Of a DNA stretch of 64,000 bases, positions 1-64,000 are shown piece after piece. Within the stretch, counting starts at the first letter, position 1, and each line of letters opens with the position of its first letter. The stretch comes from Candidatus Micrarchaeota archaeon (GTDB taxonomy: Archaea; Micrarchaeota; Micrarchaeia; Anstonellales; Bilamarchaeaceae). The notes beneath the pieces are model-generated. The model searched no databases. It had not been told where the DNA came from and saw nothing but the letters and a program-made list of their open reading frames with translations. The position numbers and the translations under genes are program-made. Location of the stretch: NCBI GenBank assembly GCA_038046805.1, contig JBBSVO010000002.1, positions 16,684-80,683 of the forward strand. Direction: 5' to 3'.

Positions 1-320
1 GTAAGCTCTATCATGGAAGAATCCGTTGGAACATTGTTCGCACCAATAGCCTGTTGGGATATGTCATTCATCACGCCCTCCATGAGCGGCTCCATTTCAT
101 TCAGAAACAATACGAGGAACAAAACCAGTATCACTGTTGATGCGGCGAAAACCATCTCGGCTTTTGCATTCTGCTCAAGGTTTTTCAGATCGAAATATTT
201 TGAAACCATCCACAGGATAGTCGCAGCAAACACTGATGCAATCGTTGCAAGGGCAACGGCGCCCATCCATTGCGGATCCGGAAGCGGTGCAATATTTCCT
301 GCCAGAACACTCATAATCAT
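1..320 (-). CDS. Partial membrane protein, paralog of the adjacent CedA/VirB6-like array (runs off window start)
   Basis: Not in ORF track; read manually from ATG at 320: MIMSVLAGNIAPLPDPQWMGAVALATIASVFAATILWMVSKYFDLKNLEQNAKAEMVFAASTVILVLFLV..., with the same N-terminal TM plus 'L...AK.E' motif as its neighbours; open to position 1. Confidence 0.8.
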   Translation of the reverse strand, partial: MIMSVLAGNIAPLPDPQWMGAVALATIASVFAATILWMVSKYFDLKNLEQNAKAEMVFAASTVILVLFLVLFLNEMEPLMEGVMNDISQQAIGANNVPTDSSMIEL

Positions 321-333
321 TACCTGACCTTTC

Positions 334-1494
334 TCATATCAGCCTCGTCAGGCTGCTTATGTCTATTTCTTCACCCATTGTCTTGCTTATGCCTTTTATT
401 GCATGTATTATCAAAAGAATGTTAAATGCTGATGCGAGTCCGAGTATTATCACAATTCCTATCATCATCATTGGGAGTATGAGGGCCATGTACATCGCGC
501 CTCCGGTTCCGCTTTTGATCAGATTAACAATGAGATTTCCGGTAGAATATTCCTGAACAGGGCTTGGAGCAGAGCCTGGCGGTCCATTGTTAAGGTTTGG
601 CGTAATCTTCGGGCCTACCCCTACCCAGTTCTCCGCGAATTTATCTGCATTGAGCTTTGCCTTATCTGAAGTTATACTAAACACCGGTTTGGCATAAGCC
701 TCCATATTTCCGATCGTTTCTTTTGCGAAATTATCTGTGGTTTCTCTTAATATCTCTCCGGTTATCACAGTCAAGGCAGGATATATGAACAAAAATCCTA
801 TTCCAATTGCAATCAATGTTCCTCCAATCCGCCTTGTTGGCGTGAAGCACCTCATCATTATCCCGATTGGCAGATAATATTTCAAAAATCCAACTAGCGC
901 GAATTCAAACACTACTTTCTGCGCGTAGTTTGTTATGAATACGATTGCAAGGAAATTTGTTGCCTGGTATAAGACATTTTTTATCGGGGCTCCAAGCCCT
1001 GCGCCTGGAGAGCTGACCAGTCCAAGACCCAGAGGCTTTGAAAATATAGTTGTACTTGCAAGCATGTCAGCCTGCATTGCAAAGAAGTGGTTTGTGATCA
1101 TTACTCCTATAATCGCTTCTCCATTGTAATTGAAAAAATCCATTGCCGAGCTGTACATGTTCCAATCCTTATGCGCCGATTCCGGGAATATCCACCCTAC
1201 TTTTATTTCGCAGAATCTTCCGACCATGAATGCTATCGCAATTATTATGATTGCCGTGACAAAAAGTTCATTTACCTCGAATTTCGCATATGCGCTGAGC
1301 TCCTGGTTTCTGAACATGACTCCAAAAAGATATATGATTGCAAGTATCGCTGCTGATGCCGCAAGCGCAATGCCTGCGATTCCCATCCAGTCTGGAAGTC
1401 CAAGTGCTGCCATTCCCGAACCGAAGCTTAGTTTCGCCGCAAGTTCGGTCGTCTTTCCAGCTTCGCACATGACACTTGTTATCTCAACTACCAT
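334..1494 (-). CDS. Polytopic membrane protein, array paralog (CedA/VirB6-like)
   Basis: 386 aa, multiple TM helices; motifs QELSAYAKFE, PIGIMMRCFTPTRRIGGTLIA, C-term GEEIDISSLTRLI. Confidence 0.8.
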   Translation of the reverse strand: MVVEITSVMCEAGKTTELAAKLSFGSGMAALGLPDWMGIAGIALAASAAILAIIYLFGVMFRNQELSAYAKFEVNELFVTAIIIIAIAFMVGRFCEIKVGWIFPESAHKDWNMYSSAMDFFNYNGEAIIGVMITNHFFAMQADMLASTTIFSKPLGLGLVSSPGAGLGAPIKNVLYQATNFLAIVFITNYAQKVVFEFALVGFLKYYLPIGIMMRCFTPTRRIGGTLIAIGIGFLFIYPALTVITGEILRETTDNFAKETIGNMEAYAKPVFSITSDKAKLNADKFAENWVGVGPKITPNLNNGPPGSAPSPVQEYSTGNLIVNLIKSGTGGAMYMALILPMMMIGIVIILGLASAFNILLIIHAIKGISKTMGEEIDISSLTRLI

Positions 1495-1529
1495 GTTTTA
1501 CCCTCTCGCAAATATTCATTATGCAATTC

Positions 1530-2834
1530 CTATATCAATTTCACAAACGAAGTAAAACTCACTTCTGAGCCGAAAAACCTTGCGATTTCCTTTGCCGCAG
1601 TCAGTGTAACAAATATGTTTATGAACGGAAGGATAATGCTCACAATTACGATGTAATATACCGCGCTTTTCACTATGTCAAATACAAGGCTGATTACCCC
1701 TCCTATGAGTATCGGAACAAGTATTGATCCAACGAGCATTGCGAGGATTATCGCGGTTATTCCAGCCCCAAAAAGTCCTGTTGAGGTAAAGAAATTTTCC
1801 AGGAGTGTGTCGCTTGGGAGTACTACCGGGGAAGTTAGTTTGTATGCCTCCCAGTTCATTATCATCATTACTGGATAAACGATTACGAATGAGAACACCA
1901 GCGCAAAGAGCGCGGTTCCTGCACTGCGGGTTTGAGGGAATGCCCGAAGCAGCATTGCCGCGGGAATAAATATTGCGAAAACCCATTTCTTTGTAAAGCA
2001 CAATATATAGAAGTGGGCAACCCATTCAACAAGGGTTGCTGATAAAAATTGTATCACGATGCCAACGATATCTACAATCGGCTTTAACACCGGACCAACG
2101 TTGAATGAGAACATTGCCTTGAACGTTATTCCTACGTATATTGTTGCACTGTAAAGTGTATGCAGCCACATATTAAACAGCAAAAGAGAGGAAAGATTGC
2201 TTGCTATCTGGTAAGTCATATATTGCGAGTATATCATCGCAGCGTCTATTATCGAAGTAGTCTGTTTGTATATGGCGTCTTCTGCAAGTTCCGAGCCGGG
2301 AGCTATTTTGACATTGAACCATATATTCATCGTGACCATTATTCCTATGATAAAAACTGCCAGAAATATTGTCATTAGTGTCTGCCACCATTCCTCTCTG
2401 GCTATTGAAAGAAGTTGAGGTGATTGCAGTGCCTGACCCACAAGGTATAATACAGCGATTGCCAGAAAGATTATTCCTGCTGCATATATAGAATATGAAA
2501 GCATGTTGGCGTATTTTCCAGCGTCAAATTCTCCCTTTGCCTTTGCAGCCTTTGGGGCGGCGTCCTCTGCCCATGCATCCTCGCATGTTATCCTGTCAAG
2601 CGGTCCGGAAATGGTCTTGAATGCCCAACTGCCTATATTCTTGAGCCCGTCTATAGAGTAAGATTGGATAACATTGCTTGAATCCGTATATGATTTCCAG
2701 CTGTTTGGATCGTTTGGTTCTGTGGGTTGCGCAAATGTAACACTACCTAAAATAAAAATGAGCAAAATCACTGCAAGTGCAGGTACCCCTGACCTGGGCT
2801 TCCATACTTGTGCAGTTTCCTTTGTTTCGTTCAT
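1530..2834 (-). CDS. Polytopic membrane protein, array paralog (CedA/VirB6-like)
   Basis: 434 aa; signal-like N-term, PQLLSIAREE, PAAMLLRAFPQTRSAGTALFA, C-term GSEVSFTSFVKLI. Confidence 0.8.
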   Translation of the reverse strand: MNETKETAQVWKPRSGVPALAVILLIFILGSVTFAQPTEPNDPNSWKSYTDSSNVIQSYSIDGLKNIGSWAFKTISGPLDRITCEDAWAEDAAPKAAKAKGEFDAGKYANMLSYSIYAAGIIFLAIAVLYLVGQALQSPQLLSIAREEWWQTLMTIFLAVFIIGIMVTMNIWFNVKIAPGSELAEDAIYKQTTSIIDAAMIYSQYMTYQIASNLSSLLLFNMWLHTLYSATIYVGITFKAMFSFNVGPVLKPIVDIVGIVIQFLSATLVEWVAHFYILCFTKKWVFAIFIPAAMLLRAFPQTRSAGTALFALVFSFVIVYPVMMIMNWEAYKLTSPVVLPSDTLLENFFTSTGLFGAGITAIILAMLVGSILVPILIGGVISLVFDIVKSAVYYIVIVSIILPFINIFVTLTAAKEIARFFGSEVSFTSFVKLI

Positions 2835-2905
2835 TTTATCATCCGTATTTTTTACTCTTTTATAATCTCTTATGATCTAATTGCGTGGTTATCAATCTCC
2901 ATTTA

Positions 2906-4228
2906 TCATATCAGGTGTGTTAGTCCTGCAATTTCCAGATCTCCGCCAAATATTGCAGACATGCTTTTTATCGCAGCAATAGTTGCCATGACCCCGAGAA
3001 ATGAAAAGAACAGGGAAAAAAATGTAAGCCTGCTTGCCGCGTCTATGTATCCTCCGCGTGCAAGGGTTTCAGTGATGACTTTCCCAGGATTATACCAGTT
3101 TTGCTGGTCCAGTTCTTTGCCCCAGATATTAACTTCGTCTTCCATACTCTTTGTTTTCTTTCCTTCTTCCACAGCATTATCTATTACCCCGCAAAAATCC
3201 AAACCCAAATCCGTCCCGCCTAATTTGTTCATCGGACTTCCGGTTCCTGTTCCGCCAAATGCATCTGTTCCATAATTGCTTTTTCCAGCCGCCTCTATCT
3301 CGTTATACCCTAACACTCCGCCACTCATGATCTTTCCGAATATCGGAAGGTCATCTTTTTCAACATATATAGAACTTATCGCGAGCGCATTCGGATCCCC
3401 TCCGGATGCAGTTATCGCCTTTAGTTTCATCTGCCCGTAGAATACTCCTCCGAGCGCATAAAACATTGGGAATATAAAAAACATCGAAAGAGCCATTGCC
3501 ATTAGTAATCCTCCAAGTTTTCTGGTGAAGAAAAATGTTCTAAGTACGATTCCAATGGTAAACATTACTGGGAAGATACCCATTGCTATAAACCTGAGAA
3601 GAACTTCCTGGAATTTCGTTATCGTCATCAATTTAACTGTATAATCAAACATATTTGATTTTACTATATTTCCCTGCACGAAAAATCCTTTTATTGGAGT
3701 ATATGCAAATACCCCTGTTTTTTCTCCTGTTATTTCTATGTTCAGGTTTACTTCTGCAAGCATGGACGTGACGATATATTCCCGATACATCTGCGAAGCA
3801 AGTTCATTGCCTTCGTTGAATATGGAATTCAGGAAATGCATCCCAACCTTTATGTGGCAGGGAAGTCCGTCGTAGTAATCTGCCTTTGCAAACGCATCGC
3901 TACAGACTGCCTGCCCCAGAACGTCTTTTCCAATTGGTTCGTTCGGGTTTGTAACAAGCGATTCCGCGACCTGGTTTGCACCTCCCAAAAACGAAATAGT
4001 AAGTACAATGAGGACTGCAGAGTAAATTACTTCCACAACTTCTATTCTTGCCCAGGTCTTTATCTTGTCATTGGAAAGAAAGGCCCCAAGAATATATACC
4101 AAACTAAGAATTCCAGCAGATATTACAAGCAATACTGCTGCAATTTGTAACCAGTCAGTGTATACGCTAGTGAGAAATCCAAGCGCATTGCCGTTTTTCA
4201 ATAATTCAATGTCAATCATTTTTATCAT
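2906..4228 (-). CDS. Polytopic membrane protein, array paralog (CedA/VirB6-like)
   Basis: 440 aa; DKIKTWARIEVVEVIYSAVL, GIVLRTFFFTRKLGGLLMA, C-term GGDLEIAGLTHLI. Confidence 0.8.
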   Translation of the reverse strand: MIKMIDIELLKNGNALGFLTSVYTDWLQIAAVLLVISAGILSLVYILGAFLSNDKIKTWARIEVVEVIYSAVLIVLTISFLGGANQVAESLVTNPNEPIGKDVLGQAVCSDAFAKADYYDGLPCHIKVGMHFLNSIFNEGNELASQMYREYIVTSMLAEVNLNIEITGEKTGVFAYTPIKGFFVQGNIVKSNMFDYTVKLMTITKFQEVLLRFIAMGIFPVMFTIGIVLRTFFFTRKLGGLLMAMALSMFFIFPMFYALGGVFYGQMKLKAITASGGDPNALAISSIYVEKDDLPIFGKIMSGGVLGYNEIEAAGKSNYGTDAFGGTGTGSPMNKLGGTDLGLDFCGVIDNAVEEGKKTKSMEDEVNIWGKELDQQNWYNPGKVITETLARGGYIDAASRLTFFSLFFSFLGVMATIAAIKSMSAIFGGDLEIAGLTHLI

Positions 4229-5274
4229 GCCTTTGAGATTATAAATTTCGTAACTGCATTTATAAACGAAAACGTAATTACTGTTGAGAATGCGGGCAGG
4301 AATAATGAGACCAGCGAAAGCTCCCCGAGTGCCTCAAGTAAGGGCTTCATTAGTAAAAATGTGACGCTGTATGCCATGCTTTCCATTGTGAGGGTACTTA
4401 TCGCGGTTCCGGCAAATGCTCCAAGTGCTGGTACTCCCATTGCTCCGAATAGAAACTTATTTACATCAGCCAGTATTGTGCCGCCAGCTCCGATTATTGC
4501 AGCACTTCCTACAAATCCCCATTTCCAGTAGCCTATTTCCCCAGAACCGATATATGGGATATATTCAGTGCCCCGTTCGGTAATCTGCCATAAGTCATTA
4601 AGTGCCATTTCATTTAGCACATACGTCATAGGGAGCACTGTCTGGAAGGCTATAGATGCAACTATCAAAAATGTCCCGGCATCTTTTGTTGGCGGAAGAA
4701 ATCTGAGAAGAATTCCGGCGGGCAGTAAGAATTTATATGCTATGGCGTCTACGATTGAGAGTATAAAAACCTGTGCAGAAAGGCTGCTATATACCATTGC
4801 CAGTGCATATCCAAGAACATTTGTTATTCCAACAACACCATCAGAACCCGGGGCTACCTTGTATATCCATGTCCATACAGCTTCGTGCGGCCTGAAATAC
4901 AATGTGTTATATGTTGAGAATGCAACCTGAATTGTGTACACGTCATTTATTGCCTCAAGAACGCCCTGAGACTTTATCTTTTGCAGAAATTTCATCGCTG
5001 AATTTATTGGGTCGTTTCCTATCATTGTGCATGAAGCGGATTTCATTCCCTCAAAAAATGCCACTGCAAGTATAAGCGTAAGAAGTGCGAGCCAGATATC
5101 TCCCAGTCCAACTTTCGCGCCTGCCTCCCATTCCGGTCTTTTGAACATTATCCCGGCGGCGTATTTTATCAGGGTAAAAAGCGCCAGGAATATGACTACT
5201 ACTGCAGTTAGCTGATAATATTCAATGGATGGATTTGCTACGGCAAACGGGAATCCACTTACAACACACGCCAT
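4225..5274 (-). CDS. Polytopic membrane protein, array paralog (CedA/VirB6-like)
   Basis: 349 aa; PEWEAGAKVG, PAGILLRFLPPTKDAGTFLI; 4-bp overlap with next gene. Confidence 0.8.
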   Translation of the reverse strand: MACVVSGFPFAVANPSIEYYQLTAVVVIFLALFTLIKYAAGIMFKRPEWEAGAKVGLGDIWLALLTLILAVAFFEGMKSASCTMIGNDPINSAMKFLQKIKSQGVLEAINDVYTIQVAFSTYNTLYFRPHEAVWTWIYKVAPGSDGVVGITNVLGYALAMVYSSLSAQVFILSIVDAIAYKFLLPAGILLRFLPPTKDAGTFLIVASIAFQTVLPMTYVLNEMALNDLWQITERGTEYIPYIGSGEIGYWKWGFVGSAAIIGAGGTILADVNKFLFGAMGVPALGAFAGTAISTLTMESMAYSVTFLLMKPLLEALGELSLVSLFLPAFSTVITFSFINAVTKFIISKA

Positions 5275-5333
5275 ATGTCTGTCCTCCAGTTACTCTAGTC
5301 TGTTTACACTGTTTACTCTAATCTGCTTACTGT

Positions 5334-6611
5334 TTACACCAGTTTTGTTATACCTATTATTTCCTGTTCTCCGCCAATGATCGCGCTTATGTTTCGGTAC
5401 ATTGTTATTGTTATTATTATTTCGAATACTGATGTTACGATTACAAGAATGACAAATTGCGATACGATTACTACTTCTTCAACTATGAAGTAATAAAGAC
5501 CCTGGACTACTCCCACGGCAGGACCGACACCCCAAAGAAGGGATGTAATTGAAATCCCAAAGTCTCCAAAAAGTTTTACCATAAATTTGAATACATCTTT
5601 TGCGGTTTTCAGTACGCCCGTAATATTGTCCCACATGTCTCCAAAAAAGCCAGTTATTTTTGTTGAGGTTGATTCATCGGGCTTTGTCCCATAATTTGCC
5701 ATGACACCGCTTGCGCTTTCGCCAGAAATTTTTTCCCACGTCTCTCTCATTTCCACCAGTTTGTCTGTTTTTGTCTTCAATGCATTTTCCTCTGCTGTGG
5801 GGTCTCCGTTTGCAGCGCAAAACCCTATCGCAGTGGGAACATATACCATATCTATGGGCTTATACACATCGAATATGAGGTAATTAGAAAGAATTATGCT
5901 AAGCGGATAAACAAAATATGCGACAATACATATCGCAATTATGCTCGAACCTGTTGAGCGGAGCATAGGAAATGCGCGCATAACCAATCCAAGCGGAAGG
6001 AGTATTGTTGGGATAACGTACGTTGCAAACTGGATGAGGTGTTGTTTTGATACTATCGCTACCATCACCATTCCTATTGCCTCAACCAATACTGTGTGTG
6101 CATTACTCAGAAGTGACAAGCCCACTAGTGGAGGAACAGAAATTGGCAACACTGCCAGTAATGGATTAAACGTTCCAGCTGAAATATAAATCGTTGAAAG
6201 GAATCCAATGAGCATTTCAAAGAGATATAAGCTTACGTAAATTGATTTTAGTTCCTGAAATAATAATTCAAGAGATGCATACGCGATACCAAGATGCGAT
6301 GGACTTAGGGATTTTGCCAAGGTGGTTGTGTCGCAACTATTAGCTGTTCCGGTTATCACAAGTCTACAGGCGCCCTCCCACATTATTCCCTGAAAAAAGA
6401 ACCATCCACCTACAATTATAATGCTCATTATAAGTGCTGCTAGTTCTTCTTTTGCAGCTGCGTTGAGAGGTGGGTGCTGCAGAAAATATGAAGCAAGATA
6501 CATTCCTCCGGTTACAGCTATTCCGATCAGGATAGCAATTCCGATATACTGGATGGGGAACGTGGCAGAAGTTAAAGTAAAAAGTAGCGGAAGCAACGCA
6601 GTTATTCCCAT
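5334..6611 (-). CDS. Polytopic membrane protein, first gene of the array (CedA/VirB6-like)
   Basis: Start reassigned to ATG 6611 (MGITALL) to avoid overlap with the divergent gene; PPLNAAAKEE, PLGLVMRAFPMLRSTGSSIIA, C-term GGEQEIIGITKLV. Confidence 0.8.
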   Translation of the reverse strand: MGITALLPLLFTLTSATFPIQYIGIAILIGIAVTGGMYLASYFLQHPPLNAAAKEELAALIMSIIIVGGWFFFQGIMWEGACRLVITGTANSCDTTTLAKSLSPSHLGIAYASLELLFQELKSIYVSLYLFEMLIGFLSTIYISAGTFNPLLAVLPISVPPLVGLSLLSNAHTVLVEAIGMVMVAIVSKQHLIQFATYVIPTILLPLGLVMRAFPMLRSTGSSIIAICIVAYFVYPLSIILSNYLIFDVYKPIDMVYVPTAIGFCAANGDPTAEENALKTKTDKLVEMRETWEKISGESASGVMANYGTKPDESTSTKITGFFGDMWDNITGVLKTAKDVFKFMVKLFGDFGISITSLLWGVGPAVGVVQGLYYFIVEEVVIVSQFVILVIVTSVFEIIITITMYRNISAIIGGEQEIIGITKLV

Positions 6612-6634
6612 GTATAAATCTGCGGACCCAGTTC

Positions 6635-6642
6635 TTTTAAAT
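6635..6642. promoter_or_regulatory. Putative bidirectional TATA box (TTTTAAAT)
   Basis: Palindromic TTTAAA core centred about 27 nt from both the minus-strand ATG (6611) and the plus-strand ATG (6665). Confidence 0.5.
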
Positions 6643-6664
6643 GTATCCTCTGTAATTATTTGTG

Positions 6665-7249
6665 ATGAATCCAATAACCTGTCCGGGAGCTTTCAGAACC
6701 GGTTTTATCTTTTCCATAGATTCGTTCGTTGCATTTTCTCTTTCACTAGTGGCAATTTATTCAATGCTCTTCTTTTCCAGCATCCCCTCAGCGTATTATT
6801 CCTCTCTTATGCAGGCACATTATCTTGCAAAGGACACGCTCACTGCCCTCTCACTTTCAAATTCTTCTGAAGATGGGGTAAGTGAATTGGGCTATCTTTT
6901 ATTTGTGGTTTCAAAACCAGCACAATCTGCCGTCATAGAAGAAAGGATTGGTCCGCTTATTCCAAATCAATTCGGTTATCTGGTTGAAACAAGTGAAGAT
7001 GGCGAAGAATGGGACGTAGTATACGACACAAAAGATAATCCATCTGATTCACATAACAAGGCATATAACAAACTAAGAGCATCTGCAGGAACGCTTATTT
7101 TCGGTTATGCATCCTCTCCAAAGACCCCGCAAAGCCCATATCGCTATATTACCTGCAATGGCCCCTACACACAATGCGGTCCGGCATCAAGTCCATATCC
7201 CCGTGCAACTGGAAGCATGAAACTCGTGCGGTTGGTGGTGTACGTATGA
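6665..7249 (+). CDS. Class III signal peptide (type IV pilin-like) protein
   Basis: RTG|FIFSID followed by a hydrophobic helix; soluble C-terminal domain. Confidence 0.7.
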   Translation: MNPITCPGAFRTGFIFSIDSFVAFSLSLVAIYSMLFFSSIPSAYYSSLMQAHYLAKDTLTALSLSNSSEDGVSELGYLLFVVSKPAQSAVIEERIGPLIPNQFGYLVETSEDGEEWDVVYDTKDNPSDSHNKAYNKLRASAGTLIFGYASSPKTPQSPYRYITCNGPYTQCGPASSPYPRATGSMKLVRLVVYV

Positions 7250-8817
7250 CGAATTATAAGGGATTCTTTTTCGTGCTCGTCTCGTTTTTCATACTGGGGT
7301 ATATTCTTACATCGTTGACTCTTTGGACAAAATCCATAGATGTTGCAGAGAAGAAATTCGCTGAAAAATTCAAATTTTCCAATATCGAGCTTGCTGTTTC
7401 GCAACTTACAGAAGAAAAAGTTTCTGATTTCGCAGAGATGAGTGCATATTACGCACTTTACAAATTAAATGAGCACAGCATAAATTATCCGGTTGTTCCA
7501 GTCGAGGGTAGTTCAGGGAGCGAAGCTGATTTTAAGAATGCGAAAGACGCTGTCTGGTCTATGATACAAAACGGAAGTGCATCTGGAAATTATTTTGAAG
7601 AAAACGTGCCTCTTATTTATGATACCTCCGAACAGTCCGATCTTACGTTTGCAGGGTGGTTCGGTTCAATCAACAAAAGCCTTTCATATATAGGCGCGCA
7701 GGTGGATTCATTCGGGGTTTCCGGATTCACAATGAATCAGACGGACTTTTCCCATCTTAACTATTCGTTCAAGGTTGATTTTTCCGCATCTGACAAAAGC
7801 GGTATCATGTTTATCACACGTTCGTTCGTTGTCAATGGAACTCTTGAATTGCAGGGACTTGACGACCCGGCAGTTGCAAGAGAAACAAAAAAAATATTAA
7901 ATGGGAGCGAAGTGCGAAAGCAATTCTTTTTCCATGATGATTACCCTTCACCAGCTTCAACCAATCCTGCGCAAATCGCTGCAGGTTCTGCAGGCCAGGG
8001 GTGGTTTTACGGTGCAGTTGTTCAGGCAATCGATGCTCCTGCTATAAAACCGTTCCAGCGAAATACCACGATTTTGGTTGGCACATACGAAGAAATAACC
8101 TCCCTGGTTGGTATTAACTATAATTTCCAGGATTTCGGTGCGTTCATCCTCACGAGCGAGCCATCAACTGTGGATTCTGGTTGTGGTGGTTCAAAGAAAA
8201 ACGAGCTTAACACATTCAATGCAATTAATTATGATTCAACTTCCTGTTCTGCAAAGATAAACGGAGGGTCAAAAACAGAGAAGCCGTTTATTGTGGCAAA
8301 GGATTTCCAGATTGCCGTTCCATACCCCGGGTTTGATTCAACGTTCGTCCTGTTTGTGAATTCCGCGGACCAGTCCGAGGTGTCATCGAACCCGGAAAAG
8401 AAATCCGGCTCTCCGAAAATTTACAATATAGAATTACTTCGGGATTATGCAATCTGCAGTTATTACACTGCGAATCCAAAGGCTCCGTCCTATTTCCAGC
8501 GCCTGTTTAAGAATTCTTATGAACTGGAAGGCGGAAAGCTTGGAATAGAATCATTTGTCTTCGGAAAATGGCTTGGCGGAAGTGATTATCCTGCTGCCGA
8601 CATTTATAGTAGATTAGATCGGGAAATGTTCAAGGAAATAACCGGAACAAACATACGTGGAATGCCCGGATGTAAAAACAAGGAGATGTGCGGAAGCGAT
8701 TCTCAGGTTGGACATTTCAAACTAACAGACCCAAGCGCTAAAAATTATATAGGGCCCGATGCAACTGATTCAACAAACGGTTTGTTTTGTAGTAAAGGTG
8801 CATCGTGCGGAAACTGA
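7246..8817 (+). CDS. Large pilin-like/adhesin protein with class III signal peptide
   Basis: Start reassigned to ATG 7246 (ATGA overlap with upstream stop); MTNYKG|FFFVLVSFFIL; Cys pairs in the C-terminal part. Confidence 0.7.
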   Translation: MTNYKGFFFVLVSFFILGYILTSLTLWTKSIDVAEKKFAEKFKFSNIELAVSQLTEEKVSDFAEMSAYYALYKLNEHSINYPVVPVEGSSGSEADFKNAKDAVWSMIQNGSASGNYFEENVPLIYDTSEQSDLTFAGWFGSINKSLSYIGAQVDSFGVSGFTMNQTDFSHLNYSFKVDFSASDKSGIMFITRSFVVNGTLELQGLDDPAVARETKKILNGSEVRKQFFFHDDYPSPASTNPAQIAAGSAGQGWFYGAVVQAIDAPAIKPFQRNTTILVGTYEEITSLVGINYNFQDFGAFILTSEPSTVDSGCGGSKKNELNTFNAINYDSTSCSAKINGGSKTEKPFIVAKDFQIAVPYPGFDSTFVLFVNSADQSEVSSNPEKKSGSPKIYNIELLRDYAICSYYTANPKAPSYFQRLFKNSYELEGGKLGIESFVFGKWLGGSDYPAADIYSRLDREMFKEITGTNIRGMPGCKNKEMCGSDSQVGHFKLTDPSAKNYIGPDATDSTNGLFCSKGASCGN

Positions 8818-8822
8818 TATTT

Positions 8823-9275
8823 ATGATAAACACAGGATTTAAGACCCCTGATTTACTGTTCGGAACCCGTCGTGGTCAGGCTTCTACCGAGATGCTTGTT
8901 ACAGTGGCAACAATCCTGGTATTTACAATTCCGATAATTCTTCTACTTTTTGCGCTTTCTCAATATGGTCAGGAATCCACTTCAATCGCACAGGCACATG
9001 CAACTGTTCGCATAATTTCGGATTCAATCAACACAGTTTATATCCAGGGTCCTGGCGCTGAGAAAAGCCTTTTGGTTGGCATACCTGGAAACGCGGATCT
9101 TCTCAAAGTAGAGAATGGCGAAGTTTCATTGATACTTAGGACTTCTGGTGGAATGTATGAGGCAAGCAATCCTTTGCTTACAAATGCATCTGCTGGTTCA
9201 GATTTTTCCAATAAATCCGGGTTATTACCAGTGAAAATAAAGAATGAAAACGGAGTGGTAGTTGTATATGGATAA
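8823..9275 (+). CDS. Type IV pilin-like protein (class III signal peptide)
   Basis: RRG|QASTEMLV with Q+1/E+5 and a hydrophobic helix. Confidence 0.8.
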   Translation: MINTGFKTPDLLFGTRRGQASTEMLVTVATILVFTIPIILLLFALSQYGQESTSIAQAHATVRIISDSINTVYIQGPGAEKSLLVGIPGNADLLKVENGEVSLILRTSGGMYEASNPLLTNASAGSDFSNKSGLLPVKIKNENGVVVVYG

Positions 9276-9771
9276 CTGCAACGTTTCGCGTTCCGAGTCC
9301 CGCGTTTCGCGTTCCGGTCAGGTTGCAACCGAGCTTATGCTTTACTCCGGCGTATTCCTGATAATAGTTATATCCGTTGCATCTGTCCTTTATCTTTTAC
9401 AGGGCAGCGACATAAATTCTCTTGAATATTCCATTGTCAAAGAAACCGCAGAATCGTTCTCAGATTCAATCAATCTGGCAGTGCGGGGGGGACAGACGTT
9501 TTCGTATTACTATAATTTCCCGCGTACTGTGCTCGGAGGAGGTTATTCCATAATATTTACAAAATCCTCTGCAATCGTGCACTGGCAAGGTTCTAGAGGA
9601 AATATGAGTTATTCCTATTCTATTGCTCCGGCTAACTTTACATTCAATGGTTGTGTTGTTTCGTTGCAGGGTGGTTCTGCCGGGCAGCTCGATAGCCAAA
9701 AAGGGCAGAATCTACTCATAGTCACAAATAACGGAAATGGAATAGAACTCATGCAACCCGGGTGCAGTTGA
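9268..9771 (+). CDS. Type IV pilin-like protein (class III signal peptide)
   Basis: RSG|QVATELML; leader contains a heptamer repeat tract. Confidence 0.8.
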   Translation: MDNCNVSRSESRVSRSGQVATELMLYSGVFLIIVISVASVLYLLQGSDINSLEYSIVKETAESFSDSINLAVRGGQTFSYYYNFPRTVLGGGYSIIFTKSSAIVHWQGSRGNMSYSYSIAPANFTFNGCVVSLQGGSAGQLDSQKGQNLLIVTNNGNGIELMQPGCS

Positions 9772-9780
9772 GGTGTATTG

Positions 9781-10305
9781 ATGAAAAGACAATTGATGAA
9801 AGGACAATATTTCAGCTTTGATGCGATTATTGCTTCGGTCGTTTTCGTACTCACAGTACTTGCGCTAATGTCTTACTGGAACAGTGTTAAAGCAGGGATG
9901 GAAACCTACTCGGATGAAACAACAAAAGAAGCAATTCGCATTTCAGATCTTTTACTTTCCCCCCCGGAGCCACTTGAAATTACAGATTGCAGCGGAACTG
10001 CTGATAAAGAAGTCAAGAGACTTGGTTTTGCGGTTTCCTGGGAAAATCGTCAATTATCCAAACAACTTCTTACGAATTGCCAATCTATAACTCAGGAGAA
10101 TCTGCGTTCTTTGCTTGGAACTCCTTACAATGTTTCAATATTTGTAAATTCCTCAAGCGGATCGTTTGACTCACTTCAGATAGGAAAATCATTTGAGGAC
10201 ACTCCACAGTCAAAAAATGCTGCAAAAGTAAGACGGCTCGTTGCCCTTCGCGATGATACGGGAGAGGCAACTCTTGCAACAATGGATATTCTCGTGTATC
10301 AATAA
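9781..10305 (+). CDS. Type IV pilin-like protein (class III signal peptide)
   Basis: MKG|QYFSFDAII plus hydrophobic helix; GAGGTG RBS upstream. Confidence 0.75.
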   Translation: MKRQLMKGQYFSFDAIIASVVFVLTVLALMSYWNSVKAGMETYSDETTKEAIRISDLLLSPPEPLEITDCSGTADKEVKRLGFAVSWENRQLSKQLLTNCQSITQENLRSLLGTPYNVSIFVNSSSGSFDSLQIGKSFEDTPQSKNAAKVRRLVALRDDTGEATLATMDILVYQ

Positions 10306-10337
10306 TCTCCAATAATGAAATTAATCGAGGTGCTGTC

Positions 10338-11657
10338 ATGTATTCCGAAAAACTATCCAAAATCCTGAAATCCAAAAAAATTGAAATTGGAGACAGCGTT
10401 CTTGTAAACAAAAATGGCAGTGAATATGCCGGCATTCTCATGCCGCGGGCAACAGAAAGCAATGTTCTTGTCATTAAACTTGAAAACGGATACAATGTTG
10501 GTATTGATTCGTCCGGTGCGGAAATCGCTCTGGTTCAAAGAGGAGAAAATCTTTTTGCAAAGGATGCTGGACCGAAGACCCAACAACATCATCGCGGTGA
10601 GGTTGCTATCCTTGGCTGTGGCGGAACAATTTCTTCAAAAGTCGAGTACAAAACCGGCGCGGTTTATCCGGTAACCACTCCGGAAGAGCTCGTCGCGATG
10701 TTTCCGCAGCTTTCTGATATTTCTTCGTTCCATGTAAGAAAACTATTCTCCATCTTTTCAGAGGATATGTCTCACGAGCATTGGAAAATGATTGCAAAAG
10801 AGGTTGCAAGCGAAGTAAATGCAGGTGCAAAGGGCGTAGTTCTCATGCATGGGACTGACACATTGCACTATACCTCCGCCGCGCTTTCATTTATGCTTCA
10901 GAATCTTTCTGTTCCGGTCATTTTAGTCGGTGCGCAAAGAAGCAGTGACCGGCCGAGCAGCGACAATGAGTTTAATCTTCTAAATTCTATTTATGTAGCA
11001 AGGCACAGTGATATTTCCGAGGTTGCAGTCTGCATGCATTCAAGCACGGATGATAATGTTTGTCATGTTCATCGCGGCACGCGCGTGCGGAAAATGCACA
11101 CATCCAGGCGCGACGCGTTCAAGTCCATAAATTCCGTTCCGCTTGCCGCAGTTGATTATCGCAAGAAGCTGTTTGAAAAGTTTTCAGAATACAAAAAACG
11201 CGGACATGGTGCCAAACTAATACCAGATACGAAAATCAATGATAATGTTGCAATGGTTTATGTCCACCCGGGAATAAAGCCTAAACACATAGACTCCTTT
11301 TCATCCTACGATGGCATAGTTCTGCTTGCAACTGGTCTTGGCCATGTTCCTACAAATCCATTCAATGACAAACATGCGCATTCTATATTCAAAAATTTGC
11401 AGGAACTTATAGAATCCGGAGTATCAGTGGTCGTTGCGCCCGAGACGATTTACGGGAGGCTTGATTTGAACGTTTATTCCTCTGGAAGAATGCTTGATGA
11501 GATTGGTGTAATCGGAAACGGAGCTGACTGGACTCCAGAATGCGCGTATGTCAAGCTTTGCTGGGTGCTTGGGCATGAAAAAAAGCCGGAAAAAGTCAAG
11601 GAATTAATGTTGAAAAACATCTGTGGGGAAATTTCTTCGCGTTCTCCGCTAATGTAA
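10338..11657 (+). CDS. gatD: Glu-tRNA(Gln) amidotransferase subunit D
   Basis: KLENGYNVG N-domain; GGTISS, HGTDT, GAQRSSDRPSSD, RKMHTSRRDAF asparaginase-like motifs. Confidence 0.97.
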   Translation: MYSEKLSKILKSKKIEIGDSVLVNKNGSEYAGILMPRATESNVLVIKLENGYNVGIDSSGAEIALVQRGENLFAKDAGPKTQQHHRGEVAILGCGGTISSKVEYKTGAVYPVTTPEELVAMFPQLSDISSFHVRKLFSIFSEDMSHEHWKMIAKEVASEVNAGAKGVVLMHGTDTLHYTSAALSFMLQNLSVPVILVGAQRSSDRPSSDNEFNLLNSIYVARHSDISEVAVCMHSSTDDNVCHVHRGTRVRKMHTSRRDAFKSINSVPLAAVDYRKKLFEKFSEYKKRGHGAKLIPDTKINDNVAMVYVHPGIKPKHIDSFSSYDGIVLLATGLGHVPTNPFNDKHAHSIFKNLQELIESGVSVVVAPETIYGRLDLNVYSSGRMLDEIGVIGNGADWTPECAYVKLCWVLGHEKKPEKVKELMLKNICGEISSRSPLM

Positions 11658-11675
11658 TTTGCTGAGGTGTTCTGA

Positions 11676-11921
11676 ATGCAATGTGAAAGTTGTGGAATGC
11701 CAATGGGCAATCCTGAGGATTTTGGAGGAAGAAATATCGCAAATAAATATTGCCTTCACTGCACAGACCGTGACGGCAATCTCAAATCCTATACTGAAGT
11801 TGTGGAAAGCATGGCGGCATTTTTTTCAAAGATAAACCGCGCTTCGATAGATATTGCAAAGAAAAGGGCAATGGGGCACATGTCTGGATTTCCGGCATGG
11901 AGGGATAAATTAAAGCCTTGA
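11676..11921 (+). CDS. Small zinc-ribbon protein
   Basis: CESCGMPM...YCLHC, C-terminal PAW; GAGGTG RBS. Confidence 0.8.
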   Translation: MQCESCGMPMGNPEDFGGRNIANKYCLHCTDRDGNLKSYTEVVESMAAFFSKINRASIDIAKKRAMGHMSGFPAWRDKLKP

Positions 11922-12002
11922 GCAATGGGCTCGGAGCCTTGAGCTTGTTTATACTATTACCCAGTGTCAAATACTCAGAGCTCAAAGCAATTGGTGAAAC
12001 AA

Positions 12003-13832
12003 ATGAAAATCGGAATCGAGATCCACCAACGTCTTGCATCACACAAGCTTTTCTGCGAATGCACTAGTGAAATCTCTGACAGCGAACAGCCTTCGCTTAT
12101 CGTAATCCGCCAGCTTAGACCTGTTATGAGCGAGCTCAAGGAGATTGATGCCGCATCACGTGCTGAATTCGCAAAAAGAAAAATTCATGAGTATCAGGTT
12201 TTTGACAGGAACAATTGCCTTGTTGAGATTGATGAAGAGCCGCCTCATCCTCTTAACCAGGATGCACTTGAAATCGCACTTAAAATTGCAATGCACCTGC
12301 ATGCAAAGCCTGTTGATGAAGTTCATTTCATGCGCAAAATAATAATAGACGGAAGCGCGGTTTCAGGTTTCCAAAGAACAGCAGTAATTGCAATGGACGG
12401 ATGGCTGGAAACCTCTCGTGGGAAAATACAAATTCAGCAACTTTCCCTGGAAGAGGAAAGCTCTGGTATTGTTGCGGATGCTACTGGGAGCGGGAAATCA
12501 ATTTTTAGGCTCGACAGGCTCGGAATCCCACTTGTAGAAATTACTACCTCTGCTGATATAGTAGATGGACAGCATTTGCTGGAAGTTGCTGAAAAGCTTG
12601 GAACAATAATGCGAGCAACAGGTAACGTTGCCAGAGGGCTTGGAACAATACGTCAGGATGTTAATGTTTCCACCGAAGGTGGCGCACGTGTGGAGATAAA
12701 AGGAGCTCAGGACCTAAAAATGCTTTCCGTTCTTGTTGAGCAGGAGGTTTTAAGGCAGAAAAATCTTCTCGCGATTTTAGACACTCTTAACAAGAGCCAT
12801 AGTTCCGCAAACTTTAAGCCGTCTTCAATGCGCATTTTTGTAACTTTGACCGGAATCTTCAACAAAACTGCTTCAAAGCTGATAAAATCTGGTATTTCTG
12901 CTGGCCAGCAGGTAGTTGCAATAAAGCTTCCTCATTACGCGGGTCTGTTAGGGACGGAAATCCAGACTGGGCGGCGCTACGGAACTGAATTAAGCGATTA
13001 TGCGAAAACTGCCGGAGTCAAAGGAATAATTCACAGCGATGAGGATATGAACAAATACAATATTTCCGAGTCCGAAGTAGCGGAAATAAAAAACGCTCTC
13101 GGAATAAAGGAATATTCCGGACGCGACGCGGGCGATGCGTTCGTCCTCGTAGTTGCAGAGCACAAAACCGCAGAAAAAGCACTTGAAAAAGTCTGTGAGC
13201 GGGCAGAAATGTTTTTTATTCCAAAGGAAACCCGCAGGGCAAATCCGGATGGTTCAACATCTTATATGCGTCCTCTGCCCGGAAGGGCAAGAATGTATCC
13301 TGAAACAGATATTCCGACTGTGCGGATTACAAAAGATATAATCGCGGAACTCCAAAAAACAAAAGGAGAATCGCTTGAGGAAAAGAAGGCGAGGCTTCTG
13401 AAAATGCTTAATCCTGAATTTGCGGAAAAAATGATTAAATCAAAGCATCTTGGGCTGTTTGAGAAGCTTGTCGGCGAGTCGGGCGTGGAGCCAATGCTTG
13501 TTGCGAACACTCTGGAGAACACGCTCGTTTCATTGAGAAGAGAAGGTGTGGAGATGAAGGACGTGGAAGGAACGCTTTCAGAGCTATTCGCACTTTACGC
13601 CAGGGATAAATTCGTCAAAGCCGCGATTCCTGAAATTCTCAAACTTGTTACAGGGAAAGGCGGGCGCGGAACGAGTATTGAGTTCGCAATCAAGAGCGGA
13701 AAGCTTGAAAAAATATCCGGAAAAGAGCTTGAGAAAATTGCAAAAGAGAACGAATATGACATTCAAAAAATAATGCAGAAATACAGACTGAATATTGAAG
13801 CAGCGGAATTGGGGAGGTTGAGGAAGAAGTAA
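12003..13832 (+). CDS. gatE: Glu-tRNA(Gln) amidotransferase subunit E
   Basis: GIEIHQ, DEEPP, RKIIIDGS..SGFQRT, RGLGTIRQDVN, RMYPETD; start 12003 (alternative GTG 11964). Confidence 0.97.
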   Translation: MKIGIEIHQRLASHKLFCECTSEISDSEQPSLIVIRQLRPVMSELKEIDAASRAEFAKRKIHEYQVFDRNNCLVEIDEEPPHPLNQDALEIALKIAMHLHAKPVDEVHFMRKIIIDGSAVSGFQRTAVIAMDGWLETSRGKIQIQQLSLEEESSGIVADATGSGKSIFRLDRLGIPLVEITTSADIVDGQHLLEVAEKLGTIMRATGNVARGLGTIRQDVNVSTEGGARVEIKGAQDLKMLSVLVEQEVLRQKNLLAILDTLNKSHSSANFKPSSMRIFVTLTGIFNKTASKLIKSGISAGQQVVAIKLPHYAGLLGTEIQTGRRYGTELSDYAKTAGVKGIIHSDEDMNKYNISESEVAEIKNALGIKEYSGRDAGDAFVLVVAEHKTAEKALEKVCERAEMFFIPKETRRANPDGSTSYMRPLPGRARMYPETDIPTVRITKDIIAELQKTKGESLEEKKARLLKMLNPEFAEKMIKSKHLGLFEKLVGESGVEPMLVANTLENTLVSLRREGVEMKDVEGTLSELFALYARDKFVKAAIPEILKLVTGKGGRGTSIEFAIKSGKLEKISGKELEKIAKENEYDIQKIMQKYRLNIEAAELGRLRKK

Positions 13833-13835
13833 ATC

Positions 13836-15209
13836 TCAGAAAAACTCGTTCAGCTTCGTATCTCCAACTGGTTTTTTGCTTTCTGCCTTTCGAATGGTTT
13901 GTTTCTTTTCTTTTTCAGGACCAACTTCCTCGTTGTCTTCTTTCTTTTCAATTTCCTTTTTTTCAGATTCCTTTTCCTTCTTTACAGCTACCGTTTCGTC
14001 TTCTTTTCCAGTTTTTTTCTTTTTTATTTTTTCAGCTTCAACACCGTTTATGAAAGCAATCTCTTCCTCACCTAGCTTGTAGTGCAACATCACTTTCTCA
14101 ATTCCATCTTCCATACTGCAAAATCCCCGTATTAACGGAAGATATGCAAGTGCATCCTTGCGGTTTGAATGCACAATCGAGCCTATCTTCTTTCCAATTT
14201 CCTTTCTCATAGCTCTTCGTGCAACGGTTGCTCCCATTTCGCGAAGATATGCCGGGAACTGGTATCTGGTGAATTTACGGTAAACTTCTTTTTTTGCAAG
14301 AGAAACACCTGCAGTTACGAAATCTATTGAATATTTGAAATATCCCCAATGGCTTCTTTTTATTCTTCCGTCAAAGATATCCGCACGCGAAAGTGCAAGA
14401 TACGCATTTGCCATATCAACAGTATCCTCATATTCCAGTGGAATGTTTTCGTCTATCCACAATTTTACAATGTCATAATCAAAATTTCCGTATGAAACCT
14501 TTTTCGCCTCTGCGTATGTCATTGCCTTGAATATATTACGGACTTTGTTGAATATATCCTCTTCTCTGTCCCGTGTTCCCATTGAACGTGCCTGAAGGTC
14601 GTTTATCGCCGCGCGTACGTCACCGCTTGAATTTTCGGCTATTCTCGAGAATTCGTTTTCATCAAGTTTTATTTTTTCCGCTTCCGCGATTCTTTTCAAT
14701 ATTTTGGAGATTGATGGTTTGCTTACTCGTCTTAGTTGCACAAGCTCGCATTCTGCCCGTACTCCAGAAAGTTTTTTATCCCACGGATTTGTGGCAGTAA
14801 GAATAACCGGGCAATTTCCTTCTTTCAATATCTTTACTATGGCGCTTCCTCCTCCAGTATCAGCAGTTTGAAGTGCATCCACATCATCAATAAGCACTAT
14901 CCGCTTTTTGCCAGACAGAGTTCCAAACAATCCTGATTGCGCGGCTCCGCCAAGCACGCGTTCCACATGGTCCCTGTTTCTCAAGTCGCTTGCACCCATT
15001 TCTATAAGTTCAAGTTCATATTCCCTTTTCAGGGCATATGCAAATGACGTCTTGCCGGTTCCTGTTGGTCCGTGTACGAGAATTGGTTTTGGTATTTTTC
15101 CTTTGCTCGCGTTCCATCTAAGCAGCCACTGCCTTATGCGTGTTCTTGCCTCCTCATTCCCGAGAATTTCATCAATCCGTTGAGGAGAATATTTTATGAA
15201 AAAGAGCAT
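13836..15209 (-). CDS. rfcL: Replication factor C large subunit
   Basis: KYSP, GPTGTGKT, ASDLR, IDDVD, GDVRAAINDLQ, WIDEN, charged C-tail ending in PIP-box-like TKLNEFF. Confidence 0.95.
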   Translation of the reverse strand: MLFFIKYSPQRIDEILGNEEARTRIRQWLLRWNASKGKIPKPILVHGPTGTGKTSFAYALKREYELELIEMGASDLRNRDHVERVLGGAAQSGLFGTLSGKKRIVLIDDVDALQTADTGGGSAIVKILKEGNCPVILTATNPWDKKLSGVRAECELVQLRRVSKPSISKILKRIAEAEKIKLDENEFSRIAENSSGDVRAAINDLQARSMGTRDREEDIFNKVRNIFKAMTYAEAKKVSYGNFDYDIVKLWIDENIPLEYEDTVDMANAYLALSRADIFDGRIKRSHWGYFKYSIDFVTAGVSLAKKEVYRKFTRYQFPAYLREMGATVARRAMRKEIGKKIGSIVHSNRKDALAYLPLIRGFCSMEDGIEKVMLHYKLGEEEIAFINGVEAEKIKKKKTGKEDETVAVKKEKESEKKEIEKKEDNEEVGPEKEKKQTIRKAESKKPVGDTKLNEFF

Positions 15210-15253
15210 AGAATCGTATTAACACGTGAGGATTATAACTCTTGTTTCTTTTG

Positions 15254-15320
15254 GCGGTTAGCAGTTAGTCGTTAGCGGTTGACAATTAGTAACTAACGGC
15301 TACGGGCTACTTGCTAATCG
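15254..15320. repeat. Degenerate heptamer tandem repeat with inverted halves
   Basis: gcggtta gcagtta gtcgtta gcggttg acaatta gtaacta acggcta cgggcta cttgcta. Confidence 0.8.
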
Positions 15321-15321
15321 T

Positions 15322-17280
15322 TCACTGAGTGCCACTCCAAAAAAACTTCACATGCCTTTCCGGCTCGTCTGTCACCACAAACCTGTCTCCGCTATCAAAT
15401 GCACCTGCATACTTCTTCCATCCAAATCTTTCATCCATGAATACAACTGCGGCCCTGTCTGTTTCCTTTCGTATTGCCCTTCCACCTGCCTGCATTGCCT
15501 TTATCACTGCCGGATAAATATATCCGTATTCCCATCCCTTTGCAAATTTCTGCTGATAATAATCTATAAGCGAGCGGGTTTCTATACTCGGTTCTTCAAG
15601 CGCAATTCCGATTATAACTGCTGTTTTTATTTCCTCATTGCAGTAATCCACCCCCTCAGAAAGAGAGCCTCCCTGAACTGCACACAACACCCCTTCTTTT
15701 TTGAATCTTGCAAGCAATTCCGAAACGTCTTGCGGACCCATTTTTTCCTCTTGAACGATCAGCGGCCCATTTTCTTTGTCAATGAGCGGAACAACAGAAT
15801 TCATTACGGCGTAAGAAGGAAAGAACAAAGCAACCCCGCGCGGCGATGAACAGATTATCCTGTCAATTTTTCCCGCAATTTTCGCATAATTTTCCGGATT
15901 TCTTTCGGTATAGCGTGTCGTTACCCCATTCACAATAACCTGCATTTTGTTATTCTGGTCAAATGGGGATTTATATTTCTTCATCAGAGTCCTATTTGCA
16001 TCCAGTCCAAGAACATCTCGGTGCATCTCCATTGGAAGCATAGTTCCGCTCATCAGGACAGAAGCGTAAGAATTGTTCAATGCCGAAGTAACTATAGACG
16101 GGTCCATGAATTTTTTCGTAAGAGAAAAATACGCTCCGCTTTTTGTTCCAATATATCCCTCTTTTTTTCTGAGAATCCTTACAGTTCCTTTTTCTTCGAC
16201 AAACCAGCTGCGGAGAAATGCTGCGAATCTCAGGCATGCGCTTTTCCTTCCCGTGCGATCTACTATCTCAGCACCGATTATTTCAAGATTCTCTGTCAAA
16301 GCGCCAGCATCGTATTTTTTGTCTGCCAAAAATCTGTCAAAATCTGCCTTTCCTATTGCAAATTCGGTAGTTCTCCTACCGGGATTTTCGTTGTTTCTTC
16401 CCAGTTCACCGAGTGTTTTTTCAGCCCATTCTCCAAACTGTTCAGCAAGTCCTAGATGTTCTATTCCCATAGCCGCCATTTCCTGTTCTGCCTTTCCTAA
16501 AACAAATGAGTTTAATGTGCTTGAAAGGTGGTCCCGGACCCGCGCGGAAAGATTATGCGCTTCGTCCACTATTATTATGCTGTTCTCCATTTTTTTCTTT
16601 ATCTTTGCCAAAAAAGCATCCCGGATTTTTGGAATTAAGAGATGATAATAATCGGCAACAACCAATGAGGATTCTGACGCAATTTTCATCATCCATTCAT
16701 ACGGGCATGCCTGGTGGGTTTCACCAAGTTCAACAACCTCTGAATGGAATCTTGCGAAGTTTTCAGTACCCGCGTGTCCATCCTCTTCTCTGCCTCCATG
16801 AAAAACCTTTTTGAATAGTATATTCGCCCGGGCTTCATCTATTTTGGAATATCCAATTGCCTTTCCATAAAATTCACAAGTTTTTTTCCCGCGCTTTTTT
16901 TCACATGTCTGGTAAAATCCTTCATGATCAAGATCTGAAAGTGTTTCATCAATGCATGCATATCTTCTTCCAATAATATCTATTGCCCGGAATCCAAGTT
17001 TGTATTTTTCAGAAATCCCGCGGGCAACCTCTATTGCTATCCTGTGCTGGGAAATCTTCGGGGTAAGAAAAAAAACAGAAAGATTGTTCGCCAATGCGTA
17101 AGTGAGCGCAGCAGAAATAGCAGAATCTGTCTTGCCGGTTCCTGTTGGTGCGTGCACTATTATATTTTGTCTTTTACCCATCGCGTCGTAAATGTCGTGG
17201 GTAAGCTCGCGCTGATAATTTCGCATATGCAAATGGCGAAAATAAATCCCATCTGTTGTTCCTGCTGCAGTTTTATCCAC
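15322..17280 (-). CDS. xpd: XPD/Rad3-family Fe-S DNA helicase
   Basis: APTGTGKT, four Fe-S Cys (YACID, QTCE, TCEF, ACPY), DEAHN, SGT, FFPSY, QAGGRAIR. Confidence 0.9.
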   Translation of the reverse strand: MDKTAAGTTDGIYFRHLHMRNYQRELTHDIYDAMGKRQNIIVHAPTGTGKTDSAISAALTYALANNLSVFFLTPKISQHRIAIEVARGISEKYKLGFRAIDIIGRRYACIDETLSDLDHEGFYQTCEKKRGKKTCEFYGKAIGYSKIDEARANILFKKVFHGGREEDGHAGTENFARFHSEVVELGETHQACPYEWMMKIASESSLVVADYYHLLIPKIRDAFLAKIKKKMENSIIIVDEAHNLSARVRDHLSSTLNSFVLGKAEQEMAAMGIEHLGLAEQFGEWAEKTLGELGRNNENPGRRTTEFAIGKADFDRFLADKKYDAGALTENLEIIGAEIVDRTGRKSACLRFAAFLRSWFVEEKGTVRILRKKEGYIGTKSGAYFSLTKKFMDPSIVTSALNNSYASVLMSGTMLPMEMHRDVLGLDANRTLMKKYKSPFDQNNKMQVIVNGVTTRYTERNPENYAKIAGKIDRIICSSPRGVALFFPSYAVMNSVVPLIDKENGPLIVQEEKMGPQDVSELLARFKKEGVLCAVQGGSLSEGVDYCNEEIKTAVIIGIALEEPSIETRSLIDYYQQKFAKGWEYGYIYPAVIKAMQAGGRAIRKETDRAAVVFMDERFGWKKYAGAFDSGDRFVVTDEPERHVKFFWSGTQ

Positions 17281-17348
17281 AACCGGTTTTGTATGACAAA
17301 AATTATTAATTGAGACGCAGTAACTATTTTATGCGGTTGGCAAATTTT

Positions 17349-17909
17349 TTACGGATTTGTGTATGCGTATATTCCCTGCCCAATAATGGCAAGTCCAAGA
17401 AGTACTAAAACAACGTCCCATAAATTAAACATTTCTATAGATTCAACCGCTCTTGATTCGTTTGGGTTATTTGGATTAACTACTATACTTATCTCGGAAC
17501 CTTCTTTCAAATTTATTATTGCTTTTTGATGTTTATACATTTCAAAATTCGGCTCTTCTAGAAAAGGAGCTTCCTTGTCATTGGAATATTCGTGGAAAAA
17601 AGCTTTTGCCTCTTCTACCCCATCGTCCGAAGCATAAGAAAATGAAGTTTCACTTTTACCAGTATATTTCTTTTTTAAAATATATTCATATTCCCTAGTA
17701 AATTCGTTAGTCCAGTCATATGCAGGATCTCCCCAAATCATCTTACTTTGAAAATAACTATCCACATTCATTTTTGTTATGGTCGCATCAATTTGCTTCC
17801 AATTCGTAAGCATGTCATATTTTTGGTAAATTCGGGATGCTCCAACAGTCAGGATAGTCAAACCTATTACCATGCCTAAAATAAATCCAGCCGTTTCTAT
17901 TTTTATCAT
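17349..17909 (-). CDS. DUF3592-like membrane protein
   Basis: N- and C-terminal TM, W...ATI and VNPNNPNES motifs; AT-rich. Confidence 0.65.
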   Translation of the reverse strand: MIKIETAGFILGMVIGLTILTVGASRIYQKYDMLTNWKQIDATITKMNVDSYFQSKMIWGDPAYDWTNEFTREYEYILKKKYTGKSETSFSYASDDGVEEAKAFFHEYSNDKEAPFLEEPNFEMYKHQKAIINLKEGSEISIVVNPNNPNESRAVESIEMFNLWDVVLVLLGLAIIGQGIYAYTNP

Positions 17910-17932
17910 AATTTTTATAATTAGTTTGCATT

Positions 17933-18062
17933 TTTAAATCCAGAGATTCCACTGGTCTTGTGACCAGTGGCACACAGGTAACACATGGCCTGACGGTGGA
18001 ATCTCTGCCTGTCAAAAACAAGCACAAGCAACCGGTCTCTGACCGGTGGTTTTTGACATACG
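17933..18062 (+). mobile_element. Palindromic non-coding element, family B copy 1 (IS200/IS605 PATE-like)
   Basis: Stems cagagattccac/gtggaatctctg, ccactggtc/gaccagtgg, tgtcaaaa/ttttgaca; homologous to the reverse complement of 52230-52389. Confidence 0.6.
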
Positions 18063-18146
18063 TTATCTGGAAAATTTTCTGCATATGCGCAGTTTGTTTG
18101 TACCGTTATTCGCGCTGTTTTTATTTTTAATCACCGTAACCATTTT

Positions 18147-18872
18147 ATGCGTTTTCTCTATAATGTTCCTGCTCTCCTTCACAAGGGAGCGCTTATAGTC
18201 GGAGATCTGCATTTTGGTATCGAAGAGCGCATGCATGCTAAAGGAATCTTTGCCTCAGACATATCTAACTCTCTCGCAAACAAACTTCTCTTAATTATAA
18301 AAAAGACAAGGGCAAAAAGACTATTTATCCTCGGGGACGTAAAGGATAACATAACCTGTGTTGACGATTACACATTGCGTGCTTTCGAAATTCTTGCATC
18401 ATCCGGAATTCAAATTACCATAGTGCGCGGAAACCATGATGGGGGGATCGAGCGGCTGGAATTTCTCGGAATTAGTGCTCTTCCAAGCGAGGGAATCGTT
18501 TACGAGGGTCTTGCTCTTGTTCATGGTCATTCATGGCCAAGTGAAGAATGTATGCAGGCAGATTATCTTATCTCAGCACATCAGCATCCGCAGATTGAAT
18601 TTGTTGATAAATCCAAAAAGCGTCATACAGAATCTGCCTGGTTCGTTGCACCATCAAATTTTCGCGAAATGAAAAAACATTACAAAACTCCAAACAAGAA
18701 TTTGAAAATTATTTTGATGCCGGCATTCAATCCTTTGGTCGGAAGTCCGCTAAACCACGGTAAATCGCGCGCGGTTATTCACCTCGGACCACTTTTAAGG
18801 AATAAGATATTTAAATGGGAAGATGCAATATTATATCGCTTGACCGGAGAGGCGACCGGAAAGATAAAATGA
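18147..18872 (+). CDS. Calcineurin-like metallophosphoesterase
   Basis: GDLHFG, LGD, GNHD, HGH, AHQHP, MPAFNP. Confidence 0.9.
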   Translation: MRFLYNVPALLHKGALIVGDLHFGIEERMHAKGIFASDISNSLANKLLLIIKKTRAKRLFILGDVKDNITCVDDYTLRAFEILASSGIQITIVRGNHDGGIERLEFLGISALPSEGIVYEGLALVHGHSWPSEECMQADYLISAHQHPQIEFVDKSKKRHTESAWFVAPSNFREMKKHYKTPNKNLKIILMPAFNPLVGSPLNHGKSRAVIHLGPLLRNKIFKWEDAILYRLTGEATGKIK

Positions 18873-18945
18873 AATAATTAGAATAAACAGGAAACAAATC
18901 CTGAAAACGTTTTTGATAAACGTTTGTAGTCTATATGGGGTGTAC

Positions 18946-19203
18946 ATGATGGGAAGTCAAAGAAGAGGCCGGGACAAACTTGTGAACTGTGAATCATGTG
19001 GAAGATCTGTGCCGCGAAACAAAGCAGTTGATTTTGAAAAAAGAAATTTTTTCAGTACTGATTTGCGCGGACAGGAGAATGTATCAACAATGTCATCAAG
19101 GCTTACCTACTATTGTATAAGCTGCGGAAAGCACAGGAAGATTTTTGAAAAGAAGAAGAAACTTGCTCAAAGACAATCTGGAAGAAATTCTGGGGTGTTC
19201 TAA
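18946..19203 (+). CDS. rps26e: 30S ribosomal protein S26e
   Basis: GR..LVNCESCGRSVPRNKAV and YYCISCGKHRKI zinc motifs. Confidence 0.85.
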   Translation: MMGSQRRGRDKLVNCESCGRSVPRNKAVDFEKRNFFSTDLRGQENVSTMSSRLTYYCISCGKHRKIFEKKKKLAQRQSGRNSGVF

Positions 19204-19511
19204 TGGCTGAGAACGCAGGAGATACGTTCGAATGCGAAGGGCGTAAGTATATTGCACTGAAACAGGAAATCGGTAACCTCCCATTGATAGTTGTACGGGC
19301 AAAAAATGGTTATGTGGCATGCAGTTATATAGACAAGGAAACTGCAGAGAAAGTGGGTGACATAGCCGCATTCGTGTCCGGAGTAAAAACTATTGATGAT
19401 TTTATGAGAGCTAAAATCCGTCATACAACTTCCTGGGCAGAGGATTTAGGTATCCGCGAGGGTATGAGCGTTAAAAAAGCACTTGAGCTTATGGATGGTA
19501 CCGAAAGCTAA
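19203..19511 (+). CDS. DUF1805/YunC family protein
   Basis: PLIVV...GYVAC, AAFVSGVKT.DD, LGIREGM motifs. Confidence 0.8.
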   Translation: MAENAGDTFECEGRKYIALKQEIGNLPLIVVRAKNGYVACSYIDKETAEKVGDIAAFVSGVKTIDDFMRAKIRHTTSWAEDLGIREGMSVKKALELMDGTES

Positions 19512-19522
19512 ATCCCCAATTC

Positions 19523-20050
19523 TCAATTTTTCTTTTTTCTTCTTTCAGTCAGAAGTACTGTTGCAACAAAAAGAATCGGGATTACAAAAACAACTGTACA
19601 TATCTTCTGTTGGTTGTTTAACGCATTATAAATATGACCTACCTGTGTCTTGCATGCCTCGCGCGTAGCCTTATTACCTGAGAAAATTATTCCAGTATCT
19701 TCTATTTTATCGCAAATTGTATCATCTACAAGTATTTTTGCGATTTCCGTGTAACACATATTTGCCTTTAGTTTGTAGTCCTTGTTGCTCACTGCGTTAT
19801 TGTATATCTCATCGCAGAGCTCATTGGCCTTAACCTCGTGGTTTTTCATTGCTTCTGAAATTGCTGCGATTCTCAGGCATTCCATCTGTTCGTCTGCGGT
19901 TCTCAATCTATTCTCTCCGTCCAAATCCTTGATTGGTTCATTGCATAAACTTTTTGTCATAAAGCCAAGGCTGCCATTTAGTAAAAACGAGCTTACCGAT
20001 ACTATCATCACGATTGCGATAAGAAAAAGAATACGCGTGGAAGAGTCCAT
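19523..20050 (-). CDS. Membrane-anchored Cys-containing hypothetical protein
   Basis: N- and C-terminal TM, repeated Cys-helix pattern (LCDEI, ICDKI). Confidence 0.65.
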   Translation of the reverse strand: MDSSTRILFLIAIVMIVSVSSFLLNGSLGFMTKSLCNEPIKDLDGENRLRTADEQMECLRIAAISEAMKNHEVKANELCDEIYNNAVSNKDYKLKANMCYTEIAKILVDDTICDKIEDTGIIFSGNKATREACKTQVGHIYNALNNQQKICTVVFVIPILFVATVLLTERRKKKN

Positions 20051-20062
20051 CGTTCCACCATT

Positions 20063-20629
20063 TTATTTGCTTTGAGTTTTATCCGCGTATTTTCTGAGCA
20101 TATTTTGCGCTTTTTGAAGGACGATCTTAATCTCTTTTTCTTTTTTTGCTCCTGCACAGATAACCTTTCCATTTTTGAACAGAAGCAAGGATGCCTTTGG
20201 CTCTTTGAATTTTAGTATTGCTCCAGGAAACTGCTCCGGCTCATATTCAACGTCTCTTACTTTGTATGCAATCTTGTAAAGATCAAGACCCATATTAAGA
20301 TTTGCTGATGCAACTATATTTGTAATATCAATCTCAGGCTTCTTTTTCGTGATTATTTTGGTTGCGTATGGTGTAAGCATTTTTATGGTTTTTTCCACTG
20401 TCTTTTCTATTATATCTCGTCTTTTGCATCCCACGCATACGATCTTTCCGTTTTTGAACAAAAGAAGTGTTGCCTTTGGCTCTTTGAATTTTAGTATTGC
20501 TCCAGGAAACTGCTCCGGCTCATACTCGACTTCTTTCATTTTCTGTGCAAGAGAAAATAAGTCAAGTTCTAGTCCAAGGTTAGCAGAGGCTACCATATTT
20601 GTAATTACGAATTCGGGTTTTTTACCCAA
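20063..20629 (-). CDS. tbp: TATA-box binding protein
   Basis: Two repeats each with N.VASA and YEPEQFPG. Confidence 0.97.
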   Translation of the reverse strand: MGKKPEFVITNMVASANLGLELDLFSLAQKMKEVEYEPEQFPGAILKFKEPKATLLLFKNGKIVCVGCKRRDIIEKTVEKTIKMLTPYATKIITKKKPEIDITNIVASANLNMGLDLYKIAYKVRDVEYEPEQFPGAILKFKEPKASLLLFKNGKVICAGAKKEKEIKIVLQKAQNMLRKYADKTQSK

Positions 20630-20696
20630 TATATCACCGTTTTTATATGAAATGTAATCATTTAAAAAGCCTAGGGTTCAAAAATACCCTACTGGC

Positions 20697-20828
20697 ATTC
20701 CGACTTCTACAGTGATCCACGGAAGTTTTGCGAAACTTCCGCGTCTCACAGTATAGCAAACCATGAAGTTATTATACGCTATAATCTACGCGGCAGGGGG
20801 TGCATACTTTCATGGTTTGATATAGTCG
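20697..20828. repeat. Structured non-coding element, family A copy 1
   Basis: gtgatccacggaagttttgcgaaacttccgcgtctcac + tagcaaaccatg...catggtttgata; homologous to 42858-42985. Confidence 0.7.
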
Positions 20829-20894
20829 TAAATATGCTATTCTATATATAATAAAAACTATAATAACTAATAAATAACTAAAGAAGGTGAAATT

Positions 20895-21170
20895 ATGGTA
20901 CGTCGCTCAAAAGGTTTAATGTCAAAAAAGACCAAAAAGATAAAATCTTGTGGAAGATTCACGGTTTCACGCCTGACAAAATCATTTTCCATAGGAGACA
21001 AGGTTGGACTTGATACCCAGCCATACTTTTCAGGCATGTCAAGCCTGAGGTATAAAGGTGCAATTGGAAAAATTGTCTCTAAGAGAGGATCGTCTTATGT
21101 GGTTGAGATAAAAGATGGGAACATGAAGAAGAATCTCGTGCTCCATCCAATACATTTAAAACAATTATAG
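20895..21170 (+). CDS. rpl21e: 50S ribosomal protein L21e
   Basis: SKG, F.IGDKV, RYKG..G, KDGN..K.L..HPIHLK; conserved L21e-rpoF-DUF655 order. Confidence 0.93.
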   Translation: MVRRSKGLMSKKTKKIKSCGRFTVSRLTKSFSIGDKVGLDTQPYFSGMSSLRYKGAIGKIVSKRGSSYVVEIKDGNMKKNLVLHPIHLKQL

Positions 21171-21187
21171 TATCTAGGTGAGGATAT

Positions 21188-21505
21188 ATGACTGTGATTT
21201 CTTCAAAACCGGTTAGCATGGCTGAGGCAGCGGAACTTCTCACGGCGAGAGGTAAAGAAAGTGAGCTTGGTTACGAGCAAAAGGAAGCGCTTGCTCACGT
21301 AGAGCGGTTCTCAAAATCAAGCGCAAAGGAAGCTGCAACATTAATCAAGGATCTTATGAAAAATAAGAAATTGACACTTGAAGCTGCAATAAAACTTGTA
21401 GACATTCATCCAAAGAAACCCGATACGGTCAGGGCAATCATCTTGCGCGAAAAAATCGATCTTAGCGACGATGAAGTCGCCGAAGTTCTTAAATTACTGG
21501 ATTAA
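21188..21505 (+). CDS. rpoF: RNA polymerase subunit Rpo4 (RpoF)
   Basis: YEQ..ALAH..RFSK, KLVDIHP; gene context. Confidence 0.92.
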   Translation: MTVISSKPVSMAEAAELLTARGKESELGYEQKEALAHVERFSKSSAKEAATLIKDLMKNKKLTLEAAIKLVDIHPKKPDTVRAIILREKIDLSDDEVAEVLKLLD

Positions 21506-21535
21506 TAAAATCGTAAGATATCCGAGGTAAACAAA

Positions 21536-22099
21536 ATGGAAGATTATGCGTACGTTATTGAATATATGCCGTCCGGACGTTCAGCGGACATGCGAAAGGA
21601 GCCAATAGTCCAGTTGCTGGGTGCTCAGGGTTTTACTCTTCTTGAAGCCAGTGTTAGATCCGATGCGAATATCGTGATTGGCCAGAAGATATTTGTTGGA
21701 AAAGGCGAGCGTTCCGAAATAGAGCGTATCCGCAAGCGGATAAATTATGAGGAGCTTTCCACCAGTGCAAAGGATGTTCTACCGGTTATACTGAAAAAGA
21801 TGATCGAGGAACGCTCCGTGGATTTTATCTCTTTCATAAATCGCGCAAGACCTATTTCAATGCGTGTTCATACTCTAGATCTTCTCCCAGGTCTTGGGAA
21901 AAAGAGCATGGAAACCCTGCTTGCAGAAAGAGAAAAGAAGCCGTTCGAGAATTTTGACGATGTCAAGGCTCGCGTTCCAACTATCGTAGATCCTGTAGGT
22001 ATTTTCGCACATAGAATACTAAGTGAGATTGAAGGTCTGGAGAAACACTACTTATTCGTAAGGCCGCCTGCTGGATTGCAGGACGTTGGGAGACGCTAG
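21536..22099 (+). CDS. DUF655 family nucleic-acid-binding protein
   Basis: EDYAYV, FTLLE, RVHTLDLLPGLGKK HhH; follows rpoF. Confidence 0.9.
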   Translation: MEDYAYVIEYMPSGRSADMRKEPIVQLLGAQGFTLLEASVRSDANIVIGQKIFVGKGERSEIERIRKRINYEELSTSAKDVLPVILKKMIEERSVDFISFINRARPISMRVHTLDLLPGLGKKSMETLLAEREKKPFENFDDVKARVPTIVDPVGIFAHRILSEIEGLEKHYLFVRPPAGLQDVGRR

Positions 22100-22106
22100 A
22101 CGGCTA

Positions 22107-22250
22107 AAACTCGGAACCAGAAACCAACCTTTTTATTTCCTTCCCATATCCCTTTTCTTTTGTGAAAAGAAAAGGGCTGAGGGTTTCACCCCAAAAGAAA
22201 ACTCAGTATTAACAAAACTCAGAATGTAAAACCAACCTTTTTATTTCCTT
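22107..22250 (+). repeat. Direct repeat of tRNA promoter segment flanking a hairpin
   Basis: aaaactc(g/a)gaa....aaaccaacctttttatttcctt at about 22107-22142 and 22214-22250. Confidence 0.75.
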
Positions 22251-22274
22251 GGTGACTTTGAATTATCTACCTTT

Positions 22275-22381
22275 GGGCCCGTAGTCGATTCCATTGCATG
22301 GTTTTCTGTGCTGTTGGCGGCAGCGGTTAAGACGTCGCTCTTACACAGCGAAGACGCGCGGTTCGATTCCGCGCGGGCCCA
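22275..22381 (+). tRNA. tRNA-Val(TAC) with 34-nt intron in D-loop (22290-22323, position about 15/16)
   Basis: Acceptor GGGCCCG/CGGGCCC-A, anticodon arm TCGCT-CTTACAC-AGCGA, T-arm CGCGG-TTCGATT-CCGCG; BHB-like central helix GUCG/CGGC with AUU and AGC bulges. Confidence 0.92.
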
Positions 22382-22544
22382 TTCCCATATCCCCTTTCTT
22401 TTAGAATCCAGGGAACAAAGTTCCCTGCCCCTCCAAAAGCTTTTCGCTTTTGAAGGAGAAAGGGGCTGAGGGGTTTACAATTCGCAAGAATTGTAAAGCT
22501 GGGAAAATCCTTTCGGATTTTCACGGATTCACCCCCAAAGAAAA
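22382..22544. repeat. Multi-hairpin element downstream of tRNA-Val, expanded version of 22141-22200
   Basis: Shares ttcccatatccc.ttt, gggctgagg and ttcacccc.aaagaaaa with the shorter copy, plus four extra hairpins. Confidence 0.65.
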
Positions 22545-22700
22545 TACGTTGGACATTCAACAAGTCCATTATCCAAATCTATTCTTCAACTTTTCTTCAA
22601 TATCTATCTTGCCAGGTGTTTTGCGTTTCGAGTTCGGGATTTTCAGCTCTAGGTTCCGTGCCATAGTTTTAAAAAACCTTAAAATCAACAATATTATCAT

Positions 22701-24803
22701 ATGTCCAAGTCTAAAAACGAATACTCCGAGCTTGCCATGTACTCAGAGAAGATTACGAAAGAGGACTACAAACGCTTATTTGACACAATCATAAAGAAAA
22801 ATATCCCGATCTTCGAATTCATTGATTTATCAAAAATCTTCTCTTTCAGTGGGTTCCAGATCGTGGTAAAGCGCTTCAACAACACTATAAAGATGTATTT
22901 TGGCGGCAGGTCCATAGAAGCGCACCAGCAGGCTGCCCTGTTCTTTCCGTTTAAAATCGATGCGCCAAAGGAATTGGAATTAACCAAGAGCCACTTTTCA
23001 CTTAAAACCAAGTTCGTGAGCCACATCAATATGTTCGACTTTTTGATAAAAGAGGATGTGGCCGAAATACGCGTAAAAATAATGAAACTGTTCGGAAGAT
23101 ACTATGGATTCGGGAACTTCATATCCCAGGAAGGGGAGCGCGGCATCCTTTATCTCTCAAATCCAACAACGTTCTTTGAAATTGATCTTGAGAAAAATCC
23201 GCAATTTTATATAGAGCTTCTTGATCCGATACCAAAGGCAGTTTACCTTAAATCTGACGATCCAATTTTTGAGCAGGATGGAATAACGATAGGCACGGAC
23301 AACTTCAGTGCAATGCAGCACAGCCTTATTGTTGGTTCTTCGGGAACTGGAAAGAGCAAATTCATAGAAATATTAATTCGCGCGATGAAAAAGCGCCACG
23401 GCCACAATTTGCGCGTTCTTGTGATAGATCCGCATGGTGAATTCTCCAAAACATTCGAAGGCGAAAAAGTAGTGGACTTCGTAGAAAACTACATCGAGCC
23501 GTTTGATATCGGAAAGGAAAAGAGCCCGCTTATTACCCAGCTTGTCGCCCAGTTAATAACCTCTACAATCAGCCAGGAGAACAAGTATGCAGAGCGCGTT
23601 GTTTTCTATGCCGTGCACATGCTTGCGGAAACAGACCAGCTTACACTTCAGAATATCAACCTGTTGCTCACAGACTCGGCAAAAAGAATGGAATTCAGTT
23701 CATTGTGCCACAATGACGAGGTGCGCAGGTTCTTTGATGAGGAGTTCCAAAATATTTATCTTCATCACTTTAATGATGCAATACTGCCAGTCATTAATTT
23801 CATAGGAGAATACCAGCTTTATCTCGGAAAGGCAAAAAAGCTCGAAACGCTTGAAGAACTGCTGAAAAACAACGTGGTCACGGTCGTTTCATTCAACCCG
23901 CACTATTTTGGAAGAAAAATAATCCGATTCTTTGCCGGCGCGATCATAAACCAGATTTATATGATGGCCATAAGCGAGAAACTCACAATGCCAACAGTGC
24001 TTGTAGTGGATGAATTCCCAACTGTGGAAAGCAGGGTTACAAAGGATATTCTTGCCGAAACAAGAAAGTTCCAGCTTTACATGCATGTTTCTGCGCAGTA
24101 TCTAGGCCAGCTCTCAAAGCCTGTTCTGGATGCAATAGTCAGCAACGTACGAAACATAATTTCGTTCAAATGCACCCGTGATGATGCGCATTTCCTCGTA
24201 TCTATGATGGAAATCAAGGTAGAAGAGTTCTTCAAGAAAAAAACCAGCCCAAGCGAGCTCGAGGAATCCAAGAAGGAAATGTTTCTTAAACTCCATCCAA
24301 GGGAATGCATTGTCCGTCTTTTTGACGGTGCAAAATACATTCTTCCAATGAAGGTAAAAACTGTCAATATGGAAACCTGGAGGAATATGCCGTCGACTGG
24401 TTCGCGTCCATTCCAACCTGTTCCCCCATCATCTTCTTCCCCTACACCTCCACCTTCATCTTCTCCATTTTCTCCACCTTCTTCTGGCGGCTTAGCTCAG
24501 CCAGCTGAGAAAACGCAGGAACCATTACAGGAAAAAGATGAACCCGGCGAGCGAGAATATAAAAAATATCTTGAAGATCAAGAGCTTGAAAAAGAATCTG
24601 GCGCTCCATCCTCCGAAGAGAAAAAACTTGAAAAATTTGAAAAAGTTGAAAACCCCCCAGAGAAATCAACAGAAAAAACCAAGCAGTCTGGAAAACCAAC
24701 GGGCAAATCTAAGGAAAAAGAGAAGGAAAAAGGAAAGCGGGGCGTAAAGGTTACTTACGAAGACGAAGAGGACGAGAATCCATTCAGGAATAGGGAGATA
24801 TAG
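22701..24803 (+). CDS. HerA/FtsK/VirB4-superfamily ATPase (DUF87-like) with low-complexity tail
   Basis: HSLIVGSSGTGKS Walker A, IDPHGE, VVDEF Walker B, ETRKF...SAQY; Pro/Ser and Lys/Glu rich C-terminus. Confidence 0.88.
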   Translation: MSKSKNEYSELAMYSEKITKEDYKRLFDTIIKKNIPIFEFIDLSKIFSFSGFQIVVKRFNNTIKMYFGGRSIEAHQQAALFFPFKIDAPKELELTKSHFSLKTKFVSHINMFDFLIKEDVAEIRVKIMKLFGRYYGFGNFISQEGERGILYLSNPTTFFEIDLEKNPQFYIELLDPIPKAVYLKSDDPIFEQDGITIGTDNFSAMQHSLIVGSSGTGKSKFIEILIRAMKKRHGHNLRVLVIDPHGEFSKTFEGEKVVDFVENYIEPFDIGKEKSPLITQLVAQLITSTISQENKYAERVVFYAVHMLAETDQLTLQNINLLLTDSAKRMEFSSLCHNDEVRRFFDEEFQNIYLHHFNDAILPVINFIGEYQLYLGKAKKLETLEELLKNNVVTVVSFNPHYFGRKIIRFFAGAIINQIYMMAISEKLTMPTVLVVDEFPTVESRVTKDILAETRKFQLYMHVSAQYLGQLSKPVLDAIVSNVRNIISFKCTRDDAHFLVSMMEIKVEEFFKKKTSPSELEESKKEMFLKLHPRECIVRLFDGAKYILPMKVKTVNMETWRNMPSTGSRPFQPVPPSSSSPTPPPSSSPFSPPSSGGLAQPAEKTQEPLQEKDEPGEREYKKYLEDQELEKESGAPSSEEKKLEKFEKVENPPEKSTEKTKQSGKPTGKSKEKEKEKGKRGVKVTYEDEEDENPFRNREI

Positions 24804-26387
24804 ATGTTTATCCCGCCAGAACTGGAACAGGCATGGAAAAGCGCCTGCAAGATTCTTTTCAAGGAAGAAATCGGAGGTCTGGAAGAATTCGATGGCTGGT
24901 TGTCAGCCTATGCACAGACCCCTCGTTTTGAAAAATCGTCTATTTCCGGCAAAACCGTTGCTTTGGGAGTGGATTGCTTTGCGGAAAATGCCAGATTTAT
25001 CAGCCATGATGAAGTGGACTTTGCAAAGAATTTCAAGCCACTTAACATTAACGAGATAAAAGATATTGATGGTATAATTACCGCCCTTCATGAACGCTTT
25101 TATTACACTGGAAACGTGATTCTCGGGAATTCAAGCAACGTGCAGGATAGCACCGATCTGGTAAATTGCAATTACATCCACAAATCCAGCGCATCAGCAG
25201 ATTCCAGATACCTCTCCAACTGTCGCTACCTTGAGGGGTGCGAATACTGCTTTGGCGTTCTTGGCGCAATGGAAAGCAAATATGCAATCATGTGCACTGG
25301 AAGCGGGTTCACGCGCTGTTTTGAATGCCACTCCGCCCAGATAGCATCGGATTGCTATTTCTGCGGCAGCATAAAGAATTGCTCAAATTGTATGTTCTGC
25401 TTTGGAACCCAGCAACGTTCCCATATGATCGGAAATCTTCAGCTTTCAAGGGAAAAATATGAAAAACTAAAGGATAAGCTCGTGGGGGAGATCGCGCAGG
25501 AGTTAAAAGATAAAAAGAAAATTTATTCGTTCTTTGACATACTGAGGGAATGTAAGAAATACCCGCACAGAGAACTGGGTATAAAAGATACTTCTCCGGA
25601 GGAGAGGTTTGACTATGGCCCCATAGAAAAGGCATTCTCGGAAACATCCTCGCTGCTGCTTGGAAAGCCTCTATCAAGCATAGAGGAATATTCGGCATTT
25701 CTGCAGCGGAACATCCCGGAAAACGGGAGATTGCTGTCCCCATTCAGCGGAAAATCAGTGCTTGTTGCTTCATATCGTACGCATATCTCAGACCGGTTCG
25801 AACTTGGAGGCAGGCTTCTTACGGATTTGGAAGTACGGGAGCTTGGCAATGTATGCACCGACAAAGACATAGAGAAAATGGACGCCAGCAGCCTGGCTTC
25901 GGTGTGCGAAACCATTAATTCCATTGCTTATGGCGACCTTGACAAGCAAGTGGGTAACAACAGCAACATGCTGGACGCCACTGTGGTCATCAATGCGCAT
26001 GATTGCTGCCATGGTGCGGCATTCGTGTTGTGCAGGAAATGCGCGTATTGTTTTTGGCCAGCCCACTGTGAAAACGTATTCGGTTCATTCACGACGTGGC
26101 ACTCCAGATTCTGCATGAAATGCTTCAACTCCAAAAACCTTACCCGCTGCTTTGAAGTGGAAAGCTCAAACAACTGCTCGGATTTATATTACTCTCATAA
26201 CTGCGAAAACGTCCATAATTCCATGTTCTGCTTCAATGTAAAAAACATGCGCAATGCCATTGGCAATGTGCAACTCGAGCCGTCGGATTATCCATCAGTT
26301 AAATCTTCGCTTATTTCACAAGTCTTTGAAGAACTGGAACGCAAAAAGAATCTCAAATGGAGTGTTTACAACCTTGGGTGCGATTAA
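24804..26387 (+). CDS. Cys-rich repeat protein, two tandem modules
   Basis: Each half: AW/AF...LF/LG.....E helical start, then C/S-rich repeats ending C.N...CMFCF/SMFCFN....IGN. Confidence 0.85.
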   Translation: MFIPPELEQAWKSACKILFKEEIGGLEEFDGWLSAYAQTPRFEKSSISGKTVALGVDCFAENARFISHDEVDFAKNFKPLNINEIKDIDGIITALHERFYYTGNVILGNSSNVQDSTDLVNCNYIHKSSASADSRYLSNCRYLEGCEYCFGVLGAMESKYAIMCTGSGFTRCFECHSAQIASDCYFCGSIKNCSNCMFCFGTQQRSHMIGNLQLSREKYEKLKDKLVGEIAQELKDKKKIYSFFDILRECKKYPHRELGIKDTSPEERFDYGPIEKAFSETSSLLLGKPLSSIEEYSAFLQRNIPENGRLLSPFSGKSVLVASYRTHISDRFELGGRLLTDLEVRELGNVCTDKDIEKMDASSLASVCETINSIAYGDLDKQVGNNSNMLDATVVINAHDCCHGAAFVLCRKCAYCFWPAHCENVFGSFTTWHSRFCMKCFNSKNLTRCFEVESSNNCSDLYYSHNCENVHNSMFCFNVKNMRNAIGNVQLEPSDYPSVKSSLISQVFEELERKKNLKWSVYNLGCD

Positions 26388-27965
26388 ATGTCAGCCCCGC
26401 CAGAAATCGAAAAAGCGTTCCAGACTACTTTTAAACTTATTTTCGGGGAATGCAACGTAAAGCTGGACGAGCTTGCGGACTATCTATATCGCTGGCATTA
26501 TCCGGTAATCAGGAAAAAGTCCGCGGTATCCGGAAAAGAAACCATTATTTCATCAACTTTTTACCAGGATGGCGCCAAATTCATTTCAAACGACGAAATA
26601 GATTTCGTAAAGAAGTATGAGCCTTTCGGAATAAACGATATCAAGGATTTGGATTCCATAGTTGAAGCAATCCGGGAGCGCGACCTGGTTTATTATTCCG
26701 GAAACAAGGTTTTCGGGAATTCCAGCAATCTTCATGGAGTTGATAATTGCACGGATGTTCATTACGGGTATCAATCGCATAATGTCGCCTCTTCAAAATT
26801 TGTCGCGTATTCCTCTTATGTCCGGTACGGAAGCGAGTATATCTTCGGCTCTGGCTGGTTCCTGAGAAGCAAGTATCTCATACGCGTTATCGGGGCAGAT
26901 AATCTCACGCGTGCGTTTGAATCCTATGTGTGCGGCACCAGTTCCGATACGTTCTTTTGCTATAACTGCTTTGGCTCAAGCCATTTGATGTTTTCATTCA
27001 ACCAGCGGTCAAAAAGATACTGCATAGGGAACATGGAGCTTCCGAAAGACAAGTACTTCGCTCTCCGCGAAAAGCTCATTACCGAGAGCCGCGAATACAT
27101 AGAGCGGAACAAATCCTTTTATTCTATTTTTGATGTTCCGCCCGTTTCCAAGGAGCGCAAAAAGGAGATGGAATTAAACGCGCCAAAGCCAGTGCAAAGA
27201 GAGGAAAACTTAAAGCCGATTGATGACGCGTTTAGGGCAACCTCAAAAGTGATATTCGGGCAGGATATCGGCTCGCTTCAGGAAAACCGCGAGTTTCTCG
27301 TTGAGCGGGTGGTTCTCGTAGAGGACATAAAGACTGTTTTTGGCAATGACGCGTGTTATAGTCCGGTTTTCCTTTTCAGGGATATTCCAAAGCAAAGGAT
27401 GATTATGCGGGATGAGGAGCAGGAAGCTTCTAAAATGCAGTTTGAAGTTGGCGAACAGGACGATCTGAAATCACTAATTCAAAAAATCCGGGATATTGCG
27501 TTTTACCGGATAGACATGTCCGAGGGCAACATCACGAACGTAATCAAAAGCCCGCTGATTTATCATGGAATAAATGCGTATTATGTCGGAGATCTTACAT
27601 TTGGAAAGAATTGTGCATATTGCACGTATGCCCTGAATGACGAGTATGTTTTCGGTTGCCACAGGTGCATCCATTCAAAATTCTGTATTCGTTGCGAGGA
27701 TTCGGTCAATCTTACTGCGTGCTTTGAGATGGACAGTTGCACTAATTGCGCTAATTCGATGTTCTGCCATAACTGCGAGAATCTGGACAATTGCATGTTC
27801 TGCTTTAATACGAAAAGTAAAAGATATGCGATTGGGAATGTTGAGGTCGGGCGCGAGGAATACATGAAAATAAAAGAACGGGTTCTTGCAGAAATCCTCA
27901 TGCAGATAAAAAGCGGGCAAAGGCTGAAATGGGATATCTATAATGTGTGGCGTAAGGAAAAATAA
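26388..27965 (+). CDS. Cys-rich repeat protein, two tandem modules
   Basis: Paralog of preceding gene; INDIKDLDSI, CHNCENLDNCMFCFN.K..RYAIGN. Confidence 0.85.
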   Translation: MSAPPEIEKAFQTTFKLIFGECNVKLDELADYLYRWHYPVIRKKSAVSGKETIISSTFYQDGAKFISNDEIDFVKKYEPFGINDIKDLDSIVEAIRERDLVYYSGNKVFGNSSNLHGVDNCTDVHYGYQSHNVASSKFVAYSSYVRYGSEYIFGSGWFLRSKYLIRVIGADNLTRAFESYVCGTSSDTFFCYNCFGSSHLMFSFNQRSKRYCIGNMELPKDKYFALREKLITESREYIERNKSFYSIFDVPPVSKERKKEMELNAPKPVQREENLKPIDDAFRATSKVIFGQDIGSLQENREFLVERVVLVEDIKTVFGNDACYSPVFLFRDIPKQRMIMRDEEQEASKMQFEVGEQDDLKSLIQKIRDIAFYRIDMSEGNITNVIKSPLIYHGINAYYVGDLTFGKNCAYCTYALNDEYVFGCHRCIHSKFCIRCEDSVNLTACFEMDSCTNCANSMFCHNCENLDNCMFCFNTKSKRYAIGNVEVGREEYMKIKERVLAEILMQIKSGQRLKWDIYNVWRKEK

Positions 27966-27999
27966 AACCCTATAAACCCTTTCCCTCTAATTCCAAGTC

Positions 28000-29196
28000 A
28001 TGCTCATCGGATTAGTTGGAAAGCCTTCATCAGGCAAATCCACATTTTTCCAGGCGATTACTTCGATACCCGTAGCGCGTGCGGATTACCCGTTCACTAC
28101 GATTGAGCCGAACCGCGGTGTCGCATACGTGGAAATTGAATGTGTGGACAAGGATTTCGGGGTAAAATGCAACCCGCGCACTGGATTCTGCGTGAATTCC
28201 CGCAGGTTTGCACCCGTCGAGGTTCTCGATGTTGCCGGATTGGTTCCTGGGGCACACGAGGGAAAGGGACTCGGAAATAAGTTCCTTGATGATTTGAGGC
28301 AGGCAGATTTGCTTATACATATAGTTGATGCATCTGGTTCTACAAACGAAAACGGAGAGGGCGTTACACCCGGCTCGCATGATCCGTGCAAGGATGTCCT
28401 GTTTCTTGAGGAAGAACTCACTCATTGGTTGAAGGGAATTTTGGACAACAACTGGAATAAACTTGCGCGTGAGAGTGCATTGAACAAGAAAAACGAGGAC
28501 ATATTACATAATCAGTTTACCGGGCTTGGAATAAAGATCGATGCGATTCGCAGGACGCTGAACGGGCTCAATCTGATGGACAAGAAGCTTTCAGAATGGA
28601 GTGACGGGGATAAGTTTGCATTTTCAAAAAGGATGCGGGAAATCGGAAAGCCAATAATAATCGCTGCTAACAAATGCGACAAGGCAACCGCAGCTGAGAA
28701 CGTTATACGGCTCAAGGAAAAATTCCCGCAATATCTCATTGTGCCTTGCTCGGCAGAGGCGGAAATCGCGCTCAAGGAAGCCGCTAAAAAAGAATTCATA
28801 GAATATGTTCCGGGGGATGACAGGTTTACAGTAAAAAAAGAACTGAATGACCAACAGAAAAAGGCAATGGACGTTCTTGCCGGAGTGTTGAGGGCATATC
28901 ATAGCACAGGGGTCCAGAAAACCCTGAACGCTGCCGTGTTTGATTTCCTCAAATACATTGCAATATTTCCAGGTGGTGTGAACAAACTGAGCGATTCCAA
29001 AGGCAATATATTGCCAGATGTATTCCTTTTACCTCCTGGTTCGACTGCTCTGGATTTTGCGTTTACGCTACATACGGATATGGGCAGGGGATTCATAAAA
29101 GCTGTGAATGTAAAGACAAAACAACCTGTGGGAAAAGAACACCCATTGCAGCACAGGGACGTGATTGAATTATATTTCAAGAAACCCCAGGAGTAG
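28000..29196 (+). CDS. ychF: YchF/OBG-family translation-associated NTPase
   Basis: GKPSSGKST, YPFTT, DVAGLVPGA..G.GLGNKFL, NKCD, C-terminal TGS domain. Confidence 0.92.
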   Translation: MLIGLVGKPSSGKSTFFQAITSIPVARADYPFTTIEPNRGVAYVEIECVDKDFGVKCNPRTGFCVNSRRFAPVEVLDVAGLVPGAHEGKGLGNKFLDDLRQADLLIHIVDASGSTNENGEGVTPGSHDPCKDVLFLEEELTHWLKGILDNNWNKLARESALNKKNEDILHNQFTGLGIKIDAIRRTLNGLNLMDKKLSEWSDGDKFAFSKRMREIGKPIIIAANKCDKATAAENVIRLKEKFPQYLIVPCSAEAEIALKEAAKKEFIEYVPGDDRFTVKKELNDQQKKAMDVLAGVLRAYHSTGVQKTLNAAVFDFLKYIAIFPGGVNKLSDSKGNILPDVFLLPPGSTALDFAFTLHTDMGRGFIKAVNVKTKQPVGKEHPLQHRDVIELYFKKPQE

Positions 29197-29223
29197 CGTA
29201 GAACAGAGTAAGTAGGTTATGTT

Positions 29224-29535
29224 ATGCTGGTAGTTTTGAGTACTTGCTCGGATAAGAAAATCGCGAACGCTATAGCCACACAGCTTGTTGAAAAACATCT
29301 TGCTGCATGCGTAAACCTTATTGCGCTTGAAGATTCGGTTTATCGCTGGAAAGGAAAGATCGAGCATACAAAGGGATTTTTACTGATCATCAAATCAAGA
29401 AGGGAAAAATATCCACTCCTGGAAATGGAAATAAAGCGCATGCATCCCGACGAAGTTCCAGAAATAGTTGCAATGAAGTCAGAGAAAGTAAGCAGGGAAT
29501 ATTTGGAATGGGTCAGACGATGCTGCCTGGTTTAG
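29224..29535 (+). CDS. cutA: Divalent cation tolerance protein CutA
   Basis: LVEKHLAACVN, SVYRWKG, HP.EVPEI, YLEW. Confidence 0.93.
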   Translation: MLVVLSTCSDKKIANAIATQLVEKHLAACVNLIALEDSVYRWKGKIEHTKGFLLIIKSRREKYPLLEMEIKRMHPDEVPEIVAMKSEKVSREYLEWVRRCCLV

Positions 29536-29571
29536 CCGTTGTTTTAAATTCTTTCATTTTTAATTATACTT

Positions 29572-30009
29572 ATGGAACGCGTACTGATTATATCCGGAAG
29601 CGAAAGCGACAAGGCGATTGTGGACAAGGTTGCTGATGCACTAAAGGAGTTTGGCGTAGAATGCCGAGCCGAAGTGGCATCTGCGCACAGAATGCCGGAG
29701 AAGCTTGAGAAGCTGATTTCCGCGAGCGGTGCATCCGTATTTATTGCGGTTGCGGGATTGAGTGCCGCTCTTCCGGGCGTAATTGCAAGCAAAACCACGA
29801 AGCCGGTTATTGGAGTTCCTGTGAACATTAAACTTGATGGGCTTGATGCGCTTCTTTCAATGATGCAAATGCCACCTGGAGTTCCTGTTGCGACGGTTGG
29901 CGTAGATAATGCAAAGAATGCGGCGATTCTTGCTGTTCAGATTCTCGCCCTGAACGACAAGACGCTGGACTCGAAACTCAAAGAAATAAGGGCGAAGTGG
30001 AAGAAATAA
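29572..30009 (+). CDS. purE: N5-CAIR mutase / AIR carboxylase PurE
   Basis: [36 protein letters not shown]. Confidence 0.95.
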
Positions 30010-30038
30010 GAAAAGAGAAAAAACAGAGTAAGAAAAAA

Positions 30039-30644
30039 ATGAGTGAAAACATGGCAAAACCAACACCTATAGTCCCATATCTTTCCCCGCTTCTTAGAAA
30101 ACTTAAACGCGGTCCTGCGGTAACGCTTCCAAAAGACGCGGGAATGTTCATCGCGTACACAGGAATAGGAAAGGAATCTCGCGTGATTGAATTAGGGAGC
30201 GGTTCCGGGTTTTTTACATCCCAACTCGCAAATATAGTCAAAGAAGTCATATCCTATGAAAAGCGGGACGAATTCCTGAAAATTGCCGAAGGGAATGTAA
30301 AACGATGCGGATTTACGAACGTAATTTTTAAGCACCGCGACGTTCTCGGAACGGAAGGCATCGATGAAAAGGACGGAACGTTCGACCTTGTTTTCTGCGA
30401 TATTGCCGAAGCTGAAAAAATTGTTCCGCACGCGCACGTTGCGCTTAAACCTGGCGGATTCCTTGCAGCGCATTGCCTTCACATAGAGCAGGCAAAGGCA
30501 CTTGTTCTTGAGGCGCAGAAAACCTTTAGCGAGGTAAGTCTGGTCGAAAACCTTGTCCGTGATTATGAAGTGCGGGATTTCGGAACACGACCAAGGCATA
30601 TGGGAATAATGCATACTGCGTATCTTGTTTTTGCGAGGAAATAA
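30039..30644 (+). CDS. trmI: tRNA (adenine-N1) methyltransferase TrmI-like, lacking N-terminal domain
   Basis: LKRGP....PKD, ELGSGSG, YEKR..F, TRP...GIMHTAYL. Confidence 0.85.
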   Translation: MSENMAKPTPIVPYLSPLLRKLKRGPAVTLPKDAGMFIAYTGIGKESRVIELGSGSGFFTSQLANIVKEVISYEKRDEFLKIAEGNVKRCGFTNVIFKHRDVLGTEGIDEKDGTFDLVFCDIAEAEKIVPHAHVALKPGGFLAAHCLHIEQAKALVLEAQKTFSEVSLVENLVRDYEVRDFGTRPRHMGIMHTAYLVFARK

Positions 30645-30653
30645 GGCGATCCC

Positions 30654-31046
30654 ATGGCAGTGCAGATTTTTTCTAACAGAGGTAGAGCCGGAAGGTCAGA
30701 ACAACAAAAGCTAGTCGAAGCTGCTCAAACATTTGTTGATCTCAACAACATCCCTTCAGAAGCTCAGTTCGGACATTTGAAACCCAGATTATATGGAAGG
30801 CTAAAAGATAAGGGATTAGTTGAAAGGATAACCTTCGCGCGGAAAGAAGGAGGGCGAAAACCTGTAGGGATGGGTAAAAGAGACTTAATCGAAACCGCAT
30901 TACATAGAATAGATAACTTAGACCCTGGACCAAGAACTCTCGAAGCATTCCGAATTGAAGATCCGCATCTTGTCAGGGTTCTTGAACAACGCGAATTGCT
31001 TGAAACTGTAATCCGAATTGCAAAAAGAAAAAGGTTGATGGATTGA
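30654..31046 (+). CDS. Hypothetical basic protein
   Basis: 130-aa ORF filling the gap, co-oriented; no motif recognised. Confidence 0.55.
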   Translation: MAVQIFSNRGRAGRSEQQKLVEAAQTFVDLNNIPSEAQFGHLKPRLYGRLKDKGLVERITFARKEGGRKPVGMGKRDLIETALHRIDNLDPGPRTLEAFRIEDPHLVRVLEQRELLETVIRIAKRKRLMD

Positions 31047-31148
31047 AACTCCTGTCAAATTGCAGAATGCGCTCCACGCTTCATCAATCTACAATTTTTT
31101 GAGAGATGTTTTAAACAGTTCCATATATTCTCTCTTTGGGTGTTTTTC

Positions 31149-32021
31149 ATGGCCTTTTCAGACTTAAATTTTTTTACGTGTTTACCGGTACTGGTTTTTG
31201 GGATTATTGTTTATGCAGTTCTTGCAATAAAAGTAATACGGCCTGTAGAAAAAGGGCTTGTCGAGCGATTCGGAAAGTTTAGCCGCATCGCAGAACCTGG
31301 TTTATTGATCATAATCCCATTTGTTGAAAACGTCATAAACGTTCCAACAACGGAAATACGTGTTGACGTTGACGAACAGACTGTTATCACAAAGGATAAT
31401 CTCAATACTGATGTAGATGCGATAGTCTATTACAAAATACAGGATGTCATGAAGGCGATTTATAATATACAGGATTACAAGACAGCTATTCCTTCATTGG
31501 CTCAAACTACGCTTAGGGCGATAATGGGGCAGATGACTCTGACAGAGGCGAATGAAAATCGTCAGCGGATAAACCAGTCTGTTGAGCAAGAACTGGATAA
31601 GGAAACGAACAACTGGGGTATAGATATCATCCGCGTTGAGCTGCAAAAGATAGATCCGCCAGAAGACGTGCAGGGGGCAATGAATAACGTGGTCAAAGCA
31701 GAGAACGAGAAAATCGCGGCCATAAATCTTGCAACTGCTGCCGAAACGCGTGCGGATGGCGAAAAAAGGGCGAAAATAAAGGTTGCTGAAGGTGAGGCGC
31801 AAGCGGTGGAATTGAGAGCAGAAGCAGAGGCACGCGCAATCCAGCTTGTGCACGAAGCAGCCCAAAAATATTTCAAAGGAGATGCACAGACGCTTAAAAA
31901 GCTGCAGGTAACCGAAAAATCTCTTTCTGAAAACACAAAATATGTCATACCCAAGGGAACTGATATAACTGCCATCATTTCAGATACTGCGGGCGTTCTT
32001 CCGATTGAGAAAAAGAAATAG
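31149..32021 (+). CDS. SPFH/band 7 (stomatin-like) protein
   Basis: N-terminal TM, VERFGKF, VITKDN, QTTLR..MG, WGI.I.RVEL, AEA-rich coiled coil. Confidence 0.93.
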   Translation: MAFSDLNFFTCLPVLVFGIIVYAVLAIKVIRPVEKGLVERFGKFSRIAEPGLLIIIPFVENVINVPTTEIRVDVDEQTVITKDNLNTDVDAIVYYKIQDVMKAIYNIQDYKTAIPSLAQTTLRAIMGQMTLTEANENRQRINQSVEQELDKETNNWGIDIIRVELQKIDPPEDVQGAMNNVVKAENEKIAAINLATAAETRADGEKRAKIKVAEGEAQAVELRAEAEARAIQLVHEAAQKYFKGDAQTLKKLQVTEKSLSENTKYVIPKGTDITAIISDTAGVLPIEKKK

Positions 32022-32030
32022 AGAAAAATT

Positions 32031-32192
32031 TGCAGGGGGCAGGAAATTCCGTCTTCCGTTCCGCGTTTTCAGTTTTGTTTGCGGAATGGAAAACTTTTGA
32101 ACCTACGAAGGTACTAAACCACGGCGTTTCATAGGGCTAAAATAAAAAAGCCCACCTAAGCGCCGCGCGTTTGGCCGCTCCGCCACCCCTGC
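32031..32192 (-). tRNA. tRNA-Leu(TAG) with two introns (37/38: 32128-32154; 59/60: 32045-32095)
   Basis: Minus strand GCAGGGG...CGGCG-CTTAGG|27 nt|A-CGCCG, long variable arm, GTAGG-TTCAAA|51 nt|T-CCTGC-CCCCTGC-A; both introns form BHB-like hairpins. Confidence 0.92.
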
Positions 32193-32250
32193 GAGTTGAG
32201 ATACTTAATCTTCAAACAATATTTTAAATCCCCGCTTCGTTACTATTTTT

Positions 32251-32547
32251 ATGTATCTAAAAATTCACAACGTGCGCGGAAAGAAGATTGTTGCGGCATG
32301 CGACAAGGATCTAATCGGAAAAATCATTTCTGATGGAAATGTTACGCTGGATTTGAACAGCTACGCCTCGTTCTATAAGGGCGATATTGCTTCAGATTCT
32401 GCCCTGGCAAAAGAGTTAAAATCCTTTGATTCCGCGAATTTAGTTGGGAAAAAGGTAGTTTCTGTGGTCGTATCTGTTGGCTTGGTAAAACAATCAAACG
32501 TTACTTATATAAACGACATACCTCATATCCAGCTATATAAATTATAG
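32251..32547 (+). CDS. DUF424 family protein
   Basis: VAACD..LIGK, FYKG, ANLVG, IPH. Confidence 0.88.
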   Translation: MYLKIHNVRGKKIVAACDKDLIGKIISDGNVTLDLNSYASFYKGDIASDSALAKELKSFDSANLVGKKVVSVVVSVGLVKQSNVTYINDIPHIQLYKL

Positions 32548-32560
32548 GGGGGTGGAATGT

Positions 32561-32962
32561 ATGAAGTCAATAACTGTCGTAGCTGATGATAGAGTTGGAT
32601 TGCTAGCGGATATATCATACATTCTAGGAAAAGCCCGCATTAACATCGAATCTGTAAGTGTTGATTCAATAGGTGGAAAGGCAATCATTGTCCTTACCGT
32701 ACGAGATACGCAAAAGACGGCAGATGTCCTGCAAAAAAGCGGATACTCCATAAGCGAGGCCAATGTTCTTGTTGTAAAGCTTTCCGACCAGCCAGGAGAA
32801 CTTAGCAAGATAACTGCAATGCTTGTCGATGAAAAAGTCAATATCCAGAACGTACACATGCTTTCAAGAGATGGAAAACAAACTGTTCTTGCCCTGATGC
32901 TGGATAAACCAAAAAAGGCTGAAAAATTACTTGCGCCCTATCTTATCACAAGCGAGGAGTAA
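32561..32962 (+). CDS. Tandem ACT-domain protein
   Basis: DRVGLLADI...INI and DQPGELSKI...VNI. Confidence 0.88.
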   Translation: MKSITVVADDRVGLLADISYILGKARINIESVSVDSIGGKAIIVLTVRDTQKTADVLQKSGYSISEANVLVVKLSDQPGELSKITAMLVDEKVNIQNVHMLSRDGKQTVLALMLDKPKKAEKLLAPYLITSEE

Positions 32963-32972
32963 TATCGGGCAT

Positions 32973-34064
32973 CTAAACCTCTATTTCGATTTCTTTTTTC
33001 TTTTTATCAGTTATTTTTGTTTCATATCTTCTTAGTTCTTTATTATTTTCTGGATTTTCGAGATTTTGAATTCCAACATATTTTGCCTTTGAAAGAACGT
33101 GTTCTATTATCTCGTAATTCCCATAAATAAAATCACCGGTTTCTTTCAACTCTTTTTCCTGTGCAAGCGTTTCTGTGAGCGTTTTTTCCTGTTCAGCAAG
33201 ACGCCTTTCAAGTTTCACGAGCTTTTCGCTTTTTTTCAATTCAATGTCTGGTTCCTTCCCCTTGAAATAATAATCGTCCGCTGATTCTGAAATGGTTTTT
33301 CGTTTCTCGGCGGTTGTTTTAGCATAAATTATGAGTGGGCATACCCCATAATCACTAATCTCATCGTCTTTCACAAAAACAAACGCATCATGTGTGCCAG
33401 CAATATTTTTTAATTCGCGTTCAAGTTTACATGCCTCTTTTTCTGTTAGTTCACTCTCCGGCTTTTTTTCATCAATTCCGCATCTTGCGAGTAGTTCCTT
33501 TACGTATATTTTTCCCAGAGGGAGTTTCATAAGGCAGACGACTATATATTTTCCAGGAGAAGCTTTTCGTGCATCCTTGATATTACCCGCAATATTGGAT
33601 TTCGGGAACGAATATTTGACATTGCGTTTTATCTCGCGGTCTGCCCATCGTTCTTCCCTATAAGCGACTATCGTTGTTTTATCCTCTCCAGAGACCAAAA
33701 TCACGTTTCCCTTTGCGAACATTTCGAAAATAAGAAAGAGCATTTGTTTTTTCCCGCTTTCGTTCTTTCCTGCATCAAACTCAAACACGATTATCCTATC
33801 ATTGTTTTTCTGTTCAATCTTCATCAGTCGTGCGTTGTCAAGCTCTTTTTTCACTTTTTTTGCGAAGTTGTCCGCTTCGAGCGGTTCATCAATATATTTA
33901 GTGATATAAAGCCGCTTGCCGAGCTCGGCCGTTATATCCGAATTTCCAATCCTCAGCCTGTATCTTCCTTCTCCAAGCAGCTGAATGTTTGAAAAATGCT
34001 TTCCAATAAGGGATTGCAGCTCTGCAACTATAACGGAATATTCCAGATTCTCCATTGAACGCAT
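32973..34064 (-). CDS. NFACT/Rqc2 (FbpA-like) N-terminal-only protein
   Basis: IEQ.NNDRI, LIFEMFAKGNVIL, H2TH motif LGKIYVKELLARCGI, coiled coil; ends before the NFACT-R region. Confidence 0.8.
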   Translation of the reverse strand: MRSMENLEYSVIVAELQSLIGKHFSNIQLLGEGRYRLRIGNSDITAELGKRLYITKYIDEPLEADNFAKKVKKELDNARLMKIEQKNNDRIIVFEFDAGKNESGKKQMLFLIFEMFAKGNVILVSGEDKTTIVAYREERWADREIKRNVKYSFPKSNIAGNIKDARKASPGKYIVVCLMKLPLGKIYVKELLARCGIDEKKPESELTEKEACKLERELKNIAGTHDAFVFVKDDEISDYGVCPLIIYAKTTAEKRKTISESADDYYFKGKEPDIELKKSEKLVKLERRLAEQEKTLTETLAQEKELKETGDFIYGNYEIIEHVLSKAKYVGIQNLENPENNKELRRYETKITDKKKKEIEIEV

Positions 34065-34115
34065 GAGGTTATTGACGCATCTTTGTTTTTAATTGTATTC
34101 CGATAATTTATCTAC

Positions 34116-34982
34116 ATGGTTCCGAGCAGTGCTTCTGATGTTTCTCCCCTGTACCCAGAGCTTCTAAAGACTATGGACAAGGTTGAACTCGAAGAAGAAA
34201 TTAACAAAAAGATTTCCTCTTTCAATGGTCTTCTTACCCGGGATATTGCCCTAAAGATGATTGCCCGTGAGAAGGGAATTTATAAATCCGATCTGACTGG
34301 TTCAGGTTCTCGCGATTCTGTAATTAATGCCGCACTTTGTCGCATCTTGCCAGAAGAGAATTATAGAACTGGCAAGAGATCTCGAGCAATGGAAATAAAG
34401 GATTCTGATGGAAAAATTCGTACTCTCAGGCTTTGGAATGATGACGTCATTTTATTCGCAAAACTGCGCGTTGGAGATGAAATAACCATAAGCGGTGCAT
34501 ATGAAAAAAATGGGATTCTCAATCTTGGTTATTCTGGAAAGGTTTCAATTTCAAAGAGTGCATCATTTGCAAATATTGCGGACCTAAAACCCCTTCCAGA
34601 GAATTCGTCCGTAAGTATCAGTGGAGAGGTTATTTCACTAAATCCGGGCGTGTTTGAAGTCTCGGATGGTGTGTCCTCAGTCTCTGTTTTTGGGAATACT
34701 CAAACTACTCAAATTATCGCAGTAGGGGATAAAGTGATACTGGAGAATGCATTAACCGAGTCTGGAAATCTATGTTTTTCAGACAATTCGCGGCTTCTTG
34801 TCAAAAAGCCGAAGGCAACCGGTGCCGGTATGTCCGCAATGGGTAGAAAAGAGATTCTTGAATCAATGGGGCTAAAAGTGGCCGATGACATAACCCTGGA
34901 GACAATTGTCAATCTTAAAAAATCTTCCCTGTCCAATGCGAATCAGGGTAATCCCGTTTTGTGTGGTGCGTCTCATGTCTAA
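34116..34982 (+). CDS. OB-fold ssDNA-binding protein (RPA-like)
   Basis: N-terminal GLLTRDIAL..IA.E.G motif, IKDSDG.I.L.LWND, repeated OB-like GDKV segments. Confidence 0.7.
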   Translation: MVPSSASDVSPLYPELLKTMDKVELEEEINKKISSFNGLLTRDIALKMIAREKGIYKSDLTGSGSRDSVINAALCRILPEENYRTGKRSRAMEIKDSDGKIRTLRLWNDDVILFAKLRVGDEITISGAYEKNGILNLGYSGKVSISKSASFANIADLKPLPENSSVSISGEVISLNPGVFEVSDGVSSVSVFGNTQTTQIIAVGDKVILENALTESGNLCFSDNSRLLVKKPKATGAGMSAMGRKEILESMGLKVADDITLETIVNLKKSSLSNANQGNPVLCGASHV

Positions 34983-35149
34983 TGCCAGTCTAAAAGTTGC
35001 CATCCGCTTGAACTGCGGTTCAAATCTCTCGAAAACGGCTGTTTTCTCGATCCGCTTGAAATTCGCTGCTGCTCATTTCAAATCCGGCAACTTTTTTAAT
35101 ATAATTTACCTTGGTGATGTCTATGTCTAATGCCAGTCTAAAAGTTGCC
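34975..35149 (+). repeat. 27-bp direct repeat of the cdc48 5' end flanking a hairpin cluster
   Basis: atgtctaatgccagtctaaaagttgcc at 34975-35001 and 35123-35149. Confidence 0.9.
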
Positions 35150-37276
35150 GAAGCCTTCCAGAACGATATCGGTAGAAATATTATTCGCATAGATTCAAAG
35201 GCAAAGAGCGAGCTTGGCATCTCTACAGGAGATATAGTTAAAATCACCGGAAAGAAATCTGCACTTGCAATAGTTTGGCAGGCACATCCGGATGATGAAG
35301 GCCTTGACATGATTCGCATGGATGGTATTCTCAGGCAGAATGCAAGCGTAGGGCTTGGAGATAAGGTAAAAATCGAGCCTGTAGAAACAAAAGAGGCAAA
35401 GAAAATTCTTCTTACACCCCGAGAACCAATGAGATACTCTCCTGGTTTTGATCAATATGTGAAAAAGCGTCTTGTCGGAAAGCCAATATTAAAGGGAAAT
35501 CTTCTTCCGGTAGGTATTTTTGGAACTTCGATTCCGCTTGTTGTTGCGCAAACATTTCCTCAGGGACCCGTTATAGTGGGGGAGACCACAGACTTAGTCA
35601 TAAAGAATGATCCAGTAAAAGATATCGGAAATGTTCCGAATGTTACTTATGACGATGTAGGCGGTCTGAAGGAAGCAATCAAAAAAGTTCGCGAAATGGT
35701 TGAGCTTCCGCTAAGACATCCTGAAATTTTTGAAAAACTCGGAATTGAACCTCCAAAAGGAGTTCTTTTGTATGGTCCGCCCGGCACAGGAAAAACCCTG
35801 CTGGTAAAGGCAGTTGCAAATGAGTCAGACGCAAATTTTATTTACATCGGAGGTCCGGAAATCGTAAGTAAATATGTTGGTGAGAGTGAAGAGCGCCTCA
35901 GGAAACAATTCAAGGAAGCAGAGGAAAACGCCCCTTCAATTATTTTCATTGATGAAATAGATGCAATCGCTCCAAAACGCGAAGAAGTTGTAGGCGAGGT
36001 TGAACGCAGGATGGTTTCCCAGATGCTTACACTAATGGATGGGCTAAAAGCAAGAGGCGAGGTAATTGTTATCGGCGCAACAAACAGACCCGATGCAATC
36101 GATTCCGCACTGCGCAGACCCGGAAGGTTTGACCGTGAAATAGAGCTCAACGTTCCTGACCGCGATGGCAGACTTGAGATTCTGAAAATTCATGTGCGAA
36201 ACATGCCTCTTGATAAAGATGTCAAGGTAGAGGAATTGGCGTCTATAACTCATGGATACACTGGCGCAGATATCTCTCTTCTTACAAAAGAAGCCGCGAT
36301 TAAGGCATTAAGGCGAATTCTTCCGGATATAAATCTTGAAGAAGAATTCATCCCGCAGGAAATCCTGGAAAAGCTTGTGGTAAACCGCACCGACTTTTTT
36401 GATGCACTGCGCGAAATACAGCCAAGCGCGCTACGAGAAGTTTTTGTAGAGCGGCCAAATATCAAATGGAGCGATATCGGCGGAATGGAGCTTATTAAAC
36501 GGGAGATCGACGAAGCAGTTACTCTTCCTCTCAAAGAGCCAGAGCTGTTTGAAAGATATGGGATCCGGCCTGTTAAGGGAATACTGTTATATGGCCCTCC
36601 GGGAACCGGAAAAACTCTTCTTGCAAAAGCAGTTGCACACGAATCAGAGGCAAATTTCATTTCAATAAGCGGTGCACAAGTATTGAGTAAATGGGTCGGA
36701 GAATCGGAAAAAACCGTTCGCGAGCTTTTCAGAAGGGCGAGAATGGCCGCGCCATGTATTATTTTTGTAGATGAAATCGATGCCATAGCTCCGATAAGAG
36801 GTGGCACAGATAGTCATCATGTCACCGAGCGTGTTGTTGACACACTTTTAACTGAAATGGATGGTCTCAAAAATCTTAAAGGAGTTATCGTGATTGCGGC
36901 TACAAACCGTCCGGATATGCTTGATCAGGCACTTTTGCGTGCTGGGCGATTTGACCGTGCGATTGAAATAGGACTGCCTGATGAGAAAGCCAGACTTCAG
37001 ATATTCCAGATTCATACCAAAAAAATGCCTCTTGACAGCGGAGTTGATTTAAAAGAACTTACAAAAGCCCTGCATGGATTTACAGGTGCTGATATCGAGA
37101 ATTTGTGTCGCGAGGCCGGAATGAATGCAATCCGGGAAGGCAAAGAAAAGAAGGATGCAAAGGTTCTTTCGCGTCATTTTGCTTCGGCAATGAAAACCAT
37201 TACGCCGACACTTAGAAAAGATGATATGGACAGTCTTTCCAAATTCAAGGAACTGACCAATGCGATGTATGGATAA
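35123..37276 (+). CDS. cdc48: Cdc48/VCP family AAA+ ATPase
   Basis: N-domain plus two AAA modules (GPPGTGKT twice, DEID twice, RPGRFDR/RAGRFDR), C-terminal MYG. Confidence 0.96.
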
Positions 37277-37313
37277 AGGATAAACCAAATTACTTTAAAG
37301 GGTGGAATATTCT

Positions 37314-37694
37314 ATGCAACTTTCATTATTTCTAAAACTAGCTGTTGTTGCTATTGCAATCTCGCTTTTAGTTTTTGCGTTTAGTCCATCAGCCGGACTC
37401 CTTTCGCTTGCAAAATACATTGCTCTGGGAATCGGCATCTCAATCATAATAACTCTGATTTATCCATCATTTCGCGGTGTTCAAAAAGGAGACAAAGTCA
37501 TTGTTGTTTCAAATTCCGCGATTCCATCATTATTCGGACGCGTTGGAATGGCTATGAACGGCGGGAAACTACAGGGTGAAATTAGGATAAAGCTTGATGA
37601 CGGCAGGGAAATTGCAGGGGTGATTGACAGCTACTCTGGTCTGTTGTCTCTTCCAAAGGTTCGCGTTGTTTACGAAGAGAGAATAATTGAATGA
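37314..37694 (+). CDS. Membrane protein with small C-terminal beta domain
   Basis: Two TM helices followed by a soluble RGVQKGDKV domain. Confidence 0.65.
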   Translation: MQLSLFLKLAVVAIAISLLVFAFSPSAGLLSLAKYIALGIGISIIITLIYPSFRGVQKGDKVIVVSNSAIPSLFGRVGMAMNGGKLQGEIRIKLDDGREIAGVIDSYSGLLSLPKVRVVYEERIIE

Positions 37695-37696
37695 TT

Positions 37697-37751
37697 GGCT
37701 GCTGGCTTCTAGCTCCTAGCCACTACCCAGAACCCAGGAGCCAGAAGCAGT
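37697..37751. repeat. Heptamer repeat tract with inverted halves
   Basis: gctgctg gcttcta gctccta ... cagaacc caggagc cagaagc. Confidence 0.7.
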
Positions 37752-37773
37752 AGGATGATGAAGCAGTGATCTT

Positions 37774-38388
37774 ATGTTTAGCACGAACACCTTTTACATA
37801 GAAAAAGACGAAGCGATCCAGATTCTGATATCTGTTCTTGCGATTTCCCTTGCGTTAGCTATCTCTCAGGGAGGGTTTGGGCTTTTCACTAGTGCTCAGG
37901 GATTGAAGGCATTGATCCTTCTCCTTGCTTTGTTCACTCTTACTGTTGGCACAGGTTTTATTCTTCATGAAATGGCTCACAAATTGGTTGCCATACAATA
38001 TGGGGCATATGCGAGATTTCAGATGTGGACTCAGGGATTGCTTTTGATGTTAGGGCTTTCATTTTTAGGATTTGTTTTTGCAGCTCCTGGTGCAGTGTAT
38101 ATCTATTCGCACAATATTTCCAGAAAGGAAAATGGGATTATTTCGGTTGCCGGACCGGTTACCAACATTGCGCTTGCAATCGTGTTTATGGCACTTGCAA
38201 TTTTTGCCCCGGTTTATACGTCCAACACAAATATTTGGTTCATAGGATTTTACGTTAATTCCTTCCTTGCATTTTTCAACATGCTGCCAATATTCCCATT
38301 AGATGGGAGCAAGGTTCTTGCATGGAATGCTGTTGTGTGGGTGGCAGTTACGGCTGTTGCAGGTTATATGACATTCTTTTTGAGGTAA
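37774..38388 (+). CDS. Site-2 protease (M50 family)
   Basis: HEMAH, AGP, FNMLPIFPLDG. Confidence 0.93.
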   Translation: MFSTNTFYIEKDEAIQILISVLAISLALAISQGGFGLFTSAQGLKALILLLALFTLTVGTGFILHEMAHKLVAIQYGAYARFQMWTQGLLLMLGLSFLGFVFAAPGAVYIYSHNISRKENGIISVAGPVTNIALAIVFMALAIFAPVYTSNTNIWFIGFYVNSFLAFFNMLPIFPLDGSKVLAWNAVVWVAVTAVAGYMTFFLR

Positions 38389-38406
38389 TTGAAGGTGAAC
38401 AAAACA

Positions 38407-38976
38407 ATGCGAGGAGCAGAAGCGATTGTTTCGAATTCACGTTTGCTTGGTCTTCCAGTCGTAATCAAGGATCGGATTCCAAAAACCTATCGCAACAAGA
38501 CGCTGGACGCTAAACTCAGGACCGAAAGGACAAAACGCGAAGCTCGTCTTCTCAATAAGGCAAAGATTGCCGGAGTTCCCTGTCCTATAGTTCTGGAAGT
38601 TTCTGAATTCGGAATAACAATGACAAAAATTCGCGGAAAACGTGCGGATTTAATAAAAAATAAAAATTCCGCCAAAACTGCTGGAAAGTATCTTGCACAG
38701 CTTCATGCATCCAATCTTATTCATGGGGATTATACTCCGGCAAATCTAATCGTCTCGTCTGGTGCATCCCAGAACCTGTTCGTTATTGATTTTGGCCTGG
38801 GATTTTTCTCCGAGGATGTGGAAGACAAGGCAATTGATGTGCTGACAATGCTTAAGGCAATACCAGAATCCGCACAGGCGCAAAAAGCGTTTCTGAAAGG
38901 ATATTCGAAATACAAAAAATATTCCGCTGTCCTGAAGAGAGTTGAGGAAGTGAAGAAAAGGGCGAGGTATGCATAG
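38407..38976 (+). CDS. bud32: KEOPS kinase Bud32
   Basis: GAEA, RIPKTYR..LD..LR..RT..EAR, HGD.T..N, IDFGL, EDKAID, C-terminal RARY. Confidence 0.92.
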   Translation: MRGAEAIVSNSRLLGLPVVIKDRIPKTYRNKTLDAKLRTERTKREARLLNKAKIAGVPCPIVLEVSEFGITMTKIRGKRADLIKNKNSAKTAGKYLAQLHASNLIHGDYTPANLIVSSGASQNLFVIDFGLGFFSEDVEDKAIDVLTMLKAIPESAQAQKAFLKGYSKYKKYSAVLKRVEEVKKRARYA

Positions 38977-38989
38977 TTTGGGTGCGTTC

Positions 38990-39787
38990 ATGGCTATCGA
39001 TCCGCAAATTCAAAAATCCTGGAAGAGCACATGCAAAATCCTGCTAAAGGAAGAGATTGGAAACCTTGAGGATTACGAGGAATGGCTGCTTAATTATGTT
39101 AATCCGGTGAGTTTCAAGAAATCCGCATTATCTGGAAAGGATGTAATCGTTTCATCGGAAAAAGCGTGCAGGGGTGCAAAATATCTCGGGCATGCAGAAG
39201 TTGAGCAGTACCTGAAGGGCATTGGCACTGCAAAGTTTAACATAAACGATCTGAAGGATATCGATTCAGCGGTCGGGGCGCTTCAGGAAAGAGCATATTA
39301 TATCGGAAACGTTGTTCTCGGCAACTCACAAAATGTTGAGATCGCTAACCGTTGCATCAATTCCTCATTCATTTACAAGACGCAGGACGTTTACGACTGT
39401 AAGTTTGTTGCATGCTCTTCTGTCCTCCGGTTTGCGGAATATATTTTTGGTGGCAATGCGATTGGTGAAGCGAGCCGGTACAATATAAAAACGTTTGAAA
39501 CCTACAAGAACGTCCGTTGCATGGAGACAATCCGCAATTATGTTGCGTCTGACTGCTATTTCACCGGAAGTTTGGAAAGCTGCGGCAACTGCATGTTTTC
39601 TTTCAACCAGCGGAACAAGAATTACATGATTGGGAACCACCAATTCTCGCAGGAGGAATACCTGAAGCTGAAGGATAAGCTGATTGAGGATATCAGGGAA
39701 ACGCTCAAGGCAAAGAAAAATCTGCCGTCACTGATAGATATAATAAATGGCAGTAACACCGATTCGGGAGGTATCGTCAATGGATGA
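38990..39787 (+). CDS. Cys-rich repeat protein, stand-alone N-module
   Basis: SWKSTCKILL.EEIG.L...EEWL, INDLKDIDS, CGNCMFSFNQRN..YMIGN. Confidence 0.85.
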   Translation: MAIDPQIQKSWKSTCKILLKEEIGNLEDYEEWLLNYVNPVSFKKSALSGKDVIVSSEKACRGAKYLGHAEVEQYLKGIGTAKFNINDLKDIDSAVGALQERAYYIGNVVLGNSQNVEIANRCINSSFIYKTQDVYDCKFVACSSVLRFAEYIFGGNAIGEASRYNIKTFETYKNVRCMETIRNYVASDCYFTGSLESCGNCMFSFNQRNKNYMIGNHQFSQEEYLKLKDKLIEDIRETLKAKKNLPSLIDIINGSNTDSGGIVNG

Positions 39788-40643
39788 AATCAGATTCATC
39801 GAAGAGCAAGCTCATTCGAAAAATACTCGCGAAGTCGCCACAAAATTTCCAAATGTACAAACCGAATCCGAATCCAGCGACTTCACGATCGAATCTGCAT
39901 TCCAGAGTACTAGTGAAATTCTGCTTGGGAAGCGGCTCACAAATCTACAATCATATCGTGAATGGCTGCTCGAGTATGTAGGAGAATCTGTCCGCACGAA
40001 GTCCGAAATAAGCGGAAAAACAATTTATGTTCCGGATATCATGTTCTTCAGTGCGATAAAAAGGAACATGGTTACGCTTGAAGAGTCGCTTGAGCTTGCA
40101 AAAAAACAGATTTCCGAGTCAGATGCCAGAAGCCTTACTCTTTCAAACGCATCCAAAAAACTGGAGAACGTGAAATTCATAACCTCGGATGTTATGCTTG
40201 GCCAAAATCTCGACCTGCGGGAAACTTCCACGTGCATGAATGCCCAGCACTGCCTTGACGGGTATTGGTACATTTATTCAAAGTGCGATGCCTATTGCGC
40301 ATGGCCAAGGGAAACAGAATATTCATTCGGCAGCTATTTTCTGTTTGCATCCAAGTTCTGCATAAAGTGCCATAATTCCGTTGCCCTTACAAGATGCTTT
40401 GAAGTTAGCGATTCGGCAAATTGCACTGACTGCTATTTCTGCCACAATTGCGAGGCATTAAGCAATTGCATGTTCTGTTTTAATGTGAAAAGCATGCGAT
40501 ACGCGATTGGAAATATTGAAATCGGGCGGGAAAAATTCATGGAAATAAAAACACGTTTACTCGGGCAGGTTGCAGACGAACTGAAAAAAAATAAGCGGTT
40601 GGATTTGAGTATATATAATTTTGGATGTTGGAAAATAAAGTAA
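39780..40643 (+). CDS. Cys-rich repeat protein, stand-alone C-module
   Basis: GGAGGT RBS; AFQSTSEILLG..L, CHNCEALSNCMFCFNVKS.RYAIGN, SIYN. Confidence 0.85.
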   Translation: MDEIRFIEEQAHSKNTREVATKFPNVQTESESSDFTIESAFQSTSEILLGKRLTNLQSYREWLLEYVGESVRTKSEISGKTIYVPDIMFFSAIKRNMVTLEESLELAKKQISESDARSLTLSNASKKLENVKFITSDVMLGQNLDLRETSTCMNAQHCLDGYWYIYSKCDAYCAWPRETEYSFGSYFLFASKFCIKCHNSVALTRCFEVSDSANCTDCYFCHNCEALSNCMFCFNVKSMRYAIGNIEIGREKFMEIKTRLLGQVADELKKNKRLDLSIYNFGCWKIK

Positions 40644-40652
40644 GCGTGCGGT

Positions 40653-40916
40653 CTGAGTAGTTTTGCTTTACCTGAGCGACAGGAAAATTCAGGTGGATGA
40701 CGAAGTTTTGCCTAAAATCTTAGACAAATGCCTGAGGTATTTTCTTAGCTCGATTTCCAGGGCTTCAAACCTTCAATTCGCTCGGGAAACCTTGGGAAAT
40801 AATTTTGTCAGACGTTAATGATGACTGACCAACATTTACGAGTAAATTTAAGAAAAAATCTGCTAGTCCGGCTAAGCAAACTTTAGCTAATCGTTAGATA
40901 GACGAGAACTGCTTAG
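40653..40916 (+). ncRNA. Candidate structured non-coding RNA/element (about 265 nt)
   Basis: 12-bp closing helix 40653-40664/40905-40916 with 3 G-U pairs on + strand; nested stems ttttcttag/ttaagaaaa, atttccaggg/ccttgggaaat, acctga/tcaggt, gtcag/ctgac. Confidence 0.45.
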
Positions 40917-41058
40917 CCTGAACCATAGAAAAATTGAATTGCTACAGAAATGATACATGTGCCTTGAGCAGATAATGGCAATCGTAGGTTGTGAGTGAAG
41001 TTCGTTAGAGTTCAAATCAAGCGTATGATCTTTTATATTTATTTAGGAAAAAAGAATT

Positions 41059-42063
41059 ATGGAGATTTCAAAATTTATTAAAAAACTCCCAAAGGCAGAG
41101 TTACATATTCACATAGAAGGGACACTTGAACCGGAGCTTCTATTTTCTATCGCAAAGAGAAATGGGATACATCCTAAGTATTCAAATGTCCGGGCTCTGA
41201 AGAGGGCATACAACTTTAGAAATTTACAGGATTTCCTTGATATTTACTATGAAGGATGTAGGGTCTTGCGTACAAGTAGGGATTTCTATGAATTGACATT
41301 GGCTTATTTTTCGAAAGCACACACACAAGGACTACGGCATGCAGAGCTTTTTTTTGACCCGCAGACTCACACGTCAAGAGGAATACCATTTCGTGTAGCT
41401 ATTGAAGGAATTCATATGGGTTGCGTAGAAGCACGCAAACGGTTTTCCATATCTTCAAAAATCATCATGTGCTTCTTAAGACATCTATCCGAAAGAGAAG
41501 CGATTGAAACACTAGAAGAATCTTTGCCTTATCGAAAATGGATTGATGCGATTGGACTTGATTCCTCAGAACAAGGAAACCCTCCTTCAAAATTTAGACA
41601 CGTATTTTCTCAAGCACGAAAAGCCGGCTTTCTAACAGTTGCTCATGCTGGGGAAGAGGGACCTGCATCATATGTTAGTGAAGCAATCTCTCTATTGAAA
41701 GTATCAAGAATTGACCATGGGAATCATGCACTTGATAATAAAAAACTTGTTAAGTATTTGGCAAAAAAAAGAATACCTTTAACAGTCTGCCCGCTTTCAA
41801 ACCTCAAATTGTGCGTAGTTAAAGATCTTCGAAAACATCCCCTAAAAACGATGCTACTGGCAAAACTTTTAGTTACCATTAATTCAGATGATCCAGCTTA
41901 TTTTGGGGGATATATTGGAGATAACTATCAGGCCATACAAAAAGCCATTAAACTTACAAATAAAGAATTAGTACAATTGGCAAAAAATTCTATCGAAGCG
42001 TCATTTCTAACACATACAAGGAAAAAATATTTGATGCGGCTTATTGATCAATATGCAGAATAA
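41059..42063 (+). CDS. Adenosine/adenine deaminase (ADA family)
   Basis: PKAELHIHIEG, FFDPQTH, HAGEEG, RIDHG, NSDDPAYFGG. Confidence 0.93.
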   Translation: MEISKFIKKLPKAELHIHIEGTLEPELLFSIAKRNGIHPKYSNVRALKRAYNFRNLQDFLDIYYEGCRVLRTSRDFYELTLAYFSKAHTQGLRHAELFFDPQTHTSRGIPFRVAIEGIHMGCVEARKRFSISSKIIMCFLRHLSEREAIETLEESLPYRKWIDAIGLDSSEQGNPPSKFRHVFSQARKAGFLTVAHAGEEGPASYVSEAISLLKVSRIDHGNHALDNKKLVKYLAKKRIPLTVCPLSNLKLCVVKDLRKHPLKTMLLAKLLVTINSDDPAYFGGYIGDNYQAIQKAIKLTNKELVQLAKNSIEASFLTHTRKKYLMRLIDQYAE

Positions 42064-42085
42064 AAAATATGACATCGGCACACCA

Positions 42086-42360
42086 TTTCCTAAGGATTGA
42101 GAATTTCGAAGAAATTCGAGAGAATTGAAATCAGCAGATTTCAATCAGAAACGCATTGTGTGTCCTGAAACCTCGTAGCTCAGGCAAACGATTCTGAAGA
42201 GCGAAGCATTGAAACTTGGCAAAGCAAGTTTCAAAATTTGAAAAAATTACATTTTTCAAAGCTCTTTGGAAGCTTTTGGCATCAGCCAAATGAGTTCACA
42301 CCAAGCATGCGGTCTGAGTCGGAAGCTTTTGGTAACAGCCAAATAGGACTTCTCCTAGCA
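42086..42360. repeat. Hairpin cluster with internal direct repeat
   Basis: ttgaaatc/gatttcaa, ttgaaacttg/caagtttcaa, tttgaaaaa/tttttcaaa; ggaagcttttgg....agccaaat twice. Confidence 0.65.
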
Positions 42361-42470
42361 TGTTTTGTAGTGGGGAACTAAAATGTGGATATCCACATAA
42401 AGGTAGGCACTACAAAAGGCACTTGATTTGTATCTGGAAGCTGTCGAGTAGCACCCAATTTCGCGTACTT

Positions 42471-42662
42471 TCATTTGTCCGCCCATTCATCCCATACTCT
42501 TTTCGTTTCCGGCTCTCGCTTTCCGCAAGGCGGCTCTACTTTAATTTTTCCGTTGTCGTCAAAGAGTCTTGCATAAACCTGTCCAAGCGTTCGCTCTCCA
42601 TCCCTTTGGCGCGAGGTTGTTTCATTTATTCCGCCTCGCACGCGCGTAGCCTGTAATGCCAT
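42471..42662 (-). CDS. Possible small hypothetical protein
   Basis: MALQATRVRGG...WDEWADK ORF in an otherwise non-coding region; no motif. Confidence 0.35.
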   Translation of the reverse strand: MALQATRVRGGINETTSRQRDGERTLGQVYARLFDDNGKIKVEPPCGKREPETKRVWDEWADK

Positions 42663-42857
42663 TATTCTTCTGCGTGTTTTTTTGTTCATAAAAATTTGTT
42701 GTCCGTAGTTTTGTGTAAACATCTATGATTTTGGGTAAACACCTTACGTAGTGATCTGCGCGAACGAAGTGAAGCGCTTTGTTACCGTGATCAACGATAG
42801 CGAAGCGCAGAAAGGGAGTAATTTCATGCTTCTCAAGACAGCCCGGCAGCGCCCCTG

Positions 42858-42985
42858 ATTCTGACTTATAGTGATCCAAGAAAGTCTTGCGAAACTTTCT
42901 TGTCTCACTACATAGCAAACCACGCCGTCATGGCAAAGCAGCAATAGTATAGAGTCTTGCATTACTTTCGTGGTTTGCTATAAGT
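42858..42985. repeat. Structured non-coding element, family A copy 2
   Basis: gtgatccaagaaagtcttgcgaaactttcttgtctcac + tagcaaaccacg...cgtggtttgcta; compensatory changes relative to 20697-20828. Confidence 0.7.
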
Positions 42986-43091
42986 AAAGCGGGCTTCCCC
43001 GTTTGCCGTGAAAACCAGCTGTGTTGCCTTTTCCTTTTGAGCCAAAACGCAACATGTCCGAGACGCGAAACTCGGAACCGGAAACGCTTTT

Positions 43092-43342
43092 GTCTAAGCC
43101 ACGCTCCGTCGCCATACATCGGCGCTGTAGCGTGTCTGCTCCACCCTGTGAACTTACAAGCACAGAGAAATAAACTTATGGCTGCTCCTTTCGGTCTGAC
43201 CAGATTCGCGTATTCCTCTGCCATATAAGGCAGGGTTTCGACGCTTACGGAAAAGGGCGCAACAGATTCTCGCAACGCCCGGGGCATTCGGTCCGTCTAA
43301 AGGGGATTTACGGTGCCGGGACCCCTAGCCCCGACCTAGCCC
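43092..43342 (-). ncRNA. ffs: Archaeal SRP RNA (7S)
   Basis: 5' GGGCTAGG start, helix 8 TGGTCAGACCGAAAGGAGCAGCCA (43179-43202), 3' GGCTTAGAC pairs with the 5' end, TATA-like TTAATTA upstream. Confidence 0.9.
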
Positions 43343-43603
43343 AGTAAGTATATGTTATAATAAGGTAATTAAGGTTTATGTAATGGGTTTCGGGTCTTCA
43401 GTTCCGCGTTTTGGAAGATAATTATTTATGGTCTCGCATTATGTGTTCCGAGCGCAAGAGTGTTTGCTAGTAAACCTCTATGGTTTTTGGCAAGTGCCCG
43501 TCCTTGTCCTAATATATTTGAAATCCAAAAGGCTTGTGGCACGCAGATTTAAAAAGAAATTGCTCTATATTCCATCATTCGACCAGATATTTCGGGTGAA
43601 ACA

Positions 43604-43981
43604 ATGGGACTTTTTGATAAAATTATGGGAAAAGGGGAAACAAGTTCAGACGTACCTGACCTTGAGGACATGATTGGCTCTGAAGGAGACTTAATAAGTC
43701 CGCCAGCAGACTTTTACGTGAAGAGGGTTGACCTCAGAAACGAAGGAGATGCAGACCTTGTTTTGAAAGAGCTTGGGCAGAAAAATGTTATTATTTTGAA
43801 TGTTCTTCCGCTTTCAAAGCAACCAAACAGGTTGAAATCAATTATCGCAAAGCTGAAGTCACACACTGGAAAGATTGACGGGGATATCGCATTGCTCTCA
43901 TCAGACTCAATTCTTTTGACTCCGAGCCATGTTAAAATTGTCAAATCAAAACCAAAACCCTCTGGAACAAAAATAGAGTAA
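43604..43981 (+). CDS. sepF: Cell division protein SepF
   Basis: Amphipathic MGLFDKIMG N-term, IDGDIA, ILLTP..VKI. Confidence 0.85.
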   Translation: MGLFDKIMGKGETSSDVPDLEDMIGSEGDLISPPADFYVKRVDLRNEGDADLVLKELGQKNVIILNVLPLSKQPNRLKSIIAKLKSHTGKIDGDIALLSSDSILLTPSHVKIVKSKPKPSGTKIE

Positions 43982-44143
43982 CCAACCAGATCGTTTCTTT
44001 CTTTTTATATTTTATTATTTTTCTTTATTTTCATTTGTTGAGCCGCGCGCAGAAGTAAGCGGGGAAAATTTCAGTTCTTTTTTAGGTAGTCCATTTCTAA
44101 AAATGTATTGTGTGGCACAAGGCCAATTACCCATAACTACCGG

Positions 44144-44965
44144 TTAATTATTCTTCCCATTTTCTATTTTCTCCGTCTTTGTCCCTTTTTCCTCTTTCCC
44201 GTTTCCATTGCTCTTCCCATTTTTCTCGTTCTTTCCGTTTATCACTCTTATAAAAATCTCCCCGAAAAGAACGTCCTGTTTTATATCAACTTCTTCTTTT
44301 TGCGTGAGATGAAGCACAGATAAAAGAGAATAAAGAATGTCCTTTGGTGAGCTACTTTCTACTACTCTGGAAAATATTGTCCATCCTTCCGAATCAGTTG
44401 TTGATTTTATTTTGTCAAGCGTTGTTTTCATTGTTTCTTCCAAATCATAACTGTTAAGCTTGAGATCAACGAAATCCTCGATTCCACCACGTTTTTTAAC
44501 AACGCGGTCAGTTTCATCGTATTTTATTATCCGCTCCATTTCGGAAACCAATTCCTCGAGCGTTATCTGCCTTTTTGGAGGGACGCGCGAAGGAAACATC
44601 AGTTGTGGAAGCGGTTCAATTATTCCATCCTCCTCTCCTTCCAGAGGTACAAGCACCTCCTGTTGTGGCAAGTCATACAATTTCACCACGCTACTTTTGT
44701 ATCTCAGAAGAATTGCAGATGCAAGAATTATATTTGCCGGAACGGAAAATTCCATTTTTTCCATTTCTCTTACGCGTTTTACAAAGGCGTCTGCCACGCT
44801 TTTTATATCAACATCCCAGGGGTCAACCCTTTCGGTGGAAATCAACTCAAGAAGAAGCATCTTCCAGGTTGGTTTAGATACCATTGCCTCTAGGTTAACT
44901 GCTGACATGCTCATTGTTTTCTGGTCCATTCTGATCGCCGTTGAACTGTTTATCAACTTACTCAT
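44144..44965 (-). CDS. scpA: Segregation/condensation protein A (kleisin)
   Basis: DPWDVDI, ASAILLRYKS, R.ITLEEL, LHL....V...Q..LFGEI. Confidence 0.9.
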   Translation of the reverse strand: MSKLINSSTAIRMDQKTMSMSAVNLEAMVSKPTWKMLLLELISTERVDPWDVDIKSVADAFVKRVREMEKMEFSVPANIILASAILLRYKSSVVKLYDLPQQEVLVPLEGEEDGIIEPLPQLMFPSRVPPKRQITLEELVSEMERIIKYDETDRVVKKRGGIEDFVDLKLNSYDLEETMKTTLDKIKSTTDSEGWTIFSRVVESSSPKDILYSLLSVLHLTQKEEVDIKQDVLFGEIFIRVINGKNEKNGKSNGNGKEEKGTKTEKIENGKNN

Positions 44966-45005
44966 TTAAATAACTTTTCTACGCCTTTTTACCCAAGGCG
45001 ATATC

Positions 45006-46103
45006 ATGGATCTATGTAAAGCATCTGTTTTGAATTCTTCGGATACTCTCTCAAAGGCAACTGAGGAGTTAGTGCGAAATGGTACGGCTGTAATTATTAT
45101 GAATGAAGGGGTCTACAAGGGCATTGTTGACGACCGCCACCTGAGTTTTGGCACAAATGATGCAGCAAAGGAAAAATGCGGTTCGGTGTGTGTTAAGGCA
45201 CCTTCTCTTAGACAAGCTTCTTCGCTGAATGATAAACTAAATGCCTTTTTGGCAGGTCATTTCAAGGCATTGCCAGTCTTTGATGACTCTGGCAAACTTG
45301 AAGGTCTTTATTCCCGCTCGGATTTTCTAAGAGACCTGTTATCCCAGAGACTCATTCCGGATGCGACTGTTGATTCGATAATGAATTCCCCTGTTTTTAC
45401 TGTGGATTATGAAGATAAAGTTGGTGCTGTCAGAAGACTTATGAAACAACACGATGCAAACAAGCTTTTAGTTCTCAAAAACGGAAAGCCATTTGGCATA
45501 ACTTCTACGTATGATCTTGCCCCCGTTTCCATGAATCCAAAAAAGAGACGTGGTGCATCCACTATTTCAGAAGTAACCAGTGTGGATGACTTGTCAATCT
45601 CTTCGTTTGTACGGGAAGGGGTTCATAGTATCGAACCCGGAAAAACAATTGCCGATGCCATGAAAAAAATGGCCGATGCAAAAATCTCCTCGCTTACAGT
45701 TATGTCTAGTGGAAAAGCCAGCGGTGTTGTTGCTGCAACGGATATATTCAAAATTGTCCAATCCCTGTTGTCTGACAAACAGAATATTCTCATAAGCGGA
45801 TTGGGCGAAGATGATAAATCTGCGTACAGCTACATCTCCGACAGAATCTCAAATATCTTAGGTAAGTTCGCATCTATTCCACAGAGATCTGCAAGTGTTC
45901 ATGTGAAAAAGGGCAAATCTGTTTATTCAGTAAAAGTTCTGCTGAGTGTTGATGGATTGCCAATTTCCGTTTCTATTGAGGGACACGATCTAAGAAGTGC
46001 GGTGGATGCTCTTTCAGATGAGCTTCATGTCGTCCTTCAAAAGAAAAAGGAAAAACATTTGGAAGATCGCTACAAAAAGTATGTAAAGGGTGACATCTAT
46101 TAG
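45006..46103 (+). CDS. Multi-CBS domain protein with C-terminal HPF/RaiA-like extension
   Basis: Four CBS-like repeats (LPVFD..G.L.G, IMNSPVFTV etc.). Confidence 0.8.
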   Translation: MDLCKASVLNSSDTLSKATEELVRNGTAVIIMNEGVYKGIVDDRHLSFGTNDAAKEKCGSVCVKAPSLRQASSLNDKLNAFLAGHFKALPVFDDSGKLEGLYSRSDFLRDLLSQRLIPDATVDSIMNSPVFTVDYEDKVGAVRRLMKQHDANKLLVLKNGKPFGITSTYDLAPVSMNPKKRRGASTISEVTSVDDLSISSFVREGVHSIEPGKTIADAMKKMADAKISSLTVMSSGKASGVVAATDIFKIVQSLLSDKQNILISGLGEDDKSAYSYISDRISNILGKFASIPQRSASVHVKKGKSVYSVKVLLSVDGLPISVSIEGHDLRSAVDALSDELHVVLQKKKEKHLEDRYKKYVKGDIY

Positions 46104-46572
46104 AACGGTCGCGGACATATCTCTCAACGGCCCAGCCAAAGGCCAAACCAAAGGTCAGGTAAGTTCCGAACTCCTTATTGTAGTTTCTATAATTCTTGTT
46201 CTTTTTATTCCGCTAATCGTTGGTTTTTATCTGAAAATATCCGAAGTTAACGAGTCTATATCCGAAGTTCAGGCCCAATTGGTTGCATCCCGTATTGCAA
46301 GCCTGGCGAATTCCATTGGAAATCTCGGTTCTTCATCTGGTGTAATCACTGATATATATCTTCCTTCATCTATCGAAGAATTAAACGTGGCTTCTCTTGG
46401 AAGTGGTAGCGAAGTCGTTATCCATGCAAGAGTTCGTGGTGGTGTAAGCGAGCTTGTCGAAATAATAAAATTTCCTGTCGAAAAGACGCTTACGATTGAA
46501 AATCCAAGAGAGGGTATGGTAAGGCTTGAAATATCTTCGGAAAAAGGAATAATAAAAATAAATAAGGTGTGA
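46090..46572 (+). CDS. Type IV pilin-like protein (class III signal peptide)
   Basis: TKG|QVSSELLI plus hydrophobic helix; similar to 8823-9275. Confidence 0.8.
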   Translation: MTSIRTVADISLNGPAKGQTKGQVSSELLIVVSIILVLFIPLIVGFYLKISEVNESISEVQAQLVASRIASLANSIGNLGSSSGVITDIYLPSSIEELNVASLGSGSEVVIHARVRGGVSELVEIIKFPVEKTLTIENPREGMVRLEISSEKGIIKINKV

Positions 46573-46856
46573 CGCTCCAAGGGCTAAATCTGCTTGAACT
46601 ACGTTCAAGTCTCTCGGGCAAAGCCCTCGATCCCTTGGCTTCCAATATTTGCTTTAGGCGGAAGCCGGAGGAATACTCTTGTCGCCTGCGGGTTCGCTCC
46701 TCCAATTGAACGCCGATGCGTTCAATGGACCACAAAACGAGTTCGTTTTGTCGGTCCTCGGTTTGAAAACCAAGGCTTCCTAACACGGTCTGAGCAGGGT
46801 AATAAAAATTTTATATTGCTGCTCAAACCGTGTTACCGCGAACCCTTGGAGCGTCA
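46570..46856. mobile_element. MITE-like multi-hairpin element
   Basis: Perfect 14-bp terminal inverted repeats tgacgctccaaggg/cccttggagcgtca, GTG on both flanks, about 8 internal hairpins. Confidence 0.65.
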
Positions 46857-46869
46857 GTGAGACGTCTAT

Positions 46870-48102
46870 TCAGCAAATCTCATTGTCCTCGTAAACCGTT
46901 CTTCCCCCGAATACAGTTTTCACTGCTTTTCCGCGAAGTTTTTTCCCTTCGAATGGGCTCCATTTGCATTTTGTTTCTAATTCTTCTCCATTTACTGTCC
47001 ATTCTTTTTTCAAATCAACAAATGTCAGGTTGGCGCTGAAACCAACTGCGATTCTCCCCAGGTTCGTTAATCCGAATATTTCCGCTGGATTTTCAGTCAT
47101 TCTGCTTATTATCCAGTCTAATTCCAGCATCCGTTTGTTATAAGCATCGAGCATGAGTGCAAGGCTTGTTTCCAAACCCGGAAATCCCCGTGCTCCATCT
47201 CCTTTGTCTTCCAACGTATGTGGCGCATGGTCTGTTGCAATACAATCTATATTATTTAATTTTTTCCAAAGCGCTTTTCGGGTTTCCTCCGAACGTAGTG
47301 GTGGATTTACAGTTCCAAGTTGTTTTAGTTTATCTGCGTCTTTTTGCGAAAGAAACAAATAATGCGGTGCAGTTTCAACAGACACATCTGCGCGGAGTTT
47401 CTGCCCGCCTGCCTTTTCTTTTGCAATTTCTATTTCCTGTGAGGTGCTCGCATGCGCTATGTGCAGCTTTCGTTTTGTTTTTTCCGCAAGTGTGACCGCT
47501 CGTTTGACTGCAATCTCAGCGGCTTCCTCAGTTCTCTTTCCGCTATGTGCTTCCATGTATTTTTGGTCTTCAGCATGGACAGTAATAGGTTTCTTCCTGT
47601 CAAAATTTGAAAAATGGCGTTCCATTATTTCATCTTCGGTGACCAAAAGGTCGCCGGTTGTTTTTCCCATGTAAACCTTTACCGCGATCGGATTTGCTTT
47701 TTTTATTTCAGCAAAATTGTCATTCGTTGCACCCATATAAAATCGCACGTCACACAGCGCTTTCTTTTGTGCGAGTTCTTCCTTTTCCCTGAGCCTGCGT
47801 AAGGTGGTGGTCGGCACTTTGTTGTTAGGCATATCAATTACGGTCGTTATTCCGCCCGCGAGCGCGGCCTTTGTTCCGGTTACAAAATCCTCTTTGTATT
47901 CCGATCCCGGTTCTCGTAGGTGAACATGAACATCTATTAATCCAGGAATCACCATAAGTCCGCCTGCATTAATTTTTTCTTCCCCACCCGCCTCGTTTTC
48001 AGGTATTCTGCCAGCTATGCGTGCAATCTTTCCATCTAAAATAAGAATCTCCTTTTCCGAAATCTTTCCATCTATATATGTGCGGCAATTTGTAATAAGC
48101 AT
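46870..48102 (-). CDS. pyrC: Dihydroorotase
   Basis: DVHVHLREPG, GGIT...DMPN, HAED, VNPPLR, TDHAPH, KCKWSPFEG. Confidence 0.93.
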   Translation of the reverse strand: MLITNCRTYIDGKISEKEILILDGKIARIAGRIPENEAGGEEKINAGGLMVIPGLIDVHVHLREPGSEYKEDFVTGTKAALAGGITTVIDMPNNKVPTTTLRRLREKEELAQKKALCDVRFYMGATNDNFAEIKKANPIAVKVYMGKTTGDLLVTEDEIMERHFSNFDRKKPITVHAEDQKYMEAHSGKRTEEAAEIAVKRAVTLAEKTKRKLHIAHASTSQEIEIAKEKAGGQKLRADVSVETAPHYLFLSQKDADKLKQLGTVNPPLRSEETRKALWKKLNNIDCIATDHAPHTLEDKGDGARGFPGLETSLALMLDAYNKRMLELDWIISRMTENPAEIFGLTNLGRIAVGFSANLTFVDLKKEWTVNGEELETKCKWSPFEGKKLRGKAVKTVFGGRTVYEDNEIC

Positions 48103-48148
48103 GAAAATAGAACGAAGGCTTGTTTTATAAGAATTGCGAAATTGCGAA

Positions 48149-49861
48149 CTAGAATGGTATTGGTATAATCAACGCCACTTCCCGCACTCCCTTTACCATT
48201 GCCTTATTCCACCATTGGATTCTCTTTTCTATTTGCTTTAACAAGTCTCTGAATGCTTCTTTTTCTCCAGGGCCCATCTTACTGTCAGTTATTTTCTTGT
48301 GTTCTTTTCCATCAATGACAGTTAATTCCTCTTGTTTTCCTATCTGCTTTTTCGCCTGTTCATACCATGGCGGAAGTGATGATCTTCGTTTTTTTATTGC
48401 GTTGATGAAATCTGTAGTGGTTATATCTCTTTGATGGACCTGCTTTTTCGCAGTTTCTTCTGCTTCTTCCTTGCTCATCCCTTGTTTCATGAGTTCCTCA
48501 GTTCTTTTCTGTATTCCAAAAAATGCCTCTTTCCACGGGAAAGCTGATGCTTCTTCCACGATTGTTTTAAGGTCTGACGAGGAATATCCAAATGTTGCCA
48601 GTGCAAGCCGGGTATACGGAATTCCCTTGGCAACAGGTCTTTTCTTTGCATGGAGCTTCAATATCGCGATTCTGGAGTTGAAATCCGGTTCAGGGATATA
48701 AATTGTCCTTCCGAAACGTCCGCTTCTTCTCAATGCCGGGTCAACATCCCATGGCGCATTTGTTGCTGCAATAACCAACACGTTTTCGTTGTTTGCTTCA
48801 ACACCATCTATTTCATACAGCATCTGGTTTACAGCCATTTTCATGTATTGTGCCCCTTCCTGCTGGTCTCTTCTGCCACCAATCGCATCTACTTCATCAA
48901 AAAACAATATACATGGGGGATTCTTTCTTGCAAGTTCAAAAACCTTGTGAATATTCTTTTCTGTGTTACCTACGTACATGTCAAGCAAATCAGACAATTT
49001 TGCGTTTATGAAGCCTGCTTTGCATTCTCCTGCCGCTGCCTTGAGAATGTATGTTTTACCGCATCCCGGAGGTCCATACATCAGTACTCCGCCACCGCCA
49101 AGTTTTCCATACTTTCTGGCTAGTTCAGGATTTATCATTGGATAAACAATCGCCTCGCGGATTTCCTCCTTCATTTTATCCATTCCCGCGACTTCTAAGA
49201 ACGTCATATTTGGTTTCTGGAGCATTTTTATGTCCCCAGTTCCTCCAGCTTTTCCATCTCCTCCAGTTCCCTGGTCTTTCTTTGTTTTTGCACTATCAAG
49301 ATGTGTTTTAGCTTCTGTCAATTCTGGATTCAATTGTAATGCTTTTTCATAGTCTGTTATAGCTGTTTCAACTTGTCCAGCGTATTCATATGCAAGGCCG
49401 CGCAAATGATATGCCTCTGCAAATTCTGGATTAAGGGTGACAACCTTTGTGAAATCCTCAATCGCTTTTTCATAATCCTCAATAGAAGCATAAGAAAGTC
49501 CGCGATTGTAAAATGCCTTTAAATAATCTGGATTGAGCTGGATTGCCTTATCATAATCTTTTACTGCATTTTGGAAGTCTTGCTTTCTGTAATATGCATC
49601 TCCACGGTTATTGTAAATAATAGGATTGTTTGGGTCAAGCTCTGCTGATTTGGTATAATCTGCTGTCGCCTTCTCAAAATTCTTAAGTTGGTAATATGAA
49701 AGCGCTCTGTTGAAGTATGCTTCTGAGAATATGGGCGTTAATAATATTGCCATGTTATAGTTTTCAATTGCCTTTTCGTAGTCTCCTTTCTCGTAATAAT
49801 CGTTTCCGAGCTGGTAGTATGTCTTTGCGTCTACTGGGTTTGGTTTTCTATAGTCTACCAT
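48149..49861 (-). CDS. TPR-repeat AAA+ ATPase
   Basis: About 5 TPRs (AYFNRA, IYNNRG, AFYNRG, AYHLRG) followed by GPPGCGKT, FDEVD, ATNAPW.VD.ALRRSGRF. Confidence 0.9.
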   Translation of the reverse strand: MVDYRKPNPVDAKTYYQLGNDYYEKGDYEKAIENYNMAILLTPIFSEAYFNRALSYYQLKNFEKATADYTKSAELDPNNPIIYNNRGDAYYRKQDFQNAVKDYDKAIQLNPDYLKAFYNRGLSYASIEDYEKAIEDFTKVVTLNPEFAEAYHLRGLAYEYAGQVETAITDYEKALQLNPELTEAKTHLDSAKTKKDQGTGGDGKAGGTGDIKMLQKPNMTFLEVAGMDKMKEEIREAIVYPMINPELARKYGKLGGGGVLMYGPPGCGKTYILKAAAGECKAGFINAKLSDLLDMYVGNTEKNIHKVFELARKNPPCILFFDEVDAIGGRRDQQEGAQYMKMAVNQMLYEIDGVEANNENVLVIAATNAPWDVDPALRRSGRFGRTIYIPEPDFNSRIAILKLHAKKRPVAKGIPYTRLALATFGYSSSDLKTIVEEASAFPWKEAFFGIQKRTEELMKQGMSKEEAEETAKKQVHQRDITTTDFINAIKKRRSSLPPWYEQAKKQIGKQEELTVIDGKEHKKITDSKMGPGEKEAFRDLLKQIEKRIQWWNKAMVKGVREVALIIPIPF

Positions 49862-49928
49862 ATGCTCACTGATTCGCCATTATCTTCTGCACTCTATTTT
49901 GTACATTGTCCTGTGCCTTATTTTCCAT

Positions 49929-50321
49929 TCACCTTTTTAAAATATACAGCTTGATAAGGGTTCCGAAGGTTTTTATAAGAGCCGTGGCGGAAAACACCAG
50001 AGTTATCGCAAGAGTCGCCTTATCCTTTGACATAGTATAAAGAATAAATAATAAAATTGGCAGTGCAAATGCCATTCCAATCCCGGTAATCGCGTTTTCT
50101 GTGAAATTTTGGATTGTTTTTTCATCTTCTCGCGTTATCGTATACACATATCCAATTTCTGCCAGCACTACAAGCGCTATCCCTACCACTAAGACGTATG
50201 TTTCATTTCCGTAAAATAGCCATATGAAAATCAGGATGCTTCCTATTCCTCCGAGTATACCTAAGATAAGCTTGACAAGACCAAGTCCTATTGTTCCTGG
50301 CATGCCTTTTAGATTTGCCAT
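49929..50321 (-). CDS. Four-TM membrane protein
   Basis: Hydrophobic 130-aa ORF co-oriented between eno and the TPR-AAA gene. Confidence 0.7.
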   Translation of the reverse strand: MANLKGMPGTIGLGLVKLILGILGGIGSILIFIWLFYGNETYVLVVGIALVVLAEIGYVYTITREDEKTIQNFTENAITGIGMAFALPILLFILYTMSKDKATLAITLVFSATALIKTFGTLIKLYILKR

Positions 50322-50322
50322 C

Positions 50323-51591
50323 TTATTCCAGACTCCTTGCTATTCTTAAAAGTTGATTGTATTTTGAAGTTCTTTCTCCGCGCGCCGGAGCGCCTGTTTT
50401 TATTTGTCCAGCTTGGATTCCAACCGCAAAATCTGCGATAAAAGTATCCTCCGTTTCTCCGGATCTATGGCTTACAACCACTCCGAGTCCGAATTTTTTG
50501 CATATTTTTACAGCTTCCATTGCTTCGGTTACTGTCCCGATCTGATTCACTTTCAATAAAAGGGCGGTCATCGCTTTCTTTTCTATTGCCTTTTTGATGC
50601 GTTGCGGATTTGTTACTACTAAATCGTCTCCGACAATCTGAATGCGGCTTCCAAGCTTTTTTACAATTTCTGAGAACGAATCGAAATCCTCCTCGTAAAA
50701 CGGGTCTTCAATGCTTGTGATAGGGTATTTTCCGGAGAGTGCGAAATAAAAATCCAAAAGTGCGCCTTCATCTATTGCGGGTTTTGACCTGTCCACAATG
50801 TATAATCCGATTTTTTCCCCACCAGCGGTTATTTTTTCCTTGTAAAATGAGCTTGCCGCGGCATCAATTGCAATCTTTACGTTTTTAGAATATCCGCACG
50901 CATCTATTGCGGACATTATCGCGTCAAGGGCTTCTTCGGCGTTGGCTACGGGCGGAGCAAATCCACCTTCGTCTCCGACATTCCGCGCATTTGGCCCGTA
51001 TTTTTTCTCCAGAATACTTCCAAGCGCGTGGTAAATCTCGCATGCTATCCTCAGTGTTTCTGAAAAGGTTTTAGCCTCTGGCATTATCATGAATTCCTGC
51101 AATGCGAGGTTCCCGCCAGCATGCTTTCCTCCATTTAAAATGTTGAACATAGGCTTGGGAAGAGCAGTCTTGCGCGCGTTTCGTGTTCCGCCTAGATATG
51201 CAAAGAGCGGCTTACCTTCGGATGCCGCAGCGCATTTTAATACTGCCATCGAAGTTGCGACAATCGCATTTGCACCCATTTTTGTTTTATTCGGAGTTCC
51301 GTCTAGCGCAAGCATCGCTTCGTCAATTTTCTCCTGTTCGGAAACATCAATTTTCATTCCAATAAGTTTTTTTGTTATCGGACCATTTACGTTTGCAACT
51401 GCCTTGAGAACGCCTTTACCGCAGTATCGTGCCCCACCGTCGCGCAGCTCAGTCGCTTCAAATTTTCCAGTAGATGCCCCGCTCGGAGCGGCTGCTCGTC
51501 CAAACGAATTGCCAGCACGCACTTCAACCTCGACCGTTGGATTTCCCCGCGAGTCAATAATTTCAATTGCAGAAACAGAAGTTATTTTCAT
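50323..51591 (-). CDS. eno: Enolase
   Basis: DSRGNPTVE, PSGASTG, GDEGG, IEDPF, GDDL, LLKVNQIG, SHRSGET. Confidence 0.97.
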   Translation of the reverse strand: MKITSVSAIEIIDSRGNPTVEVEVRAGNSFGRAAAPSGASTGKFEATELRDGGARYCGKGVLKAVANVNGPITKKLIGMKIDVSEQEKIDEAMLALDGTPNKTKMGANAIVATSMAVLKCAAASEGKPLFAYLGGTRNARKTALPKPMFNILNGGKHAGGNLALQEFMIMPEAKTFSETLRIACEIYHALGSILEKKYGPNARNVGDEGGFAPPVANAEEALDAIMSAIDACGYSKNVKIAIDAAASSFYKEKITAGGEKIGLYIVDRSKPAIDEGALLDFYFALSGKYPITSIEDPFYEEDFDSFSEIVKKLGSRIQIVGDDLVVTNPQRIKKAIEKKAMTALLLKVNQIGTVTEAMEAVKICKKFGLGVVVSHRSGETEDTFIADFAVGIQAGQIKTGAPARGERTSKYNQLLRIARSLE

Positions 51592-51653
51592 GAGAACACC
51601 CAAGAGATAATAGAAGTTAGGATTAAAAAGAATACGCTACAACGTTTTTCGTC

Positions 51654-52031
51654 ATGTCATCATCTAATGAATTCTCTCAAGGAGTAGAAGGATATAAAAC
51701 GCGCCTTCTGAAACAAGGAGTTTGGCATGGTGCTTCTGGGTGGTCAAGAGAAATCGCACGGAAATCGTTTCCACCACTTCACGAAACAATCTCTGACACT
51801 GGGAAAGAGCCTCGTCCAAGGGGGTTCAGAAAATTTCAACATGGTCATCACAGGCCTCACACGGTTCAACCGTCCCTTCGCCCAAATGGCCAAACTTATG
51901 TAATAACCGAACGCGAAATTCATTTGCCGTGTTTTGCAGGGTCCATACCCGGAACCGGTGGTGCATTCGGAACGAAAATTGCGTTTGTTAAGACAACTGC
52001 GCCAAGAGATAAAAGGAGAATAAGATTATAG
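51654..52031 (+). CDS. Hypothetical protein
   Basis: 125-aa ORF divergent from eno; no motif. Confidence 0.45.
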   Translation: MSSSNEFSQGVEGYKTRLLKQGVWHGASGWSREIARKSFPPLHETISDTGKEPRPRGFRKFQHGHHRPHTVQPSLRPNGQTYVITEREIHLPCFAGSIPGTGGAFGTKIAFVKTTAPRDKRRIRL

Positions 52032-52088
52032 GGCAATACGAATCAGGTACTGCCCTATTTTTGATACATCTGCATTTTCCAGCAGCAA

Positions 52089-52124
52089 TTATTTCTTCTT
52101 TGACTTCTTGGATTTCTTTGCCAT
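52089..52124 (-). CDS. Tiny basic peptide MAKKSKKSKKK
   Basis: ATG GCA AAG AAA TCC AAG AAG TCA AAG AAG AAA TAA, preceded by GGGGGTGA SD and an AATATAAAT TATA-like box. Confidence 0.5.
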   Translation of the reverse strand: MAKKSKKSKKK

Positions 52125-52229
52125 AAAAATTTCACCCCCGTTTTTCATTATGGAAATTTATATTATCGAACTGCTCGCCGTTCAATGCAATGTAATTTCA
52201 CCTCGTTATTTTTGTTTTTCCTTATTTTT

Positions 52230-52389
52230 CGTATGTCAAAATGCTCGCGCCCACCATCCGTCAAAGACGGGTGGCATGCTTCGGGTGCTCGCTATAGTTA
52301 TGAGCATTTTGACAGATGGGGAATTCCACCACCAGGTTTTCTGATGTGACCCCCTGTCAAATAGACTGGTGGAATTCCACGGATTTAAA
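52230..52389 (-). mobile_element. Palindromic non-coding element, family B copy 2
   Basis: Reverse complement begins tttaaatcc, has ggaattccac/gtggaattcc, ctgtcaaaa...ttttgacatacg like 17933-18062. Confidence 0.6.
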
Positions 52390-52455
52390 TATTGCGTGCT
52401 TGCTGCTACAAAAACAAATTAAACTGTTTCAATCAGAACAGATTGGGTGCAACTA

Positions 52456-52647
52456 ATGTATCTTTTGCTCAATAATGAGAAGAAACGGAAAATAAAGTTT
52501 AGTGGCAACGTCACCGCGCTGTTGCGGAAACTCGCTCTACGACGAGAGGAAGTGGTTATAAAAGTGAATGGAAAAATTGTTCCTGACGATTCAACAATTT
52601 CGAATAAAGACACTGTTAAAATAATCAAAGTAATTTTCGGTGGTTGA
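52456..52647 (+). CDS. ThiS/MoaD-like sulfur carrier (SAMP)
   Basis: Small beta-grasp, VNGKIV, C-terminal IFGG; upstream of a TtuA homolog. Confidence 0.88.
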   Translation: MYLLLNNEKKRKIKFSGNVTALLRKLALRREEVVIKVNGKIVPDDSTISNKDTVKIIKVIFGG

Positions 52648-52648
52648 A

Positions 52649-53578
52649 ATGAAAAAATCCAAAAATGTGCGGGTTTGTTCGAAATGCAATGCTCCTGCGG
52701 CAGTGTTCCTTGCATATGCACCAACACATCTTTGCGAACACCATTTCATCGAAATGTTTGAAAAGCGGTTCAGAAAAACCATTCGCGAGCTTGGCCTGAT
52801 AAAGAAAAACTCCACGGTTGCCATCGCGCTTTCAGGTGGAAAAGATAGCACGGTTCTTCTTCATCTGCTTGTGGACTTGCGGAAATCGTTACCATTCAAA
52901 CTCGTTGCGATCACTATTGATGAAGGCATTTCTGGCTATCGTTCAAAAACTCTTGTTGTCGCAAAGCGGGAATGCAAAAAACTCAAAGTGAAGCTTAAGG
53001 TCGTTTCGTTTAGGGGTGCTTCTGGCAAGACGCTGGACACAATACTTCGTGCGGATAAATCACTGCTTCCGTGCAGCGTGTGCGGGGTATTTCGTCGCCA
53101 CCTTCTCAATCGAGCTGCGAAATCCGTTCGCGCGAATTTGCTTGCAATCGGTCATAACCTGGACGATATGTCGCAGACCGTCCTCATGAATTTAATGAGA
53201 AACGAGCCGCTCCGTCTAGTGAGATTCGGAGAGCCGCTTGTTGACGATGAAAAATTTGTTCCGAGAATCCGCCCGTTAATGCGCGCACCAGAAAAGGAAG
53301 TCGCGATTTACGCAATGCTCAAAGGAATGAAGATTACATTCACGGAATGTCCCTATGCTCACAGCGCGTTAAGGCAGGAGGTTCGGCAGCATCTTAACGA
53401 GCTTGAGGAGCGCTATCCCGGGACAAAAATAAGAATTTTCAATTCGTTCATTCAGATGGAGAAATGGATGAGAAACGGTATCGGTGAGAGAAATTTCAAG
53501 ATCACTCATTGCAAAACCTGTGGCGAACCGAGTGCGAGGGAAGCGTGTGCTTATTGTGGGATGATATCTAGGCTCTGA
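52649..53578 (+). CDS. tRNA 2-thiolation enzyme TtuA/NcsA
   Basis: N-terminal zinc finger, SGGKDS PP-loop, CSVCGVFRR, GHNLDD, CPY, C-terminal zinc finger. Confidence 0.93.
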   Translation: MKKSKNVRVCSKCNAPAAVFLAYAPTHLCEHHFIEMFEKRFRKTIRELGLIKKNSTVAIALSGGKDSTVLLHLLVDLRKSLPFKLVAITIDEGISGYRSKTLVVAKRECKKLKVKLKVVSFRGASGKTLDTILRADKSLLPCSVCGVFRRHLLNRAAKSVRANLLAIGHNLDDMSQTVLMNLMRNEPLRLVRFGEPLVDDEKFVPRIRPLMRAPEKEVAIYAMLKGMKITFTECPYAHSALRQEVRQHLNELEERYPGTKIRIFNSFIQMEKWMRNGIGERNFKITHCKTCGEPSAREACAYCGMISRL

Positions 53579-55157
53579 GGTTTAATATTCCGTAATCAAG
53601 CCCGCCATTTCTCTCTATTTCATCTGCAACTTCTGCAAGCAATTTCTTTTTTACATCGATATACTTGTCCTTGGCGAGTTCAGTATTTCCAATCATATTT
53701 CTTTTACTCTTTTGATTAAAGCAAAACATTGATTCATGTACGTTCTCGCAGTTATGGCAGAAATAGCAGTCAGAACATTCACCTGAGGAATCTACTTCAA
53801 AACACCTGTTTAATGAGGCAGATAAGTAGCAATTAATCAGAAATGAGGATTTTCGAACTGAATTACAACCAAAAATGTGTTCTGCCTGCAAAACATAATG
53901 GTTAAACGCCCCATTTTTGGATTGTATAATCGTTATACTATCGAGAAAGTTGGTCGCATCAATCATAATCGCACTTTTTATATTATTTGCAGATTTACCG
54001 GAGTTCTCCACATACGTGAAAAAACCTATTTTTGATATATACTCCCCTGCATTAGATAATTTCAAGGATTCTACTTCTGCAGGTTCAAGGTGCAGAGAAG
54101 AACCAACAAATACTGCTTCTTCTTGACTAACTATCCTATCTACAGGGTAAGAAAAAATATGCCCGTGGTCTGGTATAATAACAGTGTCTCCAGACAATGC
54201 TGATTTAACGTTTCGGGTAGTTCGCGTATTCTCCTTTAACCATGGTTCATATTTTTCTATATCTGGCAGTTGTCTCCCCAAAACCACTCCGGTTGTTTCT
54301 TTAAATGCCTTTTCAACAATCCGTTGATCTTTTGGCTCTTTGTTATTAGGCACGTATTTCTTCCGCACATCATCGAGTAAACCCTTATCTACATTTCTAT
54401 CTCGAAATAAACTAAACAAGTCTGGAAGTTGCTTATCTTTTTTCAATAATTCTGCAATTTCGGAAACGATTTTTTTCTTCAGGTCAGCATATTTTTGCGG
54501 GGTCAGCTGTAAATTTCCTATCCTGTAATTGGCATTCCTCAGGTTAAATGAAAAAATGCAGTTGCTGCAGCCAAAAAGTCCATTAGAATAAAGGGAATCT
54601 GAACAGGTAACTATATTAGAAACTTCAAAACATCGCGTTGCATACGTAGCTGCGCTTACAGACACGCAATATTTACAATACCCAAAGTTTACTGAGCCGA
54701 ATACGGAATCAGAATATTCGAAGTTATAACAATAGCCAATATGCTTGGAGTAGCTAACCTGAGCAGAGTCGTAACAATAATGACTTTCTATTACATCAGT
54801 GCTTTTTTCCACGTATGTTGAATTTCCAAGAACCACGTTTCCGCAGTAATAAATGCGTTCCTGGATTGCTTCAAGGATAGAGTCAATATCTTTAATTTCG
54901 TTTATGTTAAGAGCTTCAAACTTCTTGTTAAAATCTACCTCATCTAACGAAATAGCATTTGCGTTCTCTGGTTTATGTGGCAATACAAAAGAAACGTCTT
55001 TGCCAGAAACTGCCGATTTGACAGATACTACTGGTGGCATTTTGCCAGAAAACCATTCTTCAAAGTCGTTCAGTTCTCCGATTTCCTCCCCAAGAATAAC
55101 TTTAGAAGTCGTTTTCCAATGCCTATTAAGTTCATTATAAATTAGTTTATCTTGCAT
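53568..55157 (-). CDS. Cys-rich repeat protein, two tandem modules
   Basis: WKTTSKVILGEEIG.L..FEEW, INEIKDIDSI, CHNCENVHESMFCFNQKS.R..IGN. Confidence 0.85.
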   Translation of the reverse strand: MQDKLIYNELNRHWKTTSKVILGEEIGELNDFEEWFSGKMPPVVSVKSAVSGKDVSFVLPHKPENANAISLDEVDFNKKFEALNINEIKDIDSILEAIQERIYYCGNVVLGNSTYVEKSTDVIESHYCYDSAQVSYSKHIGYCYNFEYSDSVFGSVNFGYCKYCVSVSAATYATRCFEVSNIVTCSDSLYSNGLFGCSNCIFSFNLRNANYRIGNLQLTPQKYADLKKKIVSEIAELLKKDKQLPDLFSLFRDRNVDKGLLDDVRKKYVPNNKEPKDQRIVEKAFKETTGVVLGRQLPDIEKYEPWLKENTRTTRNVKSALSGDTVIIPDHGHIFSYPVDRIVSQEEAVFVGSSLHLEPAEVESLKLSNAGEYISKIGFFTYVENSGKSANNIKSAIMIDATNFLDSITIIQSKNGAFNHYVLQAEHIFGCNSVRKSSFLINCYLSASLNRCFEVDSSGECSDCYFCHNCENVHESMFCFNQKSKRNMIGNTELAKDKYIDVKKKLLAEVADEIERNGGLDYGILNLRA

Positions 55158-55207
55158 GATTAAATTGCGTATGAAAAGGTTAAAAGAATATGCAACGTGA
55201 TAGACGC

Positions 55208-56005
55208 ATGTCGGATAATGAAAAACGTACTGAAATCATTTTTCTCGGAACAGGCGGTGGACGCGTTAATCTGCTTAAGCAATGGCGGGCTACCGGAGGT
55301 TTTCGGATAAATTCCAAATCCGCGAATATTCACGTAGATCCCGGACCAGGCGCGCTTCTTCACGGCCTAAAGCATGGGCAGAATCCATCCTCGCTTGACG
55401 CGGTAATCGTTACTCATTTTCACATAGACCATTGCCTTGACGCGCCTCTTTTGCTTGAGGCAATGAGCGGGTATGCTTTGAAAAAACGAGGGATACTAAT
55501 TGGAAGCAAATACGCGATAGATGGGGATGAATCAGGGGATCGTTCCATTAGCAAATATCATGTTGATCGCGCAGAAAACGTATATCGTGCGGTATTTGGA
55601 GAAAAAAAGCGGTTCAAAACAAAAATCGGAGAATTCGAAATCGAGATAATCCGCACGAAACACGATGAGCCGACAGCATTCGGTTTCAAACTTTTCATTG
55701 ACGGAAAGGTTATCGGTTACACCGGAGACACGGAATATTCAGATTCGCTTGCAAAGAAGTTCGAGGGCTGCAACCTTCTTATCGCGAACTGCCTGAAGCC
55801 GTCCCCGGACGGAATCCCAGATCACATGAAAACAAGCGACATAATTCATTTGCTCAAAATAGCCAAACCCTCATCGCTCGCAGTCCTAACGCACATGGGA
55901 TTGAAATTCCTGAAAGTGGGTCCTGAAAAAGAAGCTGAAAAAATAGAAAAGGCGAGCGGAATAAAATGCGTTGCCGCGAGGGATGGGCAGAGGTTCGAAG
56001 TATGA
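55208..56005 (+). CDS. MBL-fold metallo-hydrolase
   Basis: FLGTGGG, DPGPG, THFHIDH, YTGDT, THMG. Confidence 0.9.
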   Translation: MSDNEKRTEIIFLGTGGGRVNLLKQWRATGGFRINSKSANIHVDPGPGALLHGLKHGQNPSSLDAVIVTHFHIDHCLDAPLLLEAMSGYALKKRGILIGSKYAIDGDESGDRSISKYHVDRAENVYRAVFGEKKRFKTKIGEFEIEIIRTKHDEPTAFGFKLFIDGKVIGYTGDTEYSDSLAKKFEGCNLLIANCLKPSPDGIPDHMKTSDIIHLLKIAKPSSLAVLTHMGLKFLKVGPEKEAEKIEKASGIKCVAARDGQRFEV

Positions 56006-56412
56006 CGCAATACAAAAAAGTTGCACAGGAAGATGCAATGGGTTGCGGGCTCGCATGCGTTGCATCGGTTTGCGGTTTGAGTTACGCTCGCACAAAGGGA
56101 ACACTGTTCCGTAACATTGGAGACATAAGACGCGGATTTTATTGTAGAGAGTTAGTTAGGGCATTGGCAAGAGCAGGAAAGGCATATCGTTTTCACCACG
56201 TCAAAAAATCTGCCCGCAAGAAATTTGCCATCGGATCAATCGTTTTTATCTGCAGGTCAAAAAATTATCCCGCAGGCCATTATCTGTTAAAGACTGCTAA
56301 GGGCTGGATGGATCCATGGGTTAATTTCCCGAAAATGACGAAAGTTCGCTCTGCTTTTAGAAAAAAACTTCCGGGAGAGGCGCAGTGGGTTATTTTTCCA
56401 TTGAATGTTTGA
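56002..56412 (+). CDS. Peptidase C39-like protein
   Basis: QEDAMGCGLAC (Gln/Cys), GHY, WMDPW. Confidence 0.7.
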   Translation: MTQYKKVAQEDAMGCGLACVASVCGLSYARTKGTLFRNIGDIRRGFYCRELVRALARAGKAYRFHHVKKSARKKFAIGSIVFICRSKNYPAGHYLLKTAKGWMDPWVNFPKMTKVRSAFRKKLPGEAQWVIFPLNV

Positions 56413-56430
56413 AATATGAGGTAGATAAAC

Positions 56431-56787
56431 ATGAAAAATTTAGCGCCACATATCCCAAGACAAAGGATGCTTATAGAAGGTTTCTTTACCCGAAAGATAG
56501 GACAAAAGGACATTCGAGATTTCTTTAAGAGGATTACACAGGAGCTTGGTTTACGAACCTATGGAAAACCTACAATTCATGCAACTGGGAATAAAGGAAA
56601 AGTGATTAATCAGGGATTTGATGCGTTCATTCCGCTTATAGATTCTGGCATAGCTTTGTATGTGTGGGGGAATGCGAATTTTTTTTCAACAGTCATCTAT
56701 ACCTGTAAGAAATTTGAAGTTAAGAAAGCAATAAAATTTACTAAGGGGTTTTTCAGAGCAGAGAGCGTTGTCTATAAAACATTTTAG
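56431..56787 (+). CDS. S-adenosylmethionine decarboxylase-like protein
   Basis: G...FIPLIDSGI.LYVW, IYTCK.F pattern of the SpeD/SpeH fold. Confidence 0.65.
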   Translation: MKNLAPHIPRQRMLIEGFFTRKIGQKDIRDFFKRITQELGLRTYGKPTIHATGNKGKVINQGFDAFIPLIDSGIALYVWGNANFFSTVIYTCKKFEVKKAIKFTKGFFRAESVVYKTF

Positions 56788-57234
56788 TTACTTCATAACC
56801 TTAACTGCCAGCACTCCCGCAACCAAATTCAGCACCAATCCAACAATCGTCCATGAAACAAGCAGCATTGCCGGCAAATTAAACAACATATACATTGACA
56901 GCGAACCAGGAAGCGTCGCAAGCAGGAATATCCATCCACCGAACTTCACTCCTTTTTCAAGCTCGTTCTTTGCCTTTATCGCTCCGCCGAATACAGAATA
57001 AGCGCATGCAAATATCGCCCAGCCTATAAGCGAAACCACTACGGACACTATGAAAAATTCAGTTGGAGGTGCGCCTGCGGTTGGCATCATTAATTTGCTC
57101 CACACCCCGAAATATGCAGGATTTGCATAGTGTGCCATGTCAACAATAGTTTCAAGAGTCCATGCAATCTGTCCGATTATCATCATCACTATCGAAATTA
57201 TTCCAACTTTTTTCAAGTCACACATATATATCAC
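56788..57234 (-). CDS. Four-TM membrane protein
   Basis: Hydrophobic, KGVKFGG motif. Confidence 0.7.
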   Translation of the reverse strand: MIYMCDLKKVGIISIVMMIIGQIAWTLETIVDMAHYANPAYFGVWSKLMMPTAGAPPTEFFIVSVVVSLIGWAIFACAYSVFGGAIKAKNELEKGVKFGGWIFLLATLPGSLSMYMLFNLPAMLLVSWTIVGLVLNLVAGVLAVKVMK

Positions 57235-57276
57235 CTAATTGTCTTGGGCTCACGGCTCATTGCTCAGGGCCCATTG

Positions 57277-58212
57277 CTATACTCTAAGCATCTCGCAATA
57301 GGCTTTAAATCTTCCTTCAATTTCTTCAAATGTGGTTCCTGCAAGCCTGTTCACAGAAAAATCCTCAACTGCAAGCGAACCCATAACATTTGCATATGCC
57401 ATTGCAATTTTTAGTTCCTTCAGCGTTGGCTTAATCGTCCCTTGCTTTGCAAGCGAACCGACAAATCCACCTGCAAAAGCATCTCCTGCTCCGGTCGGAT
57501 CGATTATACTTTCAAGCGGCAGTGCCGGAAATGGAACAACGTGTCCGTCATAAAATAGCAAACTACCGTGTTCTCCCTTTTTTATTATCACGATTTTCGG
57601 GCCAAGCGCCTGCACCTTTTTTCCGCATCTTATCAGGTTTGTGTCATCTGCAAGCATTCGTGCTTCTGCATCATTAAGGATAATCCCGTCAACGTGTGCC
57701 ATTGTTTCAAGGAGCGCTTTCCGCGACCCCTGAATGTATAATTCGATAGTATCCATGAATGCGAGTTTTTTTCCGCTCGCCTGTTTCAGCACGCTTAGTT
57801 GTTTTTCCGGTGGCATAGTCGCGAGATAAACAAATGCGCATTTCTTTGCCTTTTCCTGCACCATCGGTTCAAATTCACCCAGTACATTAAGCTCTGTTTT
57901 GTTAGCGTGTCTATGATAAAGGTCAAACGAGAACGTTGAATCGTAAAAAAATGTCTTTCCATCAATCTTCTGCTGCACACCGCTGAGGTCAATATTTTTT
58001 CCAGCAAGAAGTGCCCAGCTTTCTCCAGGAAAATCTCCTCCCACAACGCTACAGACCGAAACAGGTGCAAAGAAATTCGCGGAAAGCGAGAAATAGGATG
58101 CAGCTCCGCCAAGAACCCGTTCAACTGTTTTAAACGGAGTTCTGGTTGTGTCAAGTGCAATAGAACCAGAGCATAGAATCGAGCGAGTGGAGTTTGTTTT
58201 AGCCATAACCAT
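57277..58212 (-). CDS. PfkB/ribokinase-family kinase (nucleoside kinase-like)
   Basis: GSIALD, GGAA.Y, NDAEA, KKGEHG, DPTGAGDAFAGG. Confidence 0.93.
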   Translation of the reverse strand: MVMAKTNSTRSILCSGSIALDTTRTPFKTVERVLGGAASYFSLSANFFAPVSVCSVVGGDFPGESWALLAGKNIDLSGVQQKIDGKTFFYDSTFSFDLYHRHANKTELNVLGEFEPMVQEKAKKCAFVYLATMPPEKQLSVLKQASGKKLAFMDTIELYIQGSRKALLETMAHVDGIILNDAEARMLADDTNLIRCGKKVQALGPKIVIIKKGEHGSLLFYDGHVVPFPALPLESIIDPTGAGDAFAGGFVGSLAKQGTIKPTLKELKIAMAYANVMGSLAVEDFSVNRLAGTTFEEIEGRFKAYCEMLRV

Positions 58213-58254
58213 ATAATCACTGATTAATACTCTTGCGGAACAAATAAATTATAT

Positions 58255-59190
58255 ATGGGTTCCGATAGACTGGCTTTTGAAAAATTCTGTTTCGCGCTTG
58301 CACCAATGGCAGGTTACACTGATGCTGCATATCGTTTACTTTGCAAGGAACACGGAGCGCAGCTTACGGTTACAGAATTGATAAGTGCGGAGTCAATCGT
58401 GCGAAATAACGAAGAGGGTTTTCGCATTGCGTTTGTGTCTGAAGAAGAGCGCAAGCTCGGTCCCTGCGGGATTCAGCTGTTCGGTTCAAATCCAAAATCA
58501 ATCGCGAATGCGGCTCAAATCCTGGAAAAAAATGCGGATTTCATTGATTTGAATTTTGGCTGTCCTGCACCAAAGGTCACGAGGAATATGGGCGGAGCCG
58601 CGTTGTTGAAGAAACCAGATTTAATCTCGGAGATCGTGCGGGACGTAGTAACAACGATAAAAAAGCCAGTAACTGCGAAAATGCGGCTCGGAATAAATGA
58701 TTCTAATGGTGCTGTCACTGTTGCCAAAACAATTGAGCGTTCCGGTGCATCTGCAATATTCGTCCATGCCAGAACGCTTAAGCAGGGGTATAGCGGCGAA
58801 CCAGATTGGAACAAGATCGCGGAAATAAAAAAATCAGTTTCAATTCCGGTTTTCGGTAATGGCAACGTAACGAGTTATTCGAATGCAGTCCGCATGTTCA
58901 ACACTACTGGATGCGATGGAGTGATGATAGGAAGAGCCGCACTCGGGAATCCATTCATATTTGAAATGTGCCGTAAGCGCGAGGATTTTGAGGTTACATT
59001 TGAGATGCGCAAGCAGGCGTTTTCACGATATCTAGAGCTACGAGAAAAACTCAAAATGCGCGAGTCGCTTGGGGATTTGAAGGCTCAAGCCATAACCTTT
59101 ATTCAAGGGGTTTATGGCGCAGCCGAGCTAAGAAATAAAATTGCAAAAGCAAGGGAGAAGGAAGAGATTATGGTGCACTTCTGCCCCTAA
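58255..59190 (+). CDS. tRNA-dihydrouridine synthase (DusB-like)
   Basis: LAPMAG.TD, QLFG, DLNFGCP, HART..Q.Y.G, GNG, DGVMIGR. Confidence 0.93.
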   Translation: MGSDRLAFEKFCFALAPMAGYTDAAYRLLCKEHGAQLTVTELISAESIVRNNEEGFRIAFVSEEERKLGPCGIQLFGSNPKSIANAAQILEKNADFIDLNFGCPAPKVTRNMGGAALLKKPDLISEIVRDVVTTIKKPVTAKMRLGINDSNGAVTVAKTIERSGASAIFVHARTLKQGYSGEPDWNKIAEIKKSVSIPVFGNGNVTSYSNAVRMFNTTGCDGVMIGRAALGNPFIFEMCRKREDFEVTFEMRKQAFSRYLELREKLKMRESLGDLKAQAITFIQGVYGAAELRNKIAKAREKEEIMVHFCP

Positions 59191-59239
59191 AATGGCTGTT
59201 TATGAAGCAGTTTTGCAGCATATTTCTTTCGTATATCAG

Positions 59240-59959
59240 CTAATTTGGAGATGGCGGTTTAGAGATAAGTTGTTCAAACAACGGATCGTCTGGAGTATCC
59301 CTCACACATTTTATTTCGTCTATTTTCCTTTCTGCAAGCATTTTCGCATTATCATGCACTGAGTTCCTGGAAATGTCTTCTACAATATCATTTAATTCGT
59401 CTCTTTCGTTAAGCAATCCATCTACAGAACAATCCTGCCCCATTCCAAGAATGTGGTTAGCAATTCTGCCCACAACATTATCGAACATCGATATTATCTT
59501 TTCAGTCGCTGCGATAGATACGGCCGGACCATCTCGATCGTATTCTCCAAGCGCTAATATCTTTAATACACCCGCATCCTGTATCCGTTCTACCGCTATT
59601 ATAGCTGCACGTTCGTCGTTCGAAATATCTATAACTATAATTAATGCCTCAGGACAAGTAAGGACATCAATCCTATCCGTTAGTTTCTCTGCGACATACC
59701 TTTCTGCATATTGACTAGTATGATACTCGTATATTGCAATCAAGGCTTTTTCATTATCTGCGAGTTGATCAATCCCTTTTCTTTGTTCCTCTTTGTCTTT
59801 GCTCGTAACCAAAAGAATCGTTGCTTCAGGAATACCTAATCTTCTCAGCGCTGATTCTGGACCTTGCGTTAATTCTGCATACAATCCATCCACTTTTTTT
59901 ATTGGGTGATTGCTTGGTGTTGATTGTATTGCTGAAGGTATTACCGTTTTATGTGTCAT
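59240..59959 (-). CDS. Hypothetical helical-repeat protein
   Basis: Repeated 'A.E(K/R)(L/I).D...L..(I/L)' units. Confidence 0.6.
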   Translation of the reverse strand: MTHKTVIPSAIQSTPSNHPIKKVDGLYAELTQGPESALRRLGIPEATILLVTSKDKEEQRKGIDQLADNEKALIAIYEYHTSQYAERYVAEKLTDRIDVLTCPEALIIVIDISNDERAAIIAVERIQDAGVLKILALGEYDRDGPAVSIAATEKIISMFDNVVGRIANHILGMGQDCSVDGLLNERDELNDIVEDISRNSVHDNAKMLAERKIDEIKCVRDTPDDPLFEQLISKPPSPN

Positions 59960-60085
59960 ATAATAATCTTAATACACATCTATTTATAACCTTTATATTT
60001 TGTCAAACTTCCAGTATTCGGATTGATTCCCTTAAAAAATTAATCCTCTAGAATATAATTGTTGTGTTGGTCAAAAGTGAGGTTT

Positions 60086-62251
60086 ATGCCAGAATTCAAA
60101 TCTCCGGAACTAAAAGCCGTAAAAATAAAGATGCAAAAATTTGAAGATTTTGTAAGCGGTATACCTTCAGGACATAAGGGGTCGCTTTTATCCCGCTTCT
60201 CAGAATTGCGGGCTGGGGAAAGAAAAAAATTATTCTTAATAGCTGAACAGATATCCAAGGAACCAAATTTGGGTGTGAGAATCAACGCACTTCTTGCCCT
60301 TAATTCTCTTCTTTTAAACCCTCAATTTAATGAAAAAATGCTTGATAAGTTTAAATCCATCTCGGATCTGCTCCTTCGCGAAAGCGACACCGCAGTTAAA
60401 TTGAATGCTTTTTCTACATTTTCAATTTTACTCTCCAACAAAAATTGCAATCCCCCGTTGATGCTGTGCTTTGAACAGATTGCAACGAACTTACTGAAAT
60501 TCAAGGATGACTCAATTAGAGTAATGGCGTTTTCCCATATCATGCCATTGCTTGGCAATACAAGCCTAGAATGCGAGATGCTCGAAAAACTCAATGATGT
60601 TGTATCTCGCATTAGGGAATACGAAACAGAGAAAGCTTCGGCATATAAATTCTTCGAGGTACTTGGGTCACTTTTGAGAAACCGCGGGTTTGAAGCCAGC
60701 ATGCTCGATGACTTTGGATCCATTGTAATATCATTGAAAACAGGGGAGGACTCCGGGGCAAAGAAACCCCTTTTCACTGCTTTCCTGACCCTCCTTGACA
60801 ATAAGGCATTTGATGCGAATTTAATGAGTGGTCTGGTCAGATTGACACAAAAATTATGCCCTTTTGCAGGTGGAAGTATCAGCAATGCTGTATTTAGTGC
60901 CTTAAATGGATTCTGCGAAAATCCAAGGCTCGATAGCAAAAACGTGGAACAAATCGAAAGGATATTTGATAAAATTATGAATGAGATTACACCTGATTCG
61001 TATCATCATGAATTACGCAAGGATATACACCTTGATATATTTACTTCAATGGAGGGACTTCTCAAGGGTGGACCAGAAAAAGGCATGCTGGATAGTTTTG
61101 AACGAGTTCTTGACTCGGTCTTTGATATGCCTGCAAGAGAGGTTGTAAGTTGCTTTGACCTAATTTCAGAGATGGTCCGACATAATAAACTGGAAACTTC
61201 CATGTTTGAGTTGTTGGAACGTATAATCACGGATAAACTTTATACAAAATATTATGACCATGACCCTGAGATCGAAATAAGAGAAAATGTTTTTCAGCAA
61301 CTCGGCGTACTTGTTCGCCACAAGAACTTTGAAGTAGGGATGTTATTTGATTTCGAAAAGATGGTGCGGGTATTTTCCAACGAACCGAATGCGCAAGGCA
61401 ATGTCTTCGATGCCGTTGGGGCGTTGTTAAGAAATTACAGCCTGGATAGAATGATGCTTGCCAGTATTGCAGACACGTTAACTATCCCGCAACTTAAACA
61501 GCTCGAGATGGAAGAAAGGCTCAACCTTGCATATGGAGTTAGCGTGCTCGGGAGAAAAAACGCCCTGCAACTTAGGAAAGAACGGGGCATAGAGTTTTTC
61601 ATCAGGTACAGCGCGCCAGAACTGGAAAGGCAGATGTACCAGATAAACCAAAGTTTTGAACCAGACTACGCTGAATCAAAGCAGCTTACGGAGCAGCATT
61701 CAAAACCGGTTTTTCTTGTTATTTATAATCATCACGATTATAACGGGGCATTTTATGGAGGAATAGCCAGGTTCGATGCACTTTCCGAGCATTTCAATGT
61801 AGTCGTATTTGAAACAGGCAATAGATATGATTTTTATGAAGATTTGATAGACAAAACAACTGAGAGGTATGGATATCCAACGCATTACCTTTTTGGTGCC
61901 CATGGGTCAAAGGAAAGTATGATGTATGGTATTGATGAAAAAAAGGGATCACTGCGTTTGGACGACATTGAAGAATTTAGGGATAGGTATAGTAAAGTTA
62001 AAGTAAGTCCAGATAGACCGGGGCCAGTGGTGATCCTCGAAGCCTGCCTGACGGGCCACGATAAAGAAGCTATAGGTTCCAAAATCGCTGACGTGCTTGA
62101 TGCCTCCAGGTTATTTGCTCCGCAAGAACCAGGAAGTATAATTGACTGGACTGTTAAAGTGATTGACGGAGAACCCAAGGTAACTGATGTTACCTACAGC
62201 AAACCAAAAACAATATTCGGACCCGATGGAGAGATTATACGGAAAGAATAA
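60086..62251 (+). CDS. HEAT/ARM-like repeat protein with C-terminal clan CD peptidase-like domain
   Basis: Roughly 40-aa repeats containing L..N..F...ML; C-terminal YLFGAHGS and VILEACLTG. Confidence 0.7.
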   Translation: MPEFKSPELKAVKIKMQKFEDFVSGIPSGHKGSLLSRFSELRAGERKKLFLIAEQISKEPNLGVRINALLALNSLLLNPQFNEKMLDKFKSISDLLLRESDTAVKLNAFSTFSILLSNKNCNPPLMLCFEQIATNLLKFKDDSIRVMAFSHIMPLLGNTSLECEMLEKLNDVVSRIREYETEKASAYKFFEVLGSLLRNRGFEASMLDDFGSIVISLKTGEDSGAKKPLFTAFLTLLDNKAFDANLMSGLVRLTQKLCPFAGGSISNAVFSALNGFCENPRLDSKNVEQIERIFDKIMNEITPDSYHHELRKDIHLDIFTSMEGLLKGGPEKGMLDSFERVLDSVFDMPAREVVSCFDLISEMVRHNKLETSMFELLERIITDKLYTKYYDHDPEIEIRENVFQQLGVLVRHKNFEVGMLFDFEKMVRVFSNEPNAQGNVFDAVGALLRNYSLDRMMLASIADTLTIPQLKQLEMEERLNLAYGVSVLGRKNALQLRKERGIEFFIRYSAPELERQMYQINQSFEPDYAESKQLTEQHSKPVFLVIYNHHDYNGAFYGGIARFDALSEHFNVVVFETGNRYDFYEDLIDKTTERYGYPTHYLFGAHGSKESMMYGIDEKKGSLRLDDIEEFRDRYSKVKVSPDRPGPVVILEACLTGHDKEAIGSKIADVLDASRLFAPQEPGSIIDWTVKVIDGEPKVTDVTYSKPKTIFGPDGEIIRKE

Positions 62252-62424
62252 GGAATCGACATTTACTTTCCAAGTTTCACTTCGGATTAAAAAATTAACC
62301 ATTCATTAGATTATCCTCAATGTTAGTTCAATCAATCGTCATGGTGAATTTTTAGGCTATTGAACGGAATGCCGTTCCGTTCAATTATAAAAATGTCTAT
62401 AAGAAAAAGCAGGGTGAAATTTTA

Positions 62425-64000
62425 ATGCTATCAGACAAATACGACCGCTCGATTGAGCAGAAATGGCAGAAATACTGGGCAGACAACCAGACCTACAAAT
62501 TCGATGCATCAGGACTTGAAACCGGAAACTCGAAACTGGAAACTGGAAACGCGAGACCGATCTATTCCATCGACACCCCCCCACCGTTCACATCCGGCGA
62601 GCTTCACATGGGTCACGTTCTCTCATATTCTTTTTTCGACTTTGCAGCCCGCTACAAGCGAATGCGCGGATTCAATGTTTATTATCCGCAAGGCTGGGAC
62701 TGCCAGGGTTTTCCAACAGAGGTTAAAGTTGAAAAGAAATTCGGCCGCCTTCCGCCGCAGCAATTCAGGGAAAAATGCGTGGAATGGACAAGGGAATTCA
62801 TCTCACGCATGCGCCAGCAGATGAATGAAATGGCGTTCTCTCCTGACTGGGATTATGAATATCGCACGATGGAACCTGATTATCACAGAAAAGTCCAGCT
62901 TTCGTTAATCCAGATGTACAACAAAAAGCTCATTTATCGCGCAGAATATCCGGTTTACTGGTGCACAAGATGCATGTCAGCAATTGCAAAGGCAGAATTG
63001 GATGATGTTGACAAGGACGGAGCATTGAATTACATAAAATTCACCGGGCCGGACGGAAAAGATTTGCTCATCGCAACCACTCGTCCCGAACTTCTCCCTG
63101 CGTGCGTTGCGGTTCTTTATCATCCAGAAGATGCGCGTTACAAACACCTTGAAGGAAAGACGATAACCACAGCGCTCGGAAACGAGGTTCCGGTTTTCGC
63201 TGACAAGGATGTGGAAAAGGAATTCGGAACCGGATTATTGATGGTCTGCACATTCGGGGACAAGATGGACGTAGTCTGGACTCATCGCTACAAGCTCCAA
63301 ATCATAAATGCAATCGGCAAGAATGGAAAAATGCAGGGAACCGGGATTGAAGGAATAGACGGAATCTCAGCAGCAGATGCAAAAAAGAAAATACTCGAAT
63401 TGCTCGAAGCTCAGGGAAAAGTCGTAAAAAAAGAGCCGCTCAAGCAAACAGTGAAAGTTCATGACAGATGCGGAACTCCTATCGAGCTTCTTTCATCAAT
63501 GCAATGGTTTGCAGATATCCGCACTCCGGCAAAAGAAATCAAGGAATTGGCCCACAAAGTAAAATGGGTTCCTGAATTCGGAATCTCCTACTTAATTGAC
63601 TGGGTAGAGGGCGCGGAATGGGACTGGGTTATTTCCCGTCAAAGGGTCTTCGGCACCCCTATTCCGTTTTACTATTGCGAATCATGCAACAAAACCGAAC
63701 CTGCAAATGAAAGCGAGCTTCCTTATTACGCTGAAACTGCAAAACCAAAGAAATGCAAATGCGGCAGTGAAATGAAGCCAGAAACAAGCACATGCGATTG
63801 CTGGGTGGACTCATCTATTACTCCATTAATCATAAGCGGATGGCCGGATGACAAGGAACGCTTCGCAAAGCTCTATCCAAATTCCCTGAGGCCTCAGGGT
63901 GTGGAAATCGTTCGCACATGGGCGTTTTATACGATTTACAGAAGCGGAGTCGGATTGACCGGAAAGCCGCCCTGGGAAACAATCCTATTAAACGGAAACG
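62425..64000 (+). CDS. valS: Valyl-tRNA synthetase (partial, runs off window end)
   Basis: Not in ORF track; read manually: IEQKWQKYW, SIDTPPPFTSGELHMGH, GWDCQG, WDWVISRQR.FG.PIP, LRPQG.EIVRTW; AGGGTG RBS. Confidence 0.95.
   Translation, partial: MLSDKYDRSIEQKWQKYWADNQTYKFDASGLETGNSKLETGNARPIYSIDTPPPFTSGELHMGHVLSYSFFDFAARYKRMRGFNVYYPQGWDCQGFPTEVKVEKKFGRLPPQQFREKCVEWTREFISRMRQQMNEMAFSPDWDYEYRTMEPDYHRKVQLSLIQMYNKKLIYRAEYPVYWCTRCMSAIAKAELDDVDKDGALNYIKFTGPDGKDLLIATTRPELLPACVAVLYHPEDARYKHLEGKTITTALGNEVPVFADKDVEKEFGTGLLMVCTFGDKMDVVWTHRYKLQIINAIGKNGKMQGTGIEGIDGISAADAKKKILELLEAQGKVVKKEPLKQTVKVHDRCGTPIELLSSMQWFADIRTPAKEIKELAHKVKWVPEFGISYLIDWVEGAEWDWVISRQRVFGTPIPFYYCESCNKTEPANESELPYYAETAKPKKCKCGSEMKPETSTCDCWVDSSITPLIISGWPDDKERFAKLYPNSLRPQGVEIVRTWAFYTIYRSGVGLTGKPPWETILLNGN

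Follow-up and report, generated by a model that had tools for sequence, protein, structure and literature searches.

A six-gene array of VirB6/CedA-like membrane paralogs as the probable core of a conjugation-like contact machine in Micrarchaeota

The membrane gene array and pilin operon of the window

The window analysed here is a stretch of 64,000 nucleotides (G000:C2:16684-80683) from a Micrarchaeota genome of 1.2 Mb that is 86% complete. Genomes, contigs, loci, families and genera are labelled G, C, L, f and g, respectively, G000 being the genome of the window. The homologs of the window proteins are labelled Micrarchaeota in their source records. Six membrane genes (M1-M6) and five class III signal peptide genes (P1-P5) lie at the locus in opposite orientations (Table 1).

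Table 1. Coordinates of the features at the locus (window positions) and of related genes elsewhere in G000 (contig positions)
Feature	Coordinates	Strand	Length	Description
M1, part in window	1..320	-		VirB6/CedA-like paralog, array position 6, 5′ part
M1, complete gene	G000:C2:16002-17003		333 aa	final gene of array
M2	334..1494	-	386 aa	VirB6/CedA-like paralog, position 5
M3	1530..2834	-	434 aa	paralog, position 4
M4	2906..4228	-	440 aa	paralog, position 3
M5	4225..5274	-	349 aa	paralog without C-terminal tail, position 2
M6	5334..6611	-	425 aa	paralog, position 1, first gene of array
Divergent gap	6612..6664	.	53 bp	between M6 start (6611) and P1 start (6665)
P1	6665..7249	+	194 aa	class III signal peptide-type start
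P2	7246..8817	+	523 aa	class III signal peptide-type start, large surface domain
P3	8805..9275	+	~150 aa	G/QASTE pilin-type start
P4	9262..9771	+	~160 aa	G/QVATE pilin-type start
P5	9778..10305	+	175 aa	KG/QYFSFD start, weak DUF7287/DUF7288 match
Array B, six paralogs	C2:152755-160393			then 1,221-aa and >1,726-aa genes
Array B with downstream genes	G000:C2:152755-169319			L002, L003
Paralog V	C6:224-1231			13th member, directly before 260-aa 2-TM gene and 480-aa ATPase gene
One-copy set	G000:C6:224-4263			V, 2-TM gene, VirB4-like ATPase, coiled-coil gene; L004
Second VirB4-like operon	C3:160906-167558			2-TM, ATPase, small 2-TM, coiled-coil, 887-aa anchored protein; L056:8907-15559
Six VirB2-like pilin genes	C2:108998-110204, C1:9221-9535, C4:135177-135899, C4:115463-115921

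The genes of the array are co-oriented, their start and stop codons overlap or abut, and each product carries five to nine predicted hydrophobic segments. Local identities of 17-40% and a core motif, [GA]..[LM]R.[FL]..[TL][RK]..G, present in all six bear out the six co-oriented polytopic paralogs that had been proposed from the letters of the window alone (hereafter the sequence-only reading). Of the 10,104 stop-to-stop frames in the genome, 10 match the core motif, and all 10 are members of the family. The longer shared motif of that reading fits four of the six strictly, M5 having TK and M6 having LR, while the C-terminal tail ascribed to four genes is indeed found in M2, M3, M4 and M6, with a variant in M1 and none in M5. 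The array had been thought to run on beyond the window; however, M1 is completed 680 bp to the left and is followed by a PIN_5 ribonuclease gene, so that the array comprises exactly six genes here. In one aquifer metatranscriptome, 14 contigs of at least 99% identity and a depth of about 2-3 cover parts of M3-M6 and P1-P4, from which transcription cannot be inferred.

The divergent class III genes, placed about 50 bp away by the same reading, were found as P1-P5, 53 bp from the start of M6. A palindromic TTTAAA at 6636-6641 lies about 27 bases from the start codons of M6 and P1 alike and, judged by its sequence and position, is likely a shared TATA box in this genome; a sigma-70 promoter scan, which does not cover archaeal promoters, gave no match. 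The class III cleavage motif is kept in 96 of 98 orthologs (P1 19/19, P2 20/20, P3 18/19, P4 19/20, and P5 20/20), and the order of the five genes is constant in all 20 loci fetched, one P1 and one P3 not being called separately. The P5 model shows a long N-terminal helix (residues 12-43) and a head for which no solved pilin is among the structural matches listed, and "minor pilin-like" is therefore the safe label for P1-P5. P5 profile matches occur in 106 of 121 Micrarchaeota genomes. An absence of the operon from f7 and f8, as a P2 single-protein search (0/60) would have it, was rejected because the P5 profile matches 54 of the 60, the P2 result thus reflecting a detection limit. Type IV pilus ATPase-platform pairs are encoded elsewhere in the genome (C6, 255-260 kb; C3, 139-142 kb), as is a prepilin peptidase candidate on C14, the match of which is below the cut-off. 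In its layout, the operon is similar to loci of the archaeal type IV filament system 1 (Epd-like), in which class III genes are scattered off the ATPase and platform, and such scattering is described for Nanobdellati/DPANN genomes in the part of PMC13705601 available; set against this, P5 has weak DUF7287/7288 matches only, and no solved pilin is listed for its head. A lone P3 paralog with a class III-type start is also present in the window (46090-46569, +).

Relationship to CedA/VirB6, partner genes and distribution

The homology to CedA and VirB6 put forward by the sequence-only reading is upheld, with weak scores. The CedA profile NF041796 matches 40 of the 121 genomes surveyed, the ten genomes without the family giving no match, and the best full-length match of the M2 model (pLDDT 77) is R388 TrwI/VirB6. 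The CedA score is at most 27 bits against a cut-off of 330, and that of CedB is 114 bits against 700. A resemblance to TrbL fared worse, since PF04610 (TrbL/VirB6) matches 3 of 121 genomes, in no case within a family gene (0/107 members). By score, the family belongs to neither Ced proper nor Pfam TrbL, although its mode of action is probably that of Ced/Ted and VirB6-based T4SS. No family was returned for the six window paralogs by Pfam and NCBIfam scans, and nothing meaningful came from searching the sequences of solved structures with profiles of M2, the broad family and the pilins. The N-terminal hairpin weakly resembles VirB2-like pilins: the family profile finds four of the pilin genes of G000 at E values of 3e-4 to 0.05, and hhalign gives an E value of 7e-4 at a probability of 27%. 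A complex prediction with M1, M3 and M2 reached a score of 0.02 and a mark of 0.32, values that speak neither for nor against a complex.

The weakness of all structural and profile scores and the lack of a TrbL match would be expected if the genes formed an unrelated helical membrane family, such as a transporter, a scaffold or a protein-export channel, whose VirB6/CedA matches arose by chance. Against this, the fetched CedA matches lie inside family genes in 30 of 30 cases, whereas the three matches of the TrbL control lie elsewhere, and no Pfam family is common to more than one of 107 diverse members. In addition, two lines of evidence do not depend on fold scores, namely the operon context and the exact co-occurrence of the family with VirB4-like and VirB2-like genes. 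Chance resemblance is thus very unlikely, and the T4SS-like homology and partnership of the family can be held with high confidence.

The search for a VirB4-like ATPase and VirB2-like pilins suggested by the sequence-only reading found both in G000, outside the window array. A profile of M1-M6 (array A) finds seven further paralogs in this genome, namely the six of array B and paralog V. Array B is followed by the gene of a cysteine-rich lipoprotein-like protein (1,221 aa), as are B-type arrays in most loci fetched, and then by a giant membrane-anchored gene that runs to the end of the contig. The ATPase beside V has its best matches to CedB (E 1e-32) and VirB4-like families. In relatives, the one-copy set comprises pilin, V, 2-TM, ATPase and coiled-coil genes, a small pilin gene preceding it in 9 of 22 named loci; it may be a separate, more Ced-like system. 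The second VirB4-like operon, on C3, represents the form that is present in all family-bearing genomes. Three of the VirB2-like pilin genes are in tandem, and one has a long Gly/Ser/Cys-rich insert before its pilin part. A coupling protein (VirD4; PF02534 and PF12696) was not found in this 86% complete genome, the search turning up two VirB4-like genes and one HerA only.

In an even sample of 121 Micrarchaeota genomes, including one unpublished (G029) on which no claim rests alone, the family is present in 111, a VirB4-like ATPase in the same 111, and a VirB2-like pilin in 110, which supports the proposed ATPase partnership. The ten remaining genomes, from five families, lack matches to the family, the ATPase and the pilin, the broader profile included; these (G018, G020, G046, G056, G077, G086, G113, G114, G115, and G119) form a natural comparison group for lifestyle. 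In other orders, a full operon encodes the pilin(s), the array, two 2-TM proteins, the ATPase, two small proteins, a coiled-coil protein and an 800-aa anchored protein. Of the 10 loci fetched around the ATPase, 8 contain it (f9 4/4, f7 3/4, and f8 1/2), as do three named records, the fetched loci being best matches rather than random ones and the genomes being related. In the order of the window, this operon is broken up, two arrays are common and the one-copy set occurs; in G000, the set is spread over several loci and the array is duplicated. A rule of one ATPase per array was rejected, as a single ATPase accompanies numerous paralog matches in f5, f12 and G039, and the second ATPase goes along with the one-copy set. 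In all, 2,789 clusters match the family; the named matches are nearly all from Micrarchaeota, with single records labelled Methanothrix and Marsarchaeota that may be mislabelled. As a separate observation, an SLT transglycosylase-like domain protein and a 1,867-aa surface protein are encoded divergently upstream of array A in f2 (L053:16039-18243).

Collectively, the best explanation, to which we assign as a whole a probability of roughly 0.75, is that the array supplies the membrane platform of a T4SS-like machine, chromosomally encoded and ancestral to most Micrarchaeota, and that P1-P5 form an operon, complete in itself, of minor-pilin-like genes belonging to a type IV pilus system with its ATPases, platforms and peptidase elsewhere. 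The array is probably the core of an undescribed conjugation-like contact machine across most of the phylum.

Linkage to the pilin operon and arrangement of the six subunits

The sequence-only reading combined the array and the type IV pilin operon into one co-regulated contact apparatus, in which pili join cells and the channel transfers DNA. This is in keeping with the single palindromic TATA-like box at like distance from both starts in G000, with the position of the pilin operon in 9 of 21 same-family genomes, where it lies within about 12 kb of array A on its opposite flank, and with its position about 10 kb from the array in G116, adjoining it in G087, and behind array B and its lipoprotein gene, together with a TadA-like ATPase, in G083. 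It is also in keeping with a T2SSE ATPase gene directly after the array in 2 of 48 array loci and with the cooperation of Ups and Ced, which are encoded apart (PMC11868833, as far as its available text goes). However, the divergent pairing is absent from all 20 orthologous loci of array A and from all 20 of the pilin operon, where a tRNA synthetase gene holds the upstream place in 13 of 20 and is next but one in a 14th. Moreover, in 14 of 17 P1 orthologs (covering 17 of the 19 P1 loci) the gene is preceded by a TATA-like box of its own at -28 to -31, whatever its neighbour, the P5 match is at least 30 kb from the array in all four single-contig genomes with a located array, and two of the 10 genomes that lack the array family have P5 matches. 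Housekeeping genes are linked to the array as often as the pilin operon is. The conserved linkage that had been anticipated in relatives therefore reduces to the looser neighbourhood above, and the claim that type IV pilins are a conserved, co-regulated part of the apparatus is not supported, the system having VirB2-like pilins of its own. A single apparatus is accordingly unlikely; the pilin operon is most probably not an obligate part of the array system, and its pairing with the array in the window is incidental and not the important part. The simplest reading of their closeness in G000 is an old gene neighbourhood rearranged in that genome, a local rearrangement having presumably brought the operon face to face with the array. 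By analogy with Ups and Ced, cooperation of the array with pili is possible. The T2SSE (VirB11/TadA-type) ATPase genes are on the same strand as the array, at L082:13020-14330 and L083:2-994 (f13).

A further question for the T4SS-like platform is whether its six paralogs form one mixed assembly or are alternatives to each other. Six paralogs are present in 46 of 48 array loci, one locus having five and one being split. In a FastTree tree of 298 proteins and 235 columns (midpoint root, five-gene locus L060 left out), the paralogs group by position, completely at positions 2 and 5 (49/49 each) and largely at positions 1 (45/49), 3 (44/49) and 6 (44/48), with position 4 as two sister groups. At positions 1, 3, 4 and 6, the four f7/f8 arrays fall into clades of their own, though at all six positions their proteins are most similar to the f9 proteins of the same position. 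The clustering by position indicates that arrays A and B are block duplications of an older six-gene set, and the six paralogs are old, distinct versions of one unnamed membrane protein. The C-terminal tail motif is missing at position 2 in 45 of 49 arrays. It could be argued that the VirB6-like paralogs are interchangeable, each making its own homo-oligomer for different hosts, substrates or stages. Rickettsial VirB6 paralogs may behave so, four of them being in tandem in Anaplasma (PMC7648143, in part), the total length of the surface loops ranges from 290 to 1,175 aa, and the presence of V in the one-copy set of relatives means that one subunit type can suffice. Alternatives would nevertheless be expected to come and go singly, whereas number and order here are fixed across orders and duplicated as a block, the start and stop codons abut or overlap, and position 2 is structurally different in nearly all arrays. 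Separate homo-oligomers are thus fairly unlikely. We infer from the fixed positions and the distinct position 2 that the paralogs are non-interchangeable subunits of one assembly, and a single hetero-oligomer, as the sequence-only reading had it, is somewhat favoured and probably correct. Because known VirB6 rings are described as pentamers (available part of PMC12857230), an arrangement of five tail-bearing subunits plus one special subunit and a ring of six would be equally plausible. An extra pilin-like segment near the N-terminus was observed at position 2 of L035-L043 (nine same-family loci) and at positions 4 and 6 of L046, with E values of 1e-9 to 1e-17.

Proposed function and comparison with known systems

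In T4SS, VirB4 powers the extraction of pilins, and VirB6 is the platform or protochannel. By analogy, the six different subunits would co-assemble into one ring or stalk, comprising either five tail-bearing subunits and the tail-less position 2 or a six-membered ring; the VirB4-like ATPase would dock below this platform via the 2-TM proteins; and VirB2-like pilins would be pulled from the membrane and stacked on the platform. The resulting VirB2-type tube could reach another cell. That the machine takes up nucleic acids or other macromolecules from a host is a guess with a little less than an even chance. It is made because no coupling protein was found, because the core genes are chromosomal in a host-dependent phylum, and, by analogy, because DNA import is the function of the nearest archaeal systems and a comparable chromosomal T4SS is retained by Patescibacteria. 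Exchange of DNA among kin, export of proteins, or adhesion only would each be a distinctly less probable use.

The chromosomal, archaeal VirB2, VirB4 and VirB6 core without a detected coupling protein is similar to the DNA import systems Ced of Sulfolobales and Ted of Thermoproteales (CedA/CedE/TedA, CedA1/TedC, and CedB/CedD/TedB). As described in the available text of PMC9905601, their pilin is homologous to the N-terminus of the membrane protein, as is weakly indicated here, and Saccharolobus has more than one VirB6 paralog (PMC11868833, in part). Compared to Ced and Ted, the Micrarchaeota system has six fixed paralogs, often two arrays plus the one-copy set, extra conserved genes, and an ATPase without its own membrane part that is preceded by one or two separate 2-TM genes; its scores are far under the CedA and CedB cut-offs, and an import of chromosomal DNA after DNA damage, as in Ced proper, would be conjectural here. 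It is similar to R388 TrwI and the VirB6-TrbL conjugative T4SS by its best full-length structural match, of weak score, but differs in having no PF04610 match, no coupling protein found, and housekeeping neighbours instead of a mobile element; the TrwI/VirB6-TrbL family is described as a homopentamer in the portion of PMC12857230 available. With the rvh T4SS of Rickettsiales it shares tandem VirB6 paralogs, long variable extensions and a host-dependent lineage (PMC7648143 and PMC2653234, both in part), whereas rvh is a diderm system with an outer-membrane core and VirD4, and Anaplasma has four paralogs; the comparison gave no evidence of a common origin of the VirB6 expansion.

A parallel to the Micrarchaeota set is the chromosomal T4SS of Patescibacteria, which is also lineage-wide, occurs in small host-dependent cells and uses VirB2-like pilins. 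It includes PrgI/VirB3, with virB6 and prgI reported as essential for growth in one strain (PMC12102498, in part), and the 2-TM protein resembles TraC-like/PrgI clusters at a score of 0.80-0.82, which is a lead. For Patescibacteria, the accessible part of bioRxiv 10.64898/2026.06.21.733656 reports host-interface pili and nutrition from host RNA. Their system is bacterial and has no fixed six-paralog array in its description, as far as the sources are available. A six-paralog system in Micrarchaeota was not described in the literature searched, with subscription papers and supplements outside its scope, nor in the available parts of PMC10849945 and PMC10266531. If true, a platform of six fixed paralogs would be a new T4SS architecture.

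The system bears on how DPANN archaea attach to their hosts and obtain what they cannot make. Contact structures of DPANN archaea have been imaged, and the envelope of Microcaldus variisymbioticus has a 21-nm barrel where host nanotubes dock (PMC11329633, in part). The chromosomal VirB2-VirB4-VirB6-like set of 111 of 121 genomes provides named candidates for proteomes, tomograms and co-culture transcriptomes. A tentative reading, with well under an even chance, would make the six-subunit (or five plus gate) T4SS-like ring a phylum-wide feeding organ that attaches to the host or penetrates it and takes in nucleic acids or other macromolecules; by analogy, the 21-nm barrel could be this machine. 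If so, array B and the lipoprotein and giant protein that accompany it would be one specialised version of the machine and the one-copy set another. In five genomes of one genus (G050, G059, G089, G109, and G118; g5), the match to the one-copy-set ATPase is broken into two pieces, which suggests an intein or an insertion, and similar long gaps are seen in L127, L130, L132 and L137.
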